From: Eledone cirrhosa
Taxonomy: Eukaryota
Assembly (NCBI GenBank): GCA_964016885.1
Contig: OZ024744.1
Location: forward strand, 38,626,001 to 38,690,000
DNA length: 64,000 nucleotides
Direction: 5' to 3'
The number at the start of each line of letters is the position of its first letter. Position 1 is the stretch's first letter. Of this stretch, positions 1 to 64,000 are shown piece by piece. A program made the position numbers and the translations under genes. Under the pieces are notes generated by a model. That model worked only from the letters and a program-made list of their open reading frames with translations, was not told the origin of the DNA and did no database searches.

Positions 1-1960
1 GGCCCTGATCAACTTGGATCAATCTAAGGCATTCGATAGGGTCGACCATCGTTACCTGGATGCGGTGCTAGCGGCGGCAGGCTTCGGACCCGTTTTCAGG
101 GGCTGGATCAATGCCATGCACAGCAGCCGCATCTGCTCTAGGGTCAAGGTGAACGGCTACCTCTCGGAGCCATTCGAAATCGCGCGGTCCATCCGACAGG
201 GGTGCCATCTCTCCTCCCTTCTGTATGTAATGACTCTAGAGCCACTGCTGCGGAAGTTGGAGTTGTTGCAGGGCATCCCGTTGGAACCGGGATTGCGGAA
301 AGCGGTGTCAGCCTACGCCGATGACGTAACAGTAATGGTGTCGACGGCCTCGGAAATCAGGGCGATCGGCACCTTACTGGAGGAGTACGAAAGGTTTACA
401 GGGGCTAAGCTGAACCGGGACAAGTCGATCGGTTTGCAACTCGGCACGTGGAGGGGCAGATCGATGCCCTCCGATGGCGTCGTCGGGCGCTGGACGGAGG
501 GCCCGGTGAAGTTGCTCGGGGTCTGGTTCGGACCAAACCTCCAGGTGGAGAAGAACTGGGGTGAGGTGACGAACAGGGTATTTGCACTGACCCAGAAGTG
601 GGCCGAGTGCAAACTGTCCCTGAAAGGACGGGCGGAGGTGGCGAACACTTATATAGCGTCCGTCATCTACTACCGCCTGACCGTTGTGCCTTGCCCAAGG
701 GAAACGCTCGCCAAAATGGAGCGCGCACTCTTCCAATTCCTTTGGAAGAAGCGGGCTCCTTTGGTGAGGAGATCCATCTGCTGTCAACACCCTTCGAAAG
801 GAGGGCTGGGGATGACGTGGCTAATGATACGTAAACACGCATTAAGGCTACGGCACCTTCAGGTATTCCTCTCCGGTCAACCGGTGTGGGCCCCGTTTGT
901 GAGGCGAGCCTTTCCCAGACTCGTCTCACTCACCGAGCTGCAATCCTGGGTCAAGCAAAGACCGAGAAAACTGGGCGCCTGGCACACCGAGTGTGCCCAG
1001 GCACTCACGGCTCTCTGGCAGGCGGACCCGGCTGTCAGTGGAGAATCCACCTCGTCATTCTATAGAGGGCTGGTGGTTAGCAGGTGCGACGACGCCCTTG
1101 GAGAAGCCCTAGGCATGGAGGAAGACGAACTGGCCAACCTGTTCGGTAGGACATTCAGTCCGGGACCCATGGATAACTTCCAGAGGTCCCTGGCCTGGCA
1201 ATGCTACAGAAGGGCTCTGCCCGTTCGAGAAAGGCTCTACAGACACGGGCGCCCGGGTAGGGACCCATCGAAAAAGATATGTCCCAGATGCGTGTGCGAC
1301 GAGGAAACCGTTGCACACGCATTGGTACACTGCTCGGGCATTGCCGATCTGTGGGGTTATGTCGAACAACTGCTGTCAAGGGTGGGACCAATCCGGTTGA
1401 CCACCGAGTCTATTGTAACGATCAAGCCGCCTCCCCTCTTCAAAAACGAAGGAGAGGCGGTATTTCTGTGCGTAATAGCCATGGCGAAAGAGGTTGTATG
1501 GTGGACGCGTCTGAAAGGACTGAGGTCAGACACCTTTCTCTCTGGCCAACAACTGGTCCGTTTCTTCCGATATCATTTCGGAAGAAGGATCAGGATGGAG
1601 AGAGAGGTGCTGCACCCCAGCCGTTTCTATGAAAGATGGGTGAAAGTGGCGAGAATGGCCCGTGTGAATGGACCTTCACTCTACATCAGACTATAGGTGA
1701 GGAAGATGAAAGACCAAGGGAGCACCCCTTCTCTGTGCTCCTGAGGAGAAGGGTTGCACACTTTTTTCGGGGGTGTGTGCGACCCCCCAAGGCGCCTCCT
1801 CTCTATTGAGGACTTTGTTATAAATTTTATTTTTTGTTATATTTTATTTTATTTTTATATATTGTTATTGCCTCCTCCTTATTAAGGACGCCTTGTTTTG
1901 TAAACTCCCCCCATTGTACTTGTCCCACTTTTGATGCCCTGGTGGCAAATAAAAGAAACA
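1..1960 (+). mobile_element. Tx1-like (L1 clade) non-LTR retrotransposon copy 1: 3' half of ORF2 (RT, C-terminal CCHC) plus 3'UTR, cut by window edge
   Basis: ORF 14-1696 has DQSKAFDRVDH, IRQGCHLS, YADD and CPRC..ETVAHALVHC. The 3'UTR ends with AATAAA followed by (TCTA)n. It is a close paralog of ORF 4400-7687. Confidence 0.95.
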
Positions 1961-1981
1961 TATCTATGTATCTAATCATCC

Positions 1982-2045
<64 letters not shown>

Positions 2046-2210
2046 CACTTTCGCTCTCTATCTATCTATCTATCAATCAATCTCTCTCTCGCTCTCTATC
2101 TATCTATCTAATCATCCATCTATCTATCCATCCATCCATCCATCTATCTATCTATCTATCTATCTATCTATATATCTATCCATCCATCTATCTATCTATC
2201 TATCTATCTT
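1961..2210 (+). repeat. (TCTA)n/(TCCA)n microsatellite between Tx1 copies 1 and 2
   Basis: Read directly. Confidence 0.97.
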
Positions 2211-2411
2211 GATAGAGTAAGACACGCTTCGCATCGGCTCCGCTATTCCATCGGGATTTACCCTTACTATTGTAAGTACCGGATAAATTTTTTAGTGCAA
2301 CACATTTGGAACACTAACCCCTGTTATTTAGGGAAACATTTTTGCATTTACCCCCTTTTTAGGGGGTAAAATAAATATCTATTTTTGCCGAAAAATTTCT
2401 TTCTTGGCAGC

Positions 2412-4246
2412 ATGGCGGAAAAGATGGCAGACATGTCTGCCATTAGCTCTGCCACGCCCCCCAAGTCTGAAGAACAAAAAATAATTACAACAAAATTAGA
2501 CATTGAAACAAACAAACAAAATGAAAAAACAAATGTTAAGGAAAATGAGCAAACAGAAAACAAACAAACAGAAAATAATACAAATAACGACAGGGCAACT
2601 TTCGCCCAGAAAACAAAACAATCCATTACATACACACCAATTGACCTAACTGCCGCCAGAGAAAAACTGGCCGAAGCAAAGAAACACATTGTTTTGGGGG
2701 AGAACGGAATGTTTTCCATTAACTCCCCCCCAGAATTCAAGAAAGCCAGAGCAGAAAACACAGTTCTCTACAGAACTATACTGAACCAGACAAGAAAGCC
2801 AGCACAGCCCAGCCAAATGGAAATAGAGTTAGTCCTAAAAGACTATATGAAGAATATTCTCTTCATACGAAAGGACCGACTCTATGGCAGCATTTCGGTC
2901 CTAACAAGAGACAAAGAAACGGCGGAGAAGCTTTCCCTAAGCCCACTCTCGTCGACAACATATAGCTTCTATCCCTCCTACATGGGTAGAAGAACACAGA
3001 GAGTAAAAGTAAAAACAATGCTGCCCACAATGGACTTCTGGTGGGCTATTGCTGGCTTCATTGATATGGGCGAAGACACAATGCTGTCAATGGGGAAGGC
3101 AACTGGAGATGCGTTCCTGGGAATGGGCCTCGACATACTAGTCCAAATGAGGCCCGAAAGAATAGCACAAATCCCGGATCGCATCTGGCTGGATGACCTT
3201 ACCCCAATAGACATAATTGTAGAGGGGAGAAGACCAGCATGCTATTTATGCATGGAAAGGGGACACGTTAAGGCTAACTGCCCGAAACGTATCCCCCAAA
3301 AAGGACTAGTGCCCACACCCACCACAAACAGTACACCAACACCACCCACCTCCAAAAATACACTAATACCACACACAGCAAACAAAATACAGACACCACC
3401 AACCACAAACACAACACAAACATCACCACCACCAGCACCAAACACAAGCACGACACAAAAATCACCACCACCAACCACAACACAAACATCACCACCACCA
3501 TCACCAACCACAAGCACGACACAAACATTACCACCACCACCACAAAACCCATTCCAAACAAATAATAAAAAAAACAGTAACAAATCTACCCCTCCCGCAA
3601 AAAAAACAACAACCACACAACACGTCCCTCCCACCTAGCGCTGAAGAGTTTCCCCCAACTTCTGAAGAAGAAGGAGGAGAAGCCTTCAGACAAGTTAAAA
3701 GAAAAAAAAGAAAACACACACCCAGCACACCACAAATAACCCACACACAAACACCAACTCCAATCAAAAACACCCCACCCTCAACAAACAAAAATAAAAT
3801 CTGCGCCTCCCCTCTCCGAAACATTGACAGCATCACAAAAAAAGACGTTGCAATACACATATATAAATAAAGAAAACAAAAAACTGGTTAAATTAATAAA
3901 CAATAACCCTATGGTGCAGACCGAAGGGCCAAACTTTATCTCAACAGAGAACTTCACCCATTTAAAAATGATAAAGGTCCCTCTGGACCTTTATCGTTCC
4001 TTAAAAGAACAATTTAGACGGGACGTGAGCCCCCCCTGTTTAAAACCGTTGAATCGCGTCCTCTTGAAAGATTTCCCCATAACCGCCCCTCTCCCTGACA
4101 CAACTCCAAATACCCCAACCCCACCACACACGTGTACCCCCACACCACCACAAAACATCCCTCCACCCAACACACCTGATGCCATGGAAATTACGCAACC
4201 CGGAGAGGTAAGTGCTTTTCTTTCTTCACTTTCAACACCAAAATAG
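2412..4246 (+). pseudogene. Tx1 ORF1 (zinc-knuckle gag-like protein with Pro/Thr-rich linker), broken by two apparent +1 frameshifts
   Basis: ORF 2385-3638 has CYLCMERGHVKANC (CX2CX4HX4C). The reading continues in shifted frames into ORF 3824-4246, whose end (MIKVPLDLYRSLKEQF) matches copy 3 ORF 8401-8667 (MIRVPTDTYKSLKENF). Confidence 0.85.
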
Positions 4247-7200
4247 ATCAATTGAGAGTTGGCTGTTTGAACGCGCGTGGCCTGGGCTCAGCTTGGAAGC
4301 AAGCAAAGCTTCTAAGTGACCTCAGGTCACAAAGTATAGATGTGATGGTTGTTTGCGAGAGTCGGATCAGCAGCGTGAGACAGCTGGCGCCCGCCTTCGA
4401 TGACTTTGAGATGCACGCATCTCTCTGTCAACCCGGAGGCGGGGGGGGGGGGGGGAGTTGCCGTACTGCTGGATAAACGTCTGACTCTCGACGTACAGAT
4501 TGTTCACTCGGACCCGGGGGGTCGATTACTGGTGCTGGACGTCGGAGGCGGTGAAGGCGGGGCTTTCAGACTGGTCGGTCTTTATGCTCCCTTCGGGGCG
4601 GAAAGAGCCGACTTCTTCCAACGTCTGGAGACTTTTCTAGGAACGTCGCGTTCCCTGCTTTTAGTGGGGGACTGGAATGGAATCCTAGATGCGCGTTGGG
4701 ACTATGCAGGGGCATGTCCCGATAGAGGGGGGTGTAGCAGCCTCAAGGGGTTACTCGATCGATTCGACCTGGTCGATAGATTTCGACTAGAATGTCCAAC
4801 TGCGCCAACCTGGACCTGGGCAAACCGCAGTGGACAATCTAGATCGTACCTAGATAGGTTTTTGGTTAGGAGTAAGGATAGGGACGTATTTAGTTGTCCA
4901 GAACTGATCATGGTTGGCTATTCAGATCACAAATTAGTGACCTGCGTGGTCAACCTTGATAGAACGCATAGACAGGGTCCCGGTTACTGGAAGATGAACT
5001 TGTCCTTACCGACAAAGAATGATTACAGAAACCGGATTAGTAGCTTAGTTAAGATGCGGTTGACGGGAGCGATCGTCAACAGTAGGTGGTGGATATCTCT
5101 AAAGAGAGAGATTAGAGTAAGTTCGATAGGTTACAGTAAGGAACTAGCGGCGAATAGAAATAGGAGGGAAAGGGAGTTAACAGATAAACTAGAAGAGGCG
5201 ATTAGGAGCGGAGACGTAGCCAGAGTGTTAGCGACGAGAACGGCATTGAGCCAGTTCTTTGACGCGAAGCACGAAGGCTGCGTTGTCCGAAGTAAAATAC
5301 GTGCTTTAGGAAACGAGGGGACCAAAGCTGTTAGCTGGGCCCGCGTGACAGAAGCCAAGAGTGGGATTAAATCCACCATTCGGTCTTTGCGAGACCAGGA
5401 TGGACGGGTGATCCTTGAACCTGAGCGAATGTGCGAGACCTTTCAAAGGCACTTTGCTCGACTGTTCGGAGGTGGCGGGGGGCCGGACGGGGATGTGGAC
5501 TTCGGTCCATACCTCGACGGTCTACCGCGTCTTTCGAGCAGCGAAGCGGAGTGCTGCGAAAGGCCAATCACAGCCACTGAAATCGGGGAAGCGCTCAGCC
5601 AATGCAGCAGACGCAAATCCCCGGGTCTCGATGGTCTACCATACGAACTTTATTTAGCTATGCCTGTCTTGTTCTCCGAACTCCTCGAGGCTGTCTATTG
5701 CAACTGGCAACAGAACGGGAGAATTCCCTGTTCTGTGACCAAGGGCGTGGTCACGCTAGTGAGGAAGGACGAGAGCAAGGGGGACGACTTAAGTAACTTT
5801 AGGCCCATAACTCTGCTGAATGCAGAGTTACAGATTTTGGCCAAGGTGTTGGCGAAGAGGTTGGCGCTTGTGGTGGGTGGTTTGGTGGGAGACGCGCAGA
5901 CATGCGCTATCCCGTCCAGGTCCATTCACGACAACCTCCACCTCATGCGATACATCATAGAGAGGGTTGGCTACGAACCCGGCTTTGGTGGGGCCCTGAT
6001 CAACTTGGATCAATCTAAGGCGTTCGATAGGGTCGACCATGGTTACCTGGATGCGGTGCTAGCGGCGGCGGGCTTCGGACCCGTTTTCAGGGGCTGGATT
6101 TCTGCCATGCACAGTGGCAACATCTACTCTAGGATTAAAGTAAACGGCTACCTCTCGGAGCCGTTTCAAATCACCCGATCCATCAGACAGGGGTGCCCCC
6201 TCTCCTCCCTTCTGTACGTATTGACTCTCGAGCCACTGCTGCGGAAGTTGGAGTTGCTGCGGGGCATACCCCTGGAACCGGGATTGCACAAAGCGGTCTC
6301 GGCCTATGCCGACGACGTAACAGTAATGGTGGCGGACGCCTCGGAAATCGGGGCGATCGCCACCCTACTGGAGGAATACGAAAGGCTGACGGGGGCTAAG
6401 CTGAACCAGGACAAGTCAGTCGGTTTGCAACTCGGAACGTGGAGGGGCAAACCGATGCCGTTAGACGGTGTCGTCGGGCGGTGGACGGAGGGCCCGGTGA
6501 AGCTGCTCGGGGTCTGGTTCGGACCGGACCTCCAGGTGGAGAAGAATTGGGGCGAGGTGACGAGCAGGGTGTTTGCGCTGACCCAGAAGTGGGCCAAGTG
6601 CAAACTATCACTGAAAGGTCGGGCGGAGGTGACGAACGCTTACATAGCGTCCGTCATCTACTACCGCCTGACCGTCGTGCCTTGCCCCAAGGAAAAGCTC
6701 ACCATCATGGAACGCATGCTCTTCCAGTTCCTCTGGAAGAAGCGGCCTCCCATGGTGAGGAGATCCATCTGCTGCCAGCACCCTTCGAAAGGAGGGCTGG
6801 GTATGCCGTGGCTGTTGATGCGTAGGCACGCATTGAGGCTACGGCATCTACAGGTATTCCTCAACGGTCAGCCGGTGTGGGCCCCGTTTGTGAGGCGAGC
6901 CTTCCCACAGCTCGTCTCGCTCACCGAACTGCAATCCTGGGTGAAGCAAAGACCGAGAAAACTGGGCAACTGGCACACTGAGTGTGCCCAGGCGCTCACG
7001 GCTATCTGGCAAGCGGACCCGACTGTCAGTGGAGAATCCACCTCGACATTCTATAGAGGGTTGGTGGCTAGCAGGGGCGACGACACCCTTGGAGAGTCGC
7101 TAGGCATGGAGGAGGACGAACTGGCCAGCCTGTTCGGTAGAACTTTCGGCCCGGGACCCATGGACAACTTCCAGAGGTCCCTAGCCTGGCAGTGTTACCG

Positions 7201-7687
7201 GGGGGCTCTGCCCGTTCGAGAAAAGCTCTACAGACACGGGCGCCCGGGCAGGGATCCCGCGAAAAAGATCTGTCCCAGATGCGTGCGCGACGAGGAAACC
7301 GTTGCGCATGCACTGGTACACTGCCCGGGCGTTGCCGATCTGTGGGGCTACGTCGAACGACTGCTGCCGCGTGTGGCGCCGATTCGATTAACCGCCGAGT
7401 CTGTGGTGAACATCAAGCCGCCTCCTCCCTTCAGAAATGAAGTAGAGGCGGTCTTTCTGTGCGTAATAGCCATGATGAAAGAGGTTGTGTGGTGGACGCG
7501 CCTGAAAGGTCTGAGGTCGGGTGACTTTCTCTCCGGCCATCACCTGGTTTACTTCTTCCGATACCACTTCGGAAGAAGAATCAGGATGGAGAGAGAAGTG
7601 CTTGGTCCCAGACAGTTTTATGAAAGGTGGGTGAAAGAAGCGAGAATGGCCCGTGTAAATGGGCCTTCTCTCTACATTGTTCTGTAG
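4243..7687 (+). CDS. Tx1 ORF2: APE endonuclease + reverse transcriptase + CCHC; one frameshift in the G-run 4441-4455
   Basis: CLNARGL (ORF 4252-4476), then VGDWN, YLDRF, SDH, SPGLDG, FRPITLLN, DQSKAFD, QGCPLS and YADD in ORF 4400-7687. Confidence 0.93.
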
Positions 7688-7949
7688 GTGAAGAAGTGAA
7701 GAGGAAAGGGGGAGCGCCTCCTCTCTGGGCTTCCCCCGCGAAAAGAGTTGCACACTTTTCGGGGGTATGTGCAATCCCCAACACGCCCCCTCCCTTTTGA
7801 GGACTTTTTATTGTTATATTATTATTGTTATTCCTTTTTTCTTTACTCGATTTATGTAAACTCCCCCACTGTGTAAATGTCCCCTTCTTTTGTGCCCTCG
7901 TGGCAAATAAATAGAAATTTATCTATCTATCTATCTATCTATCTTTCTG

Positions 7950-10900
7950 TCTGACGCGTGGAACATCGCCGGTAAGTTTTTTTTGTTAATTTCTATACAA
8001 AAGACCGAACTAATTGTTTGAAAAAACATAACATTTTGTAGATTAACCCCCAAGCTGAATTGTCAGCTGGGTGGTAATCTCATTTTTCACCCCTTCAAGT
8101 GCGAAAATTTAATTTAAAAATTGTTTTAAAATATCAAATGTTGCCAACTATAAAACATGAATAGCTCGGAAAGAACGCTAGAGAACGTCGAGAGTGGTAG
8201 AGAGGCAGATATTAACGTTATATCTGCTTCTGCTACTATGGACGTCGCCATAGATACGACTGTCAACAAAGAGAAAAAATATTACCACTTGAAGATTTAA
8301 AAATTTCTACCGTCGAAGCGGAGAAAAATGACAATAACACACAGGAAAACACAGGAATTAAACCTATTAAGATACATACACATAAACGCATAATTTAAAG
8401 ATGATTAGGGTCCCTACCGACACCTATAAGTCTTTAAAGGAAAACTTTCCCAAGGACGTGGGTAATCCTTGTGTTAAACCCATTAACCGCGTCCTTTTAA
8501 AATGTTTCCCCACCCTCACCACAGTCACCCCATCCCACCAGAAACCTCCTCCCCACCAAATATCTCCGTCCCCACCCCACCGGAAACCACCACCCACCCA
8601 GACAACCCCTCCAACACCCTCATGGAAATTGTGCAGCCTGGTCCCCAGGAGACGAAGAGGTGAGTGATATATTTTCCTCTTCTTGTAACTTTTCAGCACC
8701 AACATGGCCAATATAAGAGTTGGATGTGTGAATGTACGCGGCCTGGGGTTGCCCTGGAAACAGGGCAAACTCTTAAACGACCTCAGGTCGCACAGTATGT
8801 ATGTAGTAGACATTTGCAAGACCAGGATCCACAGCGAGCGACAGCTGGCCCCCATATTCGACGACTTTGAGATATACGCATCGCTCTGTCAGCCGGGAGG
8901 TGGGGGTAGGGTTGCCATTTTGCTGCGGAAACACCTGGACCTCGTAACACAGACGGTACATCTGGACCCGGAGGGTCGACTGGTGGTCCTAGACGTTGAC
9001 GTTATTGAAGGTGGAGCCTTCAGGTTGGTGGCCGCATATGCCCCATCCGGAACACCCCGGCCAGGCTTCTTCAAACGTCTAGAGACTTTTCTGGGAACGT
9101 CCCGCTCCTTGCTTTTAGTGGGGGACTGGAATGGAATCCTAGATGCACGTTGGGACTATGTGGGAGCATGTCCCGATAAAGGGGGGTGTAACAGCCTCAA
9201 ACAGATAATCGGCCAATTAGACCTAGCCGATAGATATCGATTAGATTTTCCGTCTGTGCCACTGTGGACGTGGACTAATCTCAGCGGAACATCTAGATCG
9301 TACCTAGATAGGGTTCTAGTTAGAAATAAGGATAGGGACATGTTAAGCTGTCCACAAATGTTCATGGTTGCCCATTCAGATCACAAACTAGTGATCTGCA
9401 TGGTCAATCGTGATAGAACCCATGGACAAGGACGTGGCTACTGGAAGCTGAACTTGTCGTTACCGATATGCAAAGCCTACAGTAGACGGATTAGCACTTT
9501 AGTTAAACAGCACTTGACAGATGCCATTGTGAACAACAGATGGCGGTACCCTCTGAAGCGTTAAATAGAAATAGGACTGAAAAGGAACTGGTAGATAAAG
9601 TAGAAGAGGCAACGTAGCCAGCGTGTTAGCAACGAGAACGGCCTTGCACCAGTTCTTCGACGCAAAGCACGAGGGCTGCGTTGTCAGAAGAAAAATACGT
9701 GCTCTGGGTAACGAGCGAGCCAAAGCTGTTAGCTGGGCCCGAGTGACGGAGGCGAAAAGTGGCACAAGTCCACAATTCGGTCTTTGAAGGACCAAGACGG
9801 ACGCGTGATACGTGATCCAAAGCAGATGTGTGCGGCCTTTCAGCGGCACTTTGCTCAGCTGTTCGGGCAGAGCGGCGTGCCGGGAGGGGCTATGGATTTC
9901 GGTCCATACCTCGATGGCCTACCGCGACTCTCGGACAGCGAGGCGAAGTTCTGCGAAAAGCCGATTTCAGCCGCTGAGATAGGCGACGCGCTGAGCCAAT
10001 GCGGCAAACGCAAATCTCTAGGTCTCGACGGTCTACCCTACGGATTTTACGTAGCAATGCCGGACTTGTTCTCCGGTCTCCTGGAAGCGGTCTACTGCAA
10101 CTGACAGCAGAACGGGAGAATTGCCAGTTCTGTGACTAGGAGCGTAGTCACACTAGTCAGGAAGGACAAGAATAAGGGGGATGACATAGGCAACTTCCGG
10201 CCCATAACTCTGCTAAACACAGAGTTACAGATTTTGGCCAAGGTGTTGGCAAAGAGGCTGGCGCTTGTCATCAAAAACCTGGTGGGAGATGCGCAGACAT
10301 GCGCAATCCTGACCAGGTCCATACACGACAACCTCCACCTCATGCGATACATCATAGAGAGGGTAGGGTGTAAACCCGGCTTCATTGGGGCCCTAATCAA
10401 CTTGGATCAGTCTAAGGCTTTCGATAGGGTTGACCATCGTTACCTGGATGCGGTGCTCGAGGCGGCAGGCTTCGGACCTGTATTCAGGGGCTGGATTGGT
10501 GCAATGCACAACAGCAACATCTGCTCGACGGTCAAGGTGAACGGCTACCTCTCGGAGCTGTTTCATAACACGCAATCCATCCGACAGGGATGCCCTCTCT
10601 CCTCCCTTCTGTACGTACTGACGCTCGAGCCATTAATGCGGAAGTTGGAGCTATTGCAGGGCATCCCTCTAGAACCGGGACTGCAGAAAGTGGCGTCGGC
10701 CTACGCCGACGACGTAACAGTAATGGTGTCGAGCACCTAGCAAATCGAGGAAGTCGGCACCTTACTGAAGGAATACGAAGGTTCACAGGAGCGAAGCTGA
10801 ACCCGGACAAGTCCGTCGGTTTGCAACTCGGATCGTGGAGAAGCACACCAATGCCTTCCGATGGCGTCGTCCGACGCTGGATGGAAGGACCGGTGAAGCT

Positions 10901-12270
10901 GCTCGGAGTCTGGTTTGGTCCGGACTTCCAGGTGGAGAAAACCTGGAACGAGGTTACGGCCAAGGTTTTTGCACTCACCCAGAAGTGAGAAAACTATCCA
11001 TAGTGCAAACTATCCTTCAAAGGTCGAGCGGAGGTGCCGAACACTTTTATAGCGTCAGTAATCTACTACCGCTTGACCGTCGTGCCTTGTCCAGCCAAAA
11101 CGCTCACCAAAATGGAGCGCGCGCTCTTCCAATTCCTTTGGAAGAAGCGGGCTCCTTTGGTGAGAAGATCCATCTGCTGCCAACACCCTTCCAACGGAGG
11201 GCTGGAGATGCCAGGGCTGGAGATGCCGGGGCTGACGATGCGCAAACACGCGCTTAGGCTGCGGCATCTCTACGTATTCCTCACCGGACAACCGGTGTGG
11301 GCCCCGTTCGTGAGGCGAGCCGTCCCACGATTCGTCTCGCTGACCGAGCTGCAGTCCTGGGTCAAGCAAAGACCGTGGAAAATCGGCGACTGGCACATCG
11401 AACGTGCTCATAGCCCTCTGGCAGGCGGACCCGACGATCACTGGAGCCTACACTTCGTCATTCTATAGAGGGTTGATCCGCAGCAAGTGTGACGACGCGC
11501 TCGGAGAATCTCTAGGCGTAGAGGAAGACGAACTGGCCAGTCTGTTCGGTAGGACCTTCCACCCGGGACCGATGGACAACTTCCAAAAGTCCCTGGCCTG
11601 GCAGTGCTACCGAGGAGCTCTACCAGTTCGAGACAAGCTCTACAGACATGGGCACTCGAGCAGGGACCCTTCGAAAAAGATCTGTCACGCATTCATAAAC
11701 TGCCCGGGCGTTACCGACCTGTGGGTCTATGTAGAACGATTATTGTCGCGGGTGGGACCAATCCGGTTGACCATCAAGTCAATTGTCATGATCAAACCGC
11801 CACCCTCCTTCAAAAACGAAGGAGAGGCGGTTTTTCTTTGTGTGATAGCTATGGCGAAAGGGGTTGTATGGTGGACAAGGTTAAAAAGGTTAAAAACTGA
11901 TTCTTTTTTTTTCAAATACCACTTTGGAAGAAGAATCAGGATGGAGAGAGAGGTGCTGTACCCCAACAAGTTTTATGAAAGGTGGGTGAAAGTGGCGAGA
12001 ATGGCCCGAGTGAATGGGCCTTCTCTCTATATCAGCCTGTGGGTTGAGGAAAAAGAGGAAGAGGGGAAAGGGGTACAAACTCTTCGTACTCCTGGAGATG
12101 AGGGTTGCACATTTTTTTCGGGGGTATGTGTTACCCATATGAAATGTCTACCCCTATTGGGGAAAATCGATTAATTTTTAAATTGAAATTGTGATAACAT
12201 TTTACACGTCTTTATTGTATGTAAACTTTCCCCTTTGTATTTGTCCCCTGTGGCTAATAAAGAAACATAT
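7950..12270 (+). mobile_element. Degenerate Tx1-like copy 3: ORF1 mostly deleted, ORF2 (8704-~12045) with stops and frameshifts
   Basis: ORF fragments 8704-9564, 9784-10104, 10132-10740, 11034-11468 and 11404-12174 are collinear with copy 2 ORF2. It is preceded by (TCTA)n at 7921-7945 and followed by degenerate TCTA. Confidence 0.93.
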
Positions 12271-12732
12271 CTATCTATATAAAAAGAAAGTTATCTATTT
12301 CTCTATCTATGTATCTATATATCTATTTATTTGTCTATCTGTCTATCTAGATTGCTATGTCTCTTATTTATCTATCTATATATTTGTTTATCTAACCATC
12401 CTCACATTCCCCCCATATATTCTTATGTGATTTTATATATCCAACTTTAGTTCCTTTTAAGTAATGTTTATGATCTGTTGTCATCAATCAATTTCACCGA
12501 CTGTATTTCGTCTGTTAAACCACACTTCTCCTTATCTATCTACCCTCTTTTATTTTCTATATCTCTTTCTTTCGTTCTTCTTGATTTAATTTTCTTTATT
12601 ATTCATTCTTTAATACAACGTATTTACTTTATTTATTTTATCTATTCACAGAAGTATGACTAGAGTCAACAAGTACTTAAAAAACAAAAACTGTTTGCCC
12701 TCTGCTATAAAACTGGAAAAAAAAAAAACGCC

Positions 12733-12778
12733 ATTATCATTATCATCATCATCGGCTAAACCCTCCCCCTCCTCCTCC

Positions 12779-12829
<51 letters not shown>

Positions 12830-12966
12830 CCACTACCACCACCAGTATGATCGTCATCATCATCATCATCACCATCATTATCACCACACCAACATCACCA
12901 CCACTACCATCACCACCATCATCATCACCACCATCTTATCCACCACCACCACCAACAGCATCATCA

Positions 12967-12997
<31 letters not shown>

Positions 12998-13020
12998 CCA
13001 TAGCAACAACAACAACAACG
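12733..13020. repeat. (TCA)n/(CCA)n/(CAA)n trinucleotide repeat region
   Basis: Read directly. Confidence 0.95.
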
Positions 13021-13361
13021 ATGAAAGAAAACTAAGTCACAACATAAAAAATAAATATAAGAACATGAACAAAAATTGAGAGACATTCCAATGTGTCAGC
13101 GGGTTACATTGGTCTTTTTTTTTGGGGGGGGGGTACCTTTTTCCCCACGCATCTATGATCCAGTCATATACCGCCGTGTATACGTTTGTATATATATGCG
13201 CTTGTCAGCAATATAAACCCACGCATGGGTGTGTATGTATGTATGGTTTTGTGTAAAGGGTTGTATTATAACCGTATGTATATATGTATGCATCTATGTA
13301 TGTATGCGTGTACGTATGTAAGTACGTATGTATGTATGGATGTATGTATTACGTACGTATA

Positions 13362-14334
13362 TAAGTTCTTCTGGTTTTATAATTTCACAAATGTTTTGCC
13401 AATAGAGAGACGGTTTCTAACATAGACACAAGACTCTCTCATTGGAATTTACACAACATCAACTAGATAGATTTGTATGTATGTCTGTATGCAGGCATGT
13501 GTAGATATGGATGTTATTGAATGTGTGGATGTGAATGTTTTGAGTTGTATGTGTGCATGTGTATATGCTTTTTATCTGTACATGTGTATAATCAGTTATT
13601 AGATGAAAAATTTTTGGAATGTTTTACATATTTTTACTGATCCATTAATTGATTGTAATTGAAATTTCCTAACTAGTTGTGTTCTTTCTGTCCCTGTGAA
13701 GCCCAGCTTCTCAAGATTTGTATTGAGGCAGTTACTAACATACCCCACTGCCTCAATAATCACATACATAAGGCTGAAGGTGTAATCAGGGTGGAGTATC
13801 TGCAGATTTCTCATCAGTTCTGCATAAATATTCTCCTTTATGCTAATCTTTGATATTATATTGACATCTGCTGGGCAACTAATTTCCACTACTGTGCATG
13901 CTTTCTTCTTCCTGTCCCATATCATAATATCTGGTCTGTTATGCCTGTATTTTATTGGGTTTTTTACTGGAGCATTCCACCAGTACTCTTTCATATTATG
14001 TACATGGATGTCTTCCACATTGCTGTAGCTTTTAATGTGTTTATTATCGGGGCTATCTTTTTTACGGATTGCATTGTACAGTGTTTTGGCCACTACATCA
14101 TGCCTCTTATGTAGATAGTACCGCGATGACATCTTTGGACAGCTGCTGATGACATTGGTGATATCTTCGATGTTAGTTCTGCAGAGTCTGCAATTGTTAT
14201 CACATCTAGATGTTTTACCTGCATCCCTATCTCTTTTGTGAATCATGTATTTCGTGTTAATTTCCTGTTCTTGGATTGCAAAAGCGTATCCTTCAAAGTG
14301 GGAGCCAATATAGCGTTTGTTGGTACAAGATAGA
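13362..14334 (-). mobile_element. R4/Dong-like non-LTR retrotransposon, 3' fragment (CCHC + restriction-like endonuclease + 3'UTR)
   Basis: CRLCRTNIEDITNVISSC, RHDVVAK and RPDIMIWD..VVEISCP..K..Y in ORF 13599-14603. The 3' end abuts a degenerate (TATG)n tract. Confidence 0.88.
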
Positions 14335-14660
14335 GGTAAGAGACCACCCCACAGGCACGGCACCGATTCAAGGAGTGTGTAAAAGACTGGTTTAATGACG
14401 GCTGACTGGGAGATAGATGCTCTTGAAAGAGAAACTTGGCGTTGAATGGTGAATGATGGGGTCCATAATTTTAAGGACAGATGCATAGAGCACGAGAAGA
14501 TTAAAAGAGGTGTGCGTAAGCAATGCCCTGGTGTATCTTTCGAAACGATCGGTGACTCCATTGAATGGAAGTGCCCTAAGTGTGGAAAGATTTGCTTGAG
14601 CAAATCTGGTATCAGGAGCCACAGTCGCAGCCATGTTGAAAGAGAACCAATGAACTATGA
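14335..14660 (+). mobile_element. RTE-clade LINE 3' fragment with C2H2 finger
   Basis: GKRPPHR..RFKECVK, WEIDALERETWR and CPKCGKICLSKSGIRSHSRSH; homologous to the C-terminus of ORF 31634-32857. Confidence 0.8.
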
Positions 14661-14664
14661 TCTC

Positions 14665-16560
14665 CACGTCACAAGTCTACGCACAGAAATAAGAATAAAG
14701 CAAAATACAAAAAAAAATACGCGAAAAATCGAGTCAAACTCAACATTTGTTGTTGGAACGCTAGGACACTCCTGGACAGAAACTCGTCTGGACGTCCAGA
14801 GCGGAGAACTACAGTTGTGACAAAGGAACTCAGAAGATTGAACATAGACATAGCATCTTTATCTGAAACACATTTGGCGGGATAAGATCAATTAACAAAA
14901 GTATCATTAGGCTTCTCTCTTTTTAGGGGAGCTGAACGAAGAGAGGGTGGTGTTGGCTTCGCCATTAGAAAATCCTACTTGATCGTATGGATGTCCTACT
15001 GGTGTAACCAATCGCATTATAAAGCTTCCTATTCCTCTGATACATGGCCATTAGTTAACACTTTTATCTCTTTATGCACCGACGCTACATGCCAGTGAGG
15101 TGGTCCTTGACTCTTCTATGAGTCTCTTCGTGCTGTCATTGCATGCACACCTGCTGACGATAAGTTATTACTTCTCGGTGATTTTAGTACTCGTGTGGGT
15201 GGTAATCACATGTCTTAAGGCGCACTCGGGCCATTTAGGCCTGAGGTTGCTTGAACTCTGCTCAGAAATGAACTTAACCATTTGCAACACTCTTTTCCAT
15301 CAGAAGCTCAAATATTTGGTATCATCCAAGGTCTAATCATGGACACATGATTAATTTAATCATCAGTCATAAACGCCATCTCTTAGAGAAGCTGACATGC
15401 AACATATTATGGACCAATTCTCATCTTCATTTGGTCTTACAGTCAGCCTTAAATGTAATGTTTACCCCTTCTACTGGAGAACCATATACTGAACCCAATA
15501 TCATGCTTGATGGAACCAGGTTGGGAGTAGTAGATACATTTGTCTACTTGGGTAGCACACTCTCAAATGATGGCGTCTTGGATGCTGAAATACATCTCCA
15601 CATCCAGAAGGCCTCTGTTACCTTCGGAAAATTGGAGAAGAGAGTTTGGGAAAATCGCAACATTACTAACAATGCCAAGGTGTGTGTGTATAGATCATGT
15701 GTTCTGTCTGCTCTTTTATACTCTGCCGAAACCTGGACACCATTCCGCAAACATATCAAATTGCTTGAGCGCTTTTAGCAGAAATGTTTAAGGCGCATAT
15801 TCGACATCAGGTGGCAAGACAGAAGTCCTGACATCAAAGTAGAACTCCAAGTAGTCTCAAGTAACATCTTTTCAAATGCGCTGTACAGGACATACAGACC
15901 GCACGAAAGAAAGCAGGATCCTGAATCAACTAATTTGCGGTGAGCTCCATCTTGGAAAAAGGCCTCAACACAAACCGAAAATGAGGTACAAGGCCAACAT
16001 CAAGAGCAACTATAAGAGCTGGCATTTGATGTAAATAACTGGGAGGAGATAGCTCTAAATAGGGTTGAGTGGAGTGAGCTAATAAAGGACAGTTGCAAAA
16101 TATTTGAGGAACGTCGTCCAGAATATAAACAACTGAAGCGTCAGCTCCGGAAGTGTTGTGCTCAGTCTTGATGAAGTCATCTGTAGTTGGACATGCAAAT
16201 TCTGTCAGCGTGTACTCCTCTCAAAGGCTGGTTATGTTAATCACTTAAAGTCACATGAAAGGATAACCACCTGCAGCACCACTCAACAAAGATCTGGTGA
16301 AACAACGTGATGATATACAACAAAGTGTGTAGAATTAGTTCAGAACGAAAAAGACACATGGTGATACATGAAGATTGTGTCCCAGAGAGTGACCCCACCG
16401 GTCCTGTGGAAAGCACAACTCTCTTCTCTCACCTATCTCGTAAACCATGCAGATCTACAGCTGGCCTACAAAGTCATCTACGAGTCATGGACGCAGATGG
16501 GATGACAATGAAGAATGAATAAGAGACGGCAATCTTCTGTGAAGACGCTGTAATCCTCAT
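14665..16560 (+). mobile_element. Degenerate RTE-clade LINE: APE N-terminus, RT core deleted, C-terminal region and (ATGT)n tail
   Basis: CWNARTLLDRNSSGRPERRT..NIDIASLSETH near 14745-14875 and FVYLGSTLS..LLYSAETW in ORF 15347-15778. Confidence 0.85.
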
Positions 16561-16576
16561 GTATGTATGCGTGTAT

Positions 16577-19385
16577 GTTCTTCTGGTTTTAAAATTTCAA
16601 AATTATTTTACCAATAGCGAGAGTCGGTCCCTAACATAGACACAAGACTCTCTCATTGGAATTTACACAACATCAACTAGGTAGATTATGTATGTATGTC
16701 TGTATGCAGGCATGTTAGATATGGATGTTATTGTATGTGTGGATGTGTATGTTTTGAGTTGTATGTGTGCATGTGTATATGCTTTTTATCTGTACATGTG
16801 TATATGCAGTTATTAGATGCATAATTTTTGGAATGTTTTACATATTTTTGCTGTTCCATTAATGGATTGTAGTTGTAATTTCCTAACTAGTTGTGTTCTT
16901 TCTGTTCCTGTGAAGCCTAGCTTCTCAATATTTGTATTGAGGCAGTTACAAACATACCCCAGTGCCCCAATAATCACAGGCATATATCTGAAGGTGTAAT
17001 CAGGGTGGAGTATCTGCAGATTTCTCATCAGTTCTGCATAAATATTCTCCTTTTCGCTAATCTTTGATATTATATTGACATCTGCTGGGCAGCTAGTTTC
17101 CACTACTGTGCATGCTTTCTTCTTCCTGTCCCATATCATAATATCTGGTCGGTTATGCCTGCATTTTATTGGGTTTTTTACTGGAACATTTCACCAGTAC
17201 TCTTTCATATTATGTACATGGATGTCTTCCACATTGCTGTAGCTTTTAATGTGTTTATTATCGGGGCTATCTTTTTTACGAACTGCATTGTACAGTGTTT
17301 TGGCCACTACATCATGCCTTATAGGTAGATAGTACCGCGATGACATCTTTGGACAGCTGCTGATGACATAGGTGATATCCTCGATGTTAGTTCTGCAGAG
17401 TCTGCACTTGTTATCACATCTAGGTGTTTTGCCTGCATCCCTATCTCTTTTGTGAATCAGGTATTTCGTGTTAATCTCCTGTTCTTGGATTGCAAAGGCG
17501 TATCCTTCAAAGTGGGGGCCAATATAGCGGTTGTTGGTCTTAGATAGACTACTTTCCTTATCTATATTACTCTCCCCCTGGAGTTTCCTGGCAACATATC
17601 CATGCATGATTTTCTGCTGATGAGCATGCAGTTTTTCATCCATGGATTTACTGCGATACTGCCGAGCGACTTCCCTGGATGTGAGTTTTTGATTATCACA
17701 CAGGGAATATCTCTCGAGGAGTTCCTTCCCAACTCTCATGATCTATTTCATGCAGATAGACTTTCTCGAGAAACGGGCTCCTACGCTTCGACGTTCGTAG
17801 ATGTTGTCGGAGGGATATGATGCGATATTCAAATGTTGTCTGGACTGATGTTAGGCCTCTGCCTCCCTGCTTACGTTTCAAGTAAAGGTGGGTTATGTCA
17901 CTGTTGATGTGGAAGTTTCCGGTGTTGTTTAGTGTCTTTCGGGTTCCAACATCAACTGCTCTGATTTCGTCTATCGTCCAATTGAGTATTCCAAATATTG
18001 GTGTTAGGACAGGCACAGCAAACACATTATGAGCCACTGATTTGTTTTGGGCAGAGAGTTCCGATGACCAGATCTTTCTTAATCGGGTGTAGTATTCCCT
18101 GGTTACGCGTTCTTTATTACAGATACCATTATAGGATATGTTCTCATCTATCCCCAGGTATATGTAGCAGTCCTCATCAGATATTGGTGAAACAGTTAAG
18201 CCATTGATGACAATGTTGCTAGATTGGGTTGTTGTTTTCCCCGCTTTATAGTCATGTATGAGCATTTATCTTGGCCAAACTCCATTCCTATATCTTTTGA
18301 GAACGTTGTAACCAGGTCAAGGTTTTTCTTCATCCCATCCATGTTCTTGGCATAGAGTTTCAGATCGTCCACAAAGAAATTATGGGTTAGGTTCGTATTT
18401 CTGTCTTCCTGTGAGCCAATGATGTATCCCTCACATTTCTTGAGCAGAAAGGACAAGGGGTTTAAAAACAAGATGCATAATATCACAGAGAGACTGTACC
18501 CCTGAAATATACCCCTGCGATATTTTATTTTATCAGTGAAAATAGAGTCCTCCCTCTCTGTCTTTAACCTTAGGATAGTATCCCAAGAAGAAGACAGCCT
18601 CTCTATGGCTCTGACAATAATGTCTGGGACGTTAGCAAGTTGTAGGGCCTTTATCATCCAAGAGTGGGCAACAGAATCGAAAGCTTTCCTGTAGTCCAGC
18701 CAGACTGTAGCCATATTCCTCCTAAGTTGTCGCACCTCCGACATCACAGTTTTGTTGATTAGGAGTTGTTCAGCACATCCCCAAACCCCTTTCTTTCCAG
18801 CTGCTTGTTCATCTGTGATGATGTTATTATTTTCACAGTGATCTTGGAGGAATAGGTTCAGGCAGGCCGTATACATCTTATGCATCAGGTTCTGGCATAC
18901 AATGGGTCGGTAGTTTTTTCCAAGTGGGGATCTTTGTTCTTGAGTATCAGTAATGTTTGTGCTAATGTCAACCATTCTGGTATAAGTGTATCTCCCTTAA
19001 GAACTTGTTGGTAGAGGTTAGTAAGATACCTCCAATAGAATATCAGTTTTTTGTACCAGTAACCGACAATCATGTCTCTTCCTGGTGTTTTCTTACCTTG
19101 GAGTTTTCCTACCACAGTCTCAAGAGTACCCTCACTTGTTTCGTATGTTTTTGTTGTAGTGTAGGAGCAATAGTTCCTTTCGGATTTCTCTTAACCACAC
19201 TGCATCTTGGTTGAAATTCTTATTTTCACCCCATATTTTGCTCCAAAAGGAATCTACGTCTTTCTGGGATGGGGCCTCAGTGACACTTACTATTTTGTCC
19301 TTCATATCTTTATAGACTGTTGTTTGGTTTCTCTCATCCACCTTCTTCAGGTACCGGCGTTTTTCGCTAACAGCTCTCAATTCTT
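16577..19385 (-). mobile_element. 5'-truncated R4/Dong-like retrotransposon (RT, CCHC, RLE), frameshifted, within (TATG)n
   Basis: NYRPIVC, WLDYRKAFDSV, GIFQG.SLS, FFVDDLKLYAK, GGRGL, CRLC and RHD motifs in ORFs 16813-19473. The 3'UTR is shared with 13362-13600 and TATG repeats lie on both sides. Confidence 0.92.
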
Positions 19386-19673
19386 GTATGTATGTATGTA
19401 TGTATGTATGTATGTATGTATGTATGTATGTATGTATGTATGTATGTATGTATGTATGTATGTATGTATACATGTATGTATATATGTATGTATGTATTTA
19501 TGTAGGCATGCATGGATGTGTGTATATATGTATTACGTGTGTATGTAGGCATGTATATATGTGTATGTGTGTATATATATATGTACGTATGTTTGAATGT
19601 CTGTCTGTATGAATGTATTTAAATATGTATGTATGTATGTTATGTTTGTATGTATGTATGTAATGTATGTATG

Positions 19674-20300
19674 TCGGGTAACTCTTCAGTGCTACTGGTA
19701 ACATGTAACCCTGTGTAACCTGTCGCATGGTCGGGTCGTCAGCGACTAAACCGGCAACCCTACCAAGTTTACTTGGTGAGGAGGGTGATTTTGGACATCC
19801 TGCAGGACAAAAATCAAAACCTAACAAAGGGCGGAAGAACTCATAAGGGCCATCCAAAAGTGTGTAAATATGTATATACACATGTACATATGTATGTATA
19901 TGTATATGTGTATATACAATGGGTGCATGTGTATGTATATGCGCGGGGACATAGAAATAGTCGGGCTGGACACCCGATCGCACAGTTAAACCACTGGGAG
20001 TGAAGGACCCCTAGCCTTTCTCAGGGCATTCTTCTAGGAGAAGGCAACTCAGGAAACTGGGATAACTCCGATATAAAACCTGCGGCTCAGTAGTTACCGA
20101 TGATGTTGATCTTTTCTTCTTTTCGGGTTATAGTTACTGTCGCTCAGAGAGTGGGATTGGCTCAGTGCACAGTCTTTCCTCACTTTAAAAAATATCTTCA
20201 CGCACAGACATTGCACGATAGAATTAATTAATAATTATTAATAATGGTATATCGTGCAATGGCCATACACGATAACGAGGAGGCAGCCATCATATATGTA
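19674..20300 (+). mobile_element. Probable non-autonomous RTE derivative (non-coding body + RTE 3' end)
   Basis: The 3' end tcgtgcaatggccatacacgataacgaggaggcagccatcatatatgtatg matches the reverse complement of 31370-31419, the end of the RTE at 31378-32741. It is flanked by TATG repeats. Confidence 0.6.
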
Positions 20301-21350
20301 TGTAATGTATGTATGTATTAGGGAAATTATTTGTATGTATGTCGATGTGTGTATTTCGTGTAAAGATAAATGTGTATACGTTTCATTCGGATTGTATGTT
20401 CGTATGTTATTAATTGTATGTGTATGCGTGTGTGTGTGCGTTTTTATATGTGCGTATGTGTGTGTATGTGTATGTGTGATTGCATGTGTGTGTATGTATG
20501 TATATGTGTGTATGTGTGTATGTCTGGGTGTGTGTGTGTGTGTGCGTGTGTGTGTGCGTGCGTATGTGTGAGTATGTGTATGTGTGAATGCATGTGTGTG
20601 TATGTGTGTATATGTGTGTATGTGTGTATGTCTGTGTATGTGTGTGTGTGTGTGTGTGTAGATTATTGTGAGACATATGAGGGCGTGTCTGTGTGTACGT
20701 GTTATTGTGGGTGCATGTGTTGTGTGTCTTTAGGGGAATGGCTTGTTTGATTTATTTTTTTGTTATATTTTTTTCTCTATTTTTTAGTATACGCGTTCTA
20801 AATACCACTCCTGACAAGATGTGAAATACTTCCTCACTTCCTCTCACCTGCCACATATACCGACACCTTTTCACTGCCCCACAACAACCACTACCACGAC
20901 CACCACCACCTCCACCACCATCACCACAATCATCATCACCACCACCACCACCACAACCACCACCATCATCAACAACAACACCTGCAACATCGTCAACAAA
21001 GATAGTACTCCATCATTCACTCACATGTTCATCACACATATGTACATACGTACTAATATAACCTCCACAGGTTTCTCGATCTGCTAGCTATAGCAGCCAA
21101 ATCTCCTCTCATCTAAAGAGAAGAAGAAAAAAAGGAAAAACACATTGGCTTACAGTAATCCTAAATACATAATATCGGACAAAAGAAATACGGGATGATC
21201 ACGGCTGGAATGCTTTTGATCACAAGTCTACTCAATAACACCTGACTTGCAAATGAATAACAACGACCGCCTGTGCCGCTACCCCCACCATCACCCCACT
21301 ATTGCTACCACCATTCCCATCGCCACTACAACCACAGCCATCATCATCAT

Positions 21351-21394
<44 letters not shown>

Positions 21395-21934
21395 AGAACT
21401 GAGTTACTTGAAATAGCAGACAAGTTTCCCTCAAATCAAACACACCCCTGCCTGCCTTAATCCGACAAGAATATTTTATATGATGTAGTCCTACATACCA
21501 CTACAAAGACGGGATGGTCACGGCTAGAATGCCGTTGATATTGGTTTTAGGCAATCATGAATGATGTTGGATTGAACAACAACATAATGCTGAGCAGCCT
21601 CAAGTGTTCACTAGGTTAGGCCCTCTAACTGCTTTAGTCCGGCTGTGCCAACACTCAACAGAATTCATACTACATTACCGCCTTAGAAATGTATAAGCTA
21701 ATACCAAATACAATATGTCTGAAAATAAGATATGTTGGTCACGTCCAAAATGCCTGTTAAACGAAGAATTCTCCATACACAGAAATATTTTTTCAACATG
21801 TGAGAATGCTGTCAATGACCGACATCATCAATAAATTTGCACCAGCCTACAAAGTAAAATGTTTTTTGAAGTCTACAATATATTTACTCTAATATTAACA
21901 TGCAACATTGCATACAACTACTCCAGAAAATGCA

Positions 21935-22125
21935 TAATTATTATTTCTAATTTAGGCACAGGCCAGCAATCTGAAGTAGGTTGGGGAAAGTAAATTAAAT
22001 CGACCCCAGTGTGTTACGGGTGCTTTATTTTATGGACCCCGTAAGGATTTGAACGCAGAATGTAAAGGGAGGTAACTCTATGCCATGAAGCATGGTGTCC
22101 GACGCTCTACCGATACTCCCAAATA
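21935..22125 (-). mobile_element. SINE family A (tRNA-like head, tttgcctttcatcc..ggggtcgataaaataa core, ..tagaaacaattatt tail)
   Basis: Further copies at about 23858-24030(-), 34005-34440(+, tandem), 37645-37915(-), 38180-38330(-), 45790-45950(+), 46330-46550(+) and 57180-57370(+). Confidence 0.75.
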
Positions 22126-22231
22126 ATAACAATAACAAACCATGTAAAAGCAGAAAACTGACAAACATTTGTAATCGACACACTTACTGCCGGATTAATC
22201 TAACAGTAAGAGTAACATATGCTACAGGGCC

Positions 22232-22520
22232 AGGAGGCACCTGGCCTAGTGGTAAGGGTATTGGACTTACAATCATAATGTTGTGGGTTCGTTTCCTGGG
22301 CTGGGTTACGTGTTGTGTTATTGAGCAAAACACTTCATTTCACGTTACTTCAGTATATTCAGCTGGAAAAGAAAAGGAGTACCAACAGTCACTGGAGGTT
22401 TAACCCTGCGATGGACTGGTGTCCTGTCCAGAGGGGAGTCTAGTACTCTCAGTCACTTCACGCCACGAAAACCGGGATAAACACAGGCCTGATGTGCCTC
22501 CAGGCTTAAGACAAACTTTA
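22232..22520 (+). mobile_element. tRNA-derived SINE family B
   Basis: A box tggcctagtgg and B box ggttcgtttcc, followed by ttgagcaaaacacttcatttcac. Related copies at about 24150-24480(-), 25539-25840(+), 46880-47350(-) and 53050-53170(+). Confidence 0.8.
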
Positions 22521-22705
22521 GACTATTTTTTAGACTACCCTAAATACTTTATACTATAGTATTATACTGCTTTTAACCTTCATTTAACATTTTTGAAAAA
22601 TAGAGTCACCCATAGTATATACTGCAGTCCCTGCACTAACCTAATCCGACACTAATAAACAACATCTGTAACATTAAAATACAATGAAGAAAAATTACCA
22701 TTTTC

Positions 22706-22953
<248 letters not shown>

Positions 22954-23089
22954 ACGCATATATAGATATATTTATTATAAGAACAGATTAAAGTTTAAGC
23001 AAAGAATTTAGTCTTCACATTTATTATTACTCTCTCTCTATATATATATATATTTATATATATATATATATAAACACAAAAAAAATAAA

Positions 23090-23750
23090 ATCATAAAACG
23101 AAAAACAAGCTCCTTCCATGTAGACCAAATGTTTTACCCCTTCCTTTTATCCAACACCCGAAAACAATAGGGAAATCTAGTAATAGAAAAGCACCAACGA
23201 CAAACAAAATCCTAAACATATAATACACATAAAACGGCTATGGTCGGAAGGAGCTACTACATTCACCAACATCTACAACTGCTCACAATAAAATCTGGAC
23301 TCTGAGCAAAGTTATAACACTCCTAAAACCTACATCCGGCCCCAAAGTAAATGAAGAGACGTTATACAGACCAGTTACTCTTTTATGCATACCCTGATAA
23401 TATTCTTGACATTAATAAACCATAAACTTACTTCTGTAAATCAGATTCAGACAAATTGCATGCAATCACTATACTGCTGACAAACAAAGGCAGAAAATAC
23501 ATGATTGTTTCAACAACAAAAATTTACACGCATCATTCTACCATCGATATCGACATGGCTTTTGACTCCATTCTCCACTACTCTCTCACACCAATATCTA
23601 TGAATTTGGTACCAAAACAACAGACTTAAGGTAGAAATTACCAAATCCACTGTCTCCAAGGAACATCAAATAGAATCAAACCTGACATTCAGCAGAACTA
23701 GAAGTTATATATATCACCTCTACAGCATTCACAATACACATAGAGGAAAT
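23090..23750 (+). pseudogene. Highly decayed LINE RT remnant (Jockey/CR1-like)
   Basis: Recognisable YRPVTLL (~23363) and DI.MAFDSI (~23546) motifs; no long ORF. Confidence 0.45.
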
Positions 23751-24839
23751 AGTAAAAAAAAAACAAAACAAAGAAGCAAAATAGCACACATACATAGCAA
23801 GAGCAATCACAGAAAGAAACGAATATACATAAAAGAGCTAACAGAAATAAAAATAACAATAATTGTTTCTACTTTTTACACAAGGCCAGCAATTATCCCA
23901 GTGCATTGTTGGTACTTTATTTTATCAACCCCGTAAGGATGAAAGGCAAAGTTAATCTCGGCGGGATTTAAACTCAGGCCGTAAAGGGGCGTAAATCTAT
24001 GCTACAAAGCATGGCGTCCGACCCTCAATAATTGTGTATAAACAATTTATTAAATTAATCAGGGACTATGGTAGTCATACCATGTCCCCAAAATTTTCCC
24101 ACAACAAACCCTAAATAAATCACAAAGAACACAAAACATTGCACTGTGTAATCTCCGTCGGTTTCGACGATGTGTGCCCTGGTTGTTCGATCAAAGGAAC
24201 AATCTGCTCGTGAAATTAACGTGTAAGTGACTGAGCATTCTACAAATACGTGTTCCCTTAACGCAATTCACAGGGAGCTTCAGCATGACTGTGTGAGAAG
24301 TCTGGGTCTTTGAATTATATGTACAGTCCATCCGACAGGCTTCCAATCAGTTTCAAACTACCCGACTTTTCTCACAATGTATGGCTTAACACGAAGCTAT
24401 GGTAAATAACACTTTCCGAAGATGGCACGCAATAGGATCGAACCCGATACCTACTGATTGTGAAACAAACGCCTTATACTGCGTTCACTTATATCATACG
24501 ACTTTGTACACAGAAAACACCAACAACAAGCCACCAAAACAATGAAACAAAAATATTAAAAATAACAGATCACCTAGACATAGGAATTTTAAAATGTTTC
24601 ATTCATTTTACAGCGAATGCTTTTAATATAAATTAAACTCTAGTATATCTACATTGAATTTACCTTCAATTTCCTAATATACCCTGTGTTCTAGCACAAA
24701 CGTTTATTATGTGCACTTCTTAAAAAGAGACTGACCATTTTAGTTATATTGTACACCCTATTTGACGTAAATAGCGTTACTGTGTGTGAATATATATATA
24801 TTCACACACAGTAGCGCTACATATACACACAGAGTGACG

Positions 24840-24872
<33 letters not shown>

Positions 24873-25965
24873 CATACATGCATACATATGTGACTGAACA
24901 AATACATATCTACTTAAGTGAACACTCATACTTACACTCATAAACGTACATACAAAATTGTAGCAAAATGTACTGTCACTATTCTAAACCTGTAATTCGG
25001 AATTTTGTTTGTTTGCCGTAAGCCAGTGTAAAGTAACTTATATAACTTCAATATTTGATTGGCCAACCTAATTTGTTACTGGTTCTTTTCGGTGATCAAA
25101 CACTGACACATCGCAACAAACATTCATTTCTGTGACTAACCACTGGCAAACACCGAAAAAGGCTCTACATAATCACTCAAAATATCAGTCAAATTTTCTT
25201 AAAATCTCATCTATCGTCTTAAAAATAGAATCTTATTGCGTAATGATGTCTGAAAAAAAACTCTGCCTGAAAATGTTGGGTTTGTCATCAATTTGCATGA
25301 TAAGGACCAATTTGAGAGATAAACAACTCTGACGTATATACATGCGAGCCAACCAGAGAGCGCGAAATGAGACAGCGTAGCCTTCTTTAAATTTGACTAA
25401 AAAAGGAAAACGACACATTGGAAAATATAGTTATAGATATACAAAAGGTGTGAGTCCAAGTTACATTCGTGATTAAGTGTGACGTCAGGTGAATGGAGAT
25501 GTAGCATTCTTTTTTTTTTAAATTAATTTACTGTGAAGGGGCGTCGCTTAGTGGTTAGATTATTTGTATTGCTCTCGTAATGTAGTGAGTTCGAATCCCT
25601 GCAGTTTGATGGGTCGATGAGCATGACACTTTATTTCATATTGCCCCAGTAAATTCAGATGGTAAAAGTAAGTTACACCTGTAATACAAATGGTCAGTTA
25701 TGTCATACACAGGTTGAATCTTCCTTGGAACATCTGTATGTAAAATACGTCGCCATTTGCACATTAATTTCCTGAGAGGGCTGTTTTGATATTAAATCAA
25801 TTGGGGACACTTGTCATCAGAGCCGTTAAAGGGCCACAGTCATAATTTATATGAAACAATTCAGGAACCGGACGGCTGAGCTTCGGCTGTTTCAATAGCT
25901 AGATCCGAACTCAAGTATCGAGCACTCTGGTGAGTAATGGTCTAACTGGATTTTACCGCCTCCAA

Positions 25966-26046
<81 letters not shown>

Positions 26047-26048
<2 letters not shown>

Positions 26049-26392
26049 TTTTGTCTTTGTAACTTTGTGGTTCAATGCATAGGGTTGCAGAACAATATTA
26101 TGAGAGACGTAAAATAAGAAAATTATAAAATTAACTTACTTACTAAAATTTCACTCCCAACTAATTAATTTCTGAAATGGAATAAATATACTTTCCGAAG
26201 AAAATATAGAGAATCATTTCAGTTTCCAGAGTCCACGCTTTGCCTGGATACTTAGCTGAGAATAGTCTTCCCTGACGACGAAATGATTCTCTATATTTTC
26301 TTCGGAAAGTATATTTATTCCATTTCAGAAACTAATTAGTTGGGAGTGAAATTTTAGTAAGTAAGTTAATTTTATAATTTTCTTATTTTACG

Positions 26393-26401
<9 letters not shown>
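26047..26401. mobile_element. Asymmetric fold-back element in (TA)n; arms 26099-26220 and 26280-26401
   Basis: Near-perfect 122-bp inverted arms plus a ~52-bp one-sided extension, with TA runs on both sides. Confidence 0.9.
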
Positions 26402-26490
<89 letters not shown>

Positions 26491-26797
26491 GTTTAGTACT
26501 GGACAGCGAGGTTAACAACACGTCCAGCCAGTAGTACATCAATGGATAGAAAAATACATGTCGATTCATCTGAAGAAAACGTGTAGAGTAGTTATTATAT
26601 ATTATTATATAACTACGTTTGCATCTTTGAAATACGTATAATCAATTAGACAATAATAAAACTGTCTCTCTTATTTATTATATATATATATATATTTAGT
26701 GGTAGAACACTGGAAGGTAATATCCGTAGTGGTAGAGCACTCAGTCCATGGGACGAGCTAGGTAGAAGTGGTTACACAACAGTTAGTTCACCATACC

Positions 26798-26833
26798 GAG
26801 CTGAGGATCCGCAAAGGTGAAACAATTGTTCTC
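26798..26833 (+). ncRNA. Minimal type-I hammerhead ribozyme at the tip of a hairpin (arms 26763-26796 and 26835-26868)
   Basis: gag-CTGAGGA-tCCgcaaaGGt-GAAA-CAATTG-TT-ctc, with palindromic stem III ACAATTGT. Confidence 0.8.
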
Positions 26834-26863
26834 TGTATGGTGAACTAACTGTTGTGTAACCAC

Positions 26864-26914
<51 letters not shown>

Positions 26915-27476
26915 ATTGTCTTTACATCTGGGATTCATTTGTCAAACTGAAAGAAAATTATATGAATTTACCTTCCAACAAATTCATTCATGGATCCAGA
27001 TAATAGTATAAGACATTTACCAAAGATGCCATGCAGTGGGATTGAACTCGAAAACATGTGGCCGCATAGCGAACTTCCAAACCACACAGGTAAGCTTATG
27101 CCCATATATAATATAGTATAATATAGTAGAATATAATATAATGCATAATACAATGCAACACAATATAATATAGTATAAATTGTAAATGAATGAATACAAT
27201 CAATCAATAAATAAATGAATAAATTAACTCATATTTTCAACAAAAGTATATATAATAGAAAATAAGTGATCTAGCGAGAATCAGAGCATGTCGAAACTAT
27301 TCTCATGTTTGTGGAAGTTTGGGTCCCTCTCCCCACTTTACCTGACAGTGTGTGTCTGTAGGGTCGAACCGTTTAGTCATGTTCATGGCACTACTTTCAT
27401 CAATCTTCCTTAAATCATATCAGAAAGGATCTTTTCTTTCCTCTACTCCACTCCATCCACGCCAATCCCCACCTCA

Positions 27477-27564
27477 AGAAGAAGAAGAAGAAGAAGAAGA
27501 AGAAGAAGAAGAAGAAGAAGAAGAAGAAGAAGAAGAAGAAGAAGAAGAAGAAGAAGAAGAAGAA
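27477..27564. repeat. (GAA)n microsatellite
   Basis: Read directly. Confidence 0.98.
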
Positions 27565-28476
27565 AAGGTGAATTCTTTCATTCACAATATTAATTTCTTT
27601 GGCTTAAATGGCGCAGAGTTAAAATATCGTATGACAAAGAGACACAAAAGAGAAGAAAATAATGGATGGTCTGTACCGATTGTCACGCCGTAAATGTATA
27701 TATATATATATGTACGTATGTAAGTGTGTGTATTTGGGTGTTTGTGTGAAGACATACATATCATACATACGCACAAACACACAGAAACACAAACACATAT
27801 AGACTGTATATAAAATATCTAAGTATAATTCAATAAATACACATATTATTTATCATACGCTTGACCAACTATTGAGTAAAGAGGTGTTTCTTGGGAAAGA
27901 CTTACAGAATAATTCCCACTAGAAATTATTGAGCCATACGAAAGTTCAAATAAAGACACAAAGCTAGCAATGACGAGTGTTTAATTTGAACGAAGTATAG
28001 AAAAAAGAACATTAACTTGCTCACACTTTTAATGTTATGTGTTAATGGTTATCGTTTATGTTTATTTCCTATTTCTGAGTAATATTACTCACTTACTTAC
28101 ATACTTTCACGCACGCGCACACACTCACACACACACTCACACACACACTCACACATACACACGCGCGCGTGCGCGCACGCGCACATACATATGCACGCAT
28201 ACATATATGTATGAGTGTATGTTTTTACATACATATACACACACATACACACTCACATATATATATATATATCATCATCATCATCATCATCATCATTTTA
28301 CGTCCGCTTTTCCAAAACAAACAAACCGAGCATTATAATAAATGTTCGGTAAACCGATACGTGCATATATATATATGTGTGCATGTATGTATATATATAC
28401 ATACTACTGGACGTCTGTATACATATATGTATGTATGTATACATACATACTTACATTCATGCATATATATATATGT

Positions 28477-29200
28477 GTAAAAGGTAAACAGAAATAACAA
28501 CACAATTAGTATCTGGAAGGAATATATTAGTTTAATGCTTGAAATAGCACGGAGAGGGTCTTAACATTTCGGTCGCTAGTACTTCATCAGAGGAAAGAAT
28601 GAGAAATTAGAAGGATTGAAGGGACGAGCAGGGCGGAATCGGAAAAAATAACAGGTCCATTAATGTTGCGATCTTTTGGAAAACTGTTTTGTGTATGATA
28701 TGCTTTTTTTAGAAAAGTAACTGATAGAGCTCGTCTACCTGAAATGGTAAAAAGCGTTTTGGATATAGAGTTATATTTCTGCGCGCGCGCGTGGGGGAGG
28801 GGTTATTATACGTCCGTACGAAGCTAAGAAGAGATGTGTGTAAAAGAGATGTAAGTAAAAGAGTGTTTGTGTGTGCATGTAAGTACGAAGCTGTGAGCAA
28901 AAGTATATTAATATAAGGGTGTGTGTGTGTGTGTATAAAGAGCTGTGAAGGGAAAAGTAGAGGTGTTTGTGCGTATTTAGTTGGTCTGTATCAGCTGTAA
29001 GAGTATATGTTTCTGACCATAAGAGAACCATAGGAATATAGTGGTAAATGTACAAGAGCGTGTATGATAACGGACGAGGGCAAAGGGTAGAGAAGTAAGC
29101 ACGAACGTATATGTGTAATATTAAAGAAATTTGGGCGGGGAGTTGAGTCCACGAGGGAAATGGTATATATTTTATCTAATAATTCTAAGGACAAGATTTA
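28477..29200 (-). mobile_element. Hammerhead-bearing repeat family Z, copy 1 (Penelope pLTR-like); copy 2 at 36370-36715
   Basis: The two copies align over about 300 bp. Both carry minus-strand CTGATGAA-stem-GAAATGTT and abut TA/TG microsatellites. Confidence 0.7.
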
Positions 29201-29510
29201 TGATATATATATATATATATATATATATCGATTGGTTATTGATTAGGCGGTACCCGCTTATGAAGCCGCATAAGCCGATTGTGCATTGTTGCATAATATA
29301 AGCAGACGGATGGTGCAGTGCACTTTACTGCTGCATTAGTGCGACCGAAACTCGAGTCCGGGAACTATTATAGGCACCCGTTTTACGTGTGTTGTATTGA
29401 AGCGAATAACTATGTGTATCTTACATTGCCCATGGAGTACGCTGAGATTCAACCGGTCCTGGCATTGATAAATATGTTGTGTCCATCAACTCCTTATTAT
29501 ATATATATAT

Positions 29511-30159
29511 ACTAAGAATAGTGAGTTCTAAACTCAAGCACTCCTTTACAATGAAATAGCTCAAAGAAAGAAGTATTTCTGAGCCGTGTAATACAAGTTA
29601 ATATAAATTAATATATATGATAAAACACAAATACCAACATATAAGTGTTTGTATTGTAAATGACTAAGTTAGCTAGATTGAAAAATACTAATTATAATAA
29701 TACAGTTTGCCTGTCTCGATTTAAAATAATAAATCAATAAAAACAAACGATATTGGCAAATGGCCGTGGTACTTGGACAAATTTAAATTTCAAATCAAAC
29801 CTGTTCCGTAGATAAGTTTAAACTTCAAAATCCAAATAAGTTTCGAAATGAAAGGGTACTTGCTGAGGAGAGCTGAACGGAATATTTTTTCACTTTTTCA
29901 TTTCGAAACTTATTTGGATTTTGAAGTTTAAACTTATCTACGGAACAGGTTTGATTTTGAAATTTAAATTTGTCCAAGAACCACGGCCATTTGCCAATAT
30001 CGTTTGTTTTTATTGATTTATTATTTTAAATCGAGACAGGCAAACTGTATTATTATAATTAGTGTTTTTCAATCTAGCTAACTTAGTCATTTACAATACA
30101 AACACTTATATATTGGTATTTGTGTTTTATCATATATATTAATTTATATTAACTTGTAT
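29511..30159. mobile_element. Asymmetric fold-back element family W; arms 29591-29853 and 29896-30159
   Basis: Near-perfect ~263-bp inverted arms with an ~80-bp left extension shared with 43478-43550; TA flanks. Confidence 0.9.
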
Positions 30160-30162
30160 ATA

Positions 30163-30232
<70 letters not shown>

Positions 30233-30235
<3 letters not shown>

Positions 30236-30362
30236 AAAAAAGATGAAATCGAAAATGAAACTGTAGTCTTTTTAAGAATATTTATTTGTTTCCTTTACCG
30301 GTTTCGCAGTTCTTATGCTTTTCAAAAGTAGAATTGAGGTGGAGGGTTTGTGGTTTTTCTCG
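30233..30362 (-). mobile_element. Repeat family Y with variant hammerhead; other copies at 39188-39345(+) and 51468-52300(-)
   Basis: Three alignable copies, each next to TA/CA microsatellites. Confidence 0.8.
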
Positions 30363-30379
30363 CACACACACACACACAC

Positions 30380-30524
<145 letters not shown>

Positions 30525-31286
30525 GAAATAAATGAAATAAATGAATAATATATATATATATACTTGCAACTGATTGGAGTTTGGGTCATAATACCGAAAG
30601 ATTATTATTACCTCATACACCATAAACCCGAATCTTGAAATTACAAAATTCACACCAACAAAACATTCATATCACGAAAATATATTTTTATAAAATCCTA
30701 ATTTTTTAAAAATTCAAGTTCTTAAAAGACATTCATCGTATATACTTGAGTAATAGTCGATCTCATATAAAATTCGACCCCTTATTTTTTGGCAAAAATA
30801 TCTAGAATTTTCCATAGACCTCGTATGAGAATCTACCCAAGTATTTCACAGAAAATAGGTCAAAATTTGCGATTCATCCTGTATCTATAAATAACACTGT
30901 TACCAGAGCCTCTTGAATTTAATACAATTTTATATTATTGCAAATACGTGTCTGAAACTAAAAATTTACCTAGACATGTGCCTACCTAATTGTAGCCTGA
31001 CCAATCACGAGTGCTTGGCGCTTATAGCGTTGTTTATAGAAAAAAAACATATATTAGCAAACACTACACATCTGTTGATGTATACTACATCAGCATTACT
31101 AAAGTGTATCCACAAGGTGTGCTGCAAGCCTGCAATCTTTATATTTTCCTCATTTCGAAACAATAAACACATACGCCATCGCTCGTCTCATCGTCTGTTT
31201 TCGTGGTGAAAAAAGTGTTTCACAGGCATTGCTGTCGAGGAACAACTAGCAAACGCCACACTCATAAGAAATTATATTTATGTGTG

Positions 31287-31322
<36 letters not shown>

Positions 31323-31377
31323 TGTATGTATGTATGTATGTATGTATGTATGAATGTATGCATATATACATACATAT

Positions 31378-32741
31378 ATGATGGCTGCCCCCTCGTTATC
31401 GAGTATGGCCATTGCACGAGAAAAAAAAACAAAAAAGAAACATCATAATAACAATAATAATAATAATAACAACAATAATAATAACGACAACAACAATAAT
31501 AATATACATATATATATATACACACACGCGCACACATAAACATATCTATACACACACACGATAGCAATTAACGGCGCTGCGATCGAATGTGGCTTTTTAT
31601 CCCAGCCAATGATCTAAAATGTCTTGCACAAAGTCAGCAACCAAAACATTCACTGCGAATAGCCGGCTGTGGTTGGAGTCCATGTCCTTTTGCATGTCGT
31701 TTCAGCCCTCCTGCTGATTTACATTCTCTACCACATGTTTCGCAAGCATGATGAGTAGCATCTCCAACAGCAGCCTGGTAGTCAACCACTGGTCTTACTT
31801 TATGACTGTGAAGATGACTTTCGAGTCCAGCTTTGCTTAGGCAGAGTCTCGCACAGACGCTGCATGTCAGCACCATAGGAGGACCATCGCCGTCTGGAAG
31901 TGCAACAGTTATGCCCTTCCTCACATCCCGCTTTACTTTCTCGTATGCGATTCGAGATGCCTCAAAGGCAACTTTTCCCTCATATACAGTCTTTCTCCAT
32001 TTATTACGATCAGCAGCAACATTTTCCCATGTATCAGCAGAGATGTTAGCGTCTTTCAAAGAGGCTTTCAAGGAATCCTTATACCTCTTTTTTGGTTTAT
32101 GTGGCGGTCGTTTTCCTTTAACTAACTCTCCATAAAAGAGTTGTTTTGGTATTCTAGAATCCTTCATCCTTGCAAGGTGACCACTCCAACGGAGTCGTTG
32201 CTTAAGCACAAGAGCTTCTATACTGTCACACATAGAGCTTTCTAAAATCTCGACATCACTGATGTGGTCCCTCCAGTGAACGCCATGGATTCGTCTGAGA
32301 CACATCTGGTGGAAACGCTCCAATTGCTTAAGATGGTGTCGATATGTGACCCAGCTCTCGCAGGCATAAAGAAGAGAAGAGAGCACACATGCCTTGTACA
32401 CTTTTACCTTTGTCTTCTTGCATATGTCTCGCCGACCCCAGAGTTGCCTTTCTAGCTTTCCGAAAGCAACACTTGCTTTCCTAATCCTGAGTGGGATTTC
32501 ATTATCAAGGTTGCTGTATTGATTAACAGTGCTTCCCAGGTAGACAAACTGATCAACCACTCCAAGTCGTTTACCATACACATAGATATTTGGTTCACTG
32601 TACTGCTTACCAGGGGCAGGTTGGTACATGACGATAGTTTTCTTGAGACTGACAGTCAATCCTAGGGCAGTGCAAGCATCAGAAAATGCATTCAAAATGT
32701 GCTGCATATCACTCTCTGTGTGCGCTACAAGATCGCAATCG
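31378..32741 (-). mobile_element. 5'-truncated RTE-clade LINE with open C-terminal ORF and C2H2 fingers
   Basis: ORF 31634-32857 (its N-terminus is only the CATA repeat) has FVYLGS, LLYACESW, LRWSGHLARM..RIPKQLFYGEL, CSVC..HLHSH and CETC..HAKGH. Confidence 0.92.
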
Positions 32742-32826
32742 TACATACATACACACATACATACATACATACATACATACATACATACATACATACATAC
32801 ATACATACATACATACATACATACAC

Positions 32827-33052
32827 AATACTGGTCCCCAAGAACTATGACACCCACTTGGTAAAAAACTACCGACCCATTGCATGCCAGAACCTGATGT
32901 ATAAGATGTATACAGCCAGCCTAAACCTATTTCGCCAAGATCACTATGAAAATAATAACATCATCACAGGTGAACAAGCAGCTGGAAGGAAAAGTATTCG
33001 GGGGTGTGGTGAACAACTCCTAATTAACAAAACTGCAATGTCGAAGGTGCTT
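32827..33052 (+). mobile_element. R4/Dong-like RT internal fragment directly after (CATA)n
   Basis: KNYRPIACQNLMYKMYT..EQAAG; homologous to 18735-18955(-). Confidence 0.85.
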
Positions 33053-33149
33053 TGATATTTTTACTTTTTTATATTTTGACTGCATGCCCATATATGGACT
33101 CTACTCCTTGATAAGTTCAAGTAGATTCCCGCCATTCTAATACTGCTGG

Positions 33150-33292
33150 CATAGGTCGGATATAGCTGTCGAAACAGCCGAAGCTCAGCCGTCGGGGTCC
33201 TGACACTTTTCCTATTATCCACTCTACTACCCTAAGTATTGAGTACTCTGGTGCTTTATGGTCCACCTGGTATCTTACCACACCTTCTTTGT
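33150..33292 (+). mobile_element. Repeat family X (pLTR-like, ends in TA); other copies at 25859-25970, 40417-40621, 42742-42885(-) and 62385-62535
   Basis: Shared ctgtcGAAAcagccg..gctcagccgtcggggtcc..gagtactctggtg sequence. Confidence 0.85.
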
Positions 33293-33396
33293 TATATATA
33301 TGTGTGTGTGTGCGCGGGCATGCGCGCGCGCGCACACACACACACATATACATATATATCTACATACATTTGTTTATTTATTATGCTATTGGTTTT

Positions 33397-33476
<80 letters not shown>

Positions 33477-34731
33477 TTCTATTTCTTTCCCTTATGGTCC
33501 TAACATTTCTTTGTCACTGTTTATCAAATTTCTTTTGATCTTAATCAGTTATCATCACAAACTTTGATGTATTTCGTTATAACACCTGAAGTTAGTTAAT
33601 TACTTATATTTCCAGTTTAATTTATTCTGGCAGTTTTTCCTCTTTATTTGAGTCTCACGGTTTGTTTTATGATATCAACTATATGACTAATGTTTCTTCT
33701 TTTAATTTTTTTCTTTTTCTTTTTTCTTCTGTTATATGCGATTTCCATACACATTAAACTATATAAGCAGTACTTCTACACAACCTACCCTCTTTACGTA
33801 AGAGTAACCAAAACAAGTGTGCCTATCTCAATGCAACTGACAGGCAGGCCAACTAAAATATACGTTTGGTATAACAATGAATAAAGTGTGCAGATTTAGA
33901 TTCAATTCGTATGCTTAAGAAACGTGTAACGACTGACACTTCTTGAAAAAAAAAACACATTTTAAATGCGATTGTTTTATATGTCACTATAACGTGTGGT
34001 TGATTGGTAGTAATGGACACTTGCTTTGCCGCATAGAGTTACGGCCCTTTACAATCTGAGTTCAAATCCCGCCGAGGTGAACTTTGCCTTTCATCCTTAC
34101 GGGGTCAATGAAATAGTTCCAGTAATGTACTGGGATAATTGTTGGCCTTGTGCCAAAAGTAGAAACGATTATTGCCTTGCAGCATAGAGTTATGGTCATT
34201 TACATTCTGAGTTCAAATACCGCTGAGGTTAGCATTGCCTTTCATCCTTACATGGTTGATAAAATAAAGTACCAGTAACGCACTGGGGTCTATTTAATCG
34301 ACTTTTCCCTCTCCTCAAAATTGCTGGCCTTGTGTCTATAGTAGAATTCATTATAAAGGGTGGTGAATTTTGTAGAAACCCCCCCCCCCCCCCCCCCCCC
34401 CATAAAATTATTGGCCTTGTGTCTAAATCTGAAAACATTATAATTGTTGTTTTCTCTCATTCAAGAAAGGTTTTGATCCAAACGTTAGTACTTATGACAT
34501 TTCAAGGCCTTCGAATATTACCAAATGATGCTGGGAAATGCAGATCATAGCCGATCTATTGGGGATTTACTCCTTGGTCATTGTACCTGTCAGAAATCTC
34601 CCACGAATCACACCCTATTGTCATATATACATGGAATATTCATACATATGCAGAGGATGGATATCGATACATAGTGACTCTATACTCAAAAATAACAACC
34701 AAATTTCACGTAAATCTATACTTGTATATAT

Positions 34732-34765
<34 letters not shown>

Positions 34766-34804
34766 GTATATATAAATATATATATTTATCTTTTTAGATA
34801 AATA

Positions 34805-34850
34805 CTACCACTGATGATGTCGCAGATGTGTGACGAAAGAACTTTGATAG
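34805..34850 (+). ncRNA. Minimal type-I hammerhead ribozyme-like motif between TA-rich tracts
   Basis: ctacca-CTGATGA-t-GTCGCA gatg TGTGAC-GAAA-gaac-TT-tgatag; stem I has one mismatch. Confidence 0.7.
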
Positions 34851-36259
34851 ACTATATATATATGTATATCTGTATTTTTAACCGTTACTCAATCAATGGT
34901 AAACATTGATTGCCAGATAAATTAACTATGGAAATATAAAAGATACAGAAGCGAAAACCAACCCAAACCAAACAGTGAGTGTGTTCTGTTATTATTTCTG
35001 GCAATATTATAACAATATATATGGGGGCGGGTATTTGAATAAGATGCTGACCTACCGGGCTGTATGCAACACTCCAATCAGTAAACGATGATAATGACCG
35101 AAGAGGGAAGTAGAAAAGGTTATATTCTGAATATAGCAGAAAATTTTGAGAGAGCGACCAACGCTGGAAACAGAGAGTAAACCACCAATAAGGAGTAAAC
35201 ATAATTCGTAAAGGTTTGGAGTGCTTGCAACAGTATCAGGATTGTGGTGGAGGCTGGATTGGTAAGGAGAGGAAAACATATCCTATAACATAGACCAAAT
35301 AACTCCGGGCATTCGCTGGTAGCATCAAGCTGGTTGGCACCGATGTATGAAGCGATATTGTCGGAAAGTGCTGAAATCTTTAATATCACCAGCTAATGGG
35401 GGAGGAGTATGTATCAGTGCAAGCTATATATAATATATAACCCTCAAGCAAGGAAAAGAGTATTAATTTGCACACTAAAATCCTGTTGCTAAAAGAGGTA
35501 TTTTACAATATAGATACATCAGTCTAGTGCTTGCTATTTCTCAGTTTAGAATACTATACGTTGAATTTTGGTTGATTTGATCCAAAGTAAGATCCTCTAC
35601 ATGATCGGGTGGCAAAGCAGAAATATTTTCATTCCTCAATGAAAAGAAATATTTTATTCAACAAATTTAAATTGCTTTATATAATGTTTGCAATAAAAAG
35701 AAACAAAGAAAAAAATTAAGAAGGAGTGGGGTGGCAGATTCTAAATAGGCCCCCACAGCTGACGATATATCTTAGCTGCGCCTTGCATACAAAATGGTGA
35801 AAACATTGCCGAGGAGAACCGACAACAACACCCGCTTCATCAGGCATACAACGGGACTCCTTCCTCGGGTAGGATGCATGTCTCCTAAATTTTCCCGAGG
35901 AAAATGGCAGTTCAGAGACCGGATACACAAGAAGTCTCGACCGCAACTGGCACCACAGGTATTTGTCTATCTGAATATAATTAGATCTCAAATCAATCTC
36001 AATTCAACGTTTGTCATCAAAAGAGAAAAAAAGAATAGAAAAACAATGAACAATATAAGTTCTAGATTTACAAAATGTTAGGATGGAGATGAATGGATGG
36101 AGCAGCACCTACCATCATAAATCTGTTCAACCAGAAATGGTTTTAGATTGATTTCATCCAGGTGCGATTAATGAATTAGGTACCTATATCATTTTGTTCA
36201 AATGTTAATCAATTATACACACATGTAGATGATAAACACTTTTCCTACCCAAGACCACA

Positions 36260-36372
<113 letters not shown>

Positions 36373-36457
36373 AAAAGGGAAACAGAAATAACAACACAAT
36401 CGGTACAGTTTATGGAAGGTATATATTAGGTTAAGGCTTGATATAGCAGGAAGAAGG

Positions 36458-36493
36458 TCTTAACATTTCGGACGCTAGTCCTTCATCAGAAGA
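36458..36493 (-). ncRNA. Minimal hammerhead ribozyme in family Z (paralog at 28558-28594)
   Basis: Reverse complement reads tctt-CTGATGA-a-GGAC tagc GTCC-GAAA-tg-TT-aaga. Confidence 0.7.
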
Positions 36494-37192
36494 AAGAATA
36501 AGAAATAAAATAGATTAAGGGGACAGGCGGGATGGAATTGGAAAAAATGTCTTTAGATAAAAATAACAGGTCCATTCATGTTGACATGCCTTGGAAGACT
36601 GTTGGTGCTGGCGTTTGTGTATGATTTATTTTTCAGAAAAGTGGATGATGGAGCGTATCTACCTGAAATGAAAAAAAAAACGTTTTGTAAAAAGAGCTAT
36701 ACTTGTGCACGTATGTAAGCATATAACAAAAGTAACGAAGATCGCCGGTATAAATATATCGTCCTCCAGCCAGCGTCTAGCTCACTCAATGAATTGCAGT
36801 TATACAGCTGTAATCAACTGTTCAGAGTGCACACATTTAGTTTACTGTAGACAGTTGGCTATGTTTAGTTAGAGATAGATGTAAATATCTCCCTCCTGGA
36901 AGATCGTTTCTGTGTAATATAACTTTACAAATGCAGATTTTTACTTCTGCACTATTCAAATAATCACGCAAAATGACCGGATACTTAAGTAATCGGGCTA
37001 TTATACGATAGTTCCATGTAGTGTGAGCTCGCCATCACTACAGGATAATCTATCTACCAGTTCACGGCAGGCCCTCACTCCGCCTCAGATGCAAAGAGGA
37101 AAAATCTCTCGCAGACCATAACAAGTGATTTTGATAATAAACAGTAGTGGAAGATTAGCCAAAAGGAGAACTTCAATACAGAACAAATGACA

Positions 37193-37472
37193 ATTCTGCA
37201 GATACTCCACCCTGACTATACCTTCAGATTTTTACCTGTAATTATTGGGGCTAACTGTTACTAACTGCCTCAGCACAAATCTTGAGAAGCTAGGCTTCAC
37301 CGAACCAGAGAGTACACGACTGGTTAGAAAGTTACAAGTACAATTCATTAATGGAACTGTAACATTTGTAAAATTCCAAAAATGTTGCATTTAAGACCTG
37401 CATATGCATATGTATAGATACAAAACATGTCCGTGTAAGCTTACAGGTCCACACATTCAATAACACCCATAC

Positions 37473-37520
<48 letters not shown>

Positions 37521-37645
37521 TCATGCACGAACAGAAATACATGCACGCATGCAGACATACATACATATCTACCTAGTTGATGTTGTCAAAATTCCAATGA
37601 AAAGGTCTTGTGTCTGTTAGAAACTATTGGTAAAAATGTACAAAA
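37193..37645 (+). mobile_element. Older R4/Dong-like 3' fragment, interrupted near its end by SINE A copies
   Basis: Matches the reverse complement of about 16600-17025; the tail gaacatacatac resumes at ~37913. Confidence 0.8.
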
Positions 37646-38400
37646 TAATTGTTTCTACTTTTAGCACAAGACCAACAATTATCAGTGTATTACTGGTACT
37701 TTATTTTATCGACCGTAAGGATGAAAGGCAAAGTTAACCTCGGCAGCATTTGAACTGAGACCGTAAAGAGCCGCAATTCTGTGCTGCAAAGCATGGCCTC
37801 TGACCCTCCACCGTTACTGCCAATCCACCGCCAATGAAAATAATTGTTTCTACTTTTGGCACAAGGTCAGCAAATACCAAGTGCATTACTGGTACTTTAT
37901 TTTATCGACCCCGAACATACATACATTGTGTTAACAGGGAAAACAATACATTTAAGAAAACAAACATGGTAGTTTATTGAGATATAGTACTACTGAATAT
38001 AAACATATATGTATACATTATTCCGTAAATCCCCAGAGCGTCGTGGGGTCTCCGTAGTGGCATACAGCATTTCTAGGACATTTTTCAAACCTGACGGAGC
38101 CCATTTCCTCTCTAGGTCTGAATGCAGCAGATTTCTACCAGAGAAGGATAGAGAGTGATAGAATGGAAGTAAAACAGTACTAGATTGGTACTTTTATTTA
38201 TCGACCTCAAATAGATGAAAGGTAAAGTTGACCTCGGTGAGATTTGAATTGAGAGAGCAGAGAGCAGAAAGGAATACTGCAAAGTAGGTTATCCGTCGTT
38301 CAAACGACTCTGCCATTTCGCCGCCTTAGATATCGTACTACTGAATGTAAACATATACATGTATGTTTTCTTTTGTTTATTTCTTGCACTTTCATTGAAT

Positions 38401-38431
<31 letters not shown>

Positions 38432-38446
38432 ATATAAATATATAAA

Positions 38447-39122
38447 CATATTCTATTCTATTCTAAGGCGGGTAAAATTCCCGAGATCCATGGACGAGTT
38501 CTCTCCAGCGGTCTCTGTCCCTCATTATCGCTGCCATGTCCTGTCTCCAACAGACCAGTGTCTGTCCTTAGGGCATCAACATACGTTAACCTTGGTCTTC
38601 CTCTTCTAGTGTGTCCATGTAGGGGCTCCCAAAGGAGCACTGAGTGCAATGTCAACTCTGGATGTCGGTGAGCATGTCCAGCTAACCTCAGTCACCTCTG
38701 TGTCACTTTTGAGCTGACTTTTGGGAGGCTCCCATACATCTCTGAGTTTTTCAACCTCAGTGTATACTGATTAATGTTCAGAGCCATCCTCAGCATTCTC
38801 GTGCAGGAGAGTTAGGGCGAAAAAGGTATCAGATGCTGAATTTGCCGACGACATAGTTTTGGTGACAATTACAGTGAAGGAGGCAGAGGATTTGATGCGG
38901 GAGGTTGAGACTGTGTCGATGAGTGTGGGGCTGGGAATGAATGAGACTAAAACAAAATATCTGGTAGAGAATGTTGAGAAGCCAGAGGGGATCACTAATG
39001 TAGGCGGGAAGCCGCTAGAATTGGTTGAGGGCTTCCTGTATTTGGGAGCAAAGATTGGGAATACGGAAGATGATGTGGTTGAGAGGAAGAGCAAGGCCTG
39101 GGCGGCGTGCCACAGCTTGAGA
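38447..39122. mobile_element. RTE/RTEX-like LINE with 5' inversion: 3' end on minus (38459-38762), RT segment on plus (38770-39122)
   Basis: Minus strand: LLWEPLHGHTRRGRPRLTYVD and a (GAATA)n tail. Plus strand: EFADDIVL..GLGMNETKTK..FLYLGA..KAWAAC. Confidence 0.8.
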
Positions 39123-39129
39123 TATAAAC

Positions 39130-39190
<61 letters not shown>

Positions 39191-39218
39191 AAAAACCACA
39201 AACCTTCCATTTCAATTC

Positions 39219-39258
39219 TTCTTTTGAAAAGCAGAAGAACTGCGAAACCAGTAAAGGA
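39219..39258 (+). ncRNA. Hammerhead ribozyme variant with U3-A8 core (family Y)
   Basis: ttctt-TTGAAAA-GCAG aagaa CTGC-GAAA-ccag-TA-aagga. Confidence 0.6.
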
Positions 39259-39398
39259 ACCAAATAAATATATATTTAAAAAAAAAAAGACTCCAGTTGC
39301 ATTTTCGATTTCATCTTTTTTCCTTATACTTTCACTCGTGTAGGACACCTCGTTTTTTTTTTTCATTTCGTAAAAATGGTCACTTTCTAATATATATA

Positions 39399-39501
<103 letters not shown>

Positions 39502-39980
39502 ATATATATGTATGTATATACACATATGTATGTGTGTGTGTGGATATGTGTGTATGTGAAGATATCAATCAGATAATGTTGTTACGTTCCTTGTTATATT
39601 TTATAACATGATTTTTTGAGGTGTGGGGGGGGGGTCGTTTTTACTAAATTATCTGTAATTCGTTTATATCTGATAGTTTTATGTGTGTTTGAATGAGAGG
39701 GTGTATGTCTGTGTGTCTCTATGTGGGTGTGGGTGTGGGTGCGTACATGTGTGTGTATGTGTAGGCGTGTGTGCGTATGTGTGTACGTGTGTCCGTATGT
39801 GTGTAATTACTTTTGGAGATGGTGAGTAGTTTTTGCTTGTTTGTTGTTTACTCTTTGGAGTTTTTTCTTCTAACCATTTATAGAAGTAAAATGGTATTCT
39901 GACAATTGACTTGTAACCCCAACTATTTTCTTATAATCATCATCATATCATTATCATTGTTGTATTATTATTATTATTAT

Positions 39981-40026
<46 letters not shown>

Positions 40027-40416
40027 TGTAGTAGTAGTAGTAGTAGTGGTAGTAGTAGTGGTAGTAGTAGTATTGTTATTATTATTACTTAAGAAGTTTT
40101 TCAAGTTACTCCTGTTTTTTTATCTAACTTTATAAAGTGGTCGTGTATATAAAAAAAACTAAGCCAAACAAGTGTTGTAAGTAAACACACACACACACAT
40201 TCACACACACACAAACTTATATACACACACACATACACACATACACACATACACACACACATACACACACACACGCAAACACACATACACACATACACAC
40301 ATACACACATACACACACACAGCACAGTTACACTGAAACACACACACATGGAGCAGCCTTAATCTTACTGGAATAATGCGTTTTCAATATATATAAATAT
40401 ATATAAATATATGTAT

Positions 40417-40616
40417 GAAAAGATTCAGGACCCCGACGGCTGAGCTCCGGCTACTTCGACAGCTAGATCCGAGCTGACTACTTCAGATCTAGCTGTCGAA
40501 ACAGCCGGAGCTCAGCCGTCGGGGTCCTGAATCTTTTCCTATTACCCACTCTACTACCCCACGTATCGAGTACTCTGGTGCCTTATGGTCCACCTGGTAT
40601 CTTACCACACCCCCTT

Positions 40617-40621
<5 letters not shown>
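40417..40621. mobile_element. Family X fold-back copy: arms 40417-40472 and 40485-40538 plus ~83-bp extension
   Basis: Near-perfect inverted arms read directly; TA flanks. Confidence 0.9.
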
Positions 40622-40715
<94 letters not shown>

Positions 40716-40834
40716 ATGAGAGATAGAGCGAGAAATGCGTGAGATAAATGCGTGAGATCTTTGGTACAGTTAGATATATTTGAAAAAAGATAAGAATGAC
40801 TCCACCTGTAGTTGGTATTCTCTAACAATTTAAT

Positions 40835-41091
40835 TTTATAACTTTACAATTTTATTATTTTATAATTTTGTTATGTAGATCTAGTAAGTCCTTTATTAAC
40901 TTCAGTGGAATATTTTTTTTAAATCCTGGTTAACTTTCTGGCGAACTTTCTCGCATTCGTCGATGGCGATTGTCAAACTGATCGCCTCTGACGAATGTGA
41001 GAAGGTTCTCCAGAAAGTTAACTAGGATTTTAAAAAATAACTTTAGATCTACGTAGCATAATTATAAAATTATAAAATTGTAAAATTTTAT
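40835..41091. mobile_element. Diverged fold-back element with hammerhead-like core at 40985-41026
   Basis: Inverted arms; CTGACGA-a-TGtGAGAAggTTCTCCA-GAAA-GTTAAC-TA. Confidence 0.75.
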
Positions 41092-41298
41092 AGTTTTCGT
41101 CTCACGCCCTGCATTGAGAAACATTGTTTTATACCTTCCATGTCACGCTATTATTTCGCTTCATGCTGCTATTATTTCGTTTTCATGCTTGCTACGTATT
41201 TATACACACTTCATATTATCTGCCCATAACACAGTTACACAGATATCTTGACAAAGAGCTAATCTTGGTCAAATTGGACCACGCCAAAAATTCGTTGC

Positions 41299-41900
<602 letters not shown>

Positions 41901-42713
41901 GGCCCGGAAAATTGTTTATTCCTTGAGCTAATTTGATTATAAGGGACTATTGTGAGTTTTTAACTCAATATATATTTTTGATATATATATAATACTGAAA
42001 CGAATTCATCGGATATGATCGATGTATCTTCGATCGTTTTTGCACTCACTCAATGTTTTAATTAAGCCAGTATCCTTAAGATACCAACCTAGAGGAAAGC
42101 AGAGTGTACACTAATACTTTAAGTAGTGAGAAAAACGATTTCGTGTGGGTAGATAATTTAATTTTCTGGCTCCTGACTAATGCATTAGTTTCTGCTACTC
42201 CATCTACTAGCGACAGTCCATATGGAACTGGCCTGTACAGAAATTAGGTAATGCTATAAAGCATTACGTAATTGACTAAGAGCAGCTTAATCAGCGAGGG
42301 ATTAGCCTCTTCGGAACATGTCAACCACGAGCCTTCTGGCTTTGTGTGAATTAGCCATTGCAGTAGTAAGCTCCACTTTCAGTGCCATGTAATGGGGAGT
42401 TAAGCTAGCACTGCCTATTTTGAAAGAACACGCTGGCACATTTTTTTTAAATTGAAATAATAATTTTGATCCTTACACAACATATCAATCGTATTGCTTC
42501 GCAAATTCACCGACCATCAGGAATGTTAAATGTAGCTCCTCGTTAAATCCTTCAATCAGCTCTACTAAAATATTTTAGTTGCTTGGAATGTATGGCTGAT
42601 GGTAGAACTGTGTGTGTTTAGGAAGACACTCTGTGCTGATGATGAGCCCGGTGCCTTAATGATGTCTGTTATCTAATAATCGTAATTGGCATTATTTCTT
42701 GTCGGGCCAAAAC

Positions 42714-42744
<31 letters not shown>

Positions 42745-42891
42745 ACGAAGAAAATGTGGTAAGGAACCAGGTGGACCATAACGCACCAAAGTACTCAATA
42801 CTTAGGGTAGTGGAGTGGGTAATAAGAACGAGTAAGAAGACCCCGACGGCTGAGCTCAAGCCATTTCGACGGCTAATTCTGGACTAAAAAG

Positions 42892-42973
<82 letters not shown>

Positions 42974-43380
42974 GAATATTCAGCATAATCGAACCTCTGG
43001 CTGCAGCTAAGCTAACGAATGCAATCGGAATGTGCAGCTAAGCACCCAATAAGGTGTTTACTTTAGAGTAATAACATTACGTTTAGACAACTTTGCAAAT
43101 TGAAGATTGCGACCGGTAAGCCAGCCGCAGGAACAAAAGCAACGAGGAAACTGACTCAGGATAATTTGACAAACCTGGACCATCGCGTCGATATTATGCA
43201 ATATCTCTGCTAGGTTTCTGTGAAAACGAAATCAACAAAATCCACTTGCGGGGTATGCAAGTTATTGGTTTTGGAAGATCGAACAGAGGTTTCACTTTCT
43301 CAACAGGTATCCGTTCTCCGCCACGCCAGTTATATATTGTGTTTAAGCAATATTAACTGACGTATTACACACACACACAC

Positions 43381-43475
<95 letters not shown>

Positions 43476-43477
43476 AT

Positions 43478-44105
<628 letters not shown>

Positions 44106-44141
44106 GTGTGTGCGTGTGTGCGCGTGTGTGTGTGTGTAACG

Positions 44142-44487
44142 TAGCAACAAAGTTTTGACCAAGATTACCTTTGTGCCAAGTGATCTGTGACTGTGCTATG
44201 AGAAGAGACATGTTTTCTCCACCTTATCATTATCAAGTGAATCGCCACAACAGTGTTTCTCAAACAGTTTTCATCTCACGCCCCGCATTGAGAAACATTG
44301 TTCTATACCTTCTATGTCACGCTTAGATGCAAACCACGCTCTTAATCATGCTGCTATTATTTCGTTTTCATGCTTGCTACGTATTTATACAGACTTCATA
44401 TTATCTTCCCATAACACAGTTACACAGATATCTTGACAAAGAGCTAATCTTGGTCAAGCTGGACCACGCCAAAAATTCGTTGCTATT
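44142..44487. mobile_element. Family V fold-back element; 3' part repeated at 41093-41301
   Basis: Diverged terminal inverted arms (tagcaac..tgaccaagatta) and an inner hairpin aacagtgtttctcaa/ttgagaaacattgtt. Confidence 0.75.
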
Positions 44488-44488
44488 A

Positions 44489-44618
<130 letters not shown>

Positions 44619-45148
44619 GTATATATATATATATATATAAGTCTTATATATTTTTATGTGAACTGATAGAGGGCAGTTTAAGGATTTACAGAAACCCAAG
44701 AAGCTAGATTTACCATCTTTCTAGCGGGTCCGGGTATGCTTTTTACATTCATTTGATTTATTGATTTATTGATATTTTATCTGAGTGTCCCGAATCTTCC
44801 AGATCGTAATTTTTCGGTCGTATGGTTGATTGTAGACATGTTCTATGTGTGACGGTATTTTAACGATAGTTATAGCTCTGATTTATCTGAATTATTGAGC
44901 CCTCTGCCGCTCATTTCGAATTTTGTTTATTGTGAACTCGTGCGCCGATTTTTCGATACTCGATTATTCTACTATATATATAATATATATATATATATAT
45001 AATATATATATATATATTATATATATATATGTACATATATATATAATATATATATATATAATATATATATATATTATATATATATATGTACATATATATA
45101 TAATATATATATATATTATATATATATGTACATATATATATAATATAT

Positions 45149-45190
<42 letters not shown>

Positions 45191-46669
45191 ATACATATAT
45201 ATATATACATGCGCAAACACACAGATATATATATATATATATGTGTGTGTGCGTGTGTGCGTGTGTGCGTGTGTGCGTGTGTGTATGTGTGTAAAATGTT
45301 GAACAGTGGTGAAAACAAATATGACAAGTTTTATTAGTTAATTAATCCATTGATTTGCGATTGTTTCAAAGAGCATAAACAAAATCAATATATTGAATAT
45401 TCGAGTACAGTATTGCAACACCGTAATGTTAGCCCCGACAAAACACATCCAGTTTCAAGATGAATAGTAGAATGGATGTATTTAGTTTAGTTGAATTTGT
45501 CTGTTATTCCTGCAGTAGTTAAGAGATCTTAATGATAATTAACAGTTGCAATTGCTAGGAACGTGATAAAGGCGAATCTGAGGACTGAAAAATTGGTGAT
45601 GCAACATAACTAATCTTAACTATAATAAAAAGAGGGGTTCCAGACTGCGTCCATAATATTTTTTTACCCCGTTTGTAAAATAAGTTGGATTACTTTGAAT
45701 AAATAATAAATGAATATTACATAATTTATGTGCGAAATAACTCTTATTTTAAGATTCACTTTTAAAAATTTTTCAAATGTCAACACTTCCGGTTAGCTTC
45801 CGTAGAGGGTCGGAGGCCATGCTTTGGCGCATTTAGAGTTCAAATCTCGTCGAGGTTAACTTTGCCTTTCATCCTTACGCGGTCGATAAAATAAAATACC
45901 AGTAATGCACTGGGGTAATTGCTGGTCTTGTGCCAAAAGTTGAAAAAATTATATTATAACATTTATTACATGGCTTATATAAACGTTCATATGTTTACAT
46001 TGTTATATAAGGCTTATATTTCCGTCGCTAATTTTCTCCTAATGCAGTTTATATATAATATCGTCTTTTTTTTTTAATGTGTCATGGATTACTTTACTGA
46101 TTACAGAAGAAAGTGTAACACAGTCTCTCTTCTGTGGATATTGTCAATTACGATTTCATTTGATGTATCATATCTATATGTATATATATATTTGCGTAAA
46201 ATATCAATATGCACACTACACATGCTAACAGAAAAACCACCCGAAGGGTTAGTACCCATAAAGAACTATTCAGAAAAGGGACTTACATTATTTTATTTGT
46301 TTACTCTTTTAGTGTTTTACTTGATTCAGAGGTGGTAGATTGGAAGTATTGTTATAGCATCGGACAATATGCTTTGTAGATTTAATTACGCCCACTTACG
46401 TTCTGGTATGAAATCCCGCTGAAGTCAACTGTGCCTTTCACCCTTCTGGGGTCGATAAAATAAAATACCAGTCAAGTACTACGGTCGATTTAATCGACTA
46501 CTGCCTTCCCTTAAAATTGGTGCGTGTGTGCCTATATTAGAAACAATTATTTTACTTTTTCCCTCACCATGGATTCCAGTACTTATTTCTTCAAAGCTGC
46601 TTTTTTTTTATTGATCACCCCTTTGTCGAATTTCCAGGTTACGTGATATAAACATACATACACACACAT

Positions 46670-46762
<93 letters not shown>

Positions 46763-47895
46763 ACTGTGTACTGCATTAGTTTCTTTCCCTTCTACCAAAT
46801 TCCACTCACAAGTCACTGGTCAACTCGAGGCTATAGTAGAAGACAGTAACCAAAAGTGTCACACAGCCATAGATCATTAATTAAATTCATTCCATTATGT
46901 TATTGTCGTATATGTTATCAATCTCAAGTGGATGTGGCATGACGAAGGATTGGTTTTGCAGATTATATTTGCAACACGCGTTTGAGTTGATCACTTTCTT
47001 TTCCGGATAACGCCGATCTTTTAGAAGATCACTTATTTGACATCCGTCGGTTCTGACGACGACTGTACCGGTTTTTAAAAAAACTGAATTGCCTGCTTGC
47101 AAAATTAACGTGAAAGTGGCCAAGCATTCCAGAGACATGTCTAGCCTTAGCATAGTTCTCAAGAAAATTCAAGTTGACATAAGGATGGTCCATTGAATTG
47201 CATGCTTCATTTTTCGTAGCTAAGCGAACCGAAGCAATGTGAAATAAAATACCTTGCTCAAAGACACAATGTACCGACTGAAATCGAACTCTTGACCTTA
47301 TTTATGACTACGAGATGAACACCAAACTAATACACAATTAGCCTTCACTTGCCAGACATTTACATGCATAACCGATCCACCAATAATTATTCTCATAAAA
47401 GTAAAATTGTTAAGCTAAGTTTCTAACCTTTAAGTCATATACCCTCACAAAGTATCAACCAACTAAGAACAAAAAAAAAACATTTTGGTATTGACTAAAT
47501 TGACTACATTGACTACTTTAGTCAACAAACTAAACAACCACTAGTGTAACTAACTAACCAACTAACTAACTAGCCAGTCGGTTAACATACTAATTAAATA
47601 AATATGCTCTAAACAAATAACTTGTCTTTTCGTTGTCATCGTTGTTGTTGTTGCATTAAACGACATAACATCATAGAACTGGTTTCTACCACAGCTGTCC
47701 AGAATTGTGAGTTGTTGTCTTAGGTATATGTGACCTTGTGACATTTAGAAATAGTTTGGAGTGTAGAATGGAATGCATCAACATTCAGTGAAATGCAATA
47801 TACGGAAACGAAAATAGCATTACTACTTTATATGAATAAAACCCAGTCTACATTGATGATGCATGTGTTTGTAGACTTTTAGATTTGATGAACTG

Positions 47896-47961
<66 letters not shown>

Positions 47962-47966
<5 letters not shown>

Positions 47967-48499
47967 GAAAGAAGGTTTACATGGTTTGCTATACAAAAAA
48001 GTTTTTAATCACTTAGCTTACATTTGTTTCACTGAACTGGTATGTCTAGAGATCGCTATCCGCTTAATTTTGCGTTACTCGATCGCCAATACAGAATTAT
48101 AACCAGTCAGATCTTCGGAGCATGCGAGAATGAAGAAAATACACAGGCAAGAAAAGAATAGAAAATACGGCTACTATATGGAGTAGTTATGGCATTCAAT
48201 TAGAACAATAACAACAATTACAACAATGCTATCAATAAACTATTTAAGGAGACCCTGACATTACTTAGGTGGGGTATATAATGTATCTAATGTTACGGCG
48301 TGAAAACCAGCTGTCAAAAGGCAAAAAGTATCGTAGTATGTATCAATTTTAAATTATAAAGATAAGCTAGTTTTTACAGTCTTTCTCTTCATCTTCAACA
48401 GTATACATGAGTGGGACCACTGTCAAAGCTCAATAGTTGTAGAGTTAATACAGAGGTTAACGAATTAATATACGCATATATCTACGCACACACACACAT

Positions 48500-48532
<33 letters not shown>

Positions 48533-49945
48533 CACATATATACACATGCATGTGTACATAGACACATACATACACATCAATATACACTCGTACAAAAATA
48601 TACATACATGCAAAGAGAAAAGCGTGCTAATTGTAATATGGCAAAAAGAAGGTAAAGTAACATTGTAGTAGTGAAATGAGAAAAACTAGGATCTAGGATC
48701 AAATGATTGCAGCAGCTGAGAAGGAGTAAGATTGTTGGTAGATGAGGTATTTACAGACAATTGTGTGGTATAGACTTGTTAAAAGGCTACTTAATAATAA
48801 GTTAGAAAGATCTATCTTCTGCAGACATAGAATAGCCACTAAATTCATAAGATTCAAACCTCCGTGAATCGAACCAACATAACATAGCTTTAAATTAGGA
48901 TACCTACTACCCACAGAAATATATTCATTAAGTATACTATTTCCTTCACAAGTCTATACCACACAATAGTCTGTAAATACCTCATCTACCAACAATCTTA
49001 CTCCTTCTCAGCTGCTGCAATCATTTGATCCTAGATCCTAGTTTTTCTCATTTCACTACTACAATGTTACTTTACCTTCTTTTTGCCATAATTACAATTA
49101 GCACGCTTTTCTCTTTGCATGTATGTATATTTTTGTACGAGTGTATATTGATGTGTATGTATGTGTCTATGTACACATGCATGTGTATATATGTGTATAT
49201 ATATATATATGTGTGTGTGTGTGTATGTGTATGTGTGTGTGTGTGTGCGTAGATATATGCGTATATTAATTCGTTAACCTCTGTATTAACTCTACAACTA
49301 TTGAGCTTTGACAGTGGTCCCACTCATGTATACTGTTGAAGATGAAGAGAAAGACTGTAAAAACTAGCTTATCTTTATAATTTAAAATTGATACACACTA
49401 CGATACTTTTTGCCTTATGACAGCTGGTTTTCACGCCGTAACATTAGATACATTATATACCCCCCACCTAAGTAATGTCAGGGTCTCCTTAAATAGTTTA
49501 TTGATAGCATTGTTGTAATTGTTGTTATTGTTCTAATTGAATGCCATAACTACTCCATATAGTAGCCGTATTTTCTATTCTTTTCTTGCCTGTGTATTTT
49601 CTTCATTCTCGCATGCTCCGAAGATCTGACTGGTTATAATTCTGTATTGGCGATCGAGTAACGCAAAATTAAGCGGATAGCGATCTCTAGACATACCAGT
49701 TCAGTGAAACAAATGTAAGCTAAGTGATTAAAAACTTTTTTGTATAGCAAACCATGTAAACCTTCTTTCCTGATTTATTATTACTCCAAGTGTTTACAAC
49801 ATAGGAATTACAGCATACCCGCAGCATCACTATGAAAACGCCTTGTTGAGTCAAACCAAGCCAAGCGTTAATATCATCCACTACCTGGAATGCCGTAACT
49901 GGACTTCACCTAAGTGGACTGCATTTAACTATTATTTGTTACCCC
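47962..49945. mobile_element. Giant fold-back in (TA)n: arms 47962-48779 and 48948-49774, ~168-bp spacer, ~170-bp right extension
   Basis: Arms are nearly identical reverse complements; ORFs 48411-48668(+) and 49072-49323(-) mirror each other. Confidence 0.92.
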
Positions 49946-50028
<83 letters not shown>

Positions 50029-50899
50029 CGAGGTGGGTCAGAAAAGTTCCAGAACTGATGTCACAAAAGATTTATTTCAAAACCAAACTTCACACTAAGA
50101 GTTTTCTCCTTCAAAGTAATCCCCCTGGAGTATGTAACTGTAATCTTAGCTCTCTGCAGCAATCAAACTTTTTTCTTCATAATTTTATATACATGTCCTC
50201 TGTTTTAGGCCGTCAGGCAATGAGCACAGAGCAACGAGCAAACTTGAAAACTCCGTCAGAAGCAGTGGTGTTGCTGCAGCAAGTGTATGGAGATGAGACG
50301 ATGTCACGCTCACGTGTTTTTGAGTGGTGAATGAGGTTTAAAAAAAGGCGCGAGGACGTGGAAGATGATCCCAGGAGCGGAAGTCACTCAACAACCAGGA
50401 ATTAGGTCAACGTTGAGCGCGTCAGGAAGATGGTGCGTAGCGATCGTCGGCTGACTGTTCGACTGATGGCAAATGAGCTGGGCATGAATAGGGACAGCAT
50501 CTTGAAGATTCTCACTGAAAATTTGGACATGCGGAAAGTCTGCGCGAAGATGGTGCCAAAACTGCTGAACGATGACCAGAAAGGTCGACGCATGCAAGTG
50601 TACCAGGACATCGTCGAACGTCTTGAAACCGAACCAGACTTTCTAGTGACAGTCATCACCGGTGACGAGTCATGGATCCTCCATGAAGACGTGGACGACA
50701 TCAAAAAGGCCGTGTCGACGGAACTGAGGAGGATCCCGGAAGAATCCTTCCAGGAGTGCATGCAAGCGTGGCAGAAAAGGATGGAAAAGTGCATTAGACT
50801 CCCGGGGAATTATTTTGAAGGAAAAAACTCTTAGTGTGAAATTTAGGTTTGAAATAAATCTTTTGTGACATCAGACCTGGAATTTTTCTGACCCCCTTG
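50029..50899 (+). mobile_element. Internally deleted mariner (Tc1/mariner) transposon with ~55-bp TIRs, inserted in TA
   Basis: TIRs cgaggtgggtcagaaaagttccagaactgatgtcacaaaagatttatttcaaa and its reverse complement. Transposase remnants DRRLTVR, KMVPKLL, ITGDESW and GNYFEG; the DD34D core is mostly deleted. Confidence 0.93.
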
Positions 50900-51393
50900 T
50901 ATATATATATACCATTTACGTGGTTTTGTCTTTGCGTGCTATTGTTCTCCACGCTCCACATATGACTTATTATCTTCGTTTTTTAGTTCATTGCCAGAGA
51001 ACGTCTCTATGCACCACCTAAGAGAACATTAGTCTACGACTTCTTTTATACCATAAACGTGGTTCTGTCTTTGCGCGTAATAGTTTTTCACCTCTCCTAT
51101 TAATGACGTATTATTCGTTTTTTCCCGTTCTTTGCCAGCGAACGTTTCCACGAACCAAAGTATCGTCTTCCTGTCTTCCTCCGGTTGCAACGTTTTTTGA
51201 AATATCCAGTTCTGCGTTTACAGATTGACTTTGTTAGTTTCAGAAGATCCCGTTAAGGGTGAAAGCAGCGATTCTTTGCTTAAACTTTAATCTGTTATTT
51301 TAATAAATATTTGCTCTACGGTTCTTATATATTTGATATATATTTATCCTTATCGAGCCCTCTTTGGATTTAAGTCTTCAATTTTATTATTAT

Positions 51394-51469
<76 letters not shown>

Positions 51470-52573
51470 AAAAAAGATAAAATCGAAAATGCAACTAGAA
51501 TCTCTTTTTAAAAAAATATATTTATTTGGTTCCTTTGCCGGTTTCGCAGTTCTTGTGCTTTTCAAAAGTAGAATTGAGATGGAGGGTTTGTGGTTTGTAA
51601 TTTTTCTCGCATCTAGTTGGTGTTCGAATGTTATTTCTGTTTTATATGGAAAAGGGTGGCTCGAAATGCTAGGTTTTTAGAAAAGTAATTTGGTTGGTTG
51701 ATGACTGTCATGTGAATGAGTATAATAAATTTCGCGCCAGTTCGCGTTACAAAGTTCTTATTGTATTCGCCTTCGAAAAAAGGGGGGCTCAGATTGTTTT
51801 TTTTTTCCTATATGAGTAAAATTTTGTTGGTTGATGCAGTCACGAGTATAAGCACATCGGCTTTCGCGCCAGTTTGTGTTTGAATTTCTTTTTACTCTAA
51901 AAAAAACTTGATTGGTTAAAAATGAAATTATGACTGTCACATGCATTAAATTTCGCGCCCGTATTTTTGAATTTTTTTTTGCAGCCATTTAGAGAATTTT
52001 GTGCCAAACAAAAGATAATGGTCAAGAAAAGGGGATGGAGAGAGTTATTTTGTGTATGGCTGATGTGCTGAAATGTAATTTGATTGGTTATAAATGAAAT
52101 TAAACTGTCACGTGAACAAGTACATTAAATTTCGCGCCCGTATTTGGGAATTTCTTTTGTAGCCATTTAGAGAATTTTGTGCCAAACAAAAGATAATGGT
52201 AAAAAACAAAGGGATGGGCAGAATTGTTCTGGTTCAGTGAATATGGCTGGTGCGCTAGGGTGTCAGAATTCACACTTTCTATTGAAATAAAGAAAGTAGA
52301 GATATGTATGTTTATTTGTGTGATGGTGTGTGTGTGTGTGTGTGTGTAGGAAGATGAGTCTATTAGTAGAAATGGGGGAGGGAGTTGTGTGTATGGGTGT
52401 TATATGTGTGTGCTATCTGCGTGTGGGAGTATGGTTAGCATGTTAAGATGGAGAGAATATATATTTGTGTTTGTGAAGGGAAATGATATATATATATATA
52501 TATAAAACTGAATAGCTTGCTTGCAAAATGAACGTGAAATTGGCCAAGCATTCCAGAGCCATGTCTAGGCTTA

Positions 52574-53047
<474 letters not shown>

Positions 53048-53565
53048 GTAAAGGCGTGTGGCTGAGTGGTTAGAGAATTGGATTCACAATCGTGAAGTTG
53101 TGAGTTCGATTCCTGGACCAGGCGATGCGTTATGTCCTTGAGCAAGACACTTTATTTCACGTTGCTCCTTCTACCTGGAGTTGCGACCGATAGATACTAT
53201 TAGCAATTGGAAAGACCGACGGAAACATTGTTCCCTCGGTCCGATTTGACGAAAGTCGATCGTTTAAGAGATATATATACATATATATATGTGTATGTGT
53301 ATATATATCATAATAAATAGGGAACAAATAATTAGTATTGCCTCATATACATATTTAATTACATACGTAATCTGCCGATCAGCTTAAGGAACGATCGATT
53401 AATGTTCGTTCCTGACTCTGGAATCGAAAGCTCCTCAGATATGTTCTCACATGTAGACGCACGTCAAAATGTTATGACGAAAATTTACATTTTCGTTGTC
53501 CTCGCTCTCCCTATGTATTGAGTATCTTATTTTCTGTGGTTACCCCCGATTTCACCCGAGATCTC

Positions 53566-53618
<53 letters not shown>

Positions 53619-53620
<2 letters not shown>

Positions 53621-54543
53621 TAGCAGCAGTACTAAGCGTTGCCTGGGTAGGTAAAATAATATCTGCTTTGATGAAAAGGTGTTGATCTTAGCGACTGCTT
53701 CTCGATGACTCATCTAAGGCCACACACAAGCCATGCGTGGGAGGGTGGTGATGACCTCTATCACTGAGAAACGCGGGTGACTGACGAAGGGGCATGCTGG
53801 GGGAGGGAGGTAATGACCTCTAGCACTAAGCCAAATTTCCTCACGCTACTTGATTGGAAACCGATAAATTCTCAAATACACAACTAAAAGCTCAGACGAC
53901 GTCAATGGTCATCGTTTTGCCTTTGACCATCTATAAGATGTGCAATGATAGGTTCTATCGTAGTCTAAAAGTTGAACCAAATAAATTGATTTATGTGTGA
54001 GGTGGATCCGAAGTTTCAAATTTGAACGAAATCGGTCGAAAATATGGGAGCTACAGCCGAAAAGGCGGAAATTTGAGCGAAAATGTGGTATTTTCGAATA
54101 TTTGAACAAAGTAGGTTGATTAATGTGGGAGCTAGAGCCGAAAAAGTGGAAATTTGAGTCTAAAAGTGGTATTTTTTAAATATTTAAGCGGCTTCTACGC
54201 CGTGCCTGAACAACAAATGCAAAATATAAAGCCATTACAGGATGTGCAATGATAAATTCTATTTTGCTTTAAAATTTGAACGAGATCGGTGGCAAAATGT
54301 GGGAGCTAGAGCCAAAAATCTTATTGTTCGATACCTAAAAAAAGGTGACGCCCCTATCTATTTTCATCTGCAGAATGACCCCGGAATAAAAAAAGACGAT
54401 ACGCTGATATATAGAAAACACTCCCCGATGACTAATCTATGAGCCTGTAAAGTTTCATGAAAATCGGTCGTAAGATGTAGGCCCCTAGAGGTCATACACA
54501 GACACACAGACACACACACATACTTAATTTTATATATATACAG

Positions 54544-54545
<2 letters not shown>
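53619..54545 (+). mobile_element. Helentron/Lep1-type non-autonomous rolling-circle element
   Basis: Starts actagc..gcgttgcctgggt and ends aagtttcatgaaaatcgg..acagacac..ttttatatatata. It has three internal repeats containing tgggagcta(g/c)agcc. Confidence 0.6.
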
Positions 54546-54591
<46 letters not shown>

Positions 54592-54650
54592 TGGGGATTG
54601 TTATATATACATAGAACAGTATAGATGATAAACAGTGAGTCGAACATACC

Positions 54651-54725
54651 TACCGTATATACTCGTGTATAGGTCGCACTTTTTTAACGATAAATAGGTA
54701 TAAAGTTTTGGGGTGCGACCTATCC
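54651..54725 (+). mobile_element. Terminus of a pogo/Tc2-like DNA element
   Basis: TACCGTATATACTCG start and subterminal inverted pair ataggtcgcac/gtgcgacctat; the other end was not found. Confidence 0.5.
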
Positions 54726-56102
54726 GATCGACATCAGACTGACCAATGATTTTTAATAGACATAATCAACGATGGGTATTTATAAAAATAACTTTGTTAA
54801 TATTTGTTATTATTTAACATAATAATTTCATATATCTAACTTCTTATACATATATTTCTTGATCTTAAATTGTTTACTAAAACTTCGTAGTGTTTACGTT
54901 TTTTCTATCTGACCGAACCATCCGTTTTGCAGAAGAATTTGGAAATAGATCAGCAGAAAAGGAGTTTCATGATGTACATATGTTTGGCGATGCAATTAAT
55001 TAAATAGTACACATTTATGTTACGACAGACCGTATATTAAAAGATTTAATGTAGATTTAGCTAAAGGATTTTTCCTTTTAATTAGAACTTTCGCAGTGAA
55101 AGAAATGAAATATAAACTCTTTTAACTATTTCTCTTTAAAGAAAAATAAATCATAATTATTTAATTAATTAAATGTCTGTTATTTCCTTGATTACGTCAC
55201 CAAACATATGTACGTGAAACAAACGAATCATGTAAGTCAAAAAAGGAAGAACTGATTCAACATAATCTGTAACTCTTCTTAAAGTAATCAGAAGAAACTA
55301 ATGATGGTCTATTTGGTGAAATGTAATGCAAAACCTTCGAATAATTGAATAAATATTATGCCACTGTGACCTCACGGAAACCATAAGAGGCATTTTCAGA
55401 AGACAGTTTTTCAAGGTGCCACGCTGTATGATCGAAGCTGAAACGATGTAGATGTCAAGCGAAATTCTTAATCACAGAACTATGCCTGCCCTTATCATAA
55501 ATAATTTTGTTACATAATATTATATTATTAAAAGGGAGATTAAATAGCTTATTTAGGTCAGATACACTATATTTTTAATATCATTTCAGATTTGTCATTA
55601 AACATTTTGCTACTTTTCAGAACACAATGTTACTTATTTTATTAGCATATGTTAACAATTTTCTGCTGCTGCTACTGCTGTTGCTGCTACTGCTGCTGCT
55701 ACTGTTGCTGCTGCTGCGAATTTTGTTCAAAATTGTACCTAATATGCGATTTTTGTATGAAATGGATTTGTATAATGCTGTTATTATTGTTTTATTGCCG
55801 TCTTTGTTGTAATTGTTGTTGTTTAGCCTCGAGGTAGCTTTGTTTAGCCTCCTACTCAACGAACTGCATGTGAAAATTCTGTACACATTAGTGAATACTT
55901 TTACCACTGCTAATTCTGTAGTTGATTTAGTATAAATGCTTTTCAAGTGCACTTGCTACTCATGCATTATTCGGCTAGAGCCAAAATACACAACTTTGTA
56001 CTCATTCAATAAATTGCTATTCTCTACCTGATTAACTTTCTGAACAAACCAATAATCTTATTTTAAGTTCTACAAAAGTAATACACAAATAAATATAAAT
56101 AT

Positions 56103-56278
56103 AGGCGTAGGCATGGATGTGTGTTTAAGAGGCTCACTTCGTAAACGCGTGGTCTCGGGTTTAAACCCGCTACGCGGCACCTTGATCAACAGTCTCTTAC
56201 TATAGCTTCGAGTCTACCAATGCTTTGTGAGGGGAAGTGAGGAAATTAATAGTCGGAAAATTGCAAAGGCCCATCGTG

Positions 56279-56280
<2 letters not shown>
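56103..56280 (+). mobile_element. tRNA-derived SINE family C (related fragments ~26985-27095, 46780-46870, 55375-55490 on minus)
   Basis: ggcgtaggcatggatgtgtg..gggtttaaacccgctacgcggcaccttg head; ends in a microsatellite. Confidence 0.65.
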
Positions 56281-56355
<75 letters not shown>

Positions 56356-57709
56356 AAAATGTGAGGTTTACGATTTTGACAATCTGAATTTATGTCCCGT
56401 TACAGCGTTTGAAAAACAGTCATCAAATAAGTACCACGCTTGAAACAAATAAGTACAAGGGTCAATACAATCTACTAAATCCATTTAAGATGATGCTCCA
56501 GCATGGACACAATGTAATGACTGAAACAAATTAAAGAATTAAATATATAAATAATATAAATATAAAAATAAATATCAGCAGCAGAATGCGAACTCACTAT
56601 GTGAGTATGCTTTCAGGTACCCAGACGCAATTTTTTTTTTTTTCTGAGTGGCTATTGACACTACCTTAACATCTAATGAAATACAATGTCCTTTGGCAAA
56701 TAACATTTTTTATTAGTTTCTTTAGCATTCAAATTCCAGTCTTTTCTGGCAACCTTTCTATATTACTTCAATTTCTAAACCGGCTTCCAGCTATGTCAGC
56801 TGTGGCATTAAGCGAGATGGAATTTTAGAATTGATGAAACAACTGGTTTTCGTTGACAAACAACGAGGGCAACAACTTTAAAAGCAATAACAACAATAAC
56901 ATCAACCAATGAATATTGTATCAAAATTAAAATAAACCTGTTTTTCTTTTTCCTTTGTAACTTTACCCGCTTGGCCATTCTGAAATTCTTCATCATACAC
57001 CTCTTCCGTTCGACTTCCACTTACACTTTTCGTCAGTAGACACCGCCTAAATACTTAGAAAATTTAGAAAAATGTATTCTGCCTTCAGGTATTAAAGTAT
57101 GGGGATTTATCACTTCAATAAAATTGAGGTTATCTTTGAAGGTAATGGATTGGAAGGGAATATATTTTGATAGGAAAAAGTAGGGCGGTGGATTGGCAAA
57201 ATGGTTTACGGTATTTAGTTACTGCTGGTTACCTTCTATGTTCAAATCTAGTCGCATCCAAATTTACCTTTCAGTCTTCCGGTGTCAATAAAATAAGGTA
57301 CCAGGCAAGTGCTGAAGTAAATATAATCGATTATCCACTTTACTTTCAAATTGATGCTTTTGTGCATAAATAAGTAATTGATATAAGGAAATTTTAAGAG
57401 TGATATATGACAGAATCGGAAGAGAAGCGAGCAATATCTGTGGTCTGGGGCCCATATTAAGAATCATTATGTAATCAGATGAGAGTGGCTAGCAGAAACG
57501 GTAAAACGTTTGAAAAGATGCCATATGATATTCAGTTGCTTACTTTTCCTTTTTGTGATTAAAATGCACTAAGTTTGCTTTTAAATTTCTTCCTCCCAGA
57601 ATCAATAAAACACTGTGTCCCCTTCCGCAAAATTCGTAAATCTTCTCTTAAGATGGAAAAGGGTAGGTGTAAAAGGTAAACTCGCTATCTTTAATTAGGT
57701 GCTTGTACC

Positions 57710-58085
57710 AACTCTTACCCATAGTCATGAATCTTGAGTAATGATCGAAAGAATAAGATCGCGAAAACAGGCGGCCGAAATAAGGGTCCTCCGAAGGTCT
57801 TTGGACTAACCTTACGCAAGCTGGTGCGTAGCTCAGAGATCAAGGAATTACTCCAGGTTAAGTTGCTATTTTTTGCATCGAGAATTCACAGCTCCGACAC
57901 TACAGACATGTGGTTAGAATGTCTTAGGAAAAAAACCCTGGACAGATTTTACGGGCAAAACCAACCGGCGCGAGACCTCGAGCAAGATAAATTGGAGGCG
58001 GTTACTTCTGATGGGACTCTCCGGAAACGTATCTGAGGACTCTACTCCTATGACCCTCTCGGGAATAAGAGGTTGAAGAAAAAGA
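57710..58085 (+). pseudogene. Decayed RTE-like LINE 3' fragment
   Basis: VFGLTLR..VRSSEIKELLQV and a frameshifted SQLR.Y.HVVRM-like motif. Confidence 0.6.
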
Positions 58086-58504
58086 AGAATATACACATAT
58101 ACATATATACATAAGCGTAAATGGCAAGGTTGACCTAGAAGGAATTTGAACTTAGGGCATATGTATATGCTGCATGGCTTGCTTTGATGCGGAAAGCGCT
58201 CTCACCACAAAAAATAAATCTGAGCAAAGTAATTTTGAAACAATTTGAAATATGCGAGTATAACGGCGAAATTCTCCTTATCGCCACCAATGGGGGAAAT
58301 GAATAAAATGTGTTTTTTTGAAAAGTATCAATCCCTTGTGATCTTGCATATATCTTCGTTATCTTAGGAGAACATAATGTGGAGACACTACACCTTTAAA
58401 GGGATAGCGAAAGGAACGCAAAGAAGGTTATATTTGATAGCGAGTGGACATTCATCACATGTGAATGTGTTCGGGATGTATCTCTACATGGCTATCTACT
58501 GTCA

Positions 58505-58875
58505 CTCATCTCATCTTCAGCCCTAGAAAGTCCATTGTTGGACATAGGCCTTTGCTGATCCTGAGCTATTTGTGGCCACCTCATCTTCTGGATGCCTGGG
58601 TTTCTTATGTGACCTCGTGGGTCCAGATGGTGATGCGGGTGATCTATCTGTTGTCAGTCATTCTGGCAATGTGTCCCACCCACTTCCAGTTGGCTTTGCT
58701 AATGATGTCTAGGATGTAAAGAACTTTTGTTTATTCTGAGATCCATTGGGCGGTTTTTCGATCTCGCCATAGGATAATTAACATGATTCTTTCGTGGGCT
58801 CTTTACATTGTTCGTAGCTTTAGTGCTTACCTTTTTGTTAGGTTCCATATTTCTAACCTGTAGGTAACAGTCACA
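58505..58875 (-). pseudogene. Decayed RTE-like LINE 3' fragment
   Basis: The minus strand reads WKWVGHIARMTDNR and ETWNLTK-like motifs. Confidence 0.65.
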
Positions 58876-59533
58876 CACAGATACAATTACACAATATGTG
58901 TATGTGCAATACTTACATAGGAAATTAGATAAGACTGATATATATATATTTTTTTTTTTTTTTTTTTTTATAAAAAACTGAGATAATATTGCATTTTGCT
59001 GAACTCCTTATTGTAGAGATTTTATTCGGAATGTTTTTGACTGCTGTTTCTTGTAAACAAACATTCGTCTCATTCTGACGTCAATAGCCATGTATTTCCT
59101 CATGTGCGTTTTTCATAATCACGCATGATGTTGAACTGGCCAGCTTTAGAATTCCCTTTTTGGCATATTAATCTGTGAGAATCCTGGTTATCGAGTTGAG
59201 CTCTGCTGATGATGAACTCCAACCGTGACCATCTCCACTGAAAGTTTTCATGAAATAGTCTTTAAGACTATACAGACCATTTGAAGTTTTTCAAAATTGA
59301 AGGATAAGTATTTTGAACTTTATTTTATCATGAGTTAAGGCTCTATTGATTTTTCCCTGGATTTCACTAAATTCTGTGGATGACTTTATATCCTGATTCT
59401 CTTTGAGATGAGTTTAAATTATTTTTCCCACATCTTACGTTAACTATTTTTCCCATTTTGACGACATAGTCGCATATATGTTATGGAATGCTGTTCGCTT
59501 TTCGCTACAGTGTTTTCTATACCTTTCATTTAT

Positions 59534-59653
<120 letters not shown>

Positions 59654-59656
59654 ATG

Positions 59657-59691
<35 letters not shown>

Positions 59692-59823
59692 ATGTATATA
59701 TATATCATATGACTCCAGTTCCTCAGTGAATTAACAACCCAACAGGGAACTGGGCATATCAGAGTATTGACAATATTATACACCTCAACAACATATGTAG
59801 TTGTCTATACCATACTAATTCAA

Positions 59824-59878
59824 ACTGCCTGAAGAGGTCACAGCCAAAGATGGCTGTCACTGAAATATATATAGCAGT
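59824..59878 (+). ncRNA. Complete type-I hammerhead ribozyme within a TA-flanked element (~59705-60025)
   Basis: actgc-CTGAAGA-GGTcACAGCCA aaga TGGCTGTcACT-GAAA-TATATA-TA-gcagt; perfect 5-bp stem I. Confidence 0.88.
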
Positions 59879-60024
59879 AATAAACGAAGCTAAATTTTAA
59901 TCATTTGACTTTTATTTAACTTTATTTTACACTACTCCGGAGTAACCAAACCAACCTGCGCACTTCGTCGAGTGCTCCAGCCTGCATACTGAGGTGTTGG
60001 TATACAACCAACATAAACTCAAAA

Positions 60025-60107
<83 letters not shown>

Positions 60108-60306
60108 AAAAGATAACAAGGACGAATGGTTACTCCTTGTAAACTTACATTTATGGGTTGGTGACGCGCGTTTCGCCACTGATCAGCTCAACATCGAGTG
60201 CTCACCCGGGTGAACCTACAGTAACTCCAAGTTACACTCCCTAGATATATCTATCTCTCTCTCTATATATATATATAAGCAAAAGGGATATTCAATTTGT
60301 TGGTAA

Positions 60307-61283
60307 CACCGTGTAACATATTTTTTGTACCCCTGTTCTAAGTGTCATTTCATGGTTTGTTATATCCCATTATTATAAAAAAACACTATTATTTAATCAG
60401 AAGTTTGGGTTTGTGGTCTGGAGTTTGATATTTCGAAATTTTCATATTTTTCAAGAAAAAACACATTTTTTTTTAATTTATCAGTTCATATAATTAAATC
60501 AACAGAGTATATATTTATTTTATTACACAAGCTTATTAAAAGCAAACAAGTAAAAACAAATAATACTTATAAAGCAACTTATACACGTCAGAAATGACTG
60601 GATTTCCTGGAATTGCGGTTGTAGTCCAGGTCGCATTCCCGCACTAACCCCCAGATATATTCCCCCATCAATTTTTCATTGTAGTGGCCCTGGTACCTCC
60701 GCTCTATCTCTTTCACATCTTGGTGGAATCGTTCGCCTTGTCCTTGAATTTTTCCAGGTGAGCGTTCAGCATATAGAGTTTAAGCGACATCCTGCATCCC
60801 ATGGCGCCAAAAGCCTTTATCAGATCCTGCACCAGTTGCTGGTAGTTTTCAGCTCTGTAGTTGCCCAGGAAGCCCTTAACAACTGCCTTGAAACAGTTCC
60901 ATGCTGTTCTCTCAATCCTACTGAACTCGGTAGACTCAAACACCTTCTTTATCTGAGGTCCAACAAAAATTCCACCTTTGATTTTGGCGTCAGATAACTT
61001 GGGGAAGAACTCAAGAAGGTACTTAAAAGCGGATGATTCTTGGTTGAGAGCTTTCACTGCTCCCATTTCTTTCTTTTGTAGTGGTCAGAAGTGGCTCTGC
61101 TGTCCCAAAGGCAGAGGAAGGACTGGAATTTGATAAAGCCTCCTTGAAGTCCAAGCAGGAAAGCCACCATCTTGAAGTCTCCAATGATTTCCCAATTGTA
61201 CTGGTTGTATTGCAGAGCTTCCAAGAGGACTTTCACACTGTAGTAATCTTCCTTCAGGCAGACTGAATGAGCTAGGGGCAGTT
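60307..61283 (-). mobile_element. Chapaev(3)-like DNA transposon, 3' part with deleted and frameshifted transposase
   Basis: GDFKMVAFLLGLQGG..FLCLWDSRA, FPKLSDAKIKGGIFVGPQI, GFLGN and MSLKLYML; CAC-starting terminus caccgtgtaaca at 60307. The family name is from memory of these motifs. Confidence 0.7.
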
Positions 61284-61398
61284 ATAATTCAACAAATATA
61301 AATGTTTATAACTGATTCAGAGCACTCGACAGAGAAAACTTGCACCGTTAAGGTATCTTTTCTTGGTTATGTCAAACTTTATAATACAAACTTTGTAT

Positions 61399-61453
61399 TT
61401 TATCTGATGAAAGCGTACCAAAGTTTTGGTACCCTTGAAATATATATAATAGA
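61399..61453 (+). ncRNA. Complete type-I hammerhead ribozyme
   Basis: tttat-CTGATGA-AAGcGTACCAA agtt TTGGTACcCTT-GAAA-TATATA-TA-ataga. Confidence 0.85.
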
Positions 61454-61514
61454 ATAAATATGATTTTATAAATATAGTTTCCATTTATTTAATGTCATTA
61501 TATATATTAGAAAC

Positions 61515-61564
<50 letters not shown>

Positions 61565-61767
61565 AGACATACATACACACTCATATGGATGGAAAAAACG
61601 AGAGAGTGGGGTATGGTGAAGAAAGAGATGATAGACTTTCAAAGAATATGAATACATATAAGTATGCTGGGTGTAGACTACATATTTCAATTACGTCACG
61701 TGTTTACTTGCAGTTGTGTGCATACACACACATACACCTGCCCTATACATATATATGTATATATATG

Positions 61768-61823
<56 letters not shown>

Positions 61824-62278
61824 CATGACAACGTACGGTTGTTAGTGTCTGTGCGTGGATGTACATGTGTATGGTGTGTTGATGTGTGTGGAGTGGAAGA
61901 CTGGAAGTGTGTGTATGTCTGGTGTGTGTGTATGTGTGTGTTTGAGTGTGATAGTATGTGTGAGTGTGTGTGTGTGTGTTTATGTGTGTGTGTGATGGAG
62001 AAGGCGTAGGAAAACGTGGGAACACACATATCAATCATTTCAACACACCTTTAATTAGAGATAAACATATTCTACCAACCTTTCTTGTGTGTCGTCTGTA
62101 TATACTGTTTGCAGTCTGTGATTACTTTACATTCTTCAAACAACAATCAAAGGAGTGTGCTTCGTTATAAATGTGTATATATTTGTATATGTACGGCTAC
62201 GGTAGTTGTCTGTCACCTATACATTCTCTCTTCCCCTCCCCCCTCTCTCTTTCTCTCTCTCTATATATATACATGTGT

Positions 62279-62336
<58 letters not shown>

Positions 62337-62384
62337 GTGTGTATGTGAGGATTAAACCAGTATTCAACTAGTTAGACCATTATT

Positions 62385-62535
62385 CAGCAGAGTACTCGAT
62401 ACTTGGCATAGTAGAGCGAGAATATATTTAAAAGAGTCGGGGTCCGACGCTGAGCTCTTGCCGTTTTGACAGCTAGTTCCTGACTAGTATTAGCTGTCAA
62501 AATGGCAAGAGCTCTGCCGTCGGGCGCCGACCCTA
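62385..62535. mobile_element. Older family X fold-back copy (hairpin ~62433-62533)
   Basis: gagctcttgccgttttgacagcta pairs with tagctgtcaaaatggcaagagctc; gagtactcg lies in the extension. Confidence 0.8.
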
Positions 62536-62536
62536 T

Positions 62537-62611
<75 letters not shown>

Positions 62612-62859
62612 GGACCTGTCGTCGAAGAAACAACACCACGCGTTCGACCAGCCCCTGTATCATGAAAAGAAAAATCTTTTTCGAGGAAATTATTCGATTT
62701 TTCCAAATTTGAAGATTTCTGAGGAACTTTCAATGTTTATCTTAGGTTTTTCCCTCGGAAGAGCTCAGGATATCTTAACTGATAGTCCTTAGTGAAATAT
62801 GTATAACAGAGTTTTAAATAAACCTGAATCAACTGAATATGGCCTCCGATCTTTTATTA

Positions 62860-62981
<122 letters not shown>

Positions 62982-63396
62982 GGAGAGAGAGAGAGAACTG
63001 ATTATAAGTTATACATTATAAATATAGATGCAAAAAACTATATTTATAATGTATAATAACTTATAATCGTTATCATTTACCAAAAGCATACTGTCTCATT
63101 AATACTTAGTATATCTCTCTATACGTAATTTTTGCATATACGTTTATATTGTATAATAACATAATCATATTAATAGTTAGGTATATCTCTGCATTTAGTT
63201 TTTTGCATCTATATTTATAATTTATAATAACTTAATCATAATTATTGTTTCGGTATAACGCTATATATAGTTTGTGCAAATATATATATATTGTACAATA
63301 ACATAATCATTATTTAGAGTTCATTCTTCCCTTGAAGGTAGAACTAATATAGTGATTTAATAAAATATAATAAATATTAATTTATTACGATAAATG

Positions 63397-63507
<111 letters not shown>

Positions 63508-64000
63508 CTGAAAACTCTGCGTTAATTATTATACTTTAGACAATGTATCTACTTGACAATAAATTCCTTGATATTTGTAACAGTAAGTATTTCATAAATT
63601 ATACATACCGAAAATGTTGACACTGTTATAAGTAATTTTGTCAAAGATTACATTTAAGTCAATATTGAACAGTGTATATTTTTCTTTCGCGGGCCTAGTA
63701 AATCCTTTAAATTTGTTTTCATAAAACTTAGAATTTTAGAAATGTAACACATTTAAAAATTTTATAAAATTTATAAAATTAATATAAATAACCATCAACT
63801 TTTAAATCCTAAAATTTTGATTCTTCACCCTAAAATAACATAAATTAAATATTAAATATTTTGAAATTTAACCACTAAGTGTATATGTGAAAACATTTTT
63901 TGCATAAATTACTCCCCTTTATCTCTCCCTCTCTTTAATTATCTATCGGTTGCTTTCTTAAGCCAAAAACTGTAATAAAATTATAACTCAAGAGACGTCT

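Follow-up and report, generated by a model that had tools for sequence, protein, structure and literature searches.

The window analysed here is a stretch of 64,000 nucleotides from the genome of Eledone cirrhosa (assembly GCA_964016885.1, contig OZ024744.1, positions 38,626,001 to 38,690,000 of the forward strand). Near its downstream end lie the 3' parts of two Penelope-like elements (PLEs) of different families, A and B, each with a hammerhead motif in its pseudo-LTR (pLTR). Stem II positions (10.1, 10.4, 11.4 and so on) follow the usual hammerhead numbering convention. The features are as follows.

59570-59704, no strand assigned: (TA)n microsatellite 5' of the family A end, the likely insertion target
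59705-59929, plus strand: 3' part of a family A pLTR, a 5'-truncated solo end with no ORF; 98% to the pLTRs of loci L063 and L127
59824-59878, plus strand: hammerhead A, type I (stem I 59824-59828/59874-59878, core 59829-59835, stem II 59836-59861, GAAA 59862-59865, palindrome 59865-59872, predicted cut after 59873)
59839, plus strand: unpaired C10.4 of hammerhead A, opposite C59858, from sequence and fold; C in 13 of 13 multi-copy clusters
59930-60027, plus strand: optional tail of family A, about 96 nt, with a second 3' end at 60022-60025
60263-60306, minus strand: distal half of an inverted family B tail, by blastn to the B loci L068, L077, L090 and L213
60307-61284, minus strand: unrelated insertion of 978 nt that splits the inverted B tail, with TAA on both flanks
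61285-61331, minus strand: proximal half of the inverted B tail, by its match to other B copies
61334-61499, plus strand: 3' part of a family B pLTR, then a TA-rich repeat; 92-96% to other B ends
61399-61453, plus strand: hammerhead B, type I (stem I 61396-61403/61449-61456, core 61404-61410, stem II 61411-61436, GAAA 61437-61440, palindrome 61440-61447, predicted cut after 61448)
61414, plus strand: unpaired C10.4 of hammerhead B, opposite C61433, from sequence and fold
62751-62810, plus strand: third hammerhead of the same lineage, damaged, from a covariance model of A and B (22.1 bits, E 0.0087)

Hammerheads A and B lie where the initial annotation had placed them and contain the parts it had listed. 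In hammerhead A, stem I is ACTGC/GCAGT and the core is CTGAAGA. Stem II runs from GGT-C59839-ACAGCCA through the loop AAGA to TGGCTGT-C59858-ACT, and is followed by GAAA, TATATA and TA. In hammerhead B, stem I is TTTAT/ATAGA and the core is CTGATGA, and stem II (AAG-C61414-GTACCAA, loop AGTT, TTGGTAC-C61433-CTT) precedes the same GAAA, TATATA and TA. Stem II of both consists of three base pairs, a C.C mismatch, seven base pairs and a 4-nt loop. Two details are corrected here: the first stem II pair of hammerhead A is G.U, and stem I of hammerhead B contains one U.G and can be extended to 8 bp. As previously claimed, the sequences differ while pairing is kept, at five of the six first paired positions of the stem II 5' arm. 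Like type I hammerheads, both motifs present CUGANGA, GAAA and UH in this order, have three helices and end in stem I. Helix III is formed only as an intermolecular palindrome, and the predicted cut sites are those of the hammerhead consensus. The isolated stems II of A and B fold as described (z of -3.3 and -4.2, with 0 and 1 of 200 shuffles as good), and stem I of hammerhead B is absent from the MFE structure of the free monomer. We regard it as practically certain that both motifs are type I hammerhead folds in the pLTRs of Penelope-like elements, for which self-cutting is predicted.

Rfam gave no match for A or B at the gathering score, and neither was among 54 matches at E<=10. This lowers only their membership in the Rfam families. 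When A and B are made into a covariance model, the check that the initial annotation had proposed, the model recovers both and one damaged relative in the window. The latter, at 62751-62810, has the core CGGAAGA, a C10.4 opposite U and the loop TATGTA, and its surroundings (62562-62927) are 85% like locus L301.

Families A and B are two Hydra-clade families of the RT plus GIY-YIG element type, and their endonucleases are about 46% identical. Locus L063 of family A displays the order of the parts: an inverted end, a pLTR with the hammerhead, an ORF about 250 nt further on, a 3' UTR of 1.2 kb, a second pLTR and a TA repeat. Direct and inverted pLTRs, 5' truncation and an optional tail are all found, as in PLEs. 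At locus L127 the ORF is open and encodes 892 aa, with the RT and a GIY-YIG at the C terminus in a single frame as in PLEs; the window copies have no ORF. The L127 protein contains RWK, DKT, YRDD, CxCx5C, a GIY-YIG without the two inner cysteines, CxxC and CxH. According to the available text of PMC8557442, the Hydra clade is recognized by RWK, DKT, the CxCx5C linker, a GIY-YIG without the CCHH cysteine pair, CxxC and CxH. The family A protein carries this set, and family B agrees with it in the endonuclease, which is the part compared. Pfam returned no significant family for the full 892-aa protein; GIY-YIG was matched only below the cut-off (18.6 versus 22.6 bits). Among named proteins, the closest relatives come from molluscs; one of them, from an octopod, is 47% identical. 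Between the RT thumb and the linker region, the family A protein (L127:1419-4094) also carries about 200 residues of low-complexity sequence, an insert that is shorter in most of the seven relatives compared.

The ends of family B lie 1.1-1.4 kb downstream of its own GIY-YIG endonuclease, which is 44-49% identical to that of A in full-length unshifted matches. In a tree of the endonuclease alone, built from 82 rows and 142 columns and weak at many forks, A, B, a family with the loop TGCGCA and a C.U mismatch, and a fourth family group in one clade with support 98/84. The labels L051 and L311 in this tree were disregarded, as the hammerhead there belongs to an independent insertion that lies downstream of a different element. 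The sum of branches between A and B is about 1.6 amino-acid changes per site. Only these four families are tied to a protein; the others were assigned by likeness of hammerhead and pLTR. As judged from this one endonuclease clade, A and B share the mismatch by descent.

The elements insert in (TA)n. Of 261 copies, 240 reach (TA)5 within 175 nt of the cut site, versus 866 of 3,000 controls. Copies end at (TA)n about 45-55 or about 135-155 nt downstream of the predicted cut site. The two distances have counterparts at the family A end in the window: the 3' pLTR of L063 terminates at the base matching 59929, contigs of unknown kind from the four sequencing runs compared enter the TA repeat past 59929, and the tail leads to the second 3' end. 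At about 95 nt, this tail is longer than the 30-40 nt reported for other PLEs. It opens with an ACTC...GAGTG hairpin carrying a 2-nt bulge, and at least 10 of the 12 largest clusters retain this hairpin. Beside the first 3' end, the hairpin thus forms a second conserved RNA element, one that may serve as a protein or priming site. The insertion that splits the inverted B tail contains a broken minus-strand frame, which resembles that of a DNA transposase; Pfam assigned no family to the inserted frame 60713-61081. A non-LTR retrozyme was considered as the source of the two motifs and rejected, as both belong to ORF-bearing elements and are not in tandem in the window. The window copies of A and B are probably inert relics, solo truncated ends without coding capacity.

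The lineage to which A and B belong is very large. In the 3.0-Gb genome, the core followed by N26 and GAAATATATATA matched 14,878 times (6 for the reversed control). The first 100 of these matches listed all belong to family A or B, and many of these 100 form close inverted pairs. With loop III relaxed to TRYRYA, stems of 27-50 nt gave 87,391 matches (control 175) and stems of 10-25 nt gave 7,002 (control 111), some of the latter being inner double matches. The three patterns total about 109,000 pattern matches, with 292 in the controls. For comparison among families, 318 contexts were collected, 33 without stem I were dropped, and the remaining 285 fell into 37 clusters. Before counting, 49 copies picked via a fixed 10.4 or 11.4, the loci L372-L375 and two deletion singletons were also removed. 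The final set contains 232 copies in 29 clusters, 13 of which have two or more copies. The "identical geometry" of the initial annotation is partly upheld: the three proximal base pairs and the mismatch are shared, but stem II varies from 20 to 43 nt across clusters, so that the 26 nt common to A and B are not the rule. Outside this genome, pattern scans gave 28 viral and at least 120 prokaryotic stretches; of the 108 loci compared, 2 passed a loose pairing filter and neither was motif-like.

The unpaired C in stem II is conserved throughout this lineage. Both Cs are present in 13,693 of the 14,878 copies with a 26-nt stem (92.0%; control 0). Among the 87,391 long-stem copies, 58,573 have C.C and 3,643 have a base other than C on the 5' side. 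By subtraction, once the C-G copies are also set aside, 24,864 have C.U or C.A, and those among the matches listed come mostly from one large family. All 13 multi-copy clusters have C at 10.4, which faces C in 11, U in one and A in one, and is paired in none. The neighbours 10.1-10.3 and 10.5-10.7 are paired in 12 or 13 of these clusters and have changed two to four times each on the 5' side. In the whole set, C stands at 10.4 in 28 of 29 clusters, and 28 of 29 have no pair in the mismatch column. The singleton cluster L363 carries a G at 10.4, where further copies of its family carry C.

The initial annotation had taken the covariation between A and B as a sign of selected RNA structure, and the wider set agrees. 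In 29 copies, one per cluster, covariation is 0.661 versus 0.283 when shuffled, with 0 of 500 shuffles as high; the shuffle control is inflated by the relatedness of the clusters, and slid controls reach at most 0.16. A Watson-Crick pair in the family consensus had been named as the sign that the two mismatches were independent mutations. None of the 13 multi-copy clusters has such a pair, and only 311 of 87,391 long-stem copies have C-G. The proposed conserved C-C mismatch therefore stands as a conserved position and not as independent mutations, but only its 5' C is invariant, the partner being C, U or A. For this invariance, the Poisson probability of no change is 0.05 with 13 clusters and 0.09 with 11, which is modest evidence, being based on a rough similarity tree of related clusters.

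The C-G copies look like sporadic, recurring single mutations. In what appeared to be the sub-lineage richest in C-G, the first 100 of 709 matches listed have 97 C, 1 G, 1 A and 1 T. In another family C-G is found on both haplotypes. At L378 and L388, only one of the two ends of the same insertion has it. A search for a hidden C-G subfamily covered the two families with the strongest enrichment in the 100 C-G matches listed of the 311, and found none. A genome-wide bias against perfect hairpins was also considered; other hammerhead families at the same loci have uninterrupted stems of up to 10-11 bp, and this candidate was rejected. We consider it probable that the mismatch is maintained by selection. 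The simplest history is that an ancestral C-G pair lost its G and that the open state was then retained.

Relatives are paired at this position. Of 77 metagenome loci with related ORFs, 45 have a hammerhead. Among the 40 distinct stems II that these provide, position 4 is paired in 39, the single exception being a doubtful candidate; C-G is found in 13 of the 40 and C.C in none. In the published Hydra rows (PMC8557442, File S2), 25 of 26 are paired at position 4 and the other has a 3-bp stem; no C.C is present in the rows of that file. The 56 examples drawn in Fig. S3 of PMC4209133 include no C.C; a sea-urchin C.A and a fluke U.U are seen at the fourth pair, one each. As other E. cirrhosa hammerhead families are also paired there, the sequences compared indicate that the mismatch is specific to the A/B lineage. 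The descriptor used in PMC8557442 may miss interrupted stems, so that the lack of a mismatch there is probably in part by design.

The nearest known systems are the hammerheads of Hydra-clade PLEs (Craig et al. 2021, PMC8557442, File S2; including Hydra-1_Obim), which are likewise type I and located in the pLTR. In the available text these elements also share the C-terminal GIY-YIG, RWK, DKT, CxCx5C and (TA)n insertions, and their hammerheads share a palindromic helix III of about 8 nt, cutting mostly after UA or UU, and a weak first pair of stem II. They differ in that all stems II listed there are uninterrupted and in that helix III starts as A-C...G-U, in contrast to A-U...A-U in the A/B lineage. 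The Hydra elements described there are less than 3 kb, whereas family A is about 4 kb with its 1.2-kb 3' UTR and 96-nt tail. The min-HHRs of metazoan PLEs (Cervera and de la Pena 2014, PMC4209133) occupy the same place in the pLTR, mostly in solo truncated copies and close inverted pairs. They have a long helix II, a helix I of 4-5 bp, a palindromic helix III, a dimer model and many covarying families per genome, as here. The A/B lineage has a longer palindrome and the conserved internal mismatch. The unpaired nucleotide that min-HHRs have between A9 and 10.1 is absent, position 10.1 being in register and paired in 22 of 29 clusters. Their conserved G10.1-C11.1 is replaced by other combinations in most cases (G-C in 7 of 29), and their palindromic 15.2-16.2 plus loop III is present, self-complementary in 29 of 29 clusters.

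The anole element PAc, a Poseidon element (Frangieh et al. 2024, PMC11167929), also has a pLTR hammerhead, with two 3' ends downstream of it that delimit a tail. This element belongs to another PLE clade, its ORF starts inside stem II, its tail is 30-40 nt, and the available text mentions no stem II mismatch. Dimeric PLE hammerheads with a short helix III, which cleave as dimers as proposed here, are reported by Lunse, Weinberg and Breaker (RNA Biol 14:1499), going by the title and by reviews that cite it. That Penelope-like and Hydra elements carry hammerheads is already known. A lineage-wide stem II mismatch is apparently new: no unpaired C of this kind was found in the literature searched, which covered text and not figures, so that a prior description is possible.

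Loop III bears on how these hammerheads would cut. From A15.1 to U16.1 the sequence is an 8-nt palindrome. Loop III is TATATA in 15 clusters, TATGTA in 8, and TGCGCA, TACGTA and TGTGCA in 2 each (n=29); the search patterns forced an alternating purine/pyrimidine loop III, and loops beyond that set are uncounted. Mismatch-bearing copies with TGATCA or CATGTG also exist, and related elements have CAAATTTG, CAGGCCTG, CTCGAG and others. Closure of helix III in the monomer costs 3-4.5 kcal/mol, and the self-duplex gives -3.2. Loop III as a putative dimerisation palindrome fits the published dimer model (PMC4209133; also PMC3088659 in its available text). A heterodimer of A and B in a read-through transcript was considered and rejected: cross stem I pairs form at only two or three of five positions, despite the common palindrome, and stems I without cross-pairing mean that A and B cannot partner each other. 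Clusters with a TTTTAT/ATAAAA-type stem I (B, the TGCGCA family and five others) are cross-compatible at 5 of 5 pairs and have similar palindromes. With such stems I and palindromes, hammerheads of different families could in principle dimerise.

The account that we favour combines same-family dimer cutting with the unpaired C as a gate, the C probably being offered to the RT-endonuclease. Taken as a whole we hold it in even balance. A monomer would be unable to close helix III, and two copies would pair via the 8-nt palindrome and swap their stem I strands. The short helix III and the mismatch may keep the ribozyme slow until a protein or a partner copy folds it. The unpaired C would weaken the three core-proximal base pairs and offer itself to the element's own RT-endonuclease. 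Genomic copies extend past an intact cut site and terminate about 50 or 150 nt downstream of it; the RNA that is reverse-transcribed would therefore not have been cut at its last hammerhead. A precedent is the anole Poseidon hammerhead, which cuts only with its protein and whose uncut RNA is the insertion substrate, according to the available text of PMC11167929.

Folding models agree with a weakened helix in part. Copies that naturally have C-G fold better than C.C copies by about 6 kcal/mol, and the mean pairing probability of the proximal three base pairs is 0.54 in 166 C.C copies versus 0.87 in 26 paired copies. The families are widely spread, and the proximal helix is well folded despite the mismatch in family B (median 0.93) and in one large cluster (0.89). 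Other mismatches at position 10.4, which occur in decayed copies, show no higher stability in the model, and energy is therefore not enough to explain why the base is C. Any mismatch would weaken the helix; that the 5' base nevertheless remains C suggests a contact. As no conserved RNA partner is visible, the element's protein is the first candidate for it. A gate with a protein contact at C10.4 falls a little short of an even chance. The stronger form, in which C10.4 would be a binding mark for the RT-endonuclease and the ribozyme would cut only after the protein is loaded, is a tentative proposal that we rate as rather unlikely. Hydra-type elements with perfect stems still move, so a gate is not needed in general.

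The contact could instead be made by RNA. C10.4 may touch stem I or the dimer partner and speed cleavage, replacing the contact of loop II with stem I. On stem II it is three base pairs away from the core, in the part that lies alongside stem I, and such contacts boost other hammerheads by orders of magnitude (PMC3088659, in the part available). The distal closing pairs are constrained, purine-pyrimidine at 10.5 and mostly pyrimidine-purine at 10.6, as in a structural motif. However, no conserved partner base is found in 14 upstream and 16 downstream columns of 29 clusters, stem I sequences vary freely among families, and a 5'-shortened schistosome minimal hammerhead revealed no hidden contact of this kind, as far as supplement legend S6 of PMC4209133 states. 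A tertiary contact of this kind is doubtful.

A frozen accident is slightly less likely again. The ancestral C-G pair would have lost its G once in the founder of the clade, and the tolerated mismatch would have been inherited via few source elements. C10.4-G pairing is common in relatives (13 of 40 stems, and most Hydra magnipapillata rows), so the C may simply be ancestral, and the 3' partner did drift among C, U and A. The independent lineages are few, with P of 0.05-0.09 for the multi-copy clusters. Yet the supposedly free C never changed over the A-B distance of about 1.6 changes per site, while its paired neighbours changed several times on both arms, and no family restored the pair despite recurrent C-G mutants (311 copies).

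An improbable alternative places the constraint on the C in the DNA: it would belong to an internal pLTR promoter or an endonuclease recognition site, the mismatch being a by-product. PLE promoters do sit in the pLTR (PMC6765202, available text), in tandem copies the start codon follows the hammerhead after about 250 nt, and most families show C-R-Y on this strand. A DNA motif would leave the opposite hairpin arm free to carry a G, yet no family has one, and the surrounding variation preserves RNA pairing rather than sequence.

Least probable of all is the idea of the initial annotation that loop III imitates the (TA)n target, for instance by priming or guiding insertion: TATATA is found in 15 of 29 clusters including A and B, and the elements end in (TA)n, but 14 of 29 clusters have other palindromes with two-sided changes that preserve self-complementarity, the large TGCGCA family ends in (TA)n too (27 of 28), further mismatch-bearing copies have TGATCA or CATGTG, and relatives use unrelated palindromes, the (TA)n-inserting Hydra families (nearly all those published) having C...G ones in the available text of PMC8557442.

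The preferred account, a dimer-cutting ribozyme gated by its unpaired C, touches on a puzzle of PLE hammerheads. They cut poorly, and in the one reconstituted element the hammerhead needs the protein and is dispensable for in vitro insertion. One unpaired base kept across families whose proteins are less than 50% identical points to a specific contact. If the protein-gated switch is true, cleavage would be tied to the transposition cycle, and about 100,000 copies in dozens of subfamilies would form a natural mutational scan for the role of the Penelope hammerhead. If the mismatch is neutral, the lineage is an ordinary new set of Hydra-clade families. Descriptor searches with a perfect stem II, and Rfam, miss this very large ribozyme population of about 109,000 pattern matches.

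Other hammerhead-like sequences were seen along the way. Elsewhere in the genome, L021 (1917, 2386, 2855), L033, L085 and L128 have hammerheads spaced about 470-500 nt apart, or at a multiple of this distance, with a CTAG loop III; they are like the tandem units of retrozymes. Family A pieces of 95-100% identity occur in sequencing runs labelled as three other organisms, two of them at very low depth, and may reflect a relative, diet or contamination. Within the window, 59201-59279 (plus strand) is a further type I hammerhead-like motif of a different family, with a long, monomer-competent helix III (TAGTCT/AGACTA); the repeat that contains it, 58962-59710, is 84% like L126. At 60157-60192 (minus strand) there is a weak Rfam Hammerhead_1 match (20.9 bits, E 0.13), with a damaged core CTGATCA, a very short stem II and a GCGC loop, probably the decayed end of a further element. 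At 36489 (minus strand) lies a classic minimal hammerhead with an extra base after the core, a 4-bp stem II and no loop III, and the same family is also found at L079 and L309.
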